Shown: piece by piece, positions 1 through 50,327 of the stretch | Position numbering within the stretch: the stretch's first letter is position 1 | Layout of the letters: each line of letters opens with the position of its first letter | DNA from: Salisapilia sapeloensis CBS 127946 | Taxonomy: Eukaryota; Protista; Oomycota | DNA: 50,327 nucleotides | NCBI GenBank assembly: GCA_023334545.1 | Contig: JAADVB010000136.1 | Location: 1-50,327, forward strand | Direction of reading: 5' to 3' | Position numbers and translations under genes: made by a program | The notes under the pieces: model-generated | What the model saw: the letters and a program-made list of their open reading frames with translations, nothing else | Told to the model about the DNA's origin: nothing | The model's database searches: none

Positions 1-422
1 AGAAATGTGCAACGATACGGATGTTCCAAAGTTGGCTGTTCGATTGCCGCTAAGACCTGGGCATCTGTCACCGGTTGTCCGGCATAACTCGCACTTTGTA
101 AACCTGCTGCCTCGTCGCCGTATTCGAGACTGAATAAAAGGTCATCCATATTGCTCGAGATCGTCCCATTACCGACGATGACTCGAGGCATTTGCCATCC
201 AGCACTATCGGTGTAAGAATTTTTCACCACGCGTCGAGATGGGAGCCGCTCACGGTACATGGTTACATTGTTGAACGACTTGATCGCTTTCCAGCGTTTC
301 TCATCCACCTTCCGAGGTACTGAACGATCAAACTTCGGATAATGCCTGAGCATTTCGTGGACATGTATCATCTCAATTCGCTTACAGTCAGCCTTCTTTT
401 CATCCGATAGAGAAGTCTTCAT
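1..422 (-). CDS. 5' part of an oomycete START-like (lipid-binding fold) family protein, paralogue of 2938-4230; runs off the window edge
   Basis: Manual translation gives an open frame MKTSLSDEKKADCKR...VDEKRWKAIKSFNNVTMYRER...VIVGNGTISSNMDDLLF...AIEQPTLEHPYRC. It aligns with VDTAYWKPVQRVDHWHMYRDR...LIVGKVPGTVSD...TIEEPTAEQPYQSC of the 2938-4230 protein. Not in the ORF track because the stop is outside the window. An upstream exon is possible (ctgacaatatag acceptor near 459). Confidence 0.8.
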   Translation of the reverse strand, partial: MKTSLSDEKKADCKRIEMIHVHEMLRHYPKFDRSVPRKVDEKRWKAIKSFNNVTMYRERLPSRRVVKNSYTDSAGWQMPRVIVGNGTISSNMDDLLFSLEYGDEAAGLQSASYAGQPVTDAQVLAAIEQPTLEHPYRCTF

Positions 423-1983
423 ATGCGTCTGCTGTCCATTGTGCTGCCATGGCTTTAACTATATTGTCAGTGTGCTGATTAAAAAATGAAGAGAATTCAC
501 TCTGCGCTAGGCATTTTATGCCCTCGAACCCTTCAATTGCATAGCCTTTGTACCCCCTGAGGGAACAGATCCCAGTCCCACCCTCCGTGAAGTACTGATA
601 TCGTAACTCGCGGAATTATCAGACTGCTTGAAGTGTCTGCTTCAAGCAAATAATTTGTTTTTTGTATACGGCAATTACCAAGATGGTGGGAAATGACAAT
701 ACCAGGATTTTAAGCTGTATTCATAACCAGAGATAATGTGTGTTTTTCAGGTGGGCGGGCTGTTTCTCCCAGCAACTCAATACACCTAAGCAATCCTATG
801 ATAACAATGAGAGCTAGGCTGTGAAAATAGCTCCGGGCTCGAAGGAATTTGGCGTGCTCATGTCCATCCTATTTATATGTAGATTTAAATAAACGGGATC
901 AAGCAAGTATTTTGTGCTAGAAAGAATCAGTTTTCCACCGATAGGCAGGTATTGCTTTCAATTGGAGCATATAAGTTCCCTAATTGTGTTCATGCTGAGA
1001 ATGTATAGAGAAGCATATAGTACAGGTTGCTATCGCTTCGACCTCATCGGCACGTGGGATCCTTTCCACGACATTTCATCCTCGTTCCAGACCTCCCACT
1101 AGTTTCTGATGCACCTATTATAACCTTGATTTGCTTTAAATTACTTTAAGCACTTTGCATGCGCGGATTCCTGACTCCCAGCAAATCTGATAAGGTCTGA
1201 ATTACCGGTAACCTGGTGGAACAAGGAATTGCAGCGCCGTACTGTTGCTTGTGCACTCGCGTTGCCATTTAGACCTGAGCAACAACATAAGACATGATAA
1301 GCATGATGGCAACGGGATCCTGTACTTGCTCGAATAAACTGGACTTCTGATCAGGACCGTTGTCAATGAAAATGGTACTTCTGTGCTGATAGCTAGAACT
1401 ACATAACGTCTTGCGGATGTATAGCTGAGCCATGCTAACGAAATGCCATTCGATACGCAACTTTTCATATTTCCACGACAGCATAGAGCTTTCTTCCGAC
1501 GGATAAATCTCGTTTTGCGTAGAAGCGGCATTGAAGTGCCGACCGGAAAGACATGGTAGTCCGCAGCAAAAGTTCGTGCGCACGTCGTTGAACACCCGGT
1601 GTAGATAAGTGCATGTCGCTTGTAAAGTGACGATCAGCACAGGCTGAATCCAACCGCGAACATCGCTTCAACGATTTTATCGAAGCGTCCGACCTCACCA
1701 GATCATGCGCAGTGGTATCTTCAAGTTCGTATGTTAGCCGAATTAAGCGTTTGATGGCTTTTTCCCTTGCTCCTCAGGCGCCAAAGAGGGCTAGGCAGAC
1801 AACACTTCCCATCGTCTAGGCAAATTACGAAGAATCGGGTGTAAACGCAGGTGGGCATGACTCGATGTTCGTCGCTTTTATGCGTGATTCACAACGAAAG
1901 TGAAGATATAAGATCTATTGTACACACAGACTCGTCTTATGGTCGGTATCGATGTGTCTGATCGCTTCGAAATTGTTTAGAGT

Positions 1984-1998
1984 GCTCATTCCCACTTT
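1984..1998 (+). promoter_or_regulatory. Oomycete INR(+FPR-like) core promoter of the phenolic acid decarboxylase gene
   Basis: GCTCATTCCCACTTT ends 44 bp upstream of ATG 2043. It matches INR YCAYTYY followed by a near-FPR element. Confidence 0.55.
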
Positions 1999-2042
1999 GG
2001 CTCTCCATCCAGCAAGCGCTCGCAACTCGACTATAAACCAAA

Positions 2043-2579
2043 ATGGTCTTGACGATCCCAGGCTACCACACCAACACTCCACTTCATCCGTCCTTTGACG
2101 AAGACATTCGTGACAAGCACTTGATCTATGATTACAATGCGGAAGACGAGGATGGAAGACCGCAAAAGTGGCGCTATGAGATGTACTTCCAGACCGAGTC
2201 TCGGATTGTATACTCCATCCACGGGGGTCCTATGGCTGGTCGCCTCAACTACCAGACAGTTGCTTTCCAGTGCATTCGCCCAGGCGAACTGTGGCAATGC
2301 AACTGGCTCGAAGAGACCGGTACCATTGTAAGCCTCGTATACGATATTAAGAACAAGAAAATTACGACCATGGGTGGTTTTTCGAAAGGTCATTGGGAGC
2401 ACAACAAGGAAGCACTCGGCGATAAGCGTAACCCAGAGGATTATGCACGCTGGAGAAAGCTTGCGGAGTACGGTAACAACCGCGACCGTCTCATCCTGAG
2501 TGAGCAGGCAGACATTCTTGAAACCTTCACTGGTAAAGGTAACCTTGAGCCAGTGAATCCTAACTGCGAGACGCTATGA
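2043..2579 (+). CDS. padC: Phenolic acid decarboxylase (PAD/PadC family, cofactor-free), fungal-type, intronless
   Basis: 178 aa. Motifs HLIYDY, WRYEMY, IVYSIHGGPMAGR and WLEETGTIVSL match B. subtilis PadC HMIYTY, WEYEIY, IDYRIHSGMVAGR and WTEPTGTDVSL. Catalytic Tyr/Tyr/Arg/Glu equivalents (Y29, Y31, R67, E90) are present. Confidence 0.93.
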   Translation: MVLTIPGYHTNTPLHPSFDEDIRDKHLIYDYNAEDEDGRPQKWRYEMYFQTESRIVYSIHGGPMAGRLNYQTVAFQCIRPGELWQCNWLEETGTIVSLVYDIKNKKITTMGGFSKGHWEHNKEALGDKRNPEDYARWRKLAEYGNNRDRLILSEQADILETFTGKGNLEPVNPNCETL

Positions 2580-2937
2580 CTCCATCGAGCACTCACTTGA
2601 GTTGTCATGATTGTCCAATCTTCACTTTTCCATGCTGCAGGTCCAAGCGGAAAGAAGTCGTAGATAGCTGCAACGATAATATACTTGTGGAATATATTGC
2701 TCCTATATTCCTGAATCATACGAGAGAAAATTTGTCTAGATTTATGAGCTTTATCAGACACAGCACCGACACCGCCTTAGCCGAGCTGTCTTCCAATTGT
2801 ATCTATAAAAAGGATCTCATTAAAAACTACTCGCAATACGAACTCTACAAAAATCACTTCACATTCGCAAGTATCAACATGAACAATTCACCTTACGGCA
2901 GCAAAAACGCATGTGTATTTACCTAGACAGACTCCTC

Positions 2938-4230
2938 TTAGATTGTAACAATGATTGCACCACTTGAATTACGATCTCGGAAATCCTCGTCCGATGGCTT
3001 TTGGTCAGCGGGATTGATAGCATCGTCGTACGAAGCAGTTAGGTCGATGTCACCGCTTCTCGGCGTGACGTCCGACAGCGAGTTAGACGCTATAGCAAGA
3101 CTTTCCAGAGTCAACTCTACTGAATTATCCATGGACGCTTCCAAGTCTTTCCGGATGCACACTTCCGCGCTAATGCGACTTGTACTAAGAACGCATCCTT
3201 TACAAAACAAGAATGTCTTCAGCTTCAGCACGTTCCGATCGACATTCATAACGATACGGCGACGCGTTTTACATCGACCACAAAGCTGCTGGCGACATAG
3301 AATGCAAATGCCATGACTGATCCAAGACTTTCCGGATCCACAGCCACCAGCACAGCTCATCTTCGACGTTTCGTTTCGTGAAGACTTGTTCTTGAAAGAC
3401 CGTTGCATCATCCAGTGTAGCTTTCTGGATCTACCAGCCTCGCCGACTAGAGCTGATGTAGCGAGAAACATGCTCACAGACTTAGTCGAAGCTATTTCTG
3501 GAAGCGAACCCATTGTAGCCATATATCCAGTATGGTATAGCTCGACAAAGTTGGCATCCAACTGGCGTCGGAGATAGCAGAACGAGCCCTTTGCTCGCAC
3601 AACTCCATTGTTTGTATGCGTCTCACGAATATCAACTGAGTGAGCGATAAAGTAGCCAATTTGTTGGCCATCTTTTCCAACTGTCATGCCCATTCTAAAG
3701 ACCATCACGATGTCCCTTACATCAACGAATGGAATAATCGATTTGCCCATGATCAAGCGTACGATTGCACAGCTCTGGTACGGTTGCTCAGCGGTTGGCT
3801 CCTCGATTGTACACAAAAATTGAGTGTACAATAAGTTGTCACCAACGTACGTAGATCGCGCATGCCAGTCCGCTGCTTTGCACGAAAGATCTCCGTATTG
3901 AAAGTCGCTGACTGTCCCTGGAACTTTGCCAACGATGAGAAATTTAGGAACCGATTGATTGGGATCCGTGACCGTATAGCCGCCCCCTGGAGTCTTGAGC
4001 ATGCGAGGAGACTCACGAACGTTTCTTCGGTCTCGGTACATGTGCCAGTGGTCAACTCTTTGGACTGGTTTCCAGTAAGCAGTATCCACTTGTCTCTTGT
4101 ATTTGATTCGATGCTCTTCAAATTCTGAAATTGTTTTCTGCAGAATCTCGTCAGTCATTTGCTTTAACTGGGTTTCAGACTCTGGTCGTAGCGCAATGCT
4201 TGACGGAACATCAGCTAAATACTTTTCCAT
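2938..4230 (-). CDS. START-like domain protein with C-terminal degenerate FYVE-type zinc finger (expanded oomycete family)
   Basis: 430 aa intronless ORF with the N-terminal WK...MYR / IVGKVPGTVSD pattern of this family and four CxxC-type pairs (CAGGC, CILC, CGRC, CKGC). The canonical FYVE RRHHCR motif is absent. Confidence 0.8.
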   Translation of the reverse strand: MEKYLADVPSSIALRPESETQLKQMTDEILQKTISEFEEHRIKYKRQVDTAYWKPVQRVDHWHMYRDRRNVRESPRMLKTPGGGYTVTDPNQSVPKFLIVGKVPGTVSDFQYGDLSCKAADWHARSTYVGDNLLYTQFLCTIEEPTAEQPYQSCAIVRLIMGKSIIPFVDVRDIVMVFRMGMTVGKDGQQIGYFIAHSVDIRETHTNNGVVRAKGSFCYLRRQLDANFVELYHTGYMATMGSLPEIASTKSVSMFLATSALVGEAGRSRKLHWMMQRSFKNKSSRNETSKMSCAGGCGSGKSWISHGICILCRQQLCGRCKTRRRIVMNVDRNVLKLKTFLFCKGCVLSTSRISAEVCIRKDLEASMDNSVELTLESLAIASNSLSDVTPRSGDIDLTASYDDAINPADQKPSDEDFRDRNSSGAIIVTI

Positions 4231-4273
4231 GGGATGCGTGTTGCGTTATACAGCGGAGCCTCTTTGGTCAGAC

Positions 4274-4289
4274 GAAAGTTGTGAAATGA
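4274..4289 (-). promoter_or_regulatory. INR+FPR-like core promoter of the 2938-4230 gene
   Basis: The minus strand reads TCATTTCACAACTTTC, ending about 44 bp upstream of ATG 4230. Confidence 0.45.
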
Positions 4290-5131
4290 TAGTGAGATCG
4301 GGTTTTGATACAGTAAAGACTTAAACGCGTTTCGTCACTTTGGATCAGCTTCTTGTCCCTTGCAAACCATCGACATCTTGTCCGACCAGCTTTCAATTAA
4401 GTCTCTACACTATCGCCATAACTTCGAGCATGCTTGAGTCAAGGTAACGAAGCCTCAGGCTCAATATCAATTGGAACTTGAAGGGTCTGATCCAGACGAA
4501 GTGCGCATTAATCCAGTTCTAGCGAGACTGCACCAGGCGAAAAGCTTCCAAATAACTTCGAAGTAGTCCAATGGAACCAAAGCAAAATAATTAACCACAC
4601 ATAGCATAATAAAAATTCCCTTTCCTTTGATGGTTAATGCGACATAGGGATAAATAAGATGATTATTGTCTTTATCGGTGTGCGAGCGTCTTCAGTATCA
4701 CCCTACCTTTGCTAAAGGCCATTTAAATAGGTAGGTGAGTCGGGTTGCTCTAGACCACATATCTGGCTTTTAATGTGTAAGGCATCAAATAATTACTGTC
4801 ATCTGGCATTCATTTGAAGCTCGCATCTTCTTTACCAGCGTTCATTTCACTACACTTCCAGAATGCTTCAAGTGGAACTGGTAGCTCATTTCAACGAAGC
4901 ATGTAATGTTTTAAAATGGAGCCATAGGAATATTATATTAGCATATACTAGTCATAAAGTCCATCAGGATAAATAGTAAAAAAGCAGGCACTTGCATCAT
5001 ACGCTAAGAGCCATTTCCACGTCCGTATCCTAGGTTACCACGTTCTGAACCCATTTCTGCGTAAGCAATGCAAGCGTGTCACGGTACCCCTAAAGTACCA
5101 TTTATAAACAACAAAACGTGCAAGCTCGAAA

Positions 5132-6543
5132 ATGGATCAAGAGACTGGTGAAGAGTACGCTCCAGCGCCAGTTGATACGTCGAACGATCGCGGAAAGTCA
5201 TCTACAAAATCTAAACCTTCAAACGCGTTGTCGTACGCAAGTAAAATTGCTTCTGGTAGCTTTCGTCGATCACCAACGCAGCGCAAACAGGACGACTCAA
5301 TCCCAAGTCGCTCTCCACCTCGTTCTTCCCGAATGAAAGGAATAGCGACGGGTGCATTTACTAGTGCTGCAAGTATAGCATCAGTTGGTTTCTCCTCCAT
5401 TACGTCCGTTGGTTCTTCCTTTGGTACTAAACTTGCATCATCGTCTCAACAAGTACTCGATGCTTTCACTCCTCCAGAAGGCTTCGGTGGAAATGACGGC
5501 GAAGATGAGCACCCAGCCAGTGCTAATGGTATAAACGAAAACTCAGACCGTGTGTCCCAAACTCCCACAGAAACGGAGAGTAAATACCAACAGCTAGAAA
5601 TGAATCGAGCAGAAGAGCTTGAGCGCCTTGTGCAGTCTCGAAAGCAAGACTTTTTGTATATGAAACGCGTTATTGAAGACCGTCGTAGCTACTGTATGGC
5701 TGTCATTCAGGTCCAAGAGTCTCACGTGAAGCAATCACAGGAGACTGCATCATCCGTCCGACTGTCTATGCAGCATTACTACCTAGGTCTCAGCCTCGGG
5801 AAAATCCTAGACGCATGCACTTCTCCTCTTGTTACAGAGATACCACAGAAACTAGCAATGGACGCATGTCAATTGATGGAAGAGCTGGAATTCCACTTTG
5901 CCTCTTCAACCGTCCAAAGCATGGTACCTTCGTCGATCTTTCCTCTTTTCCATTCCTGACATCGCTATGACTATAGAAAATGATGGTGGCGACGAACACA
6001 ACACTGTATGAACCAGCACTCTCGTCCGTCGACGAAGCTCAGTACTCGCTGCAGAGCTCCTTCCGGCCCTCTCTATACAAATGGAATCAACGCCCTGTAT
6101 ACCGCAAACTCCTCACTCCATCCGTCGTATGCTCTTGCTTGCCACACCCTTATCGAAACGTACTAATCGTATATCAATAGCCTATTGCATTGGACGCTCG
6201 AGAAATACGACTGTCTCTATTCGACCTTTTGATCCTCCTGTACAGTAAGTTTCTGGAGGAAGAGACCAGTTGGAAGAGCCAAGTGCTGTTCGAAACGATC
6301 GCTCGCTTCAATGACCGTGTCCAAGTATGTGCTGTCATTTGATGATACGATACAAAGCATCCTTAACGCTGTAAATAGAAACTAGTTCTCAATCCGTTGA
6401 AGAAAGAGATGGAAGTAGCCATGAAGTCAGCATTAACTGAGGAACTTGCGGTCGTCAGGAATTCATTTTCATCCAAATCGTATGTGGAAGCAAGGAAGAG
6501 CTCAAAAGCTCCTCCAGATTCTTTATTCCAAGAAGAGACGTAG
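5132..6543 (+). CDS. Conserved-looking hypothetical protein, 4 exons (Ser-rich disordered N-terminus, helical C-terminal domain)
   Basis: Manual splicing with three phase-0 GT-AG introns (5924-5976, 6127-6180, and one between about 6325 and 6378) joins ORF 5132-5959, ORF 5980-6180 and downstream exons into one frame ending at TAG 6541-6543. Confidence 0.7.
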
Positions 6544-6687
6544 GATATAAATCAGATCTTGTTTGCGTTGCTATTGAGATCTTCGGTCGTTCCATCCTTC
6601 AATCCGTTTCAATCACGTCTTGAAACGACCAGATTGACGAGCACTTGCTTCGACCCATCCTCCCTTTTCATCCAAAGAACTCAAGCA

Positions 6688-8188
6688 ATGTCTTCCGGTG
6701 ATAATCGTCCGCTATATGGCCACCCGCTCATGTGTGCCCAAGTGCCCACGAGTCACTTTCCAAAGTAGGATCTGTAGCTCCGTAGCCACCACTTTTACTC
6801 TAGCGAATCTAACACAACGTAGGAACTCGGTACCTGCACGAGTGGCCCATCAGCTCATCAAGGACGAGCTGGAACTGGATGGAAACCCCAAGATGAACCT
6901 TGCGTCCTTCGTGTCGACGTACATGGAGCCAGAGGCGGACGACATTATGATTGAAGGGCTGCGAAAGAATTATATCGACTTAGACCAGTATCCTCAGACT
7001 GCTGATATCCATAACCGGTGTGTCCAAATCTTGGCGAACTTGTATCATGCACCACTTGCCGAAGGAGTCAAGGCAACGGGCACGGGCTGTATCGGTTCGT
7101 CTGAAGCGATCATGCTTGCAGGTCTGGCCATGAAGCGCAAATGGAAAGATCGCCAACAAAAACAAGGACTACCGACAGACAAACCGAACATTGTTTTTGG
7201 ATCCAATGTCCAAGTGTGTTGGCACAAGATGTGCAAATACTTTGAGATTGAAGGCCGAGAGGCGGATGTGTCTCCTGATTGTCTTGTGCTGACGGCCGAA
7301 CGAGCTAAGCCTTTGATTGATGAAAATACGATCGGAGTGTGCGCCATCCTGGGCAGTACGTTCAATGGCGAGTACGAAGACGTGAAAGAGATTCATGAAA
7401 TGGTCGCGCAGATTAATGAAGAGCATGGATGGAATGTTCCAATTCACGTGGATGCTGCAAGTGGTGGTTTCATCGCACCTTTCTTGACACCTGAACTGGA
7501 GTGGGATTTTCGTCTTCCGTACGTCAAGTCGATCAACGTCAGCGGTCATAAATTTGGCCTCGTGTATGCAGGTATGGGCTGGGCGATCTGGCGAGAAGCT
7601 GAAGACCTGCCAGATGACCTCGTGTTCCACGTCAACTACCTCGGAGGTGACCAGGCAAGCTTTACGCTCAACTTTAGCAAAGGAGCTGGCAACGTCATTG
7701 CACAGTATTACAACATGCTACGGTTTGGATCGGACGGCTACAAGATGATCATGGAAGCGAGTATGGCGAACGCTGCCTACCTACGCAACGCACTAGAAGA
7801 CACCGGGTACTTTAGTATAGTAGACAAGCAGCAGATGCCTCTGGTGGCATTTGCATTAAAAGATACGAGTCATTATACGTGCTTTGACATCCAAGACAAG
7901 CTACGCAGTCGAGGCTGGATCGTCCCAGCCTACAACTGCTCCTGCGGTGCAGACTCGCTCGTCATCATGCGTGTGGTGGTGAAGCAGAACTTTACGCTCA
8001 ACATGGCCAACATGCTCGTGAACGACATACTTAAGGCGATCGGGTCACTCGAAAAGCACCACAGGTTGGCGGCGAGTAGCAACTTGACACCTCGGTCGAA
8101 GAAGTTATGTTTCCAAGACGTGGTGCATGCCATCCAGGCGAACATCCGCCACCAAAAGTCGGGCCAGGCAACACATGGTGTCTGCTAA
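6688..8188 (+). CDS. GAD: Glutamate decarboxylase (PLP-dependent group II; GadB/plant/fungal type)
   Basis: Exon 1 6688-6764 (MSSGDNRPLYG...HFPK), intron 6765-6822, then ELELDGNPKMNLASFV, GTGCIGSSEAIML, HVDAASGG and the PLP-lysine motif SINVSGHKFGL. Ends THGVC. Confidence 0.95.
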
Positions 8189-8724
8189 GTACCCAGACAT
8201 GCGGAAGGATACAATGTAGCATCAGATTGGAAGAGTCAATGTAATTTGGTGGCTACAGAGCCTACATTTCGCTTGATACTACGTTCTCTGCCTTTCTGAT
8301 CATCCGCATCAATCTTTCGTACCACTGTTTCCGGATCAGGTAAACCGCGACGGGAGACGAGTCGTAGGTTCAAAGAAATGCTGGCGTGAACGTTTCCTTG
8401 TATCCAGCGACGATTCGCCAGGCGAAAACGCATGGATCCATAACGTCTACTCTATCTCCTTTCTCCTACGAATCGAATGAAAGAAGAATGGATGAAGAAC
8501 TTTTGTACTTGCCCATCCTTTAGCTAGTAGACATGATCAGGTATGCGTAAATTCACGTCAACTCTTCCCCATCACGGAATTGAATGCAAAATGCTCGTTC
8601 ATTATCGTAGCGAAAAACTTATTCCTACATGCCTTCGTACTAAAAAGCTCTTGTTTCCTACACTATCATACTCCTAAAAATGATACAAAAGTCGTCTCCG
8701 TTTCGCTACCTATTCTTGTCCGGC

Positions 8725-9816
8725 TTACTCGTGAAGCTGACAGACGCTGCCGCGGCGGACGGCGCGGCTGCAACCAGATCGTTCGCACCGCTTACCGCCG
8801 CCGTGAGAGATGCAGAAACCGTTGCCACGGTCCTTTTTCTGGCAGTCGCCCATTTGGCACTTGCGAATGCCTCCGTGAATGTAGCACCGGCCTTTGCGCT
8901 GCTGGCCGCGCGTGCATCCAGGGAATTCGCATCGCTTGCCACCACCGTGGGCTCGGCAGAATCCGCCGCCTTGCGAACTGCGGGTGCATCCACCGGGTCC
9001 GTCATACTGGCAGCGTGCGCCACCGCCGTGCGCCTTGCAGCGACTGTTGGACTGCGCACGACGCGTGCAGTTGGGCTCAATACACTTCTTTCCTTTGGCC
9101 GTTCGTGTCGCCTTGGCTTGCACCGTATTATCAGACACGCTTCGAATCGAACGTCGCTGCCGGCCCATCCTGGGTGACGGCTTCTTTTGTTCTTGCAGCG
9201 CGGCTGTCAATGGGTCTGCTCCAGGGGCTAAGAAGGAGGAAGAGATCCAGAGCGGGGAGACGGGCATGGCAAAAGAGGCGTCGCTCAGGTCGCTCGTGGT
9301 CGTGGGGCTCGTGTGGAGCTTGTCTTGCGATACCGACGACGACATCATGCGCTGGAAGGATGTGTCCCACATTTGGTCTTCAACTGAGAACATGGGCGGG
9401 GCGAACGAGTATGGCTGCATGGCGTCTAGGTGTGAGACACTGCGTGGGGTGTCGTTGTCCTGCCAGTCGTGTGGCATGCGCGACTGGAAGTGCATGGTCG
9501 GCAGTGGCTTGAAGTCGAAGGGTTCGAGCGATAGCGAGTTGTTGGAGGACGGCGGGGAGATGAGGTCGTCTGCGGCAGCAGAGGCGAGGTGCTGGAGGGA
9601 GTCCTCTAGATCGTTTCCGGCCATGAGGGAGGAGAAAATCTCGTCGGCAAAGGCCTCCGGTTCGGGTTTACAAGGGTGTTTTAAGGCCATGTTGGCAGAG
9701 GCGAGCGAATCGACAAATGGTGCTCCTTCCATCGATTGTCTTGAAGGAAGATCTTTAATGGGACTTGAAAGCGCAGCTGAGAAGAACGCCGTTTCGTCTC
9801 TTCTCTTGGAATGCAA
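8725..9816 (-). CDS. WRKY19-like zinc-finger repeat protein (C-x4-7-C...C-x2-H-GGG repeats), copy A
   Basis: 363 aa with a Ser/Pro-rich N-terminus and five tandem Cys/His units (CKAHGGG, CRAHGGG, CYIHGG, CISHGGG, CQLH). It has no WRKYGQK, so it is not a true WRKY domain. Confidence 0.88.
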   Translation of the reverse strand: MHSKRRDETAFFSAALSSPIKDLPSRQSMEGAPFVDSLASANMALKHPCKPEPEAFADEIFSSLMAGNDLEDSLQHLASAAADDLISPPSSNNSLSLEPFDFKPLPTMHFQSRMPHDWQDNDTPRSVSHLDAMQPYSFAPPMFSVEDQMWDTSFQRMMSSSVSQDKLHTSPTTTSDLSDASFAMPVSPLWISSSFLAPGADPLTAALQEQKKPSPRMGRQRRSIRSVSDNTVQAKATRTAKGKKCIEPNCTRRAQSNSRCKAHGGGARCQYDGPGGCTRSSQGGGFCRAHGGGKRCEFPGCTRGQQRKGRCYIHGGIRKCQMGDCQKKDRGNGFCISHGGGKRCERSGCSRAVRRGSVCQLHE

Positions 9817-11727
9817 AGACTGGGTCGGTGATCAGACGAGGCGTGGACTCAAGAAAACCTCCGATGATCGCGCGTCTGGTGGCGGGCAAGATGCTTCCAC
9901 GATAGAACGTCTTCAGCACTAGGCGGTGAAAGGAAAAATAAGCCCAGGCCAAGGGCGTTTAGCAAGCACTGAAAGCACGCTGTAATGCCTTTTGAAGGGT
10001 ATGGTGGCTGCATTCAGAATGTGGCAAGTGTAGGTAGGTGGGTTGCAGAACCACGAAGAATGGGCGAACGTGGACGCCTCGAGTGGTGGATAGTTACTTG
10101 AACAACGTATGATTTGACGAGGCATTTGGCCCAGCAAGCAGATGGGCCAGGCACCTGAAACCATTGCCAGTTTCTGCTGAACGGCGGGTTAGAGACTATC
10201 TTGCCTTTTTCGAGCATCAACAGTGCGGTCTTCATGGCGGAAGGTTCGAACTGCCGCTTGAGATGACTTGGGTGCAATGCAAGGCGTGTCGAGATCCGCT
10301 ACGCCCCTCGACAGGCCACGCATGGTGTCCTTTCCCGATCGAATTTTTTCTCGAGCTTTTGAAGCTTTTGCACATGAAGGGACACACCAGCTGCCGGTAG
10401 CCCATCACACGGGCAGCTGCTTGAGCTGGCCCGGCGCTGCAATGCCGCAGACTGCCCATCCTTCAAGAAAGTGGACAGCCTTTGGGACGAATTAACACAA
10501 CAGGTAGAATTAATCGACAAATTTCCGCTTGCGTTTTTATTAGGCGTCCGAAGGCTATGTTTGACTCCAGGCCGATTGGACATTGCGAAAAGGAGTAGAG
10601 AAAATCGTATGGATCGAAGTGAAAAAAGGCTGACTTAAACTGACGGTGGCTAGTACCCATAAGGCTTTGAAAGGCGCATCCAGGTCAGCTAAATTTTCAT
10701 ACGCAGCCTCTAACAGAACACTTTTCTCAGACGGCATCAAAGAAGTGCTATCGTGATAGCAAGTGCATGTGAAGGACTGCAGAAGTAGAGCTGATGGACT
10801 TGCGAGGATGTACCATCAAGGTACCGTTTTAGGAAGTGTACCTGATCCTGATGACTGCGCAGATTAAGCGTCAGCTAAAACTACGTCCATTTCTGCAACA
10901 AGTAAAAATGGTCCTGATGACTGCTCATCGCAGCAGGCATGTATCCACATTACCCAATACGGAAATGAAGTATAAATACGTAGTCCCGACATGCCATTAC
11001 TGGTTTCTCTTTGTCGCAGGCGCGCAACTGTTTTGCATCCGACACCACTCATTCATTGACGCCTGGTGTGGCCTATCTATGATTTTCGGATTCACAGTTG
11101 GGTTGATTCATGATACATGACCTTCTATGTCGAGACTAGAAGGCTACTGACGAGAGTCCAGTAGATTAGATTCGAGTGCACACGGCATGAATACGAAACG
11201 TATGCGTCATGCATGCGTACAAGTAGGGGAGTGGATTTCCGGAACCTGGCCGCACCGCCATCACGACGCCACTTGGTTGAAACGCTCGCGAAACTATACT
11301 TTAGAAGTATCTCGAGTTGCCATGCGAGGAGAGGGAATCTAGTACTGGGTTCGTCGTATTAACGAAAGAAGATATCACGCATCGTACCCCTTTCCAACCT
11401 TGTATTATAAGACGTGACAAACTAATGTACTATGGATTCCCCATGATTCATACCACGAAATCATCCCTTCGACGCAAATCAAGTCCTGGCTTGCGTGTGT
11501 ACTTATGTCCGACCTTCAACCAAATTTGAAACTGCGAACGGATCCAACTCACATACCAAAGTTCGATAATCGCGCGATTTTCTCCGCCCACACTTGCTCC
11601 GGAAGATGTTGCCGACCAGGTCGACAGCTTGTGTGACGAGCTGATCAGTAGGACCTCTGTCCCATCTTTGTCCTTCGTCTATTCGTGGCCGAGCGTGTGA
11701 GTTATGCCGAAGCTTTGAACGGAGGAG

Positions 11728-12570
11728 ATGATCCAGCTGACGAAAAACAAAATGATCACACGTCGAGTCCCAATCATTATTCGATTTCCCCGGAACAAGT
11801 CACTTGCCTTTCCAACTCAAGTTAATATGGATCAACGCGATGTGAATCCCGTGTCACCCATAGACGCTAGTCTATTTCCGATGCACGATACCTTCAAGAT
11901 GGACCCTGTCAAGTCCGAAGTACTCTCCTTGGATGCGTCGACCATCCCTTGGCAGACACTCGAGCCGATCAACTGGCGCGATAGTTCAGACATGGACTAC
12001 AGGTCCAGCGAATCATCCTTATGCTCCGTCTTTGGCGATTCCGACCTCGCAGACGCTGTCATGCGCAGTCTCAACGACGATGGCAAGCTTTTGCCGTCGA
12101 AACTTTCTCCACCCGCACACATTAAAACAGCCTCTGAAGCCTGTCCTCGGCGTCCAGGAACGTTTTTAAATAAGGACGGACGATGGATTAAAGGAAAGCC
12201 TTGCTATCGACCGAGCTGTGATAAACGTGCCCAATCGAACGGCCTGTGCAAGGGACATGGTGGTGGCGCCCGGTGTCGCGTGGACGGGTGCACCAAGAGC
12301 TCGCAGGGCGGCGGATTATGTCGCGCCCATGGCGGCGGCAAGCGATGCCGATTTGATGGCTGTGAGAAAGGAACGCAAAGAAACGGATTTTGCTATTTAC
12401 ATGGTGGCGTCCGATCTTGCAGCGTGACTGGGTGCACGAAGAAGGATCGAGGCAACGGTCGATGCTACAACCATGGCGGCGGACGGAGGTGCCAGTCACG
12501 GGATTGTGACGAAATCATTCGACGAGGAGCCTACTGTGAAACGCATCGGCCGAACAAGAGCCGAAAATAA
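11728..12570 (+). CDS. WRKY19-like zinc-finger repeat protein, copy B (start may be ATG 11827)
   Basis: Five units (CKGHGGG, CRAHGGG, CYLHGG, CYNHGGG, CETH), colinear with copy A. Confidence 0.88.
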   Translation: MIQLTKNKMITRRVPIIIRFPRNKSLAFPTQVNMDQRDVNPVSPIDASLFPMHDTFKMDPVKSEVLSLDASTIPWQTLEPINWRDSSDMDYRSSESSLCSVFGDSDLADAVMRSLNDDGKLLPSKLSPPAHIKTASEACPRRPGTFLNKDGRWIKGKPCYRPSCDKRAQSNGLCKGHGGGARCRVDGCTKSSQGGGLCRAHGGGKRCRFDGCEKGTQRNGFCYLHGGVRSCSVTGCTKKDRGNGRCYNHGGGRRCQSRDCDEIIRRGAYCETHRPNKSRK

Positions 12571-13329
12571 GTATCCTGTGCTCCTACTTTTTCTAGTTTC
12601 TTCTTTCTACGAGGAAGGCAGACTAGGCACACAATAAACATTGCGTTTACTATTTACACTAAAGTTTCTATTGCTCTCGTCGATTCTCGAAGATAGGATC
12701 TTCCAGCCCATCTCTTTCCACACAGCCAGTTGACCAGTAGATCATTAGAATCTTTTCCTTGCGATCGGACGGAGATGAGACTGACGCCGCGTCTAGTTTC
12801 GAATACACTCCTTGTTGATGACAAAGCCTTTGCGAACGATGAAAGGATAATTGACGGCAATCAAGTACAAGTCCACGAGACCACGATCTCCGGCTTTGTT
12901 TGAGTGTATCTTGATCCTTTTTTCCCGATCCCAGTGGCACTGCTGACTTCAAACGGAACAGTCATTCGACAGGTGCGCCCACGACGATGCGCTGGCACGA
13001 GCGATGTACGAACGACTGACATTCCCTCAGGTGTAGTAAGACGCAAAGGTACTGAAACGTCGACTTGACCTGCGTTGGAAATCGTGATTCGTACCACTTA
13101 TCGATCCACGTGATGGGCGAGCATGGACAGAATAAACTCGGAATTATAACGCCGACGCTTCCCCTACCACTCCTGTCAGCGTTGAAGCCATTACACACCC
13201 TCGGGATCGTCACGCGTTTCAGAAGTCACGTCTGGATTTTTTGACCGGCAAAGCTATACACGGCTGGCAGCATCCTACTGTGACGTATAGATAGATGACG
13301 ACGACATGAAAAACGATGATATGTTTGCT

Positions 13330-14383
13330 TTATTGATTGGAAGTAGGAGGACCGCCGCGACGGCGAATTTCCTCCCACGTCGTCGGCGTCGGCTCCGTCT
13401 CCTTTCCTTTCTTGAAGTCATCTGAGTCGGATCCCCACGTCATGGTCGGGAGGTTGCCCCATGGATGCGCTGCCCCATCCGCTGGCACCCACGGAGCAGT
13501 GGTACCTTGTTCCGGAATCGGATCGGAATAGTCCTGATACCCGACGCGATCGTCGCGATGTAGCAAAAGTGAAGACGGCCGACGAACCTCAGTGCTCGGA
13601 GTTGACAAGGATCGTGGTTGCTTCCTAAGGACAGTGGGTTTTATGTGAACGTTTAGATGAACGTTGAAACAGCTTACGATGCAGCCGCGTCTGCCCGGAA
13701 TTGCTCGTAATAACGACGTCGCCGCCGGATTTCCGCATGTAGGATCGATCCTGGCATCTCTTCCCGCAGGCTGGCGAATAGCAATCAGCATGGTAGTTGT
13801 GAATGTTTTCGGCAAGTGGATGGCACATTACATTTGTAAAGCATCCCGGGCAAAAGGGGACTGGTCTTCGGGAAGGCTAATCATATCCAGGAACAACTTC
13901 GACCGGACGGTCAATGCACCTCCGATGGTCCCGGCGAATCCGCCAGCTTCAACGGATGCATGACGTTAGAATGCAATACAGAAGGTTCTTGTCGCAGTAG
14001 CTAGGTTACCAACAGCCGCTAAGATCACAGAGTTCCGTCGGCCTACATACGACTGCCAGGCTACAGTCCAACATGAGAAAATAGGATCTATGCGATACTT
14101 GTACGACTTGTACCTAGTCCGGACGTGATTGCGCCAGCTAGGAAGCCCATATAAGCTCGACGCTTTGCCAGGATACCGTTGCCTTTGACCACTTTTAGCT
14201 CCTCTGGCCTACACATCCCATCAGCCTTTTAGATTTGCCCAAGTTGAACACAACGATAGCGAACGTCTCGTAGAGCCGTTTGGCATCCATCTTGCTGTTC
14301 ACAAGCTGCATTCCTTCCTTTGTATCGATCTTTAGCTGCCGCTGGTCGATGTGCTCCGGAATGTACTCGTCCTCGACCTCCAT
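13330..14383 (-). CDS. Two-TM membrane protein, OCIA-domain-like, copy A (6 exons)
   Basis: Introns 14264-14209, 14113-14061, 14009-13947, 13831-13771 and 13677-13625 give MEVEDEY...ETPEELKVVKGNGILAKRRAYMGFLAGAITSGLAW...AGGFAGTIGGALTVRSKLFLDMISLPEDQSPFAR...PTTWEEIRRR. The PEE...2xTM...LP.SP...WEEIRRR layout resembles OCIAD proteins (inference). Confidence 0.75.
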
Positions 14384-14531
14384 CTCGCTTTGAGTTCTCT
14401 TGCGTCTCGTAGAGAACGTATCAGATATCTTTACTAGAACCTTAATTTAAATATGTATACTGTCCAGTATTAATGCAAAACGCAGTGGCAATGTATAACT
14501 TTCGGACACAAGACACGAGTGGGAACAAGTC

Positions 14532-15203
14532 ATGGCTCAAGGTAGCTTTTGCATCGTACACTGTCACCTAGGCTGCTGTGAATGATGCACATGCAGTCCT
14601 ATCCTAGCACGCACGCATCTTTGAATGACTGATGTTATATTGGCCTTGCGACAGTGGCAAAGGAGGAAGATACGAGCGAGTTAGTACAGCAAACGCAAGA
14701 GCTACATGTCTCCAACGGTACTTGGCACCCAACAATTAATTTTATTGCTCATCTGCTCACACAGTACTAACACGATTTATTGGCTGCTTGCAGAAGGACT
14801 TCGGCTCATCGATGTGACCGGGAAACTGATGGATCAAGAGTTTGTTGCTCAAATCTGGCTGCTATCCAACGCTCTTTACGTCTGGCTCGGCACTTCCAGC
14901 CAGAATGCACAGCTCAGGTATCGACGTTTCCCTTTTACAGTACGAATGTAGTACACTTATCGATAGTGGTACAGTTCCATGGCCACTGCGATTGAAACAA
15001 AATTTGACGCCATGCCCTTGGCATCGTCTGTCGTTGGCAATTCGGAGATGGAAGAACTTCAAATGGCGCAACGACTGTCGAAACGCACGAAACGCCAGTG
15101 CTTCGTCTCATGCCAAGTACCCGACGGGCAACCTGAACTCCGGTCATACATTGAACGACAAGTGCTGGACAAGCTTCGAGAGGAAAACGTGCTTGTCAAG
15201 TAA
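14532..15203 (+). CDS. PSMG4: Proteasome assembly chaperone 4 (PAC4)
   Basis: Exons 14532-14541, 14655-14717, 14794-14917 and 14975 onward give ...VTGKLMDQEFVAQIWLLSNALYVWLG...SMATAIETKFDAMPLASSVVG...MAQRLSKRTKRQCFVSCQV. This matches the PSMG4 pattern LFLWVG...LAVAMCSRYDSIPVSTSLLG...LAQRLARKTNKQVFVS. The stop is at 15203, or 15242 if a final intron is used. Confidence 0.8.
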
Positions 15204-15409
15204 TTTCATCAAAGTAAACAAAGACTGTACTTTGACAGTTAGGATATCCTTCCTTCCTGCGTTTCTTTGGTCTACTTCCCTTTCCTGTTGCGAAGGGTCA
15301 CGCAGACGTGATCAAGGTGCATTTCTATGGTATCAACCTCCATTACTTGATGGTATACATTATCACAGGTTCTTCGAATACAAAATTCGGAACGAAAAGC
15401 AATTCGAGG

Positions 15410-16381
15410 ATGCCGCTGGCAGGAATTAACGAGGCTTTGGCTGTACTTCAGTCCGAATTACCAAAGCAAAAGGAGAAGATTGAGCTCGGGAAGTATGTTC
15501 GTCTATGCACATATTCTCTGACTATATCGTGAACAGTCATGAGCATCCCTGGCAGCGATTCTCATCTGATCGGTCCGTAGATCGCCGGAGGAAAAGCAAA
15601 TCTTGGAAAAGTATGCTACGATCGGCAAGCAACGGACTGTTCTTGGATTCTTCACCGGCTCGATTGCATTGACTGGAGGTAGCAATCGTACTCTCTTCTT
15701 TCTACTATTGACTCTCATGCGATGGTAGTCTGGAGATTGGCCGGAGGAAAAAAGCCGATCATGGGCGTTTTGGGTGGCGCAAGTACAGATTCATTCCGTA
15801 ATGTTCAAGAATGAGATATTAACTACAACTAGTCGGTGGCGTCAGTGGGATGGCCTATGGTGCCGCCAGTATACGTAAAGGCCTCTTTACGGAATTGCTC
15901 AGTCTTCCAGACGACAAGTCGCCCTTTGCTACTCGCTGTCGCAATCTGTAGTCCATCTCCAATTCCATCCACAATCTGATACTGATGGCAGGGTAGGTTG
16001 AAGGAAAAAGTGCCAACAAATGAGTTCTTTGTGGAACTCCAGAAGCAGATGCGATCGGATGGCCTGATGGCGTATGATTCATGGGCCGAAGGCTCCGTCG
16101 ATTCGAATGCTTATGAACCAGCACCAGTTATGCCGCAAGAAAAAGCACCTATCTCGACGTTTGATAATCAGACGACGCTGGGCGAACCAGAGCCTGGTGC
16201 TTCACCTGTACAATCGAATCCGTTCTTCTTCAATCGTCCGTCGGAGGAAGAGCAACCAAAGAAAAGAAAACTGGCACACGATCGAGAGGAAGAATATTTC
16301 TTTGGGGCACCTGTCGAAAGGGAACCGGAGCAGCCGACGACTTGGGAGGAAATCCGTCGTCGGAATCAAGGTGGCCAATAG
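15410..16381 (+). CDS. Two-TM membrane protein, OCIA-domain-like, copy B (5 exons)
   Basis: Introns 15493-15580, 15679-15728, 15783-15832 and 15948-15996 give MPLAGINE...KSPEEKQILEKYATIGKQRTVLGFFTGSIALTGVW...GGVSGMAYGAASIRKGLFTELLSLPDDKSPFATRC...PTTWEEIRRRNQGGQ, clearly paralogous to copy A. Confidence 0.75.
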
Positions 16382-16385
16382 ATTT

Positions 16386-17060
16386 TCAGATGCGAACGCT
16401 CCTACTTGACGCTGCTTCGGCCTCTCGATGCGCTAGTTGTTTCATACGGTCATCAATTGCAGCAACTTGAGTGCTAGTTACTTTGCCATACTTTTGTTCT
16501 TCTAGTAGTAGATACTTTTCCGCTAGTTCCAGTCGCATCGTATAGACCTGTTGTTCACTCCCTTTTGGATGTCTTTGAATATCCAGTTGGACAAGTTGTG
16601 CACCGACATCTTGTAAGTCGCCATCGATCCCACGTGGCTTGTCCAGGAGATGAACAAGATGTTGATCAAGTCCACCGATCGTAGAAAATGGATTGCGTCG
16701 AGGTAGCCGCACTTGATCCAGTGCTGCGATGGCAATTTTGCTTTTCGAGACAAAGTCTAGATCACTGGAACTCAACTTCAGGAGGTAGTTGACACCTTTG
16801 TATTCGAATGGAAGTGGTCGAACCATCCGTCTTCTCCAATGGGCGACTGCAGTAATCACATCCAAGGAGCATGCTCTCGCTTGTAAAAGACATTCAAGTA
16901 CTTCGTTATGTCTTTCTGGTGGAGATAGATGGAATCGAGAGCATGCGTCGAGAAGATTATCGAGTGCTTGCTCTCTCGCGACGATCGTTTCAAGAGTATG
17001 TAACTCTTCTGGTGCATGGAAACCTTCCTTGGTGATCAAACGCTTAGAACCTTGTAGCAT
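16386..17060 (-). CDS. Conserved hypothetical helical protein
   Basis: A 254-codon open frame with first ATG at 17060. It contains a protein-like block ARACSLDVITAVAHWRRRMVRPLPFEYKGVNYLLKLSSSDLDF. No function is recognisable. Confidence 0.6.
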   Translation of the reverse strand: MLQGSKRLITKEGFHAPEELHTLETIVAREQALDNLLDACSRFHLSPPERHNEVLECLLQARACSLDVITAVAHWRRRMVRPLPFEYKGVNYLLKLSSSDLDFVSKSKIAIAALDQVRLPRRNPFSTIGGLDQHLVHLLDKPRGIDGDLQDVGAQLVQLDIQRHPKGSEQQVYTMRLELAEKYLLLEEQKYGKVTSTQVAAIDDRMKQLAHREAEAASSRSVRI

Positions 17061-17180
17061 GGTAAATAGAAGGCGAAATGACGTCGAAAAATATATATCC
17101 AAGTGCGCTATATCAAGTAGAAACAAACGTTGAGCTGCAAAAGAGTACAAAATTAGACTTGATCATTTACGGTCTAGTTC

Positions 17181-19636
17181 TTAATTGCTCAGACTTAGAC
17201 GCTTTAAGTGGTACTGGAGGTAGACGGCAGACGGTCTATCGTTTGGATCGTACGATAGGCACTTGAGACCGAGCTCACGAATAGAGTTTGGACAGTCGGA
17301 GGAGAAAGATGGTTGGAGCGAACCTGCGGATACTTGGGACGCAAGCCATAGCATACTGCGAGACTTGCCACTGCTTGTAATCGAGTCTTCGTATGGAAGC
17401 TCGTGTGTGTCTAGTTCTGTCAAGATGGCACCGAACGAGAATAGATCGGATGCCTCGTTGTAATCGTTATCACCTCGCAGGATCTCTGGTGCTAACCATC
17501 GCGACGTACCGACACCTTCCGCCGTCATGGTGTCATCCTCCGACACAACTCGAGCAGTGCCAAAGTCACTGATCTTGGCTTCCATGTCTCCGGACAAGAG
17601 CACATTCCGGGACTTGAGGTCTCGATGGACTAGCGGTGGGTTGAACGAATGGACATAAACAAGTGCTTCGACGATGTCAGCTGCAATTTGAAGTTTCTCC
17701 ATGGTCCAATGCGGTGGAACGTTCGGATTGACCAAGTACCCTCGCAAGTCGCCATTTTCCATGAACTCAAACACTGCTTGGAAGTCCGCTCGCTTTGTCC
17801 ACGCGGCGCCGATGAACGTCACGACGTTTGGGTGATCTAGATTGGCCACTAGCTTTGTTTCTTCAATAAACTTTTGGATCGTGTCAGTACTTGCTTTGCT
17901 ACGTAAAACACGCTTCGATGCGTAGGTACGGTTATAGTACTGGACCATCCAGACTTCTCCGAACCCACCAGCACCCAGGCGTTTAATGTCCTGGATTTCA
18001 TGAACGTCCAACTGATGGTCACGTAGCTGCGTGTCGTACCAAATAGACGACTGGGTTCCTTCCTCTGCTGCAGAGTTTCTTCCAATAGGGTCGTTACTCT
18101 TCGTCGGCGTACCTCCAGATGTATATGTGTTCCCATTATCTTTTTCGCTTTCCCACTGACGACGTCGATTACGATACAATAAGAAAGCGATAAAAGCGAG
18201 AAGGAAGCAGATGCAGATGGGAACAGCGATGTACACTGACGTCATGTCCGTACCGCTGTCTTCTGATGACGTAGTGGAAGAAGCCTGGCTGTCACTTGCA
18301 CCAGACTCGACCTGGTTGTCCACTTCCTCTCCGCTATATCCGTCGACGACGCAGAGTTTCAACGTAGTCGATTTAACTGTTTGTACACTTCCGACGGAGC
18401 AAAAGAGGACGTCGTGTCGCCACTCTCGAGTCTGGTCTTGAAGGGAGTTGTTGAGTACTTTCATAACTTCTGGTGATACTGTTCGATGCGATAGTGGGTT
18501 TCCATTCAAGTATCTACTCTGATTTATGAGATAAGGAAAAGATAGAGGAAGGTAGGTACAGTGTACAGTTTGGAAAGGCTCTTGTAGTCTGCTAATTGGA
18601 TCGGGACGAAATCCAATGAGTTGTTGCGTAAGTTTCTAAGCAAATAGACGTGAGATCATGAATAGTGTGGGTTTCAAGTAGAAATTACAGGGTATTGAGG
18701 CTGGGAAGGATGGCTTCAAACGACTCAATATTGTTCTCTGGTAGAGACCTAAGGCAGAACTGTTAGATGATGGAAGTACTGATACAGAAACGAGGTTACA
18801 GTTTCTCGAGGTTCTCGAGGGAAAACTCTTCCGGCAACTTTGTGATCTGGTTGCCATCCAATTGCCTAGTCAAGTGGGTTAGTATAAGTTATATCGTAGA
18901 AGTAGATACACACACGTACAGGTATTTTAGCTGTGTAGCGTTCATCAAGCCTGATGGAATGTCCTTGAGAAGGCAATTGTACAAGCTCAGGTTACTGACT
19001 GTGGAAGAGAGCGTGGCAAAGGATGGCATCTCGTCTGAAAAGTCAATGTTGATGAACGTTAAATCCTCCAGGTTGGCTGCATTTGCCAACAGGTCGTCTG
19101 ATATCTTGACTTCAGCGGTTTCTTGAAGCTTATAGTCTGCACATCGATTGCCGCATAGTATCCTATTAAAATAATTTAAAAGCTGGTTTGAAGATGCTAC
19201 CATGGTATGCGTACCATCGATCAATGTTTTTCGGGATGTCAAGGTCGATTTCATCCAGGTATTTCTCATTTAAAGTAGAGTTCACGTTGAGTACAGTTCG
19301 AATGGGCTCGTCGAACGTGACGATGAACGCGTAGCCAAATACCGGAAGCAGGACATCACTGTACGGATTGAGACATTGGTATTGGCATCCGGAGGTTTCA
19401 TCCGCGGGTAAGCAGTCGATGTCTTTTGACTTGGTACCTTCCTTCGCTGCATTCTGTTCACAAGCATTCTTGTCATCATCAACTTGGTAGACAACACAAG
19501 CGCCCAAATCAGCACACCGGCTATCGCAGTCAGATGTGAGGACATTCGTCGGGATCGAACATGTTTGCGAAAGGACCGTGGATAAAACCAAGCTCCATAC
19601 CGACAGCCAGCACAAGGCGTTGTGGAGGATGGCCAT
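17181..19636 (-). CDS. Leucine-rich-repeat receptor-like kinase (TKL group): signal peptide, Cys-rich N-terminus, LRRs, TM helix, kinase
   Basis: Five phase-2 introns (19214-19163, 18919-18866, 18799-18749, 18688-18636, 18566-18514) join the signal-peptide ORF, LRR exons and kinase ORF. TM segment VYIAVPICICFLLAFIAFLLY. Kinase motifs GAGGFG, ASK, HRDLKSRN, DFG and WLAPE are intact. Confidence 0.9.
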
Positions 19637-20072
19637 CTTATATTGTGGTCAGCCGCAGCGAAGAGAGCACAAAAGTCGAAGCTTGCACTGGTCGTCGCTG
19701 TGTGACTGGCTTACGTTGAGTATGGAATAACTCAGGTGGGGATGGGCGCAGCAACTGGCACGACAAGCATACGAGATGCTTGGTAGCTAATATTGAAACG
19801 TGTATTTGTGTATTTAGTATCAAGCGTACCGCACTATCTACGCGCACGTGCTGACATGCTCGTTGATGACTGGAATGCGATAGGAGGCGCGATGAACACC
19901 ATGCGTATCATGTCGGTCAAGAAGTAGTCACTGAACCCATTTTATGTCAACCCACAAACCAGATACTCTAGGCGGATGGTAATCGAGTTTTTCCACCAAT
20001 CTGAAATGCGATAGGAACTAGTATCAGCTACGGATTGGTTAATAAAGAGGCGAATACAAGCTGTGTACAAAA

Positions 20073-21500
20073 ATGGACGGATCGAGGCGACGCATCCGAC
20101 ATGAGGAGTACGCCGTCTCTGGTCCTCTACCAGAGTATGAAGAAACAATCTCATCTCAGGGTGCGATGCACATTAAGATTCGGCCCAGACGAACGGATGA
20201 GCATCTCTCTGCCAAGAAGCACGTAGCCAGTGCTTCCCATCATGAGAACGACGCCTACCTCGATCGATTCGAGAAAGCGCACGAAGAGCTTAATCCCACT
20301 TCAAACCAGACTACTCCATCGAAGGAATTGCGTCAGGTATCACGTCCACAGTCAAAACGAAGTGAACCACACGCTACACCGCCAAAAGAGTCCGAACGAC
20401 CGTTCGAGATCCAAGATACCGCATCCGACTCATGGACGTCTGGCCCCGCCAACCCGGAAGGAAGCTTGCATAGCGTTTCTAATCAACCTCTACTATGCAT
20501 GGACATCAGTGCGGATAAGTCTGAGATTGTTGTCGGCTCTAGCGACCATGCACTGTACGCGATACCGCTCACGAGTCAAAAATCAATTCGAGCTTCCCGA
20601 CCTCGAACACTGTACACGAAAGCTTTTGGCCACACAGAATGGGTCACTTGCGTAACGTACTTGCCTGATCGAAGGATTGTATCTGGTGGTATGGATAGCA
20701 AGTTGTGTCTATGGGATGCCACAGGTGCCCGTTGCGAAGACCTGCTTGGTCACAGCGGCTCCGTCTCCTTTGTGCATCACTTTGGTAACGACACGGTTCT
20801 CAGCGGTGGATACGACAAGTGCATTCGCGTTTGGGACATTGGAAAACGTACATCGAAGCGTCAACGTGAAAAGTCTGTCGTCAAAGCTGGCTCAGCTCCA
20901 TTGCTCGCTGCATCCATCGTACCCACCTCGGAGGTTGTAGCTGTAGGAGACAGAGATGGTAGTATACATGCCATCGACTTAAAAAGTGACCGTGTAGCTT
21001 GGCGTCAGAAGCAAGCACACAAAGGTCACGCTACAAGTATTCTGAGTCGCAAGGAGAATGTCATTGCGTCTGGAGGGCAGGATGGAAAGGTTTGCATGTG
21101 GGATACGCGCCAGAAAGCTTGTCTGTCGTCAAAAGCACTGCATGTGGATGCGACATCCGGCAAGCAAGGTGCTGTAGGATTCATCCTGCACTCGGAGCTG
21201 GATGAACACGTGATCGTGACTGGTGGGGCGGATGGAAGTGTCAAGGTGGTGGATGTGAGGGAGATGAAAGTAGTGCACGACTGGCATGAACACCAAGACT
21301 TTATCTATTCACTCCATCTATATGGTAATCTGTGCTTTAGTGGTGCAGGTGATGGGATGCTGCATGCCCATGACATGACGACAGGAAAGCTTTTGTATGG
21401 ATTGGGCGCGAATCAAGCGGCTGTCCGAGCAATCGGTACGACTCCGACGCAGTTGATCGCGTCTGGAGATGATGGCGGAGTCCTGATTTATGACATGTAA
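20073..21500 (+). CDS. WD40-repeat (beta-propeller) protein with disordered N-terminus
   Basis: Repeated GH...WD motifs (GHTEWVTC...SGGMDSKLCLWD; GHSGSVS...SGGYDKCIRVWD; GH...SGGQDGKVCMWD), about seven blades. Confidence 0.88.
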   Translation: MDGSRRRIRHEEYAVSGPLPEYEETISSQGAMHIKIRPRRTDEHLSAKKHVASASHHENDAYLDRFEKAHEELNPTSNQTTPSKELRQVSRPQSKRSEPHATPPKESERPFEIQDTASDSWTSGPANPEGSLHSVSNQPLLCMDISADKSEIVVGSSDHALYAIPLTSQKSIRASRPRTLYTKAFGHTEWVTCVTYLPDRRIVSGGMDSKLCLWDATGARCEDLLGHSGSVSFVHHFGNDTVLSGGYDKCIRVWDIGKRTSKRQREKSVVKAGSAPLLAASIVPTSEVVAVGDRDGSIHAIDLKSDRVAWRQKQAHKGHATSILSRKENVIASGGQDGKVCMWDTRQKACLSSKALHVDATSGKQGAVGFILHSELDEHVIVTGGADGSVKVVDVREMKVVHDWHEHQDFIYSLHLYGNLCFSGAGDGMLHAHDMTTGKLLYGLGANQAAVRAIGTTPTQLIASGDDGGVLIYDM

Positions 21501-21543
21501 CACTCGAAAGACTTTTCATTTGCATGTACGTTGATTCTTTTGC

Positions 21544-22031
21544 TTATGTACTGGTGGCATCCGTGCTCGACATCAAGTCCCCTGAGACGATCGGGATGGG
21601 AGCTGCCGTCGGATTAATCATGTCTACTCTACTCTTTGTGATTTGCAAAGCTGGTGTGATCCACGTCCCACAGGAACATTGGGAACCTGCCCAGTGGAAG
21701 GAGCCGAGTCGTGACTGGCATTTGGGTGTCGGGCACCTGATTTTGCCTTCTGCAACATCCGTGTCATCCATCCACGGCAACGTTTCTTCAAGAAACAGCG
21801 ATGAACATTCCGTCCCGGCGCGACTACCTTGTCCAACGTCCTTTTGTTTCTACATGCGTACCTGTTAACACTCTTTTGTTCCTCTGAAGAAGCATAGATA
21901 GAAGCTACTCGTCTCATTGAAATCTGATGTCTCTCGCGTGTATGTTCCATCAGGTCACTGGAACTAAAGAGCCTTGTCCGGCATGCCCGGCAGGCAAACT
22001 CCATCTTAGTCTCCTCGCCAGTATTCGCCAT
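21544..22031 (-). CDS. Stand-alone YVH1/DUSP12-type C-terminal zinc-binding-domain protein (no phosphatase domain)
   Basis: Exon 22031-21909, intron 21908-21850, exon 21849-21544 give FACRACRTRLF...EH...CSSLFLEETLPWM...EGKIRCPTPKCQSRLGSFHWAGSQCSCGTWITPALQITKSRVD, the YVH1 zinc-binding signature. Confidence 0.85.
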
Positions 22032-22176
22032 CGTGTATCGTGTAATGTATCCCAACTGCTGCAACACTGAAAAGAAAGTTGTAGGAAGGTTTCTTTAAAG
22101 AAAAGACAAGAACAAAAGACAATACAAAGCGAGTACATCCTCCTACCTCTTGCTGCTACCCAAGAAGACATCTAGG

Positions 22177-24593
22177 ATGAAGAAACTGGTGATCAAACCG
22201 TATAGACAGAATATGGGCATGGATGCCACTCGAGCGCAAGAGATCTGGACGTCTTTGCGTAGTGCTATTCATGAGATCTTCTCCCATAATGCGAGTCAAT
22301 TATCCTTTGAAGAGCTCTATCGGTACGATCTTTATCAGAGAATCTATAGTTACTTGCATTTATAGGTGAGGTTTGTATTGCGTAGGAATTCGTACAACCT
22401 GGTGTTGCACAAACACGGAGATTTACTGTATAATGGCGTGATTGATGTAATCACGGAGCAGCTGCAGGCGACATCGTCCGAGGTCGCTGGATCGTCGGAT
22501 GAACTACTTCTGGTCGTCCTCTACCAGAAATGGCATGACCACAAACTCATCATGACCATGGTCCGAGATATTCTCATGTACATGGTACGTCCTCACATCA
22601 GTCTGCCTCTTTCCATCACTTGGATAGTAGATTCGCATGTATCACCCAACGATATCGTATTTGAGTTCCAATCTACTCGCACATAACTCTTTCTAGGCAT
22701 GTTTCTGACTTTACTCAATGCTAGGATCGTACGTACGTCAACCAGAAGCGAAAGACACCAGTGTACGACGCTGGGCTGCTCATCTTTCGAGACCATGTCG
22801 TTCGTAATTCTCAAATCCGAGACCGTCTTCGCTCCCTCCTCTTAGAAAACGTCGCTCGAGAACGTCAGGGAGAAGTGATCGACCGGAATCTCATGAAAAG
22901 TGTGCTCCAGATGCTCGTCGACTTGGGCATCCACTCCACATCCGTGTACGACCAGGACTTTGAAACGTACTTCCTCGACCAGACGCTCGAGTTCTATCGT
23001 CACGAAGCACAGACATTGTTGGATGAAGCAACGTGTCCCGAGTACCTCGCTCGAGCATCGCAGCGCCTATCGGAAGAAGCGAATCGAGTGACGCACTACC
23101 TTCACAAGAGCACAGAACCAAAGCTAAAGAGTCTCGTGGAGACGCAGCTGATCAAGCACCAAGCATCTGCACTCGTCTCGATGCCATCGTCTGGCTGCGT
23201 CGCACTTTTCCGAGAGAAAAAGACCGACGCGTTGCGTAAAATGTATTCCTTGTTCCGTCGCGTCCCGTCGACGTTGCCCAGCATCAGCGACTGCGTCTAC
23301 AACTACATTGTCGACGCCGGACATGCCTTGATGGAAGCTCAGAAAGACCCAGAGGTGGCGCTAGGTGCCTCTGCCTTTGTGGACAAACTCCTCGGTCTTC
23401 GTTCGACATTCGCAACGTTCCTCTCGGACTGTTTCTACGACGATAGTGCGTTCCATAAAGCCATGAAGCAAGGTTTCGAGGCGTTCATGAACCCTCCTGG
23501 CGTCCCACTCTGTGCTGCTCTCCTGGCAACATACTTGGATGAACTCTTACGATCGAAAATGAAGATGGAGCAAGTGGATTTAGACGCGAAAGTCGTCCAA
23601 GTCATTGCTTTATTTCGATACTTGGAAGATAAAGATGTGTTTGAAGACTTTTATAAGAAACTTTTGGCTAAGAGACTACTGCAGCATCGTACGACGTCGG
23701 AAGAGAGCGAACGGACGGTCTTGGTGAAACTCAAGGCCGAGTGCGGATACCAGTTCACGAGCAAGTTGGAAGGCATGCTCAACGACGTGGACGTTTCGAA
23801 AGACACGATGGAGCAGTATCGAGAGTTTGTAGGTAAGCGTAGTCTGGCGTTAAACGCACAGGTGCTCACGAGTGGCTTTTGGCCGAGTGAAGTACGCAGT
23901 TCTTGTGTCTTGCCACAGGAGATGCAGGACATGGCGACGTCGTTTGAAACGTACTACTTGTCTCGACATAATGGACGCAAGTTGGAGTGGGCTCCTTCGC
24001 TCGGAAACGTCGACGTGAAGGCTGTGTTAGGTGGGAAGAAGGTGGAGCTAGTCGTCACGACCTACCAAGCTGTCATCTTGGATGTATTCAACGGTGGAGA
24101 TGCCTTCGGACTGGCAGAGCTCTTGGATCGAACGAGGATTGAAAAGGCAGAGCTGAAGCGACACTTGATCTCACTTTGTACGCCCAAGTGCCGAGTGCTC
24201 TTGAAGAGCTCAAAGGCGAAGAGGATTGATGAAGAGACGGACGTTTTCTCCGTCAACGATGCGTTCAAGAGCAAGTTGCATCGAGTCAAAGTGCCCCTTG
24301 TGTCCCAGAAGGAAGAGTCGCTGACCAAAGCATCGGGAGGCAAGGTGGATGGGATGCTGCCACCGACTGTGGCGGAAGACCGGAAGCATCTGGTGGAAGC
24401 AGCGATCGTCCGGATCATGAAGACGAGGAAACAGTTGCAGCATAATGAGCTCATGTCGGAGGTGACGAGACAGATGAGCGGAAGGTTCCAGCCGACGCCG
24501 CAGCTGATCAAACTCCGGATCGAGAGTCTGATTGAACGAGAGTACTTGGCACGAACGGCGCATGACCGACGTGTGTACAACTATTTAGCCTAG
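22177..24593 (+). CDS. CUL3: Cullin-3
   Basis: Introns 22323-22385 and 22585-22724. N-terminal LSFEELYRNSYNLVLHKHG is typical of Cul3. Also present are the cullin homology block DKDVFEDFYKKLLAKRLL and the neddylation site IVRIMKTRK. Confidence 0.93.
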
Positions 24594-24872
24594 GCTTGAG
24601 ACGTATTTAGTTGTGCCGCATGGAATAAACTCAGTAGCTACCGTACGAGGACAGTTCGTTTGTATCTGGTCTTGCCATCACCACGTTCCAAGATGGATTG
24701 GTACTAGTTTAGGTTATAGCTTGTAGCTGTAGCATACAACGTGACGGCGATACAGTCGGAGAAAGCACCTGTTCGCACGCTCAAACGAACCTAAAGCAGT
24801 ACCTAGGTCGCCCGACGTGGATAAAGCATAGAAAATCGCATTTGGATCGATTGATGCCTGCGACGATCAAGT

Positions 24873-26800
24873 ATGCGTATTCGACACGTGCAATTGACGC
24901 CACAACCTTTTAACAAGGACGCGAGGTTCGCTGGTCAAGTGGTGGATGGAGCGATATGCTCGTCGACACGTACGTCGTGGCGACTTAAAGCGTCGCGATG
25001 GAGCTTGTCAACCAACTACCTATGGCTTTTGCTCTGCAGTCTCAGCTTTTTCATTGTCTTCACGCGCGCAACTGCCACACCCGTACCTAATAAACACGCG
25101 ACGGACTTGAGTCAAGACTCACCGGACGTCGCGACGGAGCTGGAGCAGACGCAGTGGTACATTGTCTTGACCAGCATCCCAGTGAAAGACAAAGTCATGC
25201 CGCTACGTCTCTTAGCGATGGAGCTCCTTCGTCGAGGCCATCGTGTCAGCTTTGCTCTACCAGCAGTATACTTGCTCCCTATCGTACTATTCCGACGCAC
25301 GACTAAGTTCTATGTGAATAGCACTGCTGGAAGTGGGTGGAGGATGTGCCTAGAATGAAGTTTATTGCTCTAGATCATCCGTACAAACCTCCTCGATCGA
25401 GCTACGGCGAACAAGAGCTGCTGGAAGGAGATCCGTATGAAAGTTATATGCAGTCTTTAAACTATTACGCAGCCTACCACCCTACCATGTATGAACCTCT
25501 CAAGCTGGTCTTACGGATGGAAAGACCAGATCTCGTTGTACTCGACAGACACACCTTCGCAGCCTACGACGTCTGTCATGCCCTCGGAATCCCATACATT
25601 GTCCACAGCAGCTCCATGCTCTTGGATGTAGATAACCCACCAGCACACGTCCCTCCTCCCTTCTCCAACATATCCATGCACACCACGAGTGCTTTTGACC
25701 GGTGTACGTTTTGGTATAGACGCCTCCGCTATCGTCTCCTCTTCTTTCGCCTGATGATCCAGTGGCATACAACCGGAGTAGATCCATTATACTCTGAAGG
25801 CCGCCTGCATAACCATCAAGCCATGCTCGTCCAGTCAGCCTTTGGGCTAGAACACGCTCGACCGATGTCTCCTCACGTCCAGTTCGTCGGGTCGTACCAC
25901 CCTACCCAAGTTTCCAGTCGCAAAGTCGACGCAACTTTTGAAGAGTGGCTCGTCGGGACGAATCCGCAAGCGATCATCTTCATCCAGTTCTCGACCGATC
26001 TGTCCATCACGTCGCATTTTGTTATGGCCATTGTACACGCTCTTCTTGTTCTTTTGTTTTAATCCTTGTTGACGTGTAAAATAGATGAGTGCGCTGGAAA
26101 CCTTAAATGCACATCTCGTGTGGCAGATATCGTTGAAAGAGGAAGCAGCATTTGACCTGGGGTCGAGAGCGAGAGAGACTTTATACTTCCTAGGACATGA
26201 TGTAGACCTGTATACTCTGTGGAAGAATCCGCACTTGTCCATGGTCATCACTGGAGGCGAGGCTTCTGTCACGATGGATGCACTCGTGGCTGGAGTACCT
26301 GTCCTAGGCCTACCATTCACTGCAGAACAGGTCATTTTAATGGGTTTTATCTGTTTTCTTTGCTCTACTGATTGAATGTGTAGTTAGAAGTGGTCAATGC
26401 AGTCGTTCGAGAGGGAGCTGGGAGTAAACTGGATGCGTCGACTGCCACGCCGGAAGAGATTCGAGACGCGACGCTGAAGCTCGTGACGAATGAAGTGCCG
26501 TTCGCACATGCCAAGCGATTGGGGGCTATCCTTAAGTCGGCAGGTGGAACGAGCAAAGCGGCGGATGTGATCAAGTCTGTTCTGGAGATGCACAAGTCTG
26601 CGGATTTCGTCTCGCCGGTCAAGAGCAACCAGCCTCTGTACAAGTCGTACTTGATGGATGTATACTTTGTCTACGGTGCGATCATGTGCTGCTCTCTCGT
26701 CATGCTTCGTGCCTTCTTTACGATGATGGTGGCACTCTTGCAGCCACTGCCACCACTTCCGATGGGGGAAGAGGTGGAACATGCGAATAAAAAGGAATAA
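24873..26800 (+). CDS. UDP-glycosyltransferase family 1-like membrane protein with degenerate catalytic motifs (4 exons; start uncertain)
   Basis: Spliced frame contains IPVKDKVMPLRLLAMELLRRGHRVSF, RPDLVVLD, PRPMSPHVQFVG-like and VITGGEASVTMDALVAGVPVLGLPFTAEQ blocks, an N-terminal hydrophobic segment and a C-terminal TM helix. Introns at 25266-25321, about 26033-26084 and 26331-26383. Confidence 0.8.
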
Positions 26801-27372
26801 GATACTCGGAGGGCATCCTTACCACAAACGAGTACGATTGACTCTATCTTTCTATGTTGATAGACATGTAGGCATCGGCTCATGACACTAGGAAGCGAAT
26901 ACAAGACATGATCTTTAACAGGGCAATGTTTTTTAAGACCTTGTAAAGTAGCCATGAGTACCCTTCTGTCAACCACCGCTTGCTATATATCTAAGAAATA
27001 GAGTATCTACTGGGATTCATTATGGGCATCTGAGTTTATGTTCATGCTGGCATGTACTTCTCTGTTCACCTCAAGCTAGATATGACTTAAAAACATGATT
27101 CAGGTAGTACTCATCGGCTTATACACGACTAAAAAGTATCTTTACAAAATTTGATGACATGCTAGGTCTCGTGTCTTTGGTGACTGCGAATTCGTTACTG
27201 CACTACCTTGACGCGAATAAAAGTACATGAAGATATTGCTTAAAAAGTAGAACGATATGAACGTTATATATCTTGAACCACTTATCATCTACTTCCCAAT
27301 TGAGATCCCATACGACCGCAATCATCCATACACTCCATCGGAAACGTATCACATACGACAACCGATGACTTT

Positions 27373-29832
27373 CTAGGCAGCAGTAGAGAATTGGTTAAAG
27401 TTGAATTTGAGCGACGCGAGAAGACTATGGACACTGTCACGAGCGGTTGCTTCGGCATCCTGCGTCTCAGATGCCTTAGTCTGTTTTCCTCTCAGTTCTG
27501 TCAAAGCCAAACAAGCTGCTTCAGTTGCCTTTGCCGCTTTAATCATATTATCCAGCGTCATGGAGCCATCTCCCTTCTCATCGTTTGTTCCGGAAGTTCC
27601 ACCCGTCGGAGACGTAATCTCAATTGTGCTCTCAACATGCTCCTCTGCCATACTACAAACGTCGTTTCCATCCGAATCAGGTCTTTGCTCATTATACTCG
27701 GTGGTAGGAGTGCTAACTGCATCAAGACCGCTTGTCACCTCCCTTTCTTCCTCTCCGTCATCTACCTCAGACTCCTCATCAACATGCATGTCTGTCGCTT
27801 CCTCGTTGCCATCAGTATTATCTACGTCTTGCACCTGTGTTTCCTCGGTATGGTCTTGAGCATCATCTACCGAACACTCCCCAATATTCTCCTGTCTCTC
27901 CTGTATCGCCTCTGTATCCTGCTCTCCACCACCATGCTCCACCTCTTGAGTACTTTCCACCTCTGCATCCTTCTCTATTGTAGACACATCCTCCTTCTGA
28001 GAAGTGCATGCAAGCAGTAGAGAATGACATTGAGGACTGAACTGCACAATCAGCTTGTAGAGAAGAGCTAGCGCCTGCACATCAAACACCAGTCGCTTCA
28101 ACTCACTCAACAGGAACGCATACCCTCGCTTATTATCAAAGAAAGAATCTTGTAGAAACATGATCCCGACCGCGACGCAAGCACTACGTAGCGTAGAGGC
28201 TGTGAATTTACCGAAATAGTAGCACGCTTGGTTCGCCATGTCTCCTTCCAAGTCCCGTAGACCTGACAAGACTTCTCGAGGAGACGCTCGGAGACGCCCA
28301 CTCGGGACAGGTGGCAGTGCAATCTGTGCGTATCGAACACGAGTCTGGTCTTTCAGGATGCGATAGAGGTGATTCCGAACGTCCTCCAAGGTCACCAGAG
28401 ACGCCGGATCGTCAGTGTGGATAGCGTAGAGTATGTCTTTGGCAGATCTACCTTCATCCGACATGGCTTCGATCCATGCCTTTTGCCTGTCTGTAAGATG
28501 ACGGAAGCAAGGATGGTTCCGTGGATCCGTAAAAGGTTCATGATTGTGTCGAGAAGTGATGGGGACAACATACCACTTGGTGCTGTTGAGCTGGAGGAGG
28601 TTGTATTGGAATGGACAGTCGCAGTGTTTCGTCTTCCGCGGACGAACGGGTGTGTAGTAATTTGTAGGACTACAGCGGTCACAAACCACCGAGGCGCTCG
28701 ATAATTCGCCATTCGCGTCTCGCTTACGACCGCGCAGACGAATGCCATAGCCTGCTTTTCGAGCATGAGCAAGACACGCACTATACGCTTCCTCAAAAGT
28801 GCTGAGCGGATCGAATACCGGTGGATCCATGCTGTGTCGACTCTCCTCGAGAGACAGAGAAGGATTTGACGTAGACTCTGCAGTAGCGTTGACGGCCGTT
28901 CTAATGGACTCTGCGGGTTCATTGGACGTGTCTTTTTTCTCTTTGGAAGCCCTATTGGAACTAAACCTTGTGGTGACGTCGACATGTACATTTAGTGACT
29001 TGTCTGTTGTCAAAGCTTCTGCAGGCGTGTCGGTGGACACTTTGCGTTGATTGGAGCTGTCTTCACTCTCGTTCGATACTAGATTAGAGCTAGACTGTGG
29101 GGCATTGTCTTCATCAACAGTATGTGGCCGATTTGTCGTCGAAGCGTCTGCATGTGCGTCAGTGAAGTCTCCTACTTGGTTGGACGACTCTGGCTCCTTT
29201 TGAGATGCTTCATTGGAGCTAGAATTAGTAGCAGTGCCTTCCTGTACATCTTGTTCCCGGTGTGCAGACGAAGCAAATACTGTGTTCTCCGTGTACTCTT
29301 TCGGCTCACTGCGCGTGTCACCATTGCCTTCAGATGCAACATTAGATGTGTCTCCATCCTCTTTGGATAGTCCATTGAAACTAGACCGTGTGACGGTGTC
29401 TTTGTCTGCATCCTTTGGCTGATTCATCGTCATACCAGGTGTCGTGCTTTCAGTAAACTCTTCTAGTTCCTCCGCCGTGCCTTTGCTTCTTTTGCACGCA
29501 TCATCTCTAGTAGATTCTGGAGTAATATGGCTACCTGCATCTTGTGACTGACCTGCCGTCGAAGCCGATGCCGAGTTTTCAATGGACTCTTTCGTTTCAT
29601 TAGGCATTTCTTCAGTCACTTTCGATGGTCCATTGTATGTGCCTTCAGTTTCTTTGAATGCTCCATTGGAAGTAGGCTCTTTAGTAGTGTCTTTGCGTCC
29701 ATTTTGTGGCTGGCTTGTCGTCAAAGTCGATCCTGTGCTCTCCATGGCATTGGAAACAGCAGACGTAGGTGAAGAAAAACGACTTTTTCTTGTCTTCATC
29801 AGATACTGAGTGTCCATTAGACCAAAGCACAA
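27373..29832 (-). CDS. FAR1/MULE-type (WRKY-GCM1) zinc-finger protein lacking a MULE DDE domain; candidate domesticated transcription factor
   Basis: 819 aa open frame. Central FEEAYSACLAHARKAGYGIRLR...VVCDR...KTKHCDCPFQY...WYVV...RHNHEP...HPCFRHLT...EDVRN is the N-terminal DNA-binding module of fungal-type MULE transposases and FAR1. It is flanked by long acidic/Ser-Thr disordered regions. Confidence 0.72.
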   Translation of the reverse strand: MCFGLMDTQYLMKTRKSRFSSPTSAVSNAMESTGSTLTTSQPQNGRKDTTKEPTSNGAFKETEGTYNGPSKVTEEMPNETKESIENSASASTAGQSQDAGSHITPESTRDDACKRSKGTAEELEEFTESTTPGMTMNQPKDADKDTVTRSSFNGLSKEDGDTSNVASEGNGDTRSEPKEYTENTVFASSAHREQDVQEGTATNSSSNEASQKEPESSNQVGDFTDAHADASTTNRPHTVDEDNAPQSSSNLVSNESEDSSNQRKVSTDTPAEALTTDKSLNVHVDVTTRFSSNRASKEKKDTSNEPAESIRTAVNATAESTSNPSLSLEESRHSMDPPVFDPLSTFEEAYSACLAHARKAGYGIRLRGRKRDANGELSSASVVCDRCSPTNYYTPVRPRKTKHCDCPFQYNLLQLNSTKWYVVPITSRHNHEPFTDPRNHPCFRHLTDRQKAWIEAMSDEGRSAKDILYAIHTDDPASLVTLEDVRNHLYRILKDQTRVRYAQIALPPVPSGRLRASPREVLSGLRDLEGDMANQACYYFGKFTASTLRSACVAVGIMFLQDSFFDNKRGYAFLLSELKRLVFDVQALALLYKLIVQFSPQCHSLLLACTSQKEDVSTIEKDAEVESTQEVEHGGGEQDTEAIQERQENIGECSVDDAQDHTEETQVQDVDNTDGNEEATDMHVDEESEVDDGEEEREVTSGLDAVSTPTTEYNEQRPDSDGNDVCSMAEEHVESTIEITSPTGGTSGTNDEKGDGSMTLDNMIKAAKATEAACLALTELRGKQTKASETQDAEATARDSVHSLLASLKFNFNQFSTAA
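28921..29691 (-). repeat. Degenerate coding tandem repeat, six units spaced 129/129/162/129/162 bp
   Basis: 60-bp cores begin at + positions 28921, 29050, 29179, 29341, 29470 and 29632. Manual alignment gives 42/60 identity for 28921 vs 29341, 40/60 for 29632 vs 29341 and 38/60 for 29050 vs 28921. The peptide core resembles DxxxxSSNxxSKExxDTSN. Confidence 0.75.
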
Positions 29833-30278
29833 ACTACAAGAGGAAGTTACTTTGTTCAGAATAGATGGAGCAATGGAATCGCCGTCGTAGACTGATGCCG
29901 TGATGAAATGGTCTTGGATACATTTTGATAAGCGTCGATTTAGCTCTGAGTATACGCTATACTTTGATTCATTATAAAAGCTATTCTACGTCCAATTTGC
30001 TCATAGTACATGGCAACTCTGCTTTCGACGAAGACATGTATGCAGAAGATACCTGCGCGTACATGCTATCTACTCGATATCAGTCGACTACCGAACCCAA
30101 GTCTCTAGAGCTGAGTGTACATCAAATACTCTGCTGCATAAACACAAATACTCTTGTGATCAGCTTCGACAGTGTTGTAAAATAGCATAGAAGACGTACA
30201 AATAGAGCGTTTCCCGCCAACTTGACTCCATTTCATCCTTCGACCGGCAAGAGCAGACGTTGTACTCCAGTAGTTCAC

Positions 30279-33200
30279 ATGGGACGTCTGCATCGTCTTG
30301 AGCTAGAGAACTTCAAGTCCTACGGAGGACAGCATGTCATCGGCCCTTTCCAACGCTTCACGGCCGTCGTCGGGCCCAACGGCAGCGGCAAGTCCAACCT
30401 CATGGACGCCATTTCGTTCGTCCTCGGTGTCGGCGGACGGAAACTTCGGTCGGCACAGCTACGAGACTTGATCTTTCGACCACCGACAAGGAGTTCTAAA
30501 GGTGATCAGAGGTCGAATCTCACGGCGCATGTGTCTCTTGTCTATGAACTGGAGGAAGACGAGATCCGAGGTGCGCGGGCAGGGCAAGAGCTGCAATTCA
30601 CGCGTTCTATCTCTGCGAAAGGTGTTAGCTCCTACAGTGTCGATGGTCAGGACGTGAGCTTTGAAGCGTACAGGGACAAATTGCAGGAGATTGGGATTCT
30701 CGTCAAAGCGCGGAACTTTTTGGTCTTCCAAGGCGACGTCGAGAGCATCGCGTCGATGAGTCCAGAAGGTCTCACGCGTCTGTTTGAGCAGCTCTCGTCT
30801 TCCGATGAGCTTCGAAAGGACTATGATACGCTGCTGAAGGAGAAGTCGGAAGCAGAGGAGAGTGCTATCCTCGCGTATCAGAAGAAGAAAGGTCTCGCTG
30901 CAGAGAAGCGGATGATCAAAGACCAGAAGGAGGAGGCTGAAAAGTATCGGAAGAAGAAGAACGAGATGGAAAAGCTGCGTAAAGAGCACTTGTTGTGGCA
31001 GTTGTATCAAGTGGAAGGCGCTTCGAACGGACATCGGGAGACGCTGGACGACTACAAGGAGCAACTAGGCGAGTTCCAGCAAGGGGACGACAGCATCGCA
31101 GAAGAGTATCGAACGATGCGCAAGCAGCATGCGTCGACGCTAAAGGAGCTCAAGCAGAGTCGTCAGCGTATTCTCGAGTTCCAACAAAAGATCGACGACG
31201 TGGATCCAGAGCTCATTCGCGTGCGAGAGCAGACCAAATTCTCTAAACGCCGTCTGATCGAAGCTGAGGCGCAAGAACGCAAGGCACAGAAGCTCTTGTC
31301 AGATAAGGAGAAAGAAATTGACGGTCTTCAGTCGGATCTACAAGAGCTTGAGAAGGCGAAGAAGGAGTTGGAAGACAAGGAAGGCGTGGAGGAAGAGGAG
31401 GACGTGGTATTGGAAGGAGACGATCTGGAAGAGTACCATCGTTTAAAGGAAGAGACGCAAGTGAAGACGAACCAAGTGCGTGGCGAGCTATCTTCTGTCC
31501 AGCGCCAGCAGCGTATGGATGAGAACAAGGTGGAGATGTTGCAGCAGGAGAAGGACGAGAACGAAAAGACAAAGCAGCTATTGAAAGAGGACTGGAACGC
31601 CGCAGAAGATCGTCTGCAAAAGCTCCAAGAAGCCATCACGCAGACGCAGCAAGCCATTTCGGACGGTCAGTCGAATCTGTCCAAGGCCGAAGAGGATCTG
31701 CAGAGCCACGCTGTCAAGAAACGGGAGCTGGAGAAGGAGCTGGAGGACGTCAAGACCAAGTTGCGAGGGCTTAAGGACGATCGTCGGCAGTCTCAGGCGC
31801 AGGAGAAGAAGCAAGAGGTCTTAGAAACGCTAAAGAGACTCTTCCCTGGTGTCAAAGGTCGACTGGTGGACTTGTGTCGCCCGACGCAGCGCAAGTACAA
31901 TATGGCTGTGACCGTTGCGACTGGAAAGCACATGGACGCAGTGGTCGTGTCGGATGCGAAAACTGCTCAGGACTGTATTCAGTACCTTCGAGAGTCTCGC
32001 GTCGGGAGTGAACAGTTCCTCCCGTTAGATCGTCTTCGCGTGAAGTCTGCCAACGAGCGTTTCCGGAATCTCGGAGGCCAGACGAAGCTCGCTCGAGACG
32101 TGATCGAGTGCGACGCAGACGTCGCGCCTGCTGTCCAATATGCTGTGGGCGACACGGTCGTGTGTGACAGTATGAATGAAGCACGTCGCCTGTGTTTCGT
32201 GGATAAAGAGAGACTAAAGGCCGTGACGTTGGATGGTATGGTCGTGAGCAAGAACGGGAGTATGACGGGAGGTAAGACGCGAAGCGACTTGGAGCGAGCG
32301 AATCGATGGGATGAGCAGGAGATCCGTCGTTTGGAGAGTCGACGGGAGGAGGTACGAGAAGAGATGAATAATACAGAGCAGCGAGGTGCGTCGTACTCGA
32401 AGCTGCAGACACTCCGGACGCAGATCGACGGCATGAAGGAGCGAATCAAGTACGCGACGGCAGATGTGGAGAGTACGCGAGACAAGAAGCGTCAGTTGGA
32501 AGAACGAATTTCTGAAGTGCAGGAGCACATCGACAACTCGATCATACCGGAGATAAACAAGTATCAAGGTAGTATTCGATCGCGAGAAGGTCAGTTAGAG
32601 GAACTGGAGAACCGAGTGCATGCCGTGGAAGACGAAGTGTTTGCAGAGTTCAGCGAAAAGATGGGTCTGCCGAGTATTCGAGAGTACGAAGCGAATGTCC
32701 TGGAGCGTCAGATGCGTCAGAGTTCGACCAAGCGGCGTCTGCTGGAGCACATGACCAAGGTCGAGGCCCAGATGGAGTACTTGTCCAGTCAGGACTATCG
32801 ACACATGGTTCAGGACGCACAGCACAAGGTGCAGAAAGAAAAGGAGAGCATTGAAAAGCTCGGGCAGGAAGAGAACGCTTGTCATCGGAAGCTGTCGACT
32901 CTATCGAAAGCCAAGGAGGAGGAGGAGAAGCAGCACCACGCTCGGCAGTCGCAAGTGTCTTCTCTCGAGAAGCAGTTGACACAAGTCGGAGAGTCGAGAT
33001 CGTCTAGCGGATTGAAGCGATCTGAGCTCGTGCGCAAGGTGGCGAGAGAGGAGACGGTTCTCGATCGTCTGCATGATCGGAAGGTTGCGATTCTGAAGAA
33101 AGCAGCGTTCGAGCAAGTGGACTTGCCGATCATTGAAGAGGAGGAGGATGAGGATATGGACGATGCGTCGTCTGCTTCCTCTGGAGAAGTTGTCGCTGCG

Positions 33201-33977
33201 AACGGCGTGCTCTCTCGTCATGCACTCGAGAGATATGAACATCATCAGTTAGACTTCTCCTCGCTCCCTCGACGATCGTTCATCAAGGACGATCAGGACC
33301 GGACGAAAGCGGATGCAGAGTATGAACGCAAGCTACGGACGTTGTCGCAGGAGCTGGAGAGTATGCAGCCCAACCTCCGTGCGTTGGACAAGTACAAGGA
33401 GATCGTAGCGAGACTACGGAAAGAGGATGAGGAGCTGGAGGACCTCAAGGAGCGCGCGAATGCGACGTCCGCGGAGTTTGAACGAGTCAAGAGTGTCCGG
33501 TACGATCGGTTCATGGACGCCTTCAGCCACATCTCGGGCGTCATCGACTATACGTACAAGCAGCTGACGAAGAGCGCGAGGCATCCATTAGGCGGAACAG
33601 CGTACTTGAATGTCGAGAATAACGAGGAGCCATATCTGAATGGCGTCAAGTACAGCGCCATGCCCCCGATGAAGCGATTTAGAGAGATGGACCAACTGTC
33701 GGGAGGGGAGAAGACGGTCGCGACGCTCGCGCTGCTCTTTGCGATCCACGACTACCGTCCGTCTCCGTTCTTTGTCCTGGATGAAGTTGACGCGGCGTTG
33801 GATAATGTGAACGTAAACAAGGTCGCGACGTACCTCGCCAACTGCGACTTCCAGTGCCTCCTCATATCGCTCAAGGACTCAGTCTACTCCCGCGCAGACG
33901 CTCTCGTCGGCGTTGCAAAGGACATGAGTGAGCAACGATCCATGTCCCTGACGCTCGACTTGGGCAAATACGCTTAA
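30279..33977 (+). CDS. SMC1: Structural maintenance of chromosomes protein 1 (cohesin subunit), intronless
   Basis: [15 protein letters not shown] start, Walker [10 protein letters not shown], hinge [10 protein letters not shown], signature LSGGEKT, Walker [13 protein letters not shown], and long coiled coils. Confidence 0.96.
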
Positions 33978-34098
33978 CACGACTACTCTTTTCTTTCTTC
34001 ATAAACTAGATACTTGCTACTAGAGATAAGAGGACAACAAGAGTAGATGTGAAATACGCATCGACTTGTATTTCTGCATATGTAGATGCCATGTCGGT

Positions 34099-36111
34099 CT
34101 AGTTGACGGTAAAAGAATCCGATACGCCTTCATAGTACTTAATCTGACCGATGAGAGGCTTCGAGTAGCCGCGGATACGGAAGCGGTAGGTTCCTGGCTC
34201 GGACGTTGGATTCCCGTCGCGAATGTACCATTCGCACGTAGAGTTGCTGTCGGCGACGCTGGCACGTTCCCAGTGGAAACGGACGTCCCAGTGCCAGTCT
34301 TCCATGAATTTGATGTAGCTGCCGTCGTCCTTCTTCTTCTCCACGTCGCAGAAGGAGCCGATGTTCATCAGGTTGTTCTTCGGGTGAGACCCGTAGAAGG
34401 ATGCGGTGGCGGTGTCGCCAACCTTGTACGATGCAGACGGTTGGGTGCGGACAGCTCCGAAGCCCTTTGGAGAAGTGTCGAACAGGACGCCGGTCTGTAG
34501 CGTGAGCAACGTGCTCCGGTCGAACTGACGAGGTGTCGGGCCGACGTCTAGCTCGACGGTTGGATCTACAATCGACTTGGCGACGCGAGTGAGCTCCTGC
34601 TGCACTGCCTTGAGCTGGTTCGGGCCGAAGAGTGTGGATGCGCCTTCATAGTTCTGCTTCAAGTACTCGCTTTCCGTCGTCATGTACTGAGAGTACGCGT
34701 TGGAGATGGACGCTAGTTCCACTGACGTCACGCCTGCGTCTTTCAAAGCCTCTTGGACAGTGGATCGAATGCGTCGACCGGCCATCGTCGTCACTTCAAA
34801 GTTCGTGACGGCAAGTCCGAACTGGCCGATCTTGAGCACCTGGAGTGGAAGCACCTCTGGCGTCCATGGCACGGGTTCCATAAATCCAACCGCCAAGAGC
34901 GGAACCTTTTCCTTCCGCTGACACTGCTTCGTCCATTCAGGTGTCGGACGGATGACTCCACCTATTGCCTGGAAGAAGACGTTCGATTCTAAGTTTCCTT
35001 CCTTGAAGAACTCCAAGCCACGACCGTCTTCCGTGCCGGCAGCAAAGTTCTGTCCAACAACCGCTGGGCACGTACGATCGGCGTACGGATCGTCCTCTGT
35101 CGCTTCCACACCGTCTAGATGGACGTCGCTAAAGTTCACGTACGACAGTTTTCCAGCCACCGACCCAGTGAGCTCCTCACTTTCTGCCTTCAACAGCTTA
35201 AACATGCCGTCTGCTTGTCGCTTGCCCATGATCTCTGCACTTTCAATATTCGTCTTGCCTTCCCCACTGAACGTTCCGTCTCCATTGTCAATGAGGTTGG
35301 GACTCACGTCTCCTGCGTTCGAGATACCGATGGCAACGACTGCACCGTCGAATTCTTGTTCGACAAGGAACTCTGCATAGCCCTTGTTATCTCCACTAAC
35401 AAGCAAGTTCTTTTGCGTTAAGCTGGTCGGATGAACGGGGTAGAAGGCAAGAGCGCCACGTAGACCACCGTCGTCGCCGAGGAACTTCAGTAACCTCATC
35501 TCGTGATCAATATTGTCTTCGTACTGAGCCCTCTCTTCTTCCGGATTGGCCTCATATGCCTCCGGGCTTCGGTTCTTACCACCCTTTTCAATCGACCCGA
35601 CATTGTACCTAACATGTCCAGGAGCAAGAGATTCCACAGCCTCATCGATCGAGTCCATGATGCCTTTGACGATGGCATTAAAAGTCTCGTCGATGTATCC
35701 GAGGATGGTAACGTCGTATAAAAAGTAGGCAGAGGACCCTCCTGGTCCAGCGTGTGTGTGTGTCGCGTGGAGGACGACGTTCTGCTCTGAGTACTTGCCA
35801 TCGTACTTGTCCGACAGCTGACTCATGACCTCTTGGTGGACGAGCTGGAAGACGGCTTGCAAGTCGCAGTTGACAAAGATCACGCTATCGCCCGAGTCTG
35901 CGTCTTCGATGACAAACGCACGAGCATATAAACGGTTGAGCAAGCCACGCGCCGACTCTTCTAGATCTGCAAACCCCATCATAATGACTTCAGCGACTGG
36001 ACCGGTAATGTCGCTTTTGCCCACGCCAATGTTATACGAAGCTTGTGTGGGCATCGTCAAGCATAACGCTGTAGTACACAGTACCAAGAACCGACGCCAG
36101 ACTCCTGTCAT
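34099..36111 (-). CDS. Neutral/alkaline ceramidase with signal peptide, intronless
   Basis: 670 aa with an N-terminal signal peptide, the zinc-binding HTHAGPGG motif, FYPVHPTSL, the GDVSPN active-site motif and GFEVTTMAGRR-like TNFEVTTMAGRR. Confidence 0.93.
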   Translation of the reverse strand: MTGVWRRFLVLCTTALCLTMPTQASYNIGVGKSDITGPVAEVIMMGFADLEESARGLLNRLYARAFVIEDADSGDSVIFVNCDLQAVFQLVHQEVMSQLSDKYDGKYSEQNVVLHATHTHAGPGGSSAYFLYDVTILGYIDETFNAIVKGIMDSIDEAVESLAPGHVRYNVGSIEKGGKNRSPEAYEANPEEERAQYEDNIDHEMRLLKFLGDDGGLRGALAFYPVHPTSLTQKNLLVSGDNKGYAEFLVEQEFDGAVVAIGISNAGDVSPNLIDNGDGTFSGEGKTNIESAEIMGKRQADGMFKLLKAESEELTGSVAGKLSYVNFSDVHLDGVEATEDDPYADRTCPAVVGQNFAAGTEDGRGLEFFKEGNLESNVFFQAIGGVIRPTPEWTKQCQRKEKVPLLAVGFMEPVPWTPEVLPLQVLKIGQFGLAVTNFEVTTMAGRRIRSTVQEALKDAGVTSVELASISNAYSQYMTTESEYLKQNYEGASTLFGPNQLKAVQQELTRVAKSIVDPTVELDVGPTPRQFDRSTLLTLQTGVLFDTSPKGFGAVRTQPSASYKVGDTATASFYGSHPKNNLMNIGSFCDVEKKKDDGSYIKFMEDWHWDVRFHWERASVADSNSTCEWYIRDGNPTSEPGTYRFRIRGYSKPLIGQIKYYEGVSDSFTVN

Positions 36112-36884
36112 GGTCGGAAGCTGGAAGAATTAGACACACGGAAGCTCTGGGCACACCCGAGGGAAACTTTAAATGAACAAAGTTGCGGAGACTGCTGACA
36201 AAAATAGAAGTCGGTCCAAGTCGGTCGATAGTGGAGACCAGCATCGGTCCGTGATGAACTCCCTTCAACTGGTTGAAGAAAGTCAAGCCATCAGCCAGGC
36301 GTGCGGGAAGCATAATGATCTGCTCATCATCAATGGAAACCTCATTCTAATTGGATATCATTCGGATAGAAACTAAATCATTCGTTTCTCCAGATGTCGA
36401 TCAAGACTCTTTCATTCATGTTGTGCTGCGTATCTAAAGCTACATTTGCGATCTTCCGTTGGAAAAGTCTAGTACATGTAAACTTTGAATATGATTAGTT
36501 GCATCTATCAATGGTGATTGACAAGTTTAGTCCATTGCCGGGAAAATCGAACAAGATCGGCAGACTCGTGACTGCAAAGATATTAATCAGACCATTCAGA
36601 CGAGGCGTGCATCACTAAAAGCTACCTCATCTCTCTAGCTCGTCTAGGAGAGGCAGAGACGGACAGGATAAAGTTTGACATGCTAGCGTATGGGGCAAGG
36701 TGAAGGAAACGGACGAAGAACATCATTTGAAGATGCGACACGAATCAGAACTTGTTCAAGATTCTCTACTCTTCAAGATGGCTCATCTCAGAATGGACTT
36801 GTGCAGGTACATCGTAGAGGTGTGAAGTGAAAGTCGACCCGACCGGACAATAAACGTTCGGTTAGTGACAGCCGAATAAAGTGA

Positions 36885-38387
36885 CTAGACTACTTGATCC
36901 TCCGATGTATAATTGCTTCCGAGCCCCAATTTGGCTTTCGCATTCGCCTCCAACCGAAGCATGAACTTGTGCTCCCACTCTTCAGCATGGTCACCTCCTT
37001 GTTGGAGGTAGGTAGACAATGTCCGAGCAGCATACATTGCTTCTGTCGGTGTGACTCGATGTGCAATCTGTTCTTCCACTTGGATAAACATCTCGGCATT
37101 CATTACCTTTGGATCTTCATCCACTCGTTTCCGCAACTTACGATACAAGTAGGATAAAGCAACTTGTGTCTCGTTTTTCACTTGATCAATGGCTATCGGT
37201 GCCTTCTCCCGCTCGTCTGAGCCAAAGACACCGACTTGAAACAGAGTGGAAACTAGATCTGGCTTGATATACCGCCACGCCATATCGGCAAGGTCCAACG
37301 CTGTCGTCTGATCCACGTCGAATAGTTGCGCCCGATCCGTCGTGGTAACTTTCTCAGCTGCTCTCGTGGCCAATAGCCGGCGGTAGACAGCTCGAAAGGC
37401 AAACTGCAACCGCGTCGGAAACGGATGATGGACCATGTCGTCGCCTTCAGATACAGTGACCAACTGAATGTTGGTGAGTCCAGTTTCAGTTAGTCCCCTG
37501 GATACTGTTGATGTCGACAACACGAGGATACTACGTTCTGTCCTTTGAAGACTTTCGTTCCATTCGTACAGCCAATGCTGTACGGTGCCAGGACTCAATG
37601 AGCCTTTCATGTACTGAACATCTTGATCTGTGCCATCCTTGTCCATCGAGCCTGTGAACAATGGATCTAGTCGCTCGTCACCGGTCGAGTTGACCGCTAA
37701 AAGAACCTGCAGCCATGCCATGGATCTCGTTTCGTTGACGTCATCAAACGGAGTGGCGTTGTATGCGAGCCAGACGTCCCCCATACAAAAAATGTCTTCC
37801 ACCGAGTGTTTCCGAAGGAACTCATCTAGACTTGCTTTGAGCCGTTTCTGGACGTTCTCGTCACTTAATGCCTGTACAACTCGACGCTTGGCGCCATTCG
37901 TGGGTAACCCGACCATATCTCGGAACTTTCGAAAGTAGTTTGATGAAATGTAAGCCTGGTCTTTCGGTGGAATACCCAGGTCGTGGTAGATCCGAATCGC
38001 TTGTTCGCGCAAGTGACCATTCGTTAGGGACTGGGCACAGCCCGGGTTCGTCGCAACCATCTCCTCGACCCATTTCGCCAGCGCCTCTTGCACAAGTGGC
38101 TGCGGTGTCAAACGGACATGATGGGCTGATGAAATCGGACCGGAGCTTTCTGTCAGTCGCCGCAGCTGAGCCTCCTGCTTTAACCAGCGCGAGAGCGTCG
38201 GCTGGGTGACTGTAAACTGCCGATTCTCGACAAAGTGGGCAACCGTAGCTGCTTGTCGCCGACCATTCGCATGATACCAGTCGAGGACTTCGATCTTGTC
38301 ATTCAAACGCGCGTTTCGACGTCGTGGGCGTGGGACGCTCGGATCCGAGTCCATGTCGGCCGATACATTCGTTTCTTCCTCCTTCAT
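36885..38387 (-). CDS. CENP-B/pogo (Tc5) transposase-derived protein with lost DDD triad
   Basis: Two N-terminal HTH-like blocks (KIEVLDWYHANG...QPTLSRWLKQE; LVQEALAKWV...LREQA...SSNYFRKFR) and a DDE_1-like core with degenerate catalytic positions. No terminal inverted repeats were found by eye. Confidence 0.78.
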   Translation of the reverse strand: MKEEETNVSADMDSDPSVPRPRRRNARLNDKIEVLDWYHANGRRQAATVAHFVENRQFTVTQPTLSRWLKQEAQLRRLTESSGPISSAHHVRLTPQPLVQEALAKWVEEMVATNPGCAQSLTNGHLREQAIRIYHDLGIPPKDQAYISSNYFRKFRDMVGLPTNGAKRRVVQALSDENVQKRLKASLDEFLRKHSVEDIFCMGDVWLAYNATPFDDVNETRSMAWLQVLLAVNSTGDERLDPLFTGSMDKDGTDQDVQYMKGSLSPGTVQHWLYEWNESLQRTERSILVLSTSTVSRGLTETGLTNIQLVTVSEGDDMVHHPFPTRLQFAFRAVYRRLLATRAAEKVTTTDRAQLFDVDQTTALDLADMAWRYIKPDLVSTLFQVGVFGSDEREKAPIAIDQVKNETQVALSYLYRKLRKRVDEDPKVMNAEMFIQVEEQIAHRVTPTEAMYAARTLSTYLQQGGDHAEEWEHKFMLRLEANAKAKLGLGSNYTSEDQVV

Positions 38388-38536
38388 TCGTTTTCTCTAT
38401 TCGTTCGGCCATTGTCCGTCTGTTACAAGATATCTCATCTCATCATTCGGCCCAGAATCTGATTCGGCCGACAGATACCGACGACCGGGACCAGTGATCA
38501 CGGATCCTTCATTCCCTCTTACGCCAGCCAGCGCTC

Positions 38537-40044
38537 ATGTCGTGCGATACGCAAGGCGCGATCGTCTTTTCCCTCGGACTCATCACTGGCACCGGCACGA
38601 CACTGTAATTTGTTCTTGGCTTTGGGTATGATAAAGATGTCGCTGACCATGTCGTATGTGCTCCATTTGTTCATCCTAGTACGCTCAAGGTACCTTCGGG
38701 CTTGTTATCAGTACAAAGGGGGCATACTCACATCTGTATAGGTTCTAGACGGTATCGACAGTGTCGGACTGGACGATGAAGTAAAAAAGTTTGAGAAACC
38801 CATCTTCCAGACGTGGCTCATGTTCTTCGCCATGATCTTCGCTCTGCCCATCCAATGGGCCTACCACTACCACATGGAACGCAAGTGGCGAGCCACTGCT
38901 CGTCAAGGAAGTACGTTTTAAATGAAAGTGGATAGACGAGTATGACTAACATGGATATCTAGTGAAGTACCATAACCGTATTCCAAACCGAGTCTACTTT
39001 CTACTGGCCATCCCAGCCGCTTTCGATCTACTCGCCACTTTTATTGCGAATCTCGGACTCTTGTACGTCACTGTGAGTGTCTTCCAGCTGCTCAAATGCA
39101 CCATCATCATCTTCGTCGCACTCTTGAAAGTGTTCGTCTTAAAGGACAAACTGAGAGGATACATGTGGATTGGCATCGTCCTGAATACACTGGCAGTCGT
39201 CATGGTTGGCGCCACCAGTTTTGCAGACGCGTCGGACCAAGTGAATAATAAGAACAATGCTCCTGGGTTTGGCATCTTTATGGTCGTCCTCAGCTGTGCC
39301 ATTCAATCGCTACAGTACGTCGTGGAAGAGAAGCTCATGGACGGTGGTGAAAGCGCTCCTCCGCTTATTGTTGTCGGCATGGAAGGTCTGTGGGGACTCA
39401 TCCTCACGACGTGTGTTGTCTATCCCATTGCCTACGCTGTTCCTGGCAACGACTTGGGATCGCATGAACGCTTGGATGATGCGTACGAAATGCTCCGGAA
39501 CAGTGGCTTAGCCCAAGTCATCGCTGCCATCTACGTCATCGTCATCCTCGGGTACAACGTCTTTGCTGTCCTCGTAACGTACTTGCTGAACTCGATCTGG
39601 CACGCCATTTTGGATAACTTTCGTCCCATCACGGTCTGGGGTGTCGACCTCCTCCTTTTCTACGCTTTTACTCAAGGAGACTTTGGCGAAGCTTGGACGG
39701 TTTGGAGCTGGCTGCAGTTGGCTGGTATGATCACTTTGCTTACAGGCACGGCCGTCTATAACGGTACGGTCAAGCTCCCAGGATTTGCGTACTTGGAGCC
39801 AATTGAAGATGGTGCGACGCCTATTCGTACACCTGCGGACATGGCATCTACGTCCCTTGCACACTCGCCACTGATCACACGCAACGCTTCGAAAGCAGCG
39901 GAAATTGCCAGACGTACACCCAACGCAAACGATCGTGATCGTGTCCGACGTGAGTTCATGACCGAGTACCAGCCACTGGTGGACTCCGACACGAAGCGAC
40001 GTCTGGACAATACGAATGGTACCTACGGTTCCCTCGAGGCCTAG
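38537..40044 (+). CDS. SLC35F6-like nucleotide-sugar/drug-metabolite transporter (4 exons incl. 10-nt microexon)
   Basis: Exons 38537-38604, 38680-38689, 38742-38910 and 38963-40044 give MSCDTQGAIVFSLGLITGTGTTLTLKVL...KFEKPIFQTWLMFFAM...PAAFDLLAT...VVEEKLM...VVGMEGLWG, with about 10 TM helices. Confidence 0.88.
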
Positions 40045-40154
40045 TGGTAGTCCAGCATAACATTTTTTTACTTTTAACAATGAAAAGCAATGCGTTTTGG
40101 AGATGGAATGCCAGCTGTACTCGAATGTTGTCTATCCTATTGTCGATATTGTGT

Positions 40155-41281
40155 TTATGTACCTCGTAGGGCTGGGAAGGTCATATTTGATTTCTTTGGT
40201 GTCGTCAAGTATTTCTTCTGAAGCTGCTTTAGCTCGTCGATCTGTTGCTTTAAGGCGTGATTCTCTCTTTTCATTTGCACGTGGACGTTAAAGCGATGCC
40301 CGTTTTCCGTGATTTGTACTAGCTCTTGCACGCGCCGTCGGAGATACTGGACTTCCTTCTCCAAACGAGCACAGGTGGTTGATACTTCTGCCTTTTGTTT
40401 ATCTAAAGTCTTTGTTTTGTTCATCGCTGCGTGGAGTTTTGATTCCAAGTCCGAGTCGGACGTGGATGAGAATAAAGTAGGCCGATGCACTCGGGTTTGT
40501 GGTGCTGGTTGCAGGAGTTTGTTTCGAGTCTCCAGTAATTCTTGCTGTAGCTGTGTTCGTTGGCCGTTGTGGACAGCCAATTCGGTTTCGAGTCTAGTGA
40601 TTTGGTCCTGACTCTCTTTTAATTGCGTCGTCAAGTCCACTACTTGTGTGGATAAATCTGCTTGAGACTGTTCTAGGGTAGTAAGTTGGGCCTTAGAATC
40701 GAGTACGTCTTTCGTTTTGCTCCTCAGTTCTAATGACAATCTTTCGATAGTCGCTTCCTGCTCTTGATTCCTTACGACTTGACTGTCAAAGTTGCTCTGT
40801 AGAAACACAATCTCAGCGCCTAGCTTTTTCTTTTCATGCTCCCAAGTACTCTTTTGTGCTCCAAATGCTTCTCGATCGTTTGCTGCCTGGATCTTTAAAT
40901 TGACGTTTTCATTTGTCAATGATTGATTCTGTTGCTCCAATCTTCGATTCTCACTCTGAAGGTCTGCATACTTTCGCTTACTACTATCTTCCAATTCAGC
41001 CATCTTCATGTACTGATCTGCCTTTAATCGCTCCACTTCATCTTCAAAGGCAGTCATTTTATCCGATGATAGTTGTTCATTCCATACCGACGGCCTCTAC
41101 TCCACACTTGAATCAGAAGAGATGACGACCGAAAAGTAGATATAGGATACTCTACCTGTTGTAACGATGTGATCTTGTCGCGCAGCTCGACGTTCTCGTC
41201 CACTGTCTTTTGAAGAAGCTCTAACGTCCGAACATGCTTTGAGCGAAGCCTCTCGGATACAGGCCCTAAGAGAGATTGCAT
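40155..41281 (-). CDS. Coiled-coil protein of unknown function (2 exons)
   Basis: ORF 41054-41281 joins ORF 40155-41057 through a phase-0 intron (CAG|gtagag...gagtag|AGG). Heptad-rich throughout. Confidence 0.7.
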
Positions 41282-41431
41282 TCTTCACTTGGCTACCGCC
41301 GTTCTGGGAAAGCAGCCACGCAAGACCTTCGGCCAAACTATTTTTGGCATTGAAAGTCGAAGTACGGTTAAAGTTACTACGTCTCTCGAAGATCGGCCCA
41401 TCACCACCAACGACGACACAAACACGTCGAA

Positions 41432-42354
41432 ATGGGCCGAGGCAAGTCCAAGCACAAGAAGCAGGGCTCAAATGGAGCGAAACATGCTTCCAAAGCTCAA
41501 AGTAAGAAAGAAAAAGTCCCTTCTACTCACAGCCGACCTGCTCAAACGAAAAGCAAGTCGAAAATGTCTGCAAATGACCGTTTATCGGCTATTCAGGCCG
41601 AAATGAGGCGTAAGCTCGATGGAAGCAAATTCCGAATGTTAAACGAGCAGCTTTATACGACGACGGGCGATGAAGCATTTGATACTTTCCAATCCGAACC
41701 GGATCTCTTCGACATGGTACGCTCGTCTACCTTCCTGTATATTCTGTCGATTCTCATTACTAGTGCGTAGTATCATCAAGGATTCCGTGAACAGGCCGAG
41801 AAGTGGCCATCCAACCCTCTCGACGACTTTATTAAATATGTCAAGTACGTTTCTATACGATGTGCACCACGGCAAGTATCTAATCCTCCAATAGAAAATA
41901 TCCCAAGGCCGTGGTCGCAGACTTCGGCTGTGGTGACGCTCGATTAGCCGAAAGTGTGTCTAACACAGTGCACTCATTCGATCTCGTCTCTCGCAAACCC
42001 ATCGTCACAGCATGCAACATTGCCAACGTCCCACTTCCAGACCAATCAGTCGACATCGCCGTCTATTGCCTCGCACTCATGGGCACAAGCATTCGTGAGT
42101 ATGTTCTCGAAGTTCACCGAGTGCTTAAGCCGAATGGCGTTTTAAAAGTCGCTGAAGTGAAGAGCCGATTTGAGACTGAAGAGGTGGGTGGTATCCAAGG
42201 CTTCATCGACTACATGAAAGAGCTCGGATTTCATGCAAGACGCAAGGACGAGAAAAATAAGATGTTCGTCCTCTTTGAGTTCACCAAAATGAAGCGAAAG
42301 CCTCGAACAGATTTATCCTTAGCGTTAAAAGCATGTGAATACAAGCGTCGGTAG
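41432..42354 (+). CDS. RRP8: Ribosomal RNA-processing protein 8 (25S rRNA m1A methyltransferase), multi-exon
   Basis: KLDGSKFRMLNEQLYTT, YHQGFREQAEKWPSNPLDDF, SAM motif VADFGCGDARLA, FCLSLMG-like YCLALMG and the LKACEYKRR end. Confidence 0.93.
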
Positions 42355-42410
42355 TTGGAAGGCATCTCTTAAATGTATTTATTTGTAATTAAATGTCCAT
42401 TGGTGACTGC

Positions 42411-44010
42411 TTAAGTACGCAGTTGGTACTCTCCGGCGCGCGTGAGGTAGCGAACCCACTTGGATGAACTGTAACCATCCTTTTCGACCACGCGAAGGAA
42501 CCGGACGTGGATGCCAGAGGCTGTAAACATGGGCACTTGGAATTCAATCTGGATAGGAGGACGTGACCATAGCTTGTCCTTGGTATTCTTCATCATCGTC
42601 ACATCCGCATCCAACATTTTCTCTAGTTTTCCCTGGAATCGCTTGATCTTCCATACAATCGCATGGCCGCCAGTATCATGCTTGGCTCTAGATAGAATTG
42701 CATTTAGTGTACGGATGTAGAAAGATCATATACGTAGAGCTTACTTTCCCGTCGGAACGTTAATCTTCGTGCGAACGGCATTAGGCGGTATCTATAACAC
42801 TTTTGTTATTATATGCTTGCTACTTTTTTATGTAAGTAAACTGCAAACTGGTATTTTGATCTTCACATTGGTCGCGTACAAGCGAGAGCTAAAGTTAGAT
42901 GTCAACTTGAGCGTCACAGAGAGGCGAGTTGTGCCTTGCTCCTGGTACGCTGGTATGATACGGAATGGAAGATTGATATGGTCCGACACGCGGTACTTCA
43001 TCAACTCGAACTCGCCGTCTGGAGGAACGAAGGTAATGGTACGGTCGGCGTCGAACTGCCCTAGTTGAACGCATCGATGGAAGCTACAGTCTTCAATCTA
43101 CATGCACGTATAGATATGAATGCCATTCGAAACAAGAAGAGCTACAGTCATACATCAACTTCACGAGCAGAAGCCGCTTGACCGACGACAGAAAATTTCT
43201 TTTTCTTTGTGCTCTTCTGCAGCATAAGCCTGTCGTTCAAGCCAAGTTTGCACTCTGGCATACCTGTAAGCATCGTTTTCATCATCACTTGGCCTTCGAC
43301 ATCATTACTGAGTATGGAGCCAATGGACGAGACGAGGACGTTGACACGTTCAAAGATGTCCAAGTAGACTTCGTTGCGTTTGTATCGGATACCTTCCCGT
43401 CGCCAGTCGACAGTACCCGTCAGTTGCTTTGTCAATTTTGGCTGATTCGGATGAGAAGAAACACGCCCTAGCGTTTGAGTCCCCAAGTTGATATAGGTCT
43501 TTAGATCTTCAATGACACAGTTCTGAGGATAGCCATGGTCCATCGTTTCATCCAGCAGTTCATACACGAGTGTAAAATTCCCACGAATGGTGTCCTAGCG
43601 TTTAACATTTATAAGACACCTTTGAAGGTTGTACAAGGGATACCTACTTCACTGTATTTCTTCCCAAAGTACGCTTTGAAAATGTCATTCAGTTGCGACA
43701 GGTATCGAAAGACGAGTGCTACGTAGCAAAATATATGAGCTCCGATTTGGATTGATGAATTTGTACATGTACCTGCGTTGGTGTTGGAACGCGTAACGGT
43801 GACAAAATATACATTTTGGTGTCTAGCATGTAAGTACGAGTAGCCGTCGATGTGCTTCACAGGTGGTAACGTCTCTTGATTGTCCGACGCAATGACGTGT
43901 TGGCGGAATGTGTCTGCTGCTCTTCGACTGACATCATCACGATAGAATCTGTTCACAATGACTTCTCCTTTGAGTCCGATGAGGAACAAGGCGCTTATCA
44001 TGGTTGCCAC
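42411..44010 (-). CDS. AP2M1: AP-2 adaptor complex mu subunit, multi-exon
   Basis: MISALFLIGLKGEVIVNRFYRDDVSRRAAD, YELLDETMDHGYPQ, VDWRREGIRYKRNEVYLD, MPECKLGLND, and FQVPMFTASG...KWVRYLTRAGEY. Confidence 0.92.
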
Positions 44011-44279
44011 CTATTCACAACTCTCGACGCTACTGTCGTTTCAAGATCCATCCAACTTCAAGCAAGTGCTATATGTGATGCTTTCATTGGGACAACCCAA
44101 TAGATTTTTCTCGTGTTGTTTCAAATATGATGACAATTTTCTAGTCTCTACATTTCTCATATAAAATGTTCTCATTATATCGATATGATGTCATCGTCTC
44201 AGAACACCGGCAAGGTGCTCCAAGGACTGAACTCGCCAAGACCAGCTCCATTCACGCTTCGACTTAATACAGCCCAGAC

Positions 44280-45680
44280 ATGACTTCCAACGGAGACAGC
44301 AAGAAGGAGTACCTTAAGGTCACCAATGCACCACCCATTTACAACAGCCCAGATGAGCTGTCTGCCTACTTTGGCCAGTACGGCGGCTGCTTCGTCGCCG
44401 AGACGCTCATCCAGGCGCACCACCAATTGATCGACGAGTACGTTCGTGCTACACAAGATCCAACCTTCCGCGTATGTAGTTTGAGCCACACAAAATGCCA
44501 CTAAAAAGGAATGATTGACAAGAATGAATGATGCAGGAAGAGCTCGAGAAGCTCGGACGCGACTACATCGGCCGTCCGACGCCGCTCTACTTTGCCGACC
44601 ACCTCACCAAGGAGGTAGGCGGTGCCCAAATTTGGCTCAAACGCGAAGATCTGGCACACACCGGTGCGCACAAGATCAACAATGCACTCGGTCAAGCTCT
44701 TCTCGCAAAGCGATTGGGTAAGCACAAGATCATCGCCGAGACCGGTGCCGGACAGCACGGTGTTGCCACTGCCACAGCCTGTGCGTTGCTCAACCTGGAC
44801 TGCACAGTCTACATGGGCTATGAAGATACGCAGCGCCAGTCGCTGAATGTCTTTAGAATGAAGATGCTCGGCGCTAAGGTCGTTGCGGTCAAGTCTGGAT
44901 CGCAGACGCTCAAGGACGCGGTCAACGAAGCCATCCGTGCGTGGGTGACGAATGTCGATACGACGCACTACATTATCGGATCGGCCATTGGACCACACCC
45001 GTTCCCGACGATTGTGCGTGACTTCCAGTCTGTCATCGGCCGTGAAACCAAGGCACAGGTACGTTTACATTTTCCTTTCGAATTGTCTCGATAAAAGAAT
45101 TTGTGCTAAGAAAAGAAAATAGCTGCAAGAAGAAATTGGAGAATTGCCAGACGCCGTCGTCGCGTGCGTCGGTGGTGGCAGCAATGCCATCGGTATGTTC
45201 CACGCATTTAAGGAGGATGCGAGTGTCGCCATCTACGGTGTTGAAGCTGGTGGCGAAGGCATTGCCTCGGGCAAGCACTCGTCGACACTTGGTGGAGGCA
45301 GCTTGGGAGTGCTCCACGGCACGAAGACATTCGTGATGCAAGACCCCAACGGACAAGTGGTGTCCACGCACAGTATCTCTGCTGGTCTAGACTATGCTGG
45401 TGTTGGTCCGGAACATGCATTCCTGCAAGATTCCGGTCGAGCCAAGTACGTGAGTGTGGACGACAAGCAGGCTTTGGATGCGTTCCAACTGCTTTCGAAG
45501 AAGGAAGGTATCATCCCTGCGTTAGAGACTGCCCACGCCATTTCGTATGGTATCGACTTGGCCAAGGAAATGGACAAGGACAAAAAGATCGTCATCTGTG
45601 TCAGTGGTCGTGGTGACAAGGATATGCTGCAGGTAGCCAAGGAGATGGGTGTCAACCTGAACGACGATTTAACAGACTAA
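44280..45680 (+). CDS. trpB: Tryptophan synthase beta subunit (type I), stand-alone, 3 exons
   Basis: Introns 44472-44536 and 45059-45122. Motifs [28 protein letters not shown] (PLP Lys), [33 protein letters not shown] and SGRGDKD. Confidence 0.95.
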
Positions 45681-45788
45681 AAAGTCCCTCGAGGCAATTT
45701 CCTCATACTCTATTTTGTTTTTCTTGGGTTTCTGCTATGAAAGGAAGCAAACGTCTTGCTCTGTTTACACAAGTTACGGCAAGTCGGT

Positions 45789-46034
45789 CTACTTACTCTT
45801 TTTCAAATCTTTCTGGAGCTCTTCTCGGAACGCCGTCGCGAATTCGCGAACCTTGGGCACGTTGCGTTCGAAGGCAGAGCGACCGGCCGACGCGCCGTCC
45901 GACGCAAAGTTCTTGGCCTCGGTTACGCCACGGTGTGTCTTAACGGCGAACTGCTGGAACGACTTGCTGTTCGCAAGCGTCTTGACAGCGACATCGTTCA
46001 AGACGTAGTTGAGCAAACGCTGCACGAAGGACAT
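45789..46034 (-). CDS. Small basic helical protein, NCBP2AS2-like (tentative)
   Basis: 81 aa MSFVQRLLNYVLNDVAVKTLANSKSFQQFAVKT...EFATAFREELQKDL. The pattern resembles the RLL...LVERLSES..IRRAA...FRDAFTQEL layout of NCBP2AS2-type microproteins (recall only). Confidence 0.6.
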   Translation of the reverse strand: MSFVQRLLNYVLNDVAVKTLANSKSFQQFAVKTHRGVTEAKNFASDGASAGRSAFERNVPKVREFATAFREELQKDLKKSK

Positions 46035-46334
46035 AGCTCTAGCTCCAGCAAATTCGATTTTGATGAGGTGAAATGCGAAAGCATGCTCTATAGTTTGATA
46101 AAGACGATACATAGCCCAGTCTTATCCAGAATCTACATACAAAAAGTAGTCAGCATGAGATATTCGTACATCATATTCTAAACACTACGCTTGCGTACCA
46201 GTAGCGTCAAAGATAAAGTATGCATTACTTGATCTGAATATGGTACACTTGAATTGAGTATTTCTTTCCGACGGGAAGGCCCAAGGACCACAAACGAGTT
46301 TTTCGGCCGCACATTCGCCTTCCACTCCGTCGCC

Positions 46335-47082
46335 ATGTCCATGCTGCTCAAGAAGCTTGGAGCCTCGGCCACGCGCTCTGTCGCGACCCAAGGTACCTTC
46401 CCACTCCATCTCCTCCAGCTGGACACGTACCAGCTCTTTCATCACCTTACACTAGACGTCTAATTCCTACACCTCTCCTGTATAAATAGGTCGAACTGCT
46501 GCCTTTAGCACCAAGGTGGTCGATGATCTTTCCTCCACAGACCACTACTTCGAGAAGGACCGCATCTCCTCTGCGGATCCTTCCAAGCGTGCCTTCACCT
46601 ACTTCATGCTCGGAGGTGCTCGCGTCGCGTACGCCACAGCTGCTCGTCTTGCGGTGGTCAAGTTCGTTGGCTCCATGAGTGCTTCCGCAGATGTGTTGGC
46701 TCTTGCGACGGCCGAATTTGACCTGAGCGAAATCGACCCGGGTGCAACAGTGACCGTTAAGTGGCGTGGAAAGCCAATTTTCATCAAACACCGCACGGAC
46801 GAAGAGGTCGGAATTGCGAACGATGTCAATGTAAACAACCTGCGTGACCCGGAAAACGACTCGGAGCGCGTGCAGAACCCCGAGTGGCTTGTGGTGCTCG
46901 GTGTTTGCACTCACTTGGGCTGCGTGCCAACGTCGAACGCCGGCGAGTACGGTGGATGGTTCTGCCCGTGCCACGGTTCGCACTACGATCTTTCTGGACG
47001 TATTCGTAAAGGCCCAGCTCCGTTGAACCTCGAGGTCCCTCCATACCAGTTCATCGAGGACAATAAGATCCTGCTTGGTTAA
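46335..47082 (+). CDS. RIP1: Cytochrome bc1 Rieske iron-sulfur protein, mitochondrial
   Basis: Presequence exon 46335-46392, intron 46393-46489, then the TM anchor and Rieske boxes CTHLGCVP and CPCHGSHY, ending [10 protein letters not shown]. Confidence 0.96.
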
Positions 47083-49137
47083 AAGATGAAAACATGAAAG
47101 GATTACACGAAGAGCTGTCTTGGATAAATGGGTTTTGCTTTTGTCTACTTGGTCGATGTTGGTGTGGAAGTGGGAATGACTATGGACAGGATGGATGGGT
47201 AGGCAGACAGGGTTACATGTGTATCGGTAGGCAGATGAGATAGATGGATCTGTATATTGTCTAGGAAAGGAACTGCTTTGGACGATCCATACCGGTGGTA
47301 CAGCAAAGCCGACTAGAGATGACTGCAATTACAGTTCATCTAAAGAAACTGCAGCGTCGGGGCTATTTGATGTACTTGCGTTATTAATTCGTCAAGTGAA
47401 ATAGAGTGCCGAGGTACGCAAGTAGACTTCCTGGGATCACGAAGTGTTCCAAGGCGAGTGATAGTCGAAGAGGGAGTATATTTACTAGCCATAGTGCATT
47501 TCTCGTGTAAAGTTTCTACTTGCTGCATGGAATAAACTGCGTGACCAGTGTTGTTTTCTGTGAGGTGGCAAGTTTCACTCGAGGCGATCTCGATCACTAC
47601 AGAAGATCATTCGATCGAATGCGAAGATTTTGAGAACTAGAATTAAGTATTCAACGAGTCTTGGGTCTTGAGATCCCAAAATAACGGGTCTGCTTCTTGA
47701 TGACCACTTGCCTCCAATGCTGACACCGAAAATTATGATCTCGATAGCCATGATCATAAAGAACAGAACATTATCCATACACGAAGCAAGCATTTCATTG
47801 TGGGTGAATAGGACCAGCATCCCGCGTCAGTTGTTCTAGAGATGGATCATGTGTAGGGATAAAGATCTTTTTCCTATGTGTATGGAGCTGGGTGATGTAG
47901 ACGTAATTGACGCAATGGAATGTTGCTACAACCACACTATTTTCCATTACTCCTAATGTAACCACATTCTAGCGAGATATTACCATCATGCTCTTTGTGG
48001 CATGAGATAATGGCGATCTCCAACGTAGGCAAAGTGCTGTCCTAGTTCAGCATCTTTCCTCCAATGTTTCTGTAGATAAGATCCAGCATGGTTGTTATTT
48101 CTGGTGTCGCATTGCATGGACGATGGTCGTTGTATCCGCCTCGAATTCAACTTCGGTCATTTTGTAGCTTCTTACCTCTCAGTATAACAAATCTAAAGCT
48201 TCAACAGCAAGTCGGTTCCGTTGCAAAACATATCAGTAGTTGCCACCAAGGCACCAAGGCACAAGCTACCATGAGCATGTCTTTCACTTTGATTTGATAC
48301 TGTCAATGACGCATCCAGTGTAGGTAGCAGCAAAGGTGGAAACCTTTCGACACTTTGTGAAAGAGCGTGTGAGTTGCACCATGATCGTACTGAATTTTAC
48401 TCGTGCGTACTACTCCCGTTACGCCAATATTCGTCAATCTCTCTTGTCTGCTAACGTAAAACACCAGTCTCTTGTTTTCATGGGCTTTATCATAACGTCG
48501 TTGTACTACAATACCTTAAGGCTCATTATGGCGAAAAGGATCGTGAACGGGAAAACGAATATGGTGACACTACGACTGATTGCCTGGGAAAAGCCTACGT
48601 ATGGAGGCTGACGTGGAATATATCAAGTGCATTGATTTCTTAATGGAGGTACGTACTTCCACATACTTCCAACATTGCTGTAACAAGGACTTTTCATCTA
48701 CGCTTCATCGCATCCGTTTTGAAACGAACGCTATTGAAGCGTTCTGTAAGTCCACGTTGAGCATTGGTCACGAAAGGAGTTTCGTTCAATGCTAACGGCA
48801 AAGAACTCAAACTAGTGTTCTAGCACTAGATTGATGGAAATGAAGTAGATTCTGGCAGCTCCTTGTCTGGATATTACTCTTAGCATGTTCATTGAGGTCT
48901 CTACTCTTGATACAGACACGTTGTTCAAATGTAGGACAGCGTTTGACACAATGAAGTTGCTACAACGCTTGCTCTAGTCGTGTTTGACAGTCATTCACGT
49001 AGGCACGACTTTCGGACGTGGCCGACGTCGTTCCTGGAATTCCACTCCACTGTCCTATTGAAGGGTCACGAGCTGCCTCATTCTCGCGTTCACCAACCAC
49101 CATCACCATCTATAACCCACCAACGAGGGCAACATCT

Positions 49138-49386
49138 ATGGAGACTGTGACAAGGTCCCCAACCATGCCAACGATGAGAGAACGTTGTCGCGGCAAGGAC
49201 ATTGGCAGCAGACTCAAGGCTCGTGCTCATGAGCTTAAGGCCAGTGAAAGTATGATAGATAGAGCTGATGACTCTCTGACGCCCATGGACAAGCTTCGAG
49301 CGAGCGCGAATAGCTTTCGAGCGAAGATGAAAGGCCGATCCAGCCACCGACGCGCCGCCTCGACTGGAGCAGTGTTCAGTCACTAG
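49138..49386 (+). CDS. Small basic hypothetical protein
   Basis: 82-codon ATG ORF (METVTRSP...HRRAASTGAVFSH) with an INR-like CTCATTCTC about 60 bp upstream. No homology recognised. Confidence 0.45.
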   Translation: METVTRSPTMPTMRERCRGKDIGSRLKARAHELKASESMIDRADDSLTPMDKLRASANSFRAKMKGRSSHRRAASTGAVFSH

Positions 49387-50147
49387 CATCGGTTTCGAAA
49401 CGAGGAAGGTGTCAACCAGAACAGTCGATGGGACATCAGTACTGCGAGCCGAAGGCGAAAGGAAGAAGGAAAGTGATGTAGTGTCGAATGAGTTATAAAC
49501 AAGACAAGTTCTGCGTTGTCTATCTCGTGAGGATCATTTATTTGTGTTATTGGACAGTTGAGCGATGGAGCGAGAAATGTAAAACACGATGCTAGTGAAT
49601 GCCGATGCTGATATTTCAGGAGCTGAAAGGATGTATCGTGCATGCACGTATTGCGTTCCTTCGTCACGGCAACCTCGCGTTTAAAGTCACACTATTTCTC
49701 GTGGCTTATCTCCTACCACGTCTATTCTAATTGTCGCATCCTACATACAAATGCAAATGCGACCAGGCGGTTTTAATGATATAGAATCCTTTTTGTAAAA
49801 TATTAGAGAGATCCACATGCGTACTCGAATAGATGTGGACGATAGAAGTGGTAAATTTGCCTTGAACTATCCCGCGCTACCGTCCGCGACACTTTAATTT
49901 CAAAATTATATCGGCATTCGGTTCGTGCAAATTTTTTCAAGTGGCTACATCATCCAAATGTCTACCTCCATTCCATAGTGGACACCGTCCTCCTGCCTTC
50001 GAAATCAGGCTTTCATGACCACATGCTGGTGATAAAAGAAGAGACACCGCTGTAGATCGATGAAGATGGAGACTTGTCCCTGCGTGATAATAATTTTGCA
50101 AGATAAATGAGGATTCCAGGGGCACGAGTGGGAACGATCCGAATGAT

Positions 50148-50163
50148 CCATTCTGCAATTTGC
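50148..50163 (+). promoter_or_regulatory. Oomycete INR+FPR core promoter
   Basis: CCATTCTGCAATTTGC matches YCATTYY-N-CAWTTT-NC exactly and ends 30 bp upstream of ATG 50194. Confidence 0.75.
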
Positions 50164-50193
50164 CGAGCAACAGCAACAACAACTACTTTAACC

Positions 50194-50327
50194 ATGCCGA
50201 AACCAACTATGGGAGAAAAGATGCACGCCAAGGTCCACGAAGTGAAGAACGCTGCGACTTCCAAGCATGACCACTCTACCACTGCACATGGTCATCACGG
50301 AGCACCCGCCGGAGCTCACCCCGTTGC
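50194..50327 (+). CDS. 5' end of a His/Gly/Ala-rich hydrophilic protein (truncated by window)
   Basis: MPKPTMGEKMHAKVHEVKNAATSKHDHSTTAHGHHGAPAGAHPV is open to the window edge and follows a perfect INR+FPR and an A/C-rich leader. Confidence 0.65.
   Translation, partial: MPKPTMGEKMHAKVHEVKNAATSKHDHSTTAHGHHGAPAGAHPV

Follow-up and report, generated by a model that had tools for sequence, protein, structure and literature searches.

A phenolic acid decarboxylase gene of the oomycete Salisapilia sapeloensis and its probable origin by transfer from fungi

The gene, its surroundings and its paralogues

The window analysed here is the whole 50,327-nt stretch of Salisapilia sapeloensis CBS 127946 DNA given by positions 1 to 50,327 (forward strand) of contig JAADVB010000136.1, from an assembly (GCA_023334545.1) of 22.4 Mb in 1,365 contigs. 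Its genes are ordinary eukaryotic ones, encoding a PLP-dependent decarboxylase, a kinase, a WD40 protein, a cullin, an SMC protein and a ceramidase. Positions 2043..2579 of the forward strand hold an intact open reading frame of 178 amino acids, which runs from ATG to the stop codon (included in these coordinates) with no internal stop. It aligns end to end, at 100% coverage, with oomycete and fungal homologues of 178 amino acids, and the gene is therefore complete and intronless, as had been predicted for a phenolic acid decarboxylase (PAD) at exactly this position. The protein matches the Pfam family PF05870 (PA_decarbox) with 43.2 bits (cut-off 24.6) and an E-value of 4e-11, with profile positions 4-98 of 158 aligned; a search of NCBIfam profiles with it gave no match. 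The solved structures closest in sequence are those of reconstructed ancestral PADs (8A85, E 1e-10) and of the enzymes from L. plantarum, Bacillus and Enterobacter. An AlphaFold2 model, computed from an alignment of 79 sequences, has a pLDDT of 96.6 and a pTM of 0.90. Foldseek matches this model to 8A85, 2GC9, 3NAD, 4ALB, 3NX1 and 2P8G with a probability of 1.0 and TM values of 0.67-0.80, so that the lipocalin-like beta-barrel of PADs is found over almost the whole chain. Because these alignments cover 143-170 columns, the C-terminal half missed by the Pfam profile is PAD-like as well. Judged by its profile match and predicted fold, the protein is a member of the phenolic acid decarboxylase family. 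The N-terminus contains no hydrophobic segment (maximum Kyte-Doolittle score 0.19), so no signal peptide is predicted, and the protein is most likely cytosolic; the fungal enzyme NlePAD was likewise purified from intracellular fluid.

The original prediction described the gene as embedded among typical oomycete genes, which holds for the contig as a whole but not for the immediate neighbours. The ORF at 2938..4230 has no relatives at E<=1e-5 in a word-based search and no Pfam match, and thus carries no taxonomic information, and the ORF at 5132..5959 has no Pfam match. Further along the contig, at 22.2-24.6 kb, lies a cullin-3 gene with introns (22177-24590). Its best matches, among the 120 listed, are all from oomycetes, with 61-63% identity to Phytophthora, Pythium, Lagenidium and Globisporangium and 53% to Albugo and the Saprolegniales; other stramenopiles reach at most 49% among these 120 matches, and no fungal cullin-3 is found among them. 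In a cullin-3 tree the sequence sits on a long branch within the clade of Peronosporales, Pythiales and Albugo (SH-aLRT 99). The possibility that this divergent cullin-3 is a paralogue was rejected, since it is the sole cullin-3-type match in the assembly. Its place in the oomycete clade, on a long branch and at low identity, points to a divergent peronosporomycete as the host, one that lacks a near relative among sequenced genomes.

A tblastx comparison of the window with the PAD loci of Plasmopara, P. nicotianae, Globisporangium and SRR15309551 found nothing in common beyond PAD itself. In Plasmopara and P. nicotianae, PAD stands beside the same alpha-kinase and thioredoxin genes, and an RXLR-WY gene is located near PAD in this syntenic region. 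Oomycete PAD orthologues are found on scaffolds of 0.4-21 Mb. The GC3 of the window PAD is 0.59, compared with 0.49-0.66 in neighbouring genes. The large scaffolds, the synteny between Plasmopara and P. nicotianae, the cullin-3 on the contig and the host-like GC3 together indicate that PAD is a resident of oomycete nuclear genomes and not a contaminant.

Each of two other contigs, C1171 (2.9 kb; 94% amino acid identity) and C846 (7.1 kb; 84%), carries a further PAD copy at its start. DNA homology between the copies is limited to window positions 1981-2700, as judged by blastn. The three S. sapeloensis copies form a clade of their own in a maximum-likelihood (ML) tree of 70 rows (support 100/99). 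Comparison of the paralogues gives a CDS identity of 81-88%, a dS of 0.75-1.1 and a dN/dS of 0.04-0.11; the copies are therefore duplicates of old date, specific to this lineage and kept under purifying selection. The first 141 nt of C1171 and C846, and exactly these, are the same in both contigs. An overlap in the de Bruijn assembly graph is the simplest explanation, and the leaders and first 25 codons of these two copies therefore do not count as independent. The identity of the two leaders was therefore rejected as a sign of extreme conservation, and the comparison with the window copy alone was used.

In that comparison, 2 of the 62 positions of the leader and core-promoter region (1981..2042, forward strand) differ from the other copies, against the 81-88% identity of the CDS. 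The leader was not found elsewhere in the genome, and no signal of RNA structure was detected in it (z = -0.16). On the other side of the gene, the 3' flank common to the paralogues (2580..2700, forward strand; blastn and alignment) has a conserved block at about 2666-2700, and the DNA homology ends at 2700. This single comparison suggests that the leader and the 3' block may be constrained regulatory sequence. At 1984-1992, 51 nt ahead of the start codon, the leader holds the initiator-like TCATTCC / GCTCATTCC, which resembles the oomycete initiator consensus. Such motifs occur at chance frequency, with 5 matches to YCATTYY against 5.2 expected and 2 to GCTCATTYY against 2.4 expected. The motif predicted for an oomycete-type INR promoter of the gene's own is thus present, but the claim built on it is not supported. 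A scan of the window for bacterial promoters and terminators gave results at chance level and is irrelevant here.

Active site and predicted function

Residue equivalences were taken from HMMER alignments to the L. plantarum enzyme (LpPDC) and to ancestral PADs, with the roles of the residues and the BsuPAD numbering following PMC10886158. The two carboxylate-binding tyrosines are in Tyr29-Asp30-Tyr31 (2127..2135, forward strand, as are all codons given here), which aligns to HFIYTY of LpPDC; Y29 and Y31 correspond to Y18 and Y20 of LpPDC and to Y11 and Y13 of BsuPAD. The catalytic Arg67 (2241..2243) corresponds to R48 of LpPDC and R41 of BsuPAD. The catalytic Glu90 (2310..2312), next to an invariant Glu91, corresponds to E71 of LpPDC, in the segment 'WTEPTGT', and to E64 of BsuPAD. 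In the 79-sequence alignment Y29 and R67 are invariant and Y31 and E90 nearly invariant, and all four are kept in every oomycete copy. The gene therefore encodes all four catalytic-site residues claimed for it. A fifth residue, His117 in GHWE (2391..2393), corresponds to H100 of NlePAD, a fungal-specific active-site histidine that is conserved in all fungal PADs analysed by PMC10886158. In our alignment this histidine is present in all oomycete and crown fungal rows (the crown clade is delimited below) and not in the bacterial rows.

Three larger characters follow the same pattern. The N-terminal extension, the inserted segment AEDEDGRPQK (residues 33-42; 2139..2168) and the GHWEH..GDKRNP..RW segment are common to oomycete and crown fungal PADs, and bacterial, chytrid (Gonapodya) and Tremellales relatives lack them; at the inserted segment, these relatives are gapped over 8-9 columns. 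Their original designation as fungal-type is confirmed by the alignment.

The closest characterized enzymes are IfaPAD of Isaria (Cordyceps) farinosa, ScoFAD of Schizophyllum commune, NlePAD of Neolentinus lepideus and AluPAD of Aspergillus luchuensis. They belong with the window PAD to the 'phenol acid carboxylase' clade of the Dikarya, have a similar length (about 164-180 aa) and share the N-terminal extension, the inserted segment, the GHW histidine and the catalytic Tyr/Tyr/Arg/Glu. The window gene differs from them in its oomycete host and its intronless structure; exon-sized fragments among the fungal and metagenome matches suggest that fungal PAD genes may have introns near residues 64, 91 and 117. 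The bacterial PadC/PDC/FADase enzymes (B. subtilis 2P8G/4ALB, L. plantarum 2GC9/2W2A, Enterobacter 3NX1) are only 20-29% identical to the window PAD. They adopt its fold (TM 0.67-0.80) and carry its four catalytic residues, which argues for the same cofactor-free quinone-methide mechanism. They lack the N-terminal extension and the inserted segment and have Val instead of His117, and relative to them the C-terminal third of the window PAD is too divergent for the Pfam profile.

By analogy with these enzymes, Tyr29 and Tyr31 would grip the carboxylate group of the substrate, which would be a p-hydroxycinnamic acid (ferulic, p-coumaric or caffeic), and the Arg67/Glu90 pair would deprotonate the para-hydroxyl to give a quinone-methide intermediate, from which CO2 would be lost and a 4-vinylphenol released. 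IfaPAD, AluPAD, ScoFAD and NlePAD decarboxylate ferulic acid without a cofactor and, depending on the enzyme, also p-coumaric, caffeic and sinapic acids (PMC7751879, PMC10886158). IfaPAD acts on p-coumaric and ferulic acid, and caffeic acid is named among its substrates with no kinetic values given; ScoFAD acts on ferulic acid only, and NlePAD also on sinapic acid (PMC7751879, PMC10886158). The window PAD is 66% identical to IfaPAD (row P0026) and keeps the whole active site, so the same decarboxylation is the best inference. The ranges of ScoFAD and NlePAD differ, and the substrate range is thus not readable from the sequence. Enzymatic activity in S. sapeloensis, its substrates and its biological role would follow by analogy with the fungal enzymes, and detoxification and the production of volatile vinylphenols are putative roles of the oomycete PAD.

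Taken as a whole, the explanation that we consider likely is a cytosolic PAD with the cofactor-free mechanism, acquired by one transfer from a Dikarya-type fungus and having a role with plant hydroxycinnamates. It is unlikely that oomycetes have kept the PAD fold for another role, such as a different substrate or calycin-like binding. Such a role would fit the wide variation of substrate range among fungal enzymes (PMC7751879, PMC10886158), the retention of PAD by the obligate biotrophs Plasmopara, Peronospora and Bremia, and a knowledge of the oomycete members that comes from sequence. It is opposed by the conservation of the four catalytic residues and the fungal histidine in every copy, by the 66% identity to an active enzyme, and by the dN/dS between the paralogues, which fits a conserved enzymatic function.

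Distribution, phylogeny and direction of transfer

A word-index protein search with the window PAD gave 540 matches, of which the best 120 were named, and these come only from oomycetes and Dikarya. The top oomycete matches are from P. nicotianae (84% identity), Plasmopara halstedii (80%), Peronospora matthiolae (79%) and Peronosclerospora sorghi (78%), with Globisporangium splendens (76%), P. lilii (73%) and P. cinnamomi (72%) further down. After the oomycetes, the best 120 of the 540 matches continue as an unbroken block of Dikarya and metagenome proteins at 58-75%. Cluster look-ups add P. infestans T30-4, P. cactorum, P. fragariae, P. ramorum, P. capsici, P. idaei and P. sojae, as well as Bremia lactucae and G. 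ultimum. PAD copies are thus present in at least 10 Phytophthora species and in Bremia, Plasmopara, Peronospora, Peronosclerospora and Globisporangium, with two or three paralogues in several Phytophthora species. The window PAD is 74% identical to a Stereum homologue, and identity between the Globisporangium and Stereum proteins reaches up to 80%. The original assignment to the fungal clade and not to Bacillus PadC is supported by 62-75% identity to Dikarya against 27-31% to bacterial PADs.

More distant relatives were sought by an exhaustive search of 1.84 billion representatives of 50%-identity clusters, which gave 205 matches. Its full-length fungal outliers are a Mollisia paralogue (59%), Tremellales (55%) and Lentinula (39%). 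A PAD of the chytrid Gonapodya has 42% identity over its N-terminal part. Beyond the fungal outliers come Marchantia paleacea (33%) and then bacterial PADs (31-33%). The stramenopile orthologues with a vertical tree that the original prediction had set against itself were not seen: no PAD of a non-oomycete stramenopile was found among the best 120 of the 540 matches or among the full-length 50%-identity representatives. Among the named matches (best 120 of 540), none came from an alveolate or an animal.

Two ML trees were computed, a quick one of 132 rows and a careful one of 70 rows, the latter leaving out environmental rows (except P0001 and P0085) and the long rows P0165, P0136, P0229, P0243, P0254 and P0124. 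The oomycete sequences form one clade deep in the fungal crown in the quick tree (SH-aLRT 92). In the careful tree the oomycete clade has a support of 99/96 and a stem of 0.13, and it is recovered as one clade in 99% of the bootstrap trees. Although the clade lies inside the fungal crown in both ML trees, the intervening nodes have a support of only 83-85. A branch of length 1.08 (support 92/95) sets the crown clade itself apart from the rows of bacteria, Gonapodya and the Tremellales. AU tests on the 180 columns reject neither a tree in which the crown Dikarya are held together with the oomycetes outside (delta lnL 3.0, p 0.455) nor one in which all fungi are held together with the oomycetes outside (delta lnL 12.0, p 0.377), and no donor lineage can therefore be named. 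Basidiomycota appear in five places of the PAD tree and its fungal part departs from the species tree, so its signal is weak or blurred by transfers among fungi.

Evolutionary distances carry more of the argument. Mean patristic distances are 0.96 between oomycetes and Ascomycota, 0.86 between oomycetes and Basidiomycota and 0.85 between Ascomycota and Basidiomycota; they are 0.87 within Ascomycota and 0.43 within oomycetes. A split between stramenopiles and fungi cannot be as recent as the radiation of Dikarya, and the oomycete-fungus distances of 0.86-0.96, being close to the Ascomycota-Basidiomycota distance, therefore disfavour vertical descent. By distance and distribution, transfer between fungi and oomycetes is the best explanation and is well supported. 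A single old fungus-to-oomycete transfer is favoured by the inserted segment and the N-terminal extension, by outward relatives that are fungal, by a fungal diversity about twice that of the oomycetes, and by the host-like GC3. A Dikarya-type fungus would have passed the gene family to the oomycetes in a single horizontal transfer, before the split of Globisporangium, Phytophthora, the downy mildews and the Salisapilia lineage. Repeated duplication may then have produced the three copies of S. sapeloensis and the two or three of several Phytophthora species, which would have been retained under strong purifying selection. Of the fungus-to-oomycete transfer originally proposed, the transfer itself is supported, with the oomycete clade at 99/96, its stem of 0.13, the distances and the vertically behaving cullin-3 in its favour, whereas nesting within the fungi is not statistically supported, given AU p-values of 0.455 and 0.377.

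A transfer in the reverse direction, with an oomycete as the donor to fungi, is very unlikely. In its favour are a crown root that the trees leave open and an AU result that permits the oomycetes a position as sister group of the sampled Dikarya. It is countered by the diversity of the fungal crown (mean 0.87), twice that of the oomycetes (0.38-0.43), by a crown that spans Pezizomycotina, Taphrinomycotina, Agaricomycetes and Tremellomycetes in the word-index search, and by the fungal identity of the next outward relatives. Vertical descent from the stramenopile-fungus ancestor, combined with extreme slowness and loss in almost all other eukaryotes, we regard as highly improbable. The AU tests are compatible with oomycetes as sister to the fungal sequences, and the protein is under strong purifying selection. 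However, oomycete-fungus distances that do not exceed those between Ascomycota and Basidiomycota cannot be reconciled with a split that long predates Dikarya, and the family is not uniformly slow, as the Gonapodya (about 30%) and Lentinula (about 35-39%) sequences indicate. No other stramenopile, alveolate or animal is found among the named matches (best 120 of 540), and the linked cullin-3 diverges as vertical descent predicts. A fungal contaminant or a chimeric join on an oomycete contig, for which one might cite the position of PAD 2 kb from the contig end beside neighbours with no recognisable relatives and the other two copies at the ends of short contigs with an identical 141-nt start, has a negligible probability: PAD groups with the oomycetes at 99/96 (76-84% identity to P. 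nicotianae, Plasmopara and Globisporangium, and at most 75% to any fungus compared), its orthologues lie on megabase nuclear scaffolds of many oomycetes, and its codon GC3 agrees with the host genes on the contig.

Relation to known transfers and biological meaning

Gene transfer from fungi is a well-known contributor to plant parasitism in oomycetes. A catalogue of 48 oomycete families acquired by horizontal gene transfer (HGT) is given in Table S1 of Savory et al. 2015, where the families of Richards et al. 2011 are listed again. Among its entries are other genes of phenolic catabolism derived from fungi: a UbiD-type carboxy-lyase (#41), quercetin 2,3-dioxygenase (#15), intradiol dioxygenase (#11) and laccase (#5). 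PAD (PF05870) was not found among these 48 families. It resembles them in having monophyletic oomycete members that lie inside or beside a fungal radiation, in its concentration in Phytophthora, Pythium and downy mildews, in duplication after the transfer, and in a function on plant substrates. It differs in that PAD is predicted to be non-secreted, whereas 69% of the catalogued families are secreted, and in its nesting in the donor clade, which the AU tests (p 0.455 and 0.377) do not support statistically. A full-text literature search found no paper proposing a fungus-to-oomycete transfer of PAD, and PAD is not the subject of the Marchantia HGT paper PMC12890914.

The gene has been noticed in oomycetes in other contexts. 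In P. infestans T30-4 it carries the annotation 'phenol acid carboxylase, putative'. A phenolic acid decarboxylase gene named 'Pheca' serves alongside ITS and cox1 as a nuclear marker in the delimitation of P. cactorum and P. hedraiandra (PMC5729717, citing Panek et al. 2016), and it probably belongs to the same gene family as the window PAD. In the parts of the marker literature found, the origin or function of the Pheca gene is not discussed. Because the gene is annotated and used as a marker, finding PAD in an oomycete is not surprising. The original prediction was right that the gene is real, and the transfer would be an old one, common to Peronosporales, Pythiales and the Salisapilia lineage.

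PAD is a probable additional fungus-to-oomycete HGT family. We also propose, tentatively, a broader reading in which PAD is an uncatalogued 49th HGT family. Together with the UbiD-type decarboxylase, quercetinase, intradiol dioxygenase and laccase, it might form a borrowed toolkit with which the Pythium/Phytophthora/downy-mildew lineage copes with hydroxycinnamates, kept under strong selection even in obligate biotrophs and in the Salisapilia lineage. In this proposal, the conserved 62-nt leader may mediate induction.

Hydroxycinnamic acids are major cell-wall-bound and defence compounds of plants, and the role we favour for PAD would be in dealing with these compounds. We note that this is a small step beyond what was known: the family of enzymes, the way they work and gene transfer of this kind are all established, and many oomycete genomes already carry an annotation of the gene. 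With PAD, the list of fungus-to-oomycete transfers would gain an enzyme that handles phenolics and is not secreted. Because hydroxycinnamates are abundant in the host and PAD is retained across lifestyles, this conserved and duplicated decarboxylase of biotrophs, hemibiotrophs and necrotrophs is a reasonable candidate for a part in host-phenolic tolerance or vinylphenol production.

Apparent divergence of the host, and similarity of its decarboxylase to that of P. nicotianae

The cullin-3 gene in the window (22177-24590, + strand) was recovered as a six-frame match in three exons. Its product is 61-63% identical to every sequenced orthologue from Phytophthora, Pythium, Lagenidium or Globisporangium, whereas these orthologues are 74-79% identical among themselves, and in the tree it forms a long branch within the Peronosporales/Pythiales/Albugo clade. 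Judged from these sequences, the host seems to be a peronosporomycete of a divergent and probably uncultured kind. Despite this divergence in cullin-3, the host phenolic acid decarboxylase (PAD) shares 84% identity with the P. nicotianae enzyme. The P. nicotianae locus also carries, ~1.5 kb upstream of the intact PAD gene, a partial second PAD-like stretch (L006:8380-8629), probably what is left of a tandem copy that has decayed. P. cinnamomi has two PAD paralogues, and their adjacent accession numbers suggest a tandem pair.

PADs in fungi and a liverwort

In the careful maximum-likelihood tree of 70 rows, the branching of the fungal PADs disagrees with the species tree. Basidiomycota PADs are found in five separate places, and the PAD of the ascomycete Elasticomyces is paired with that of Marasmius (support 100/95). 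This conflict is a hint of either PAD transfer between fungi or contamination in the assemblies. Outside the fungi, the liverwort Marchantia paleacea has at least five PAD-like proteins (P0243 and members of its cluster) of 223-360 aa, with ~33% identity to the query PAD. This is an isolated occurrence in plants, and it may represent a separate acquisition.

Genomic surroundings of the PAD copies

The two short contigs of the host assembly that carry further PAD paralogues, C1171 and C846, are identical over exactly 141 nt at their starts (positions 1-141 of each; L012 and L013), beyond which identity is ~83%. This stretch resembles an overlap in a de Bruijn graph with k=141, a sign that the assembly may be of the metagenome type. 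As observations, the 5′ ends of the two PAD copies do not count as independent.

Immediately downstream of the PAD gene, the window has a 430-aa ORF (2938-4230, - strand) whose C-terminal stretch is Cys-rich and FYVE-like. Pfam gives no match for this ORF, and a word-index search with a threshold of E<=1e-5 yielded no homologue. Either the ORF is a gene, orphan or fast-evolving, or it is no gene at all. The only match in the window to the initiator-like motif GCTCATTYY, besides the copy upstream of PAD, is at 4884-4892 (+ strand), ~240 nt upstream of an ORF (5132..5959, + strand) with no match in Pfam.

Conserved flanks of the PAD paralogues

A 62-nt leader (1981-2042) and a ~35-nt block in the 3′ flank (about 2666-2700) are conserved between the PAD paralogues, and are far better kept than the coding sequence (dS 0.75-1.1). 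The leader has no second occurrence in the rest of the genome, and RNA structure prediction found no structure in it. From their conservation, the leader and the 3′-flank block may be regulatory elements.
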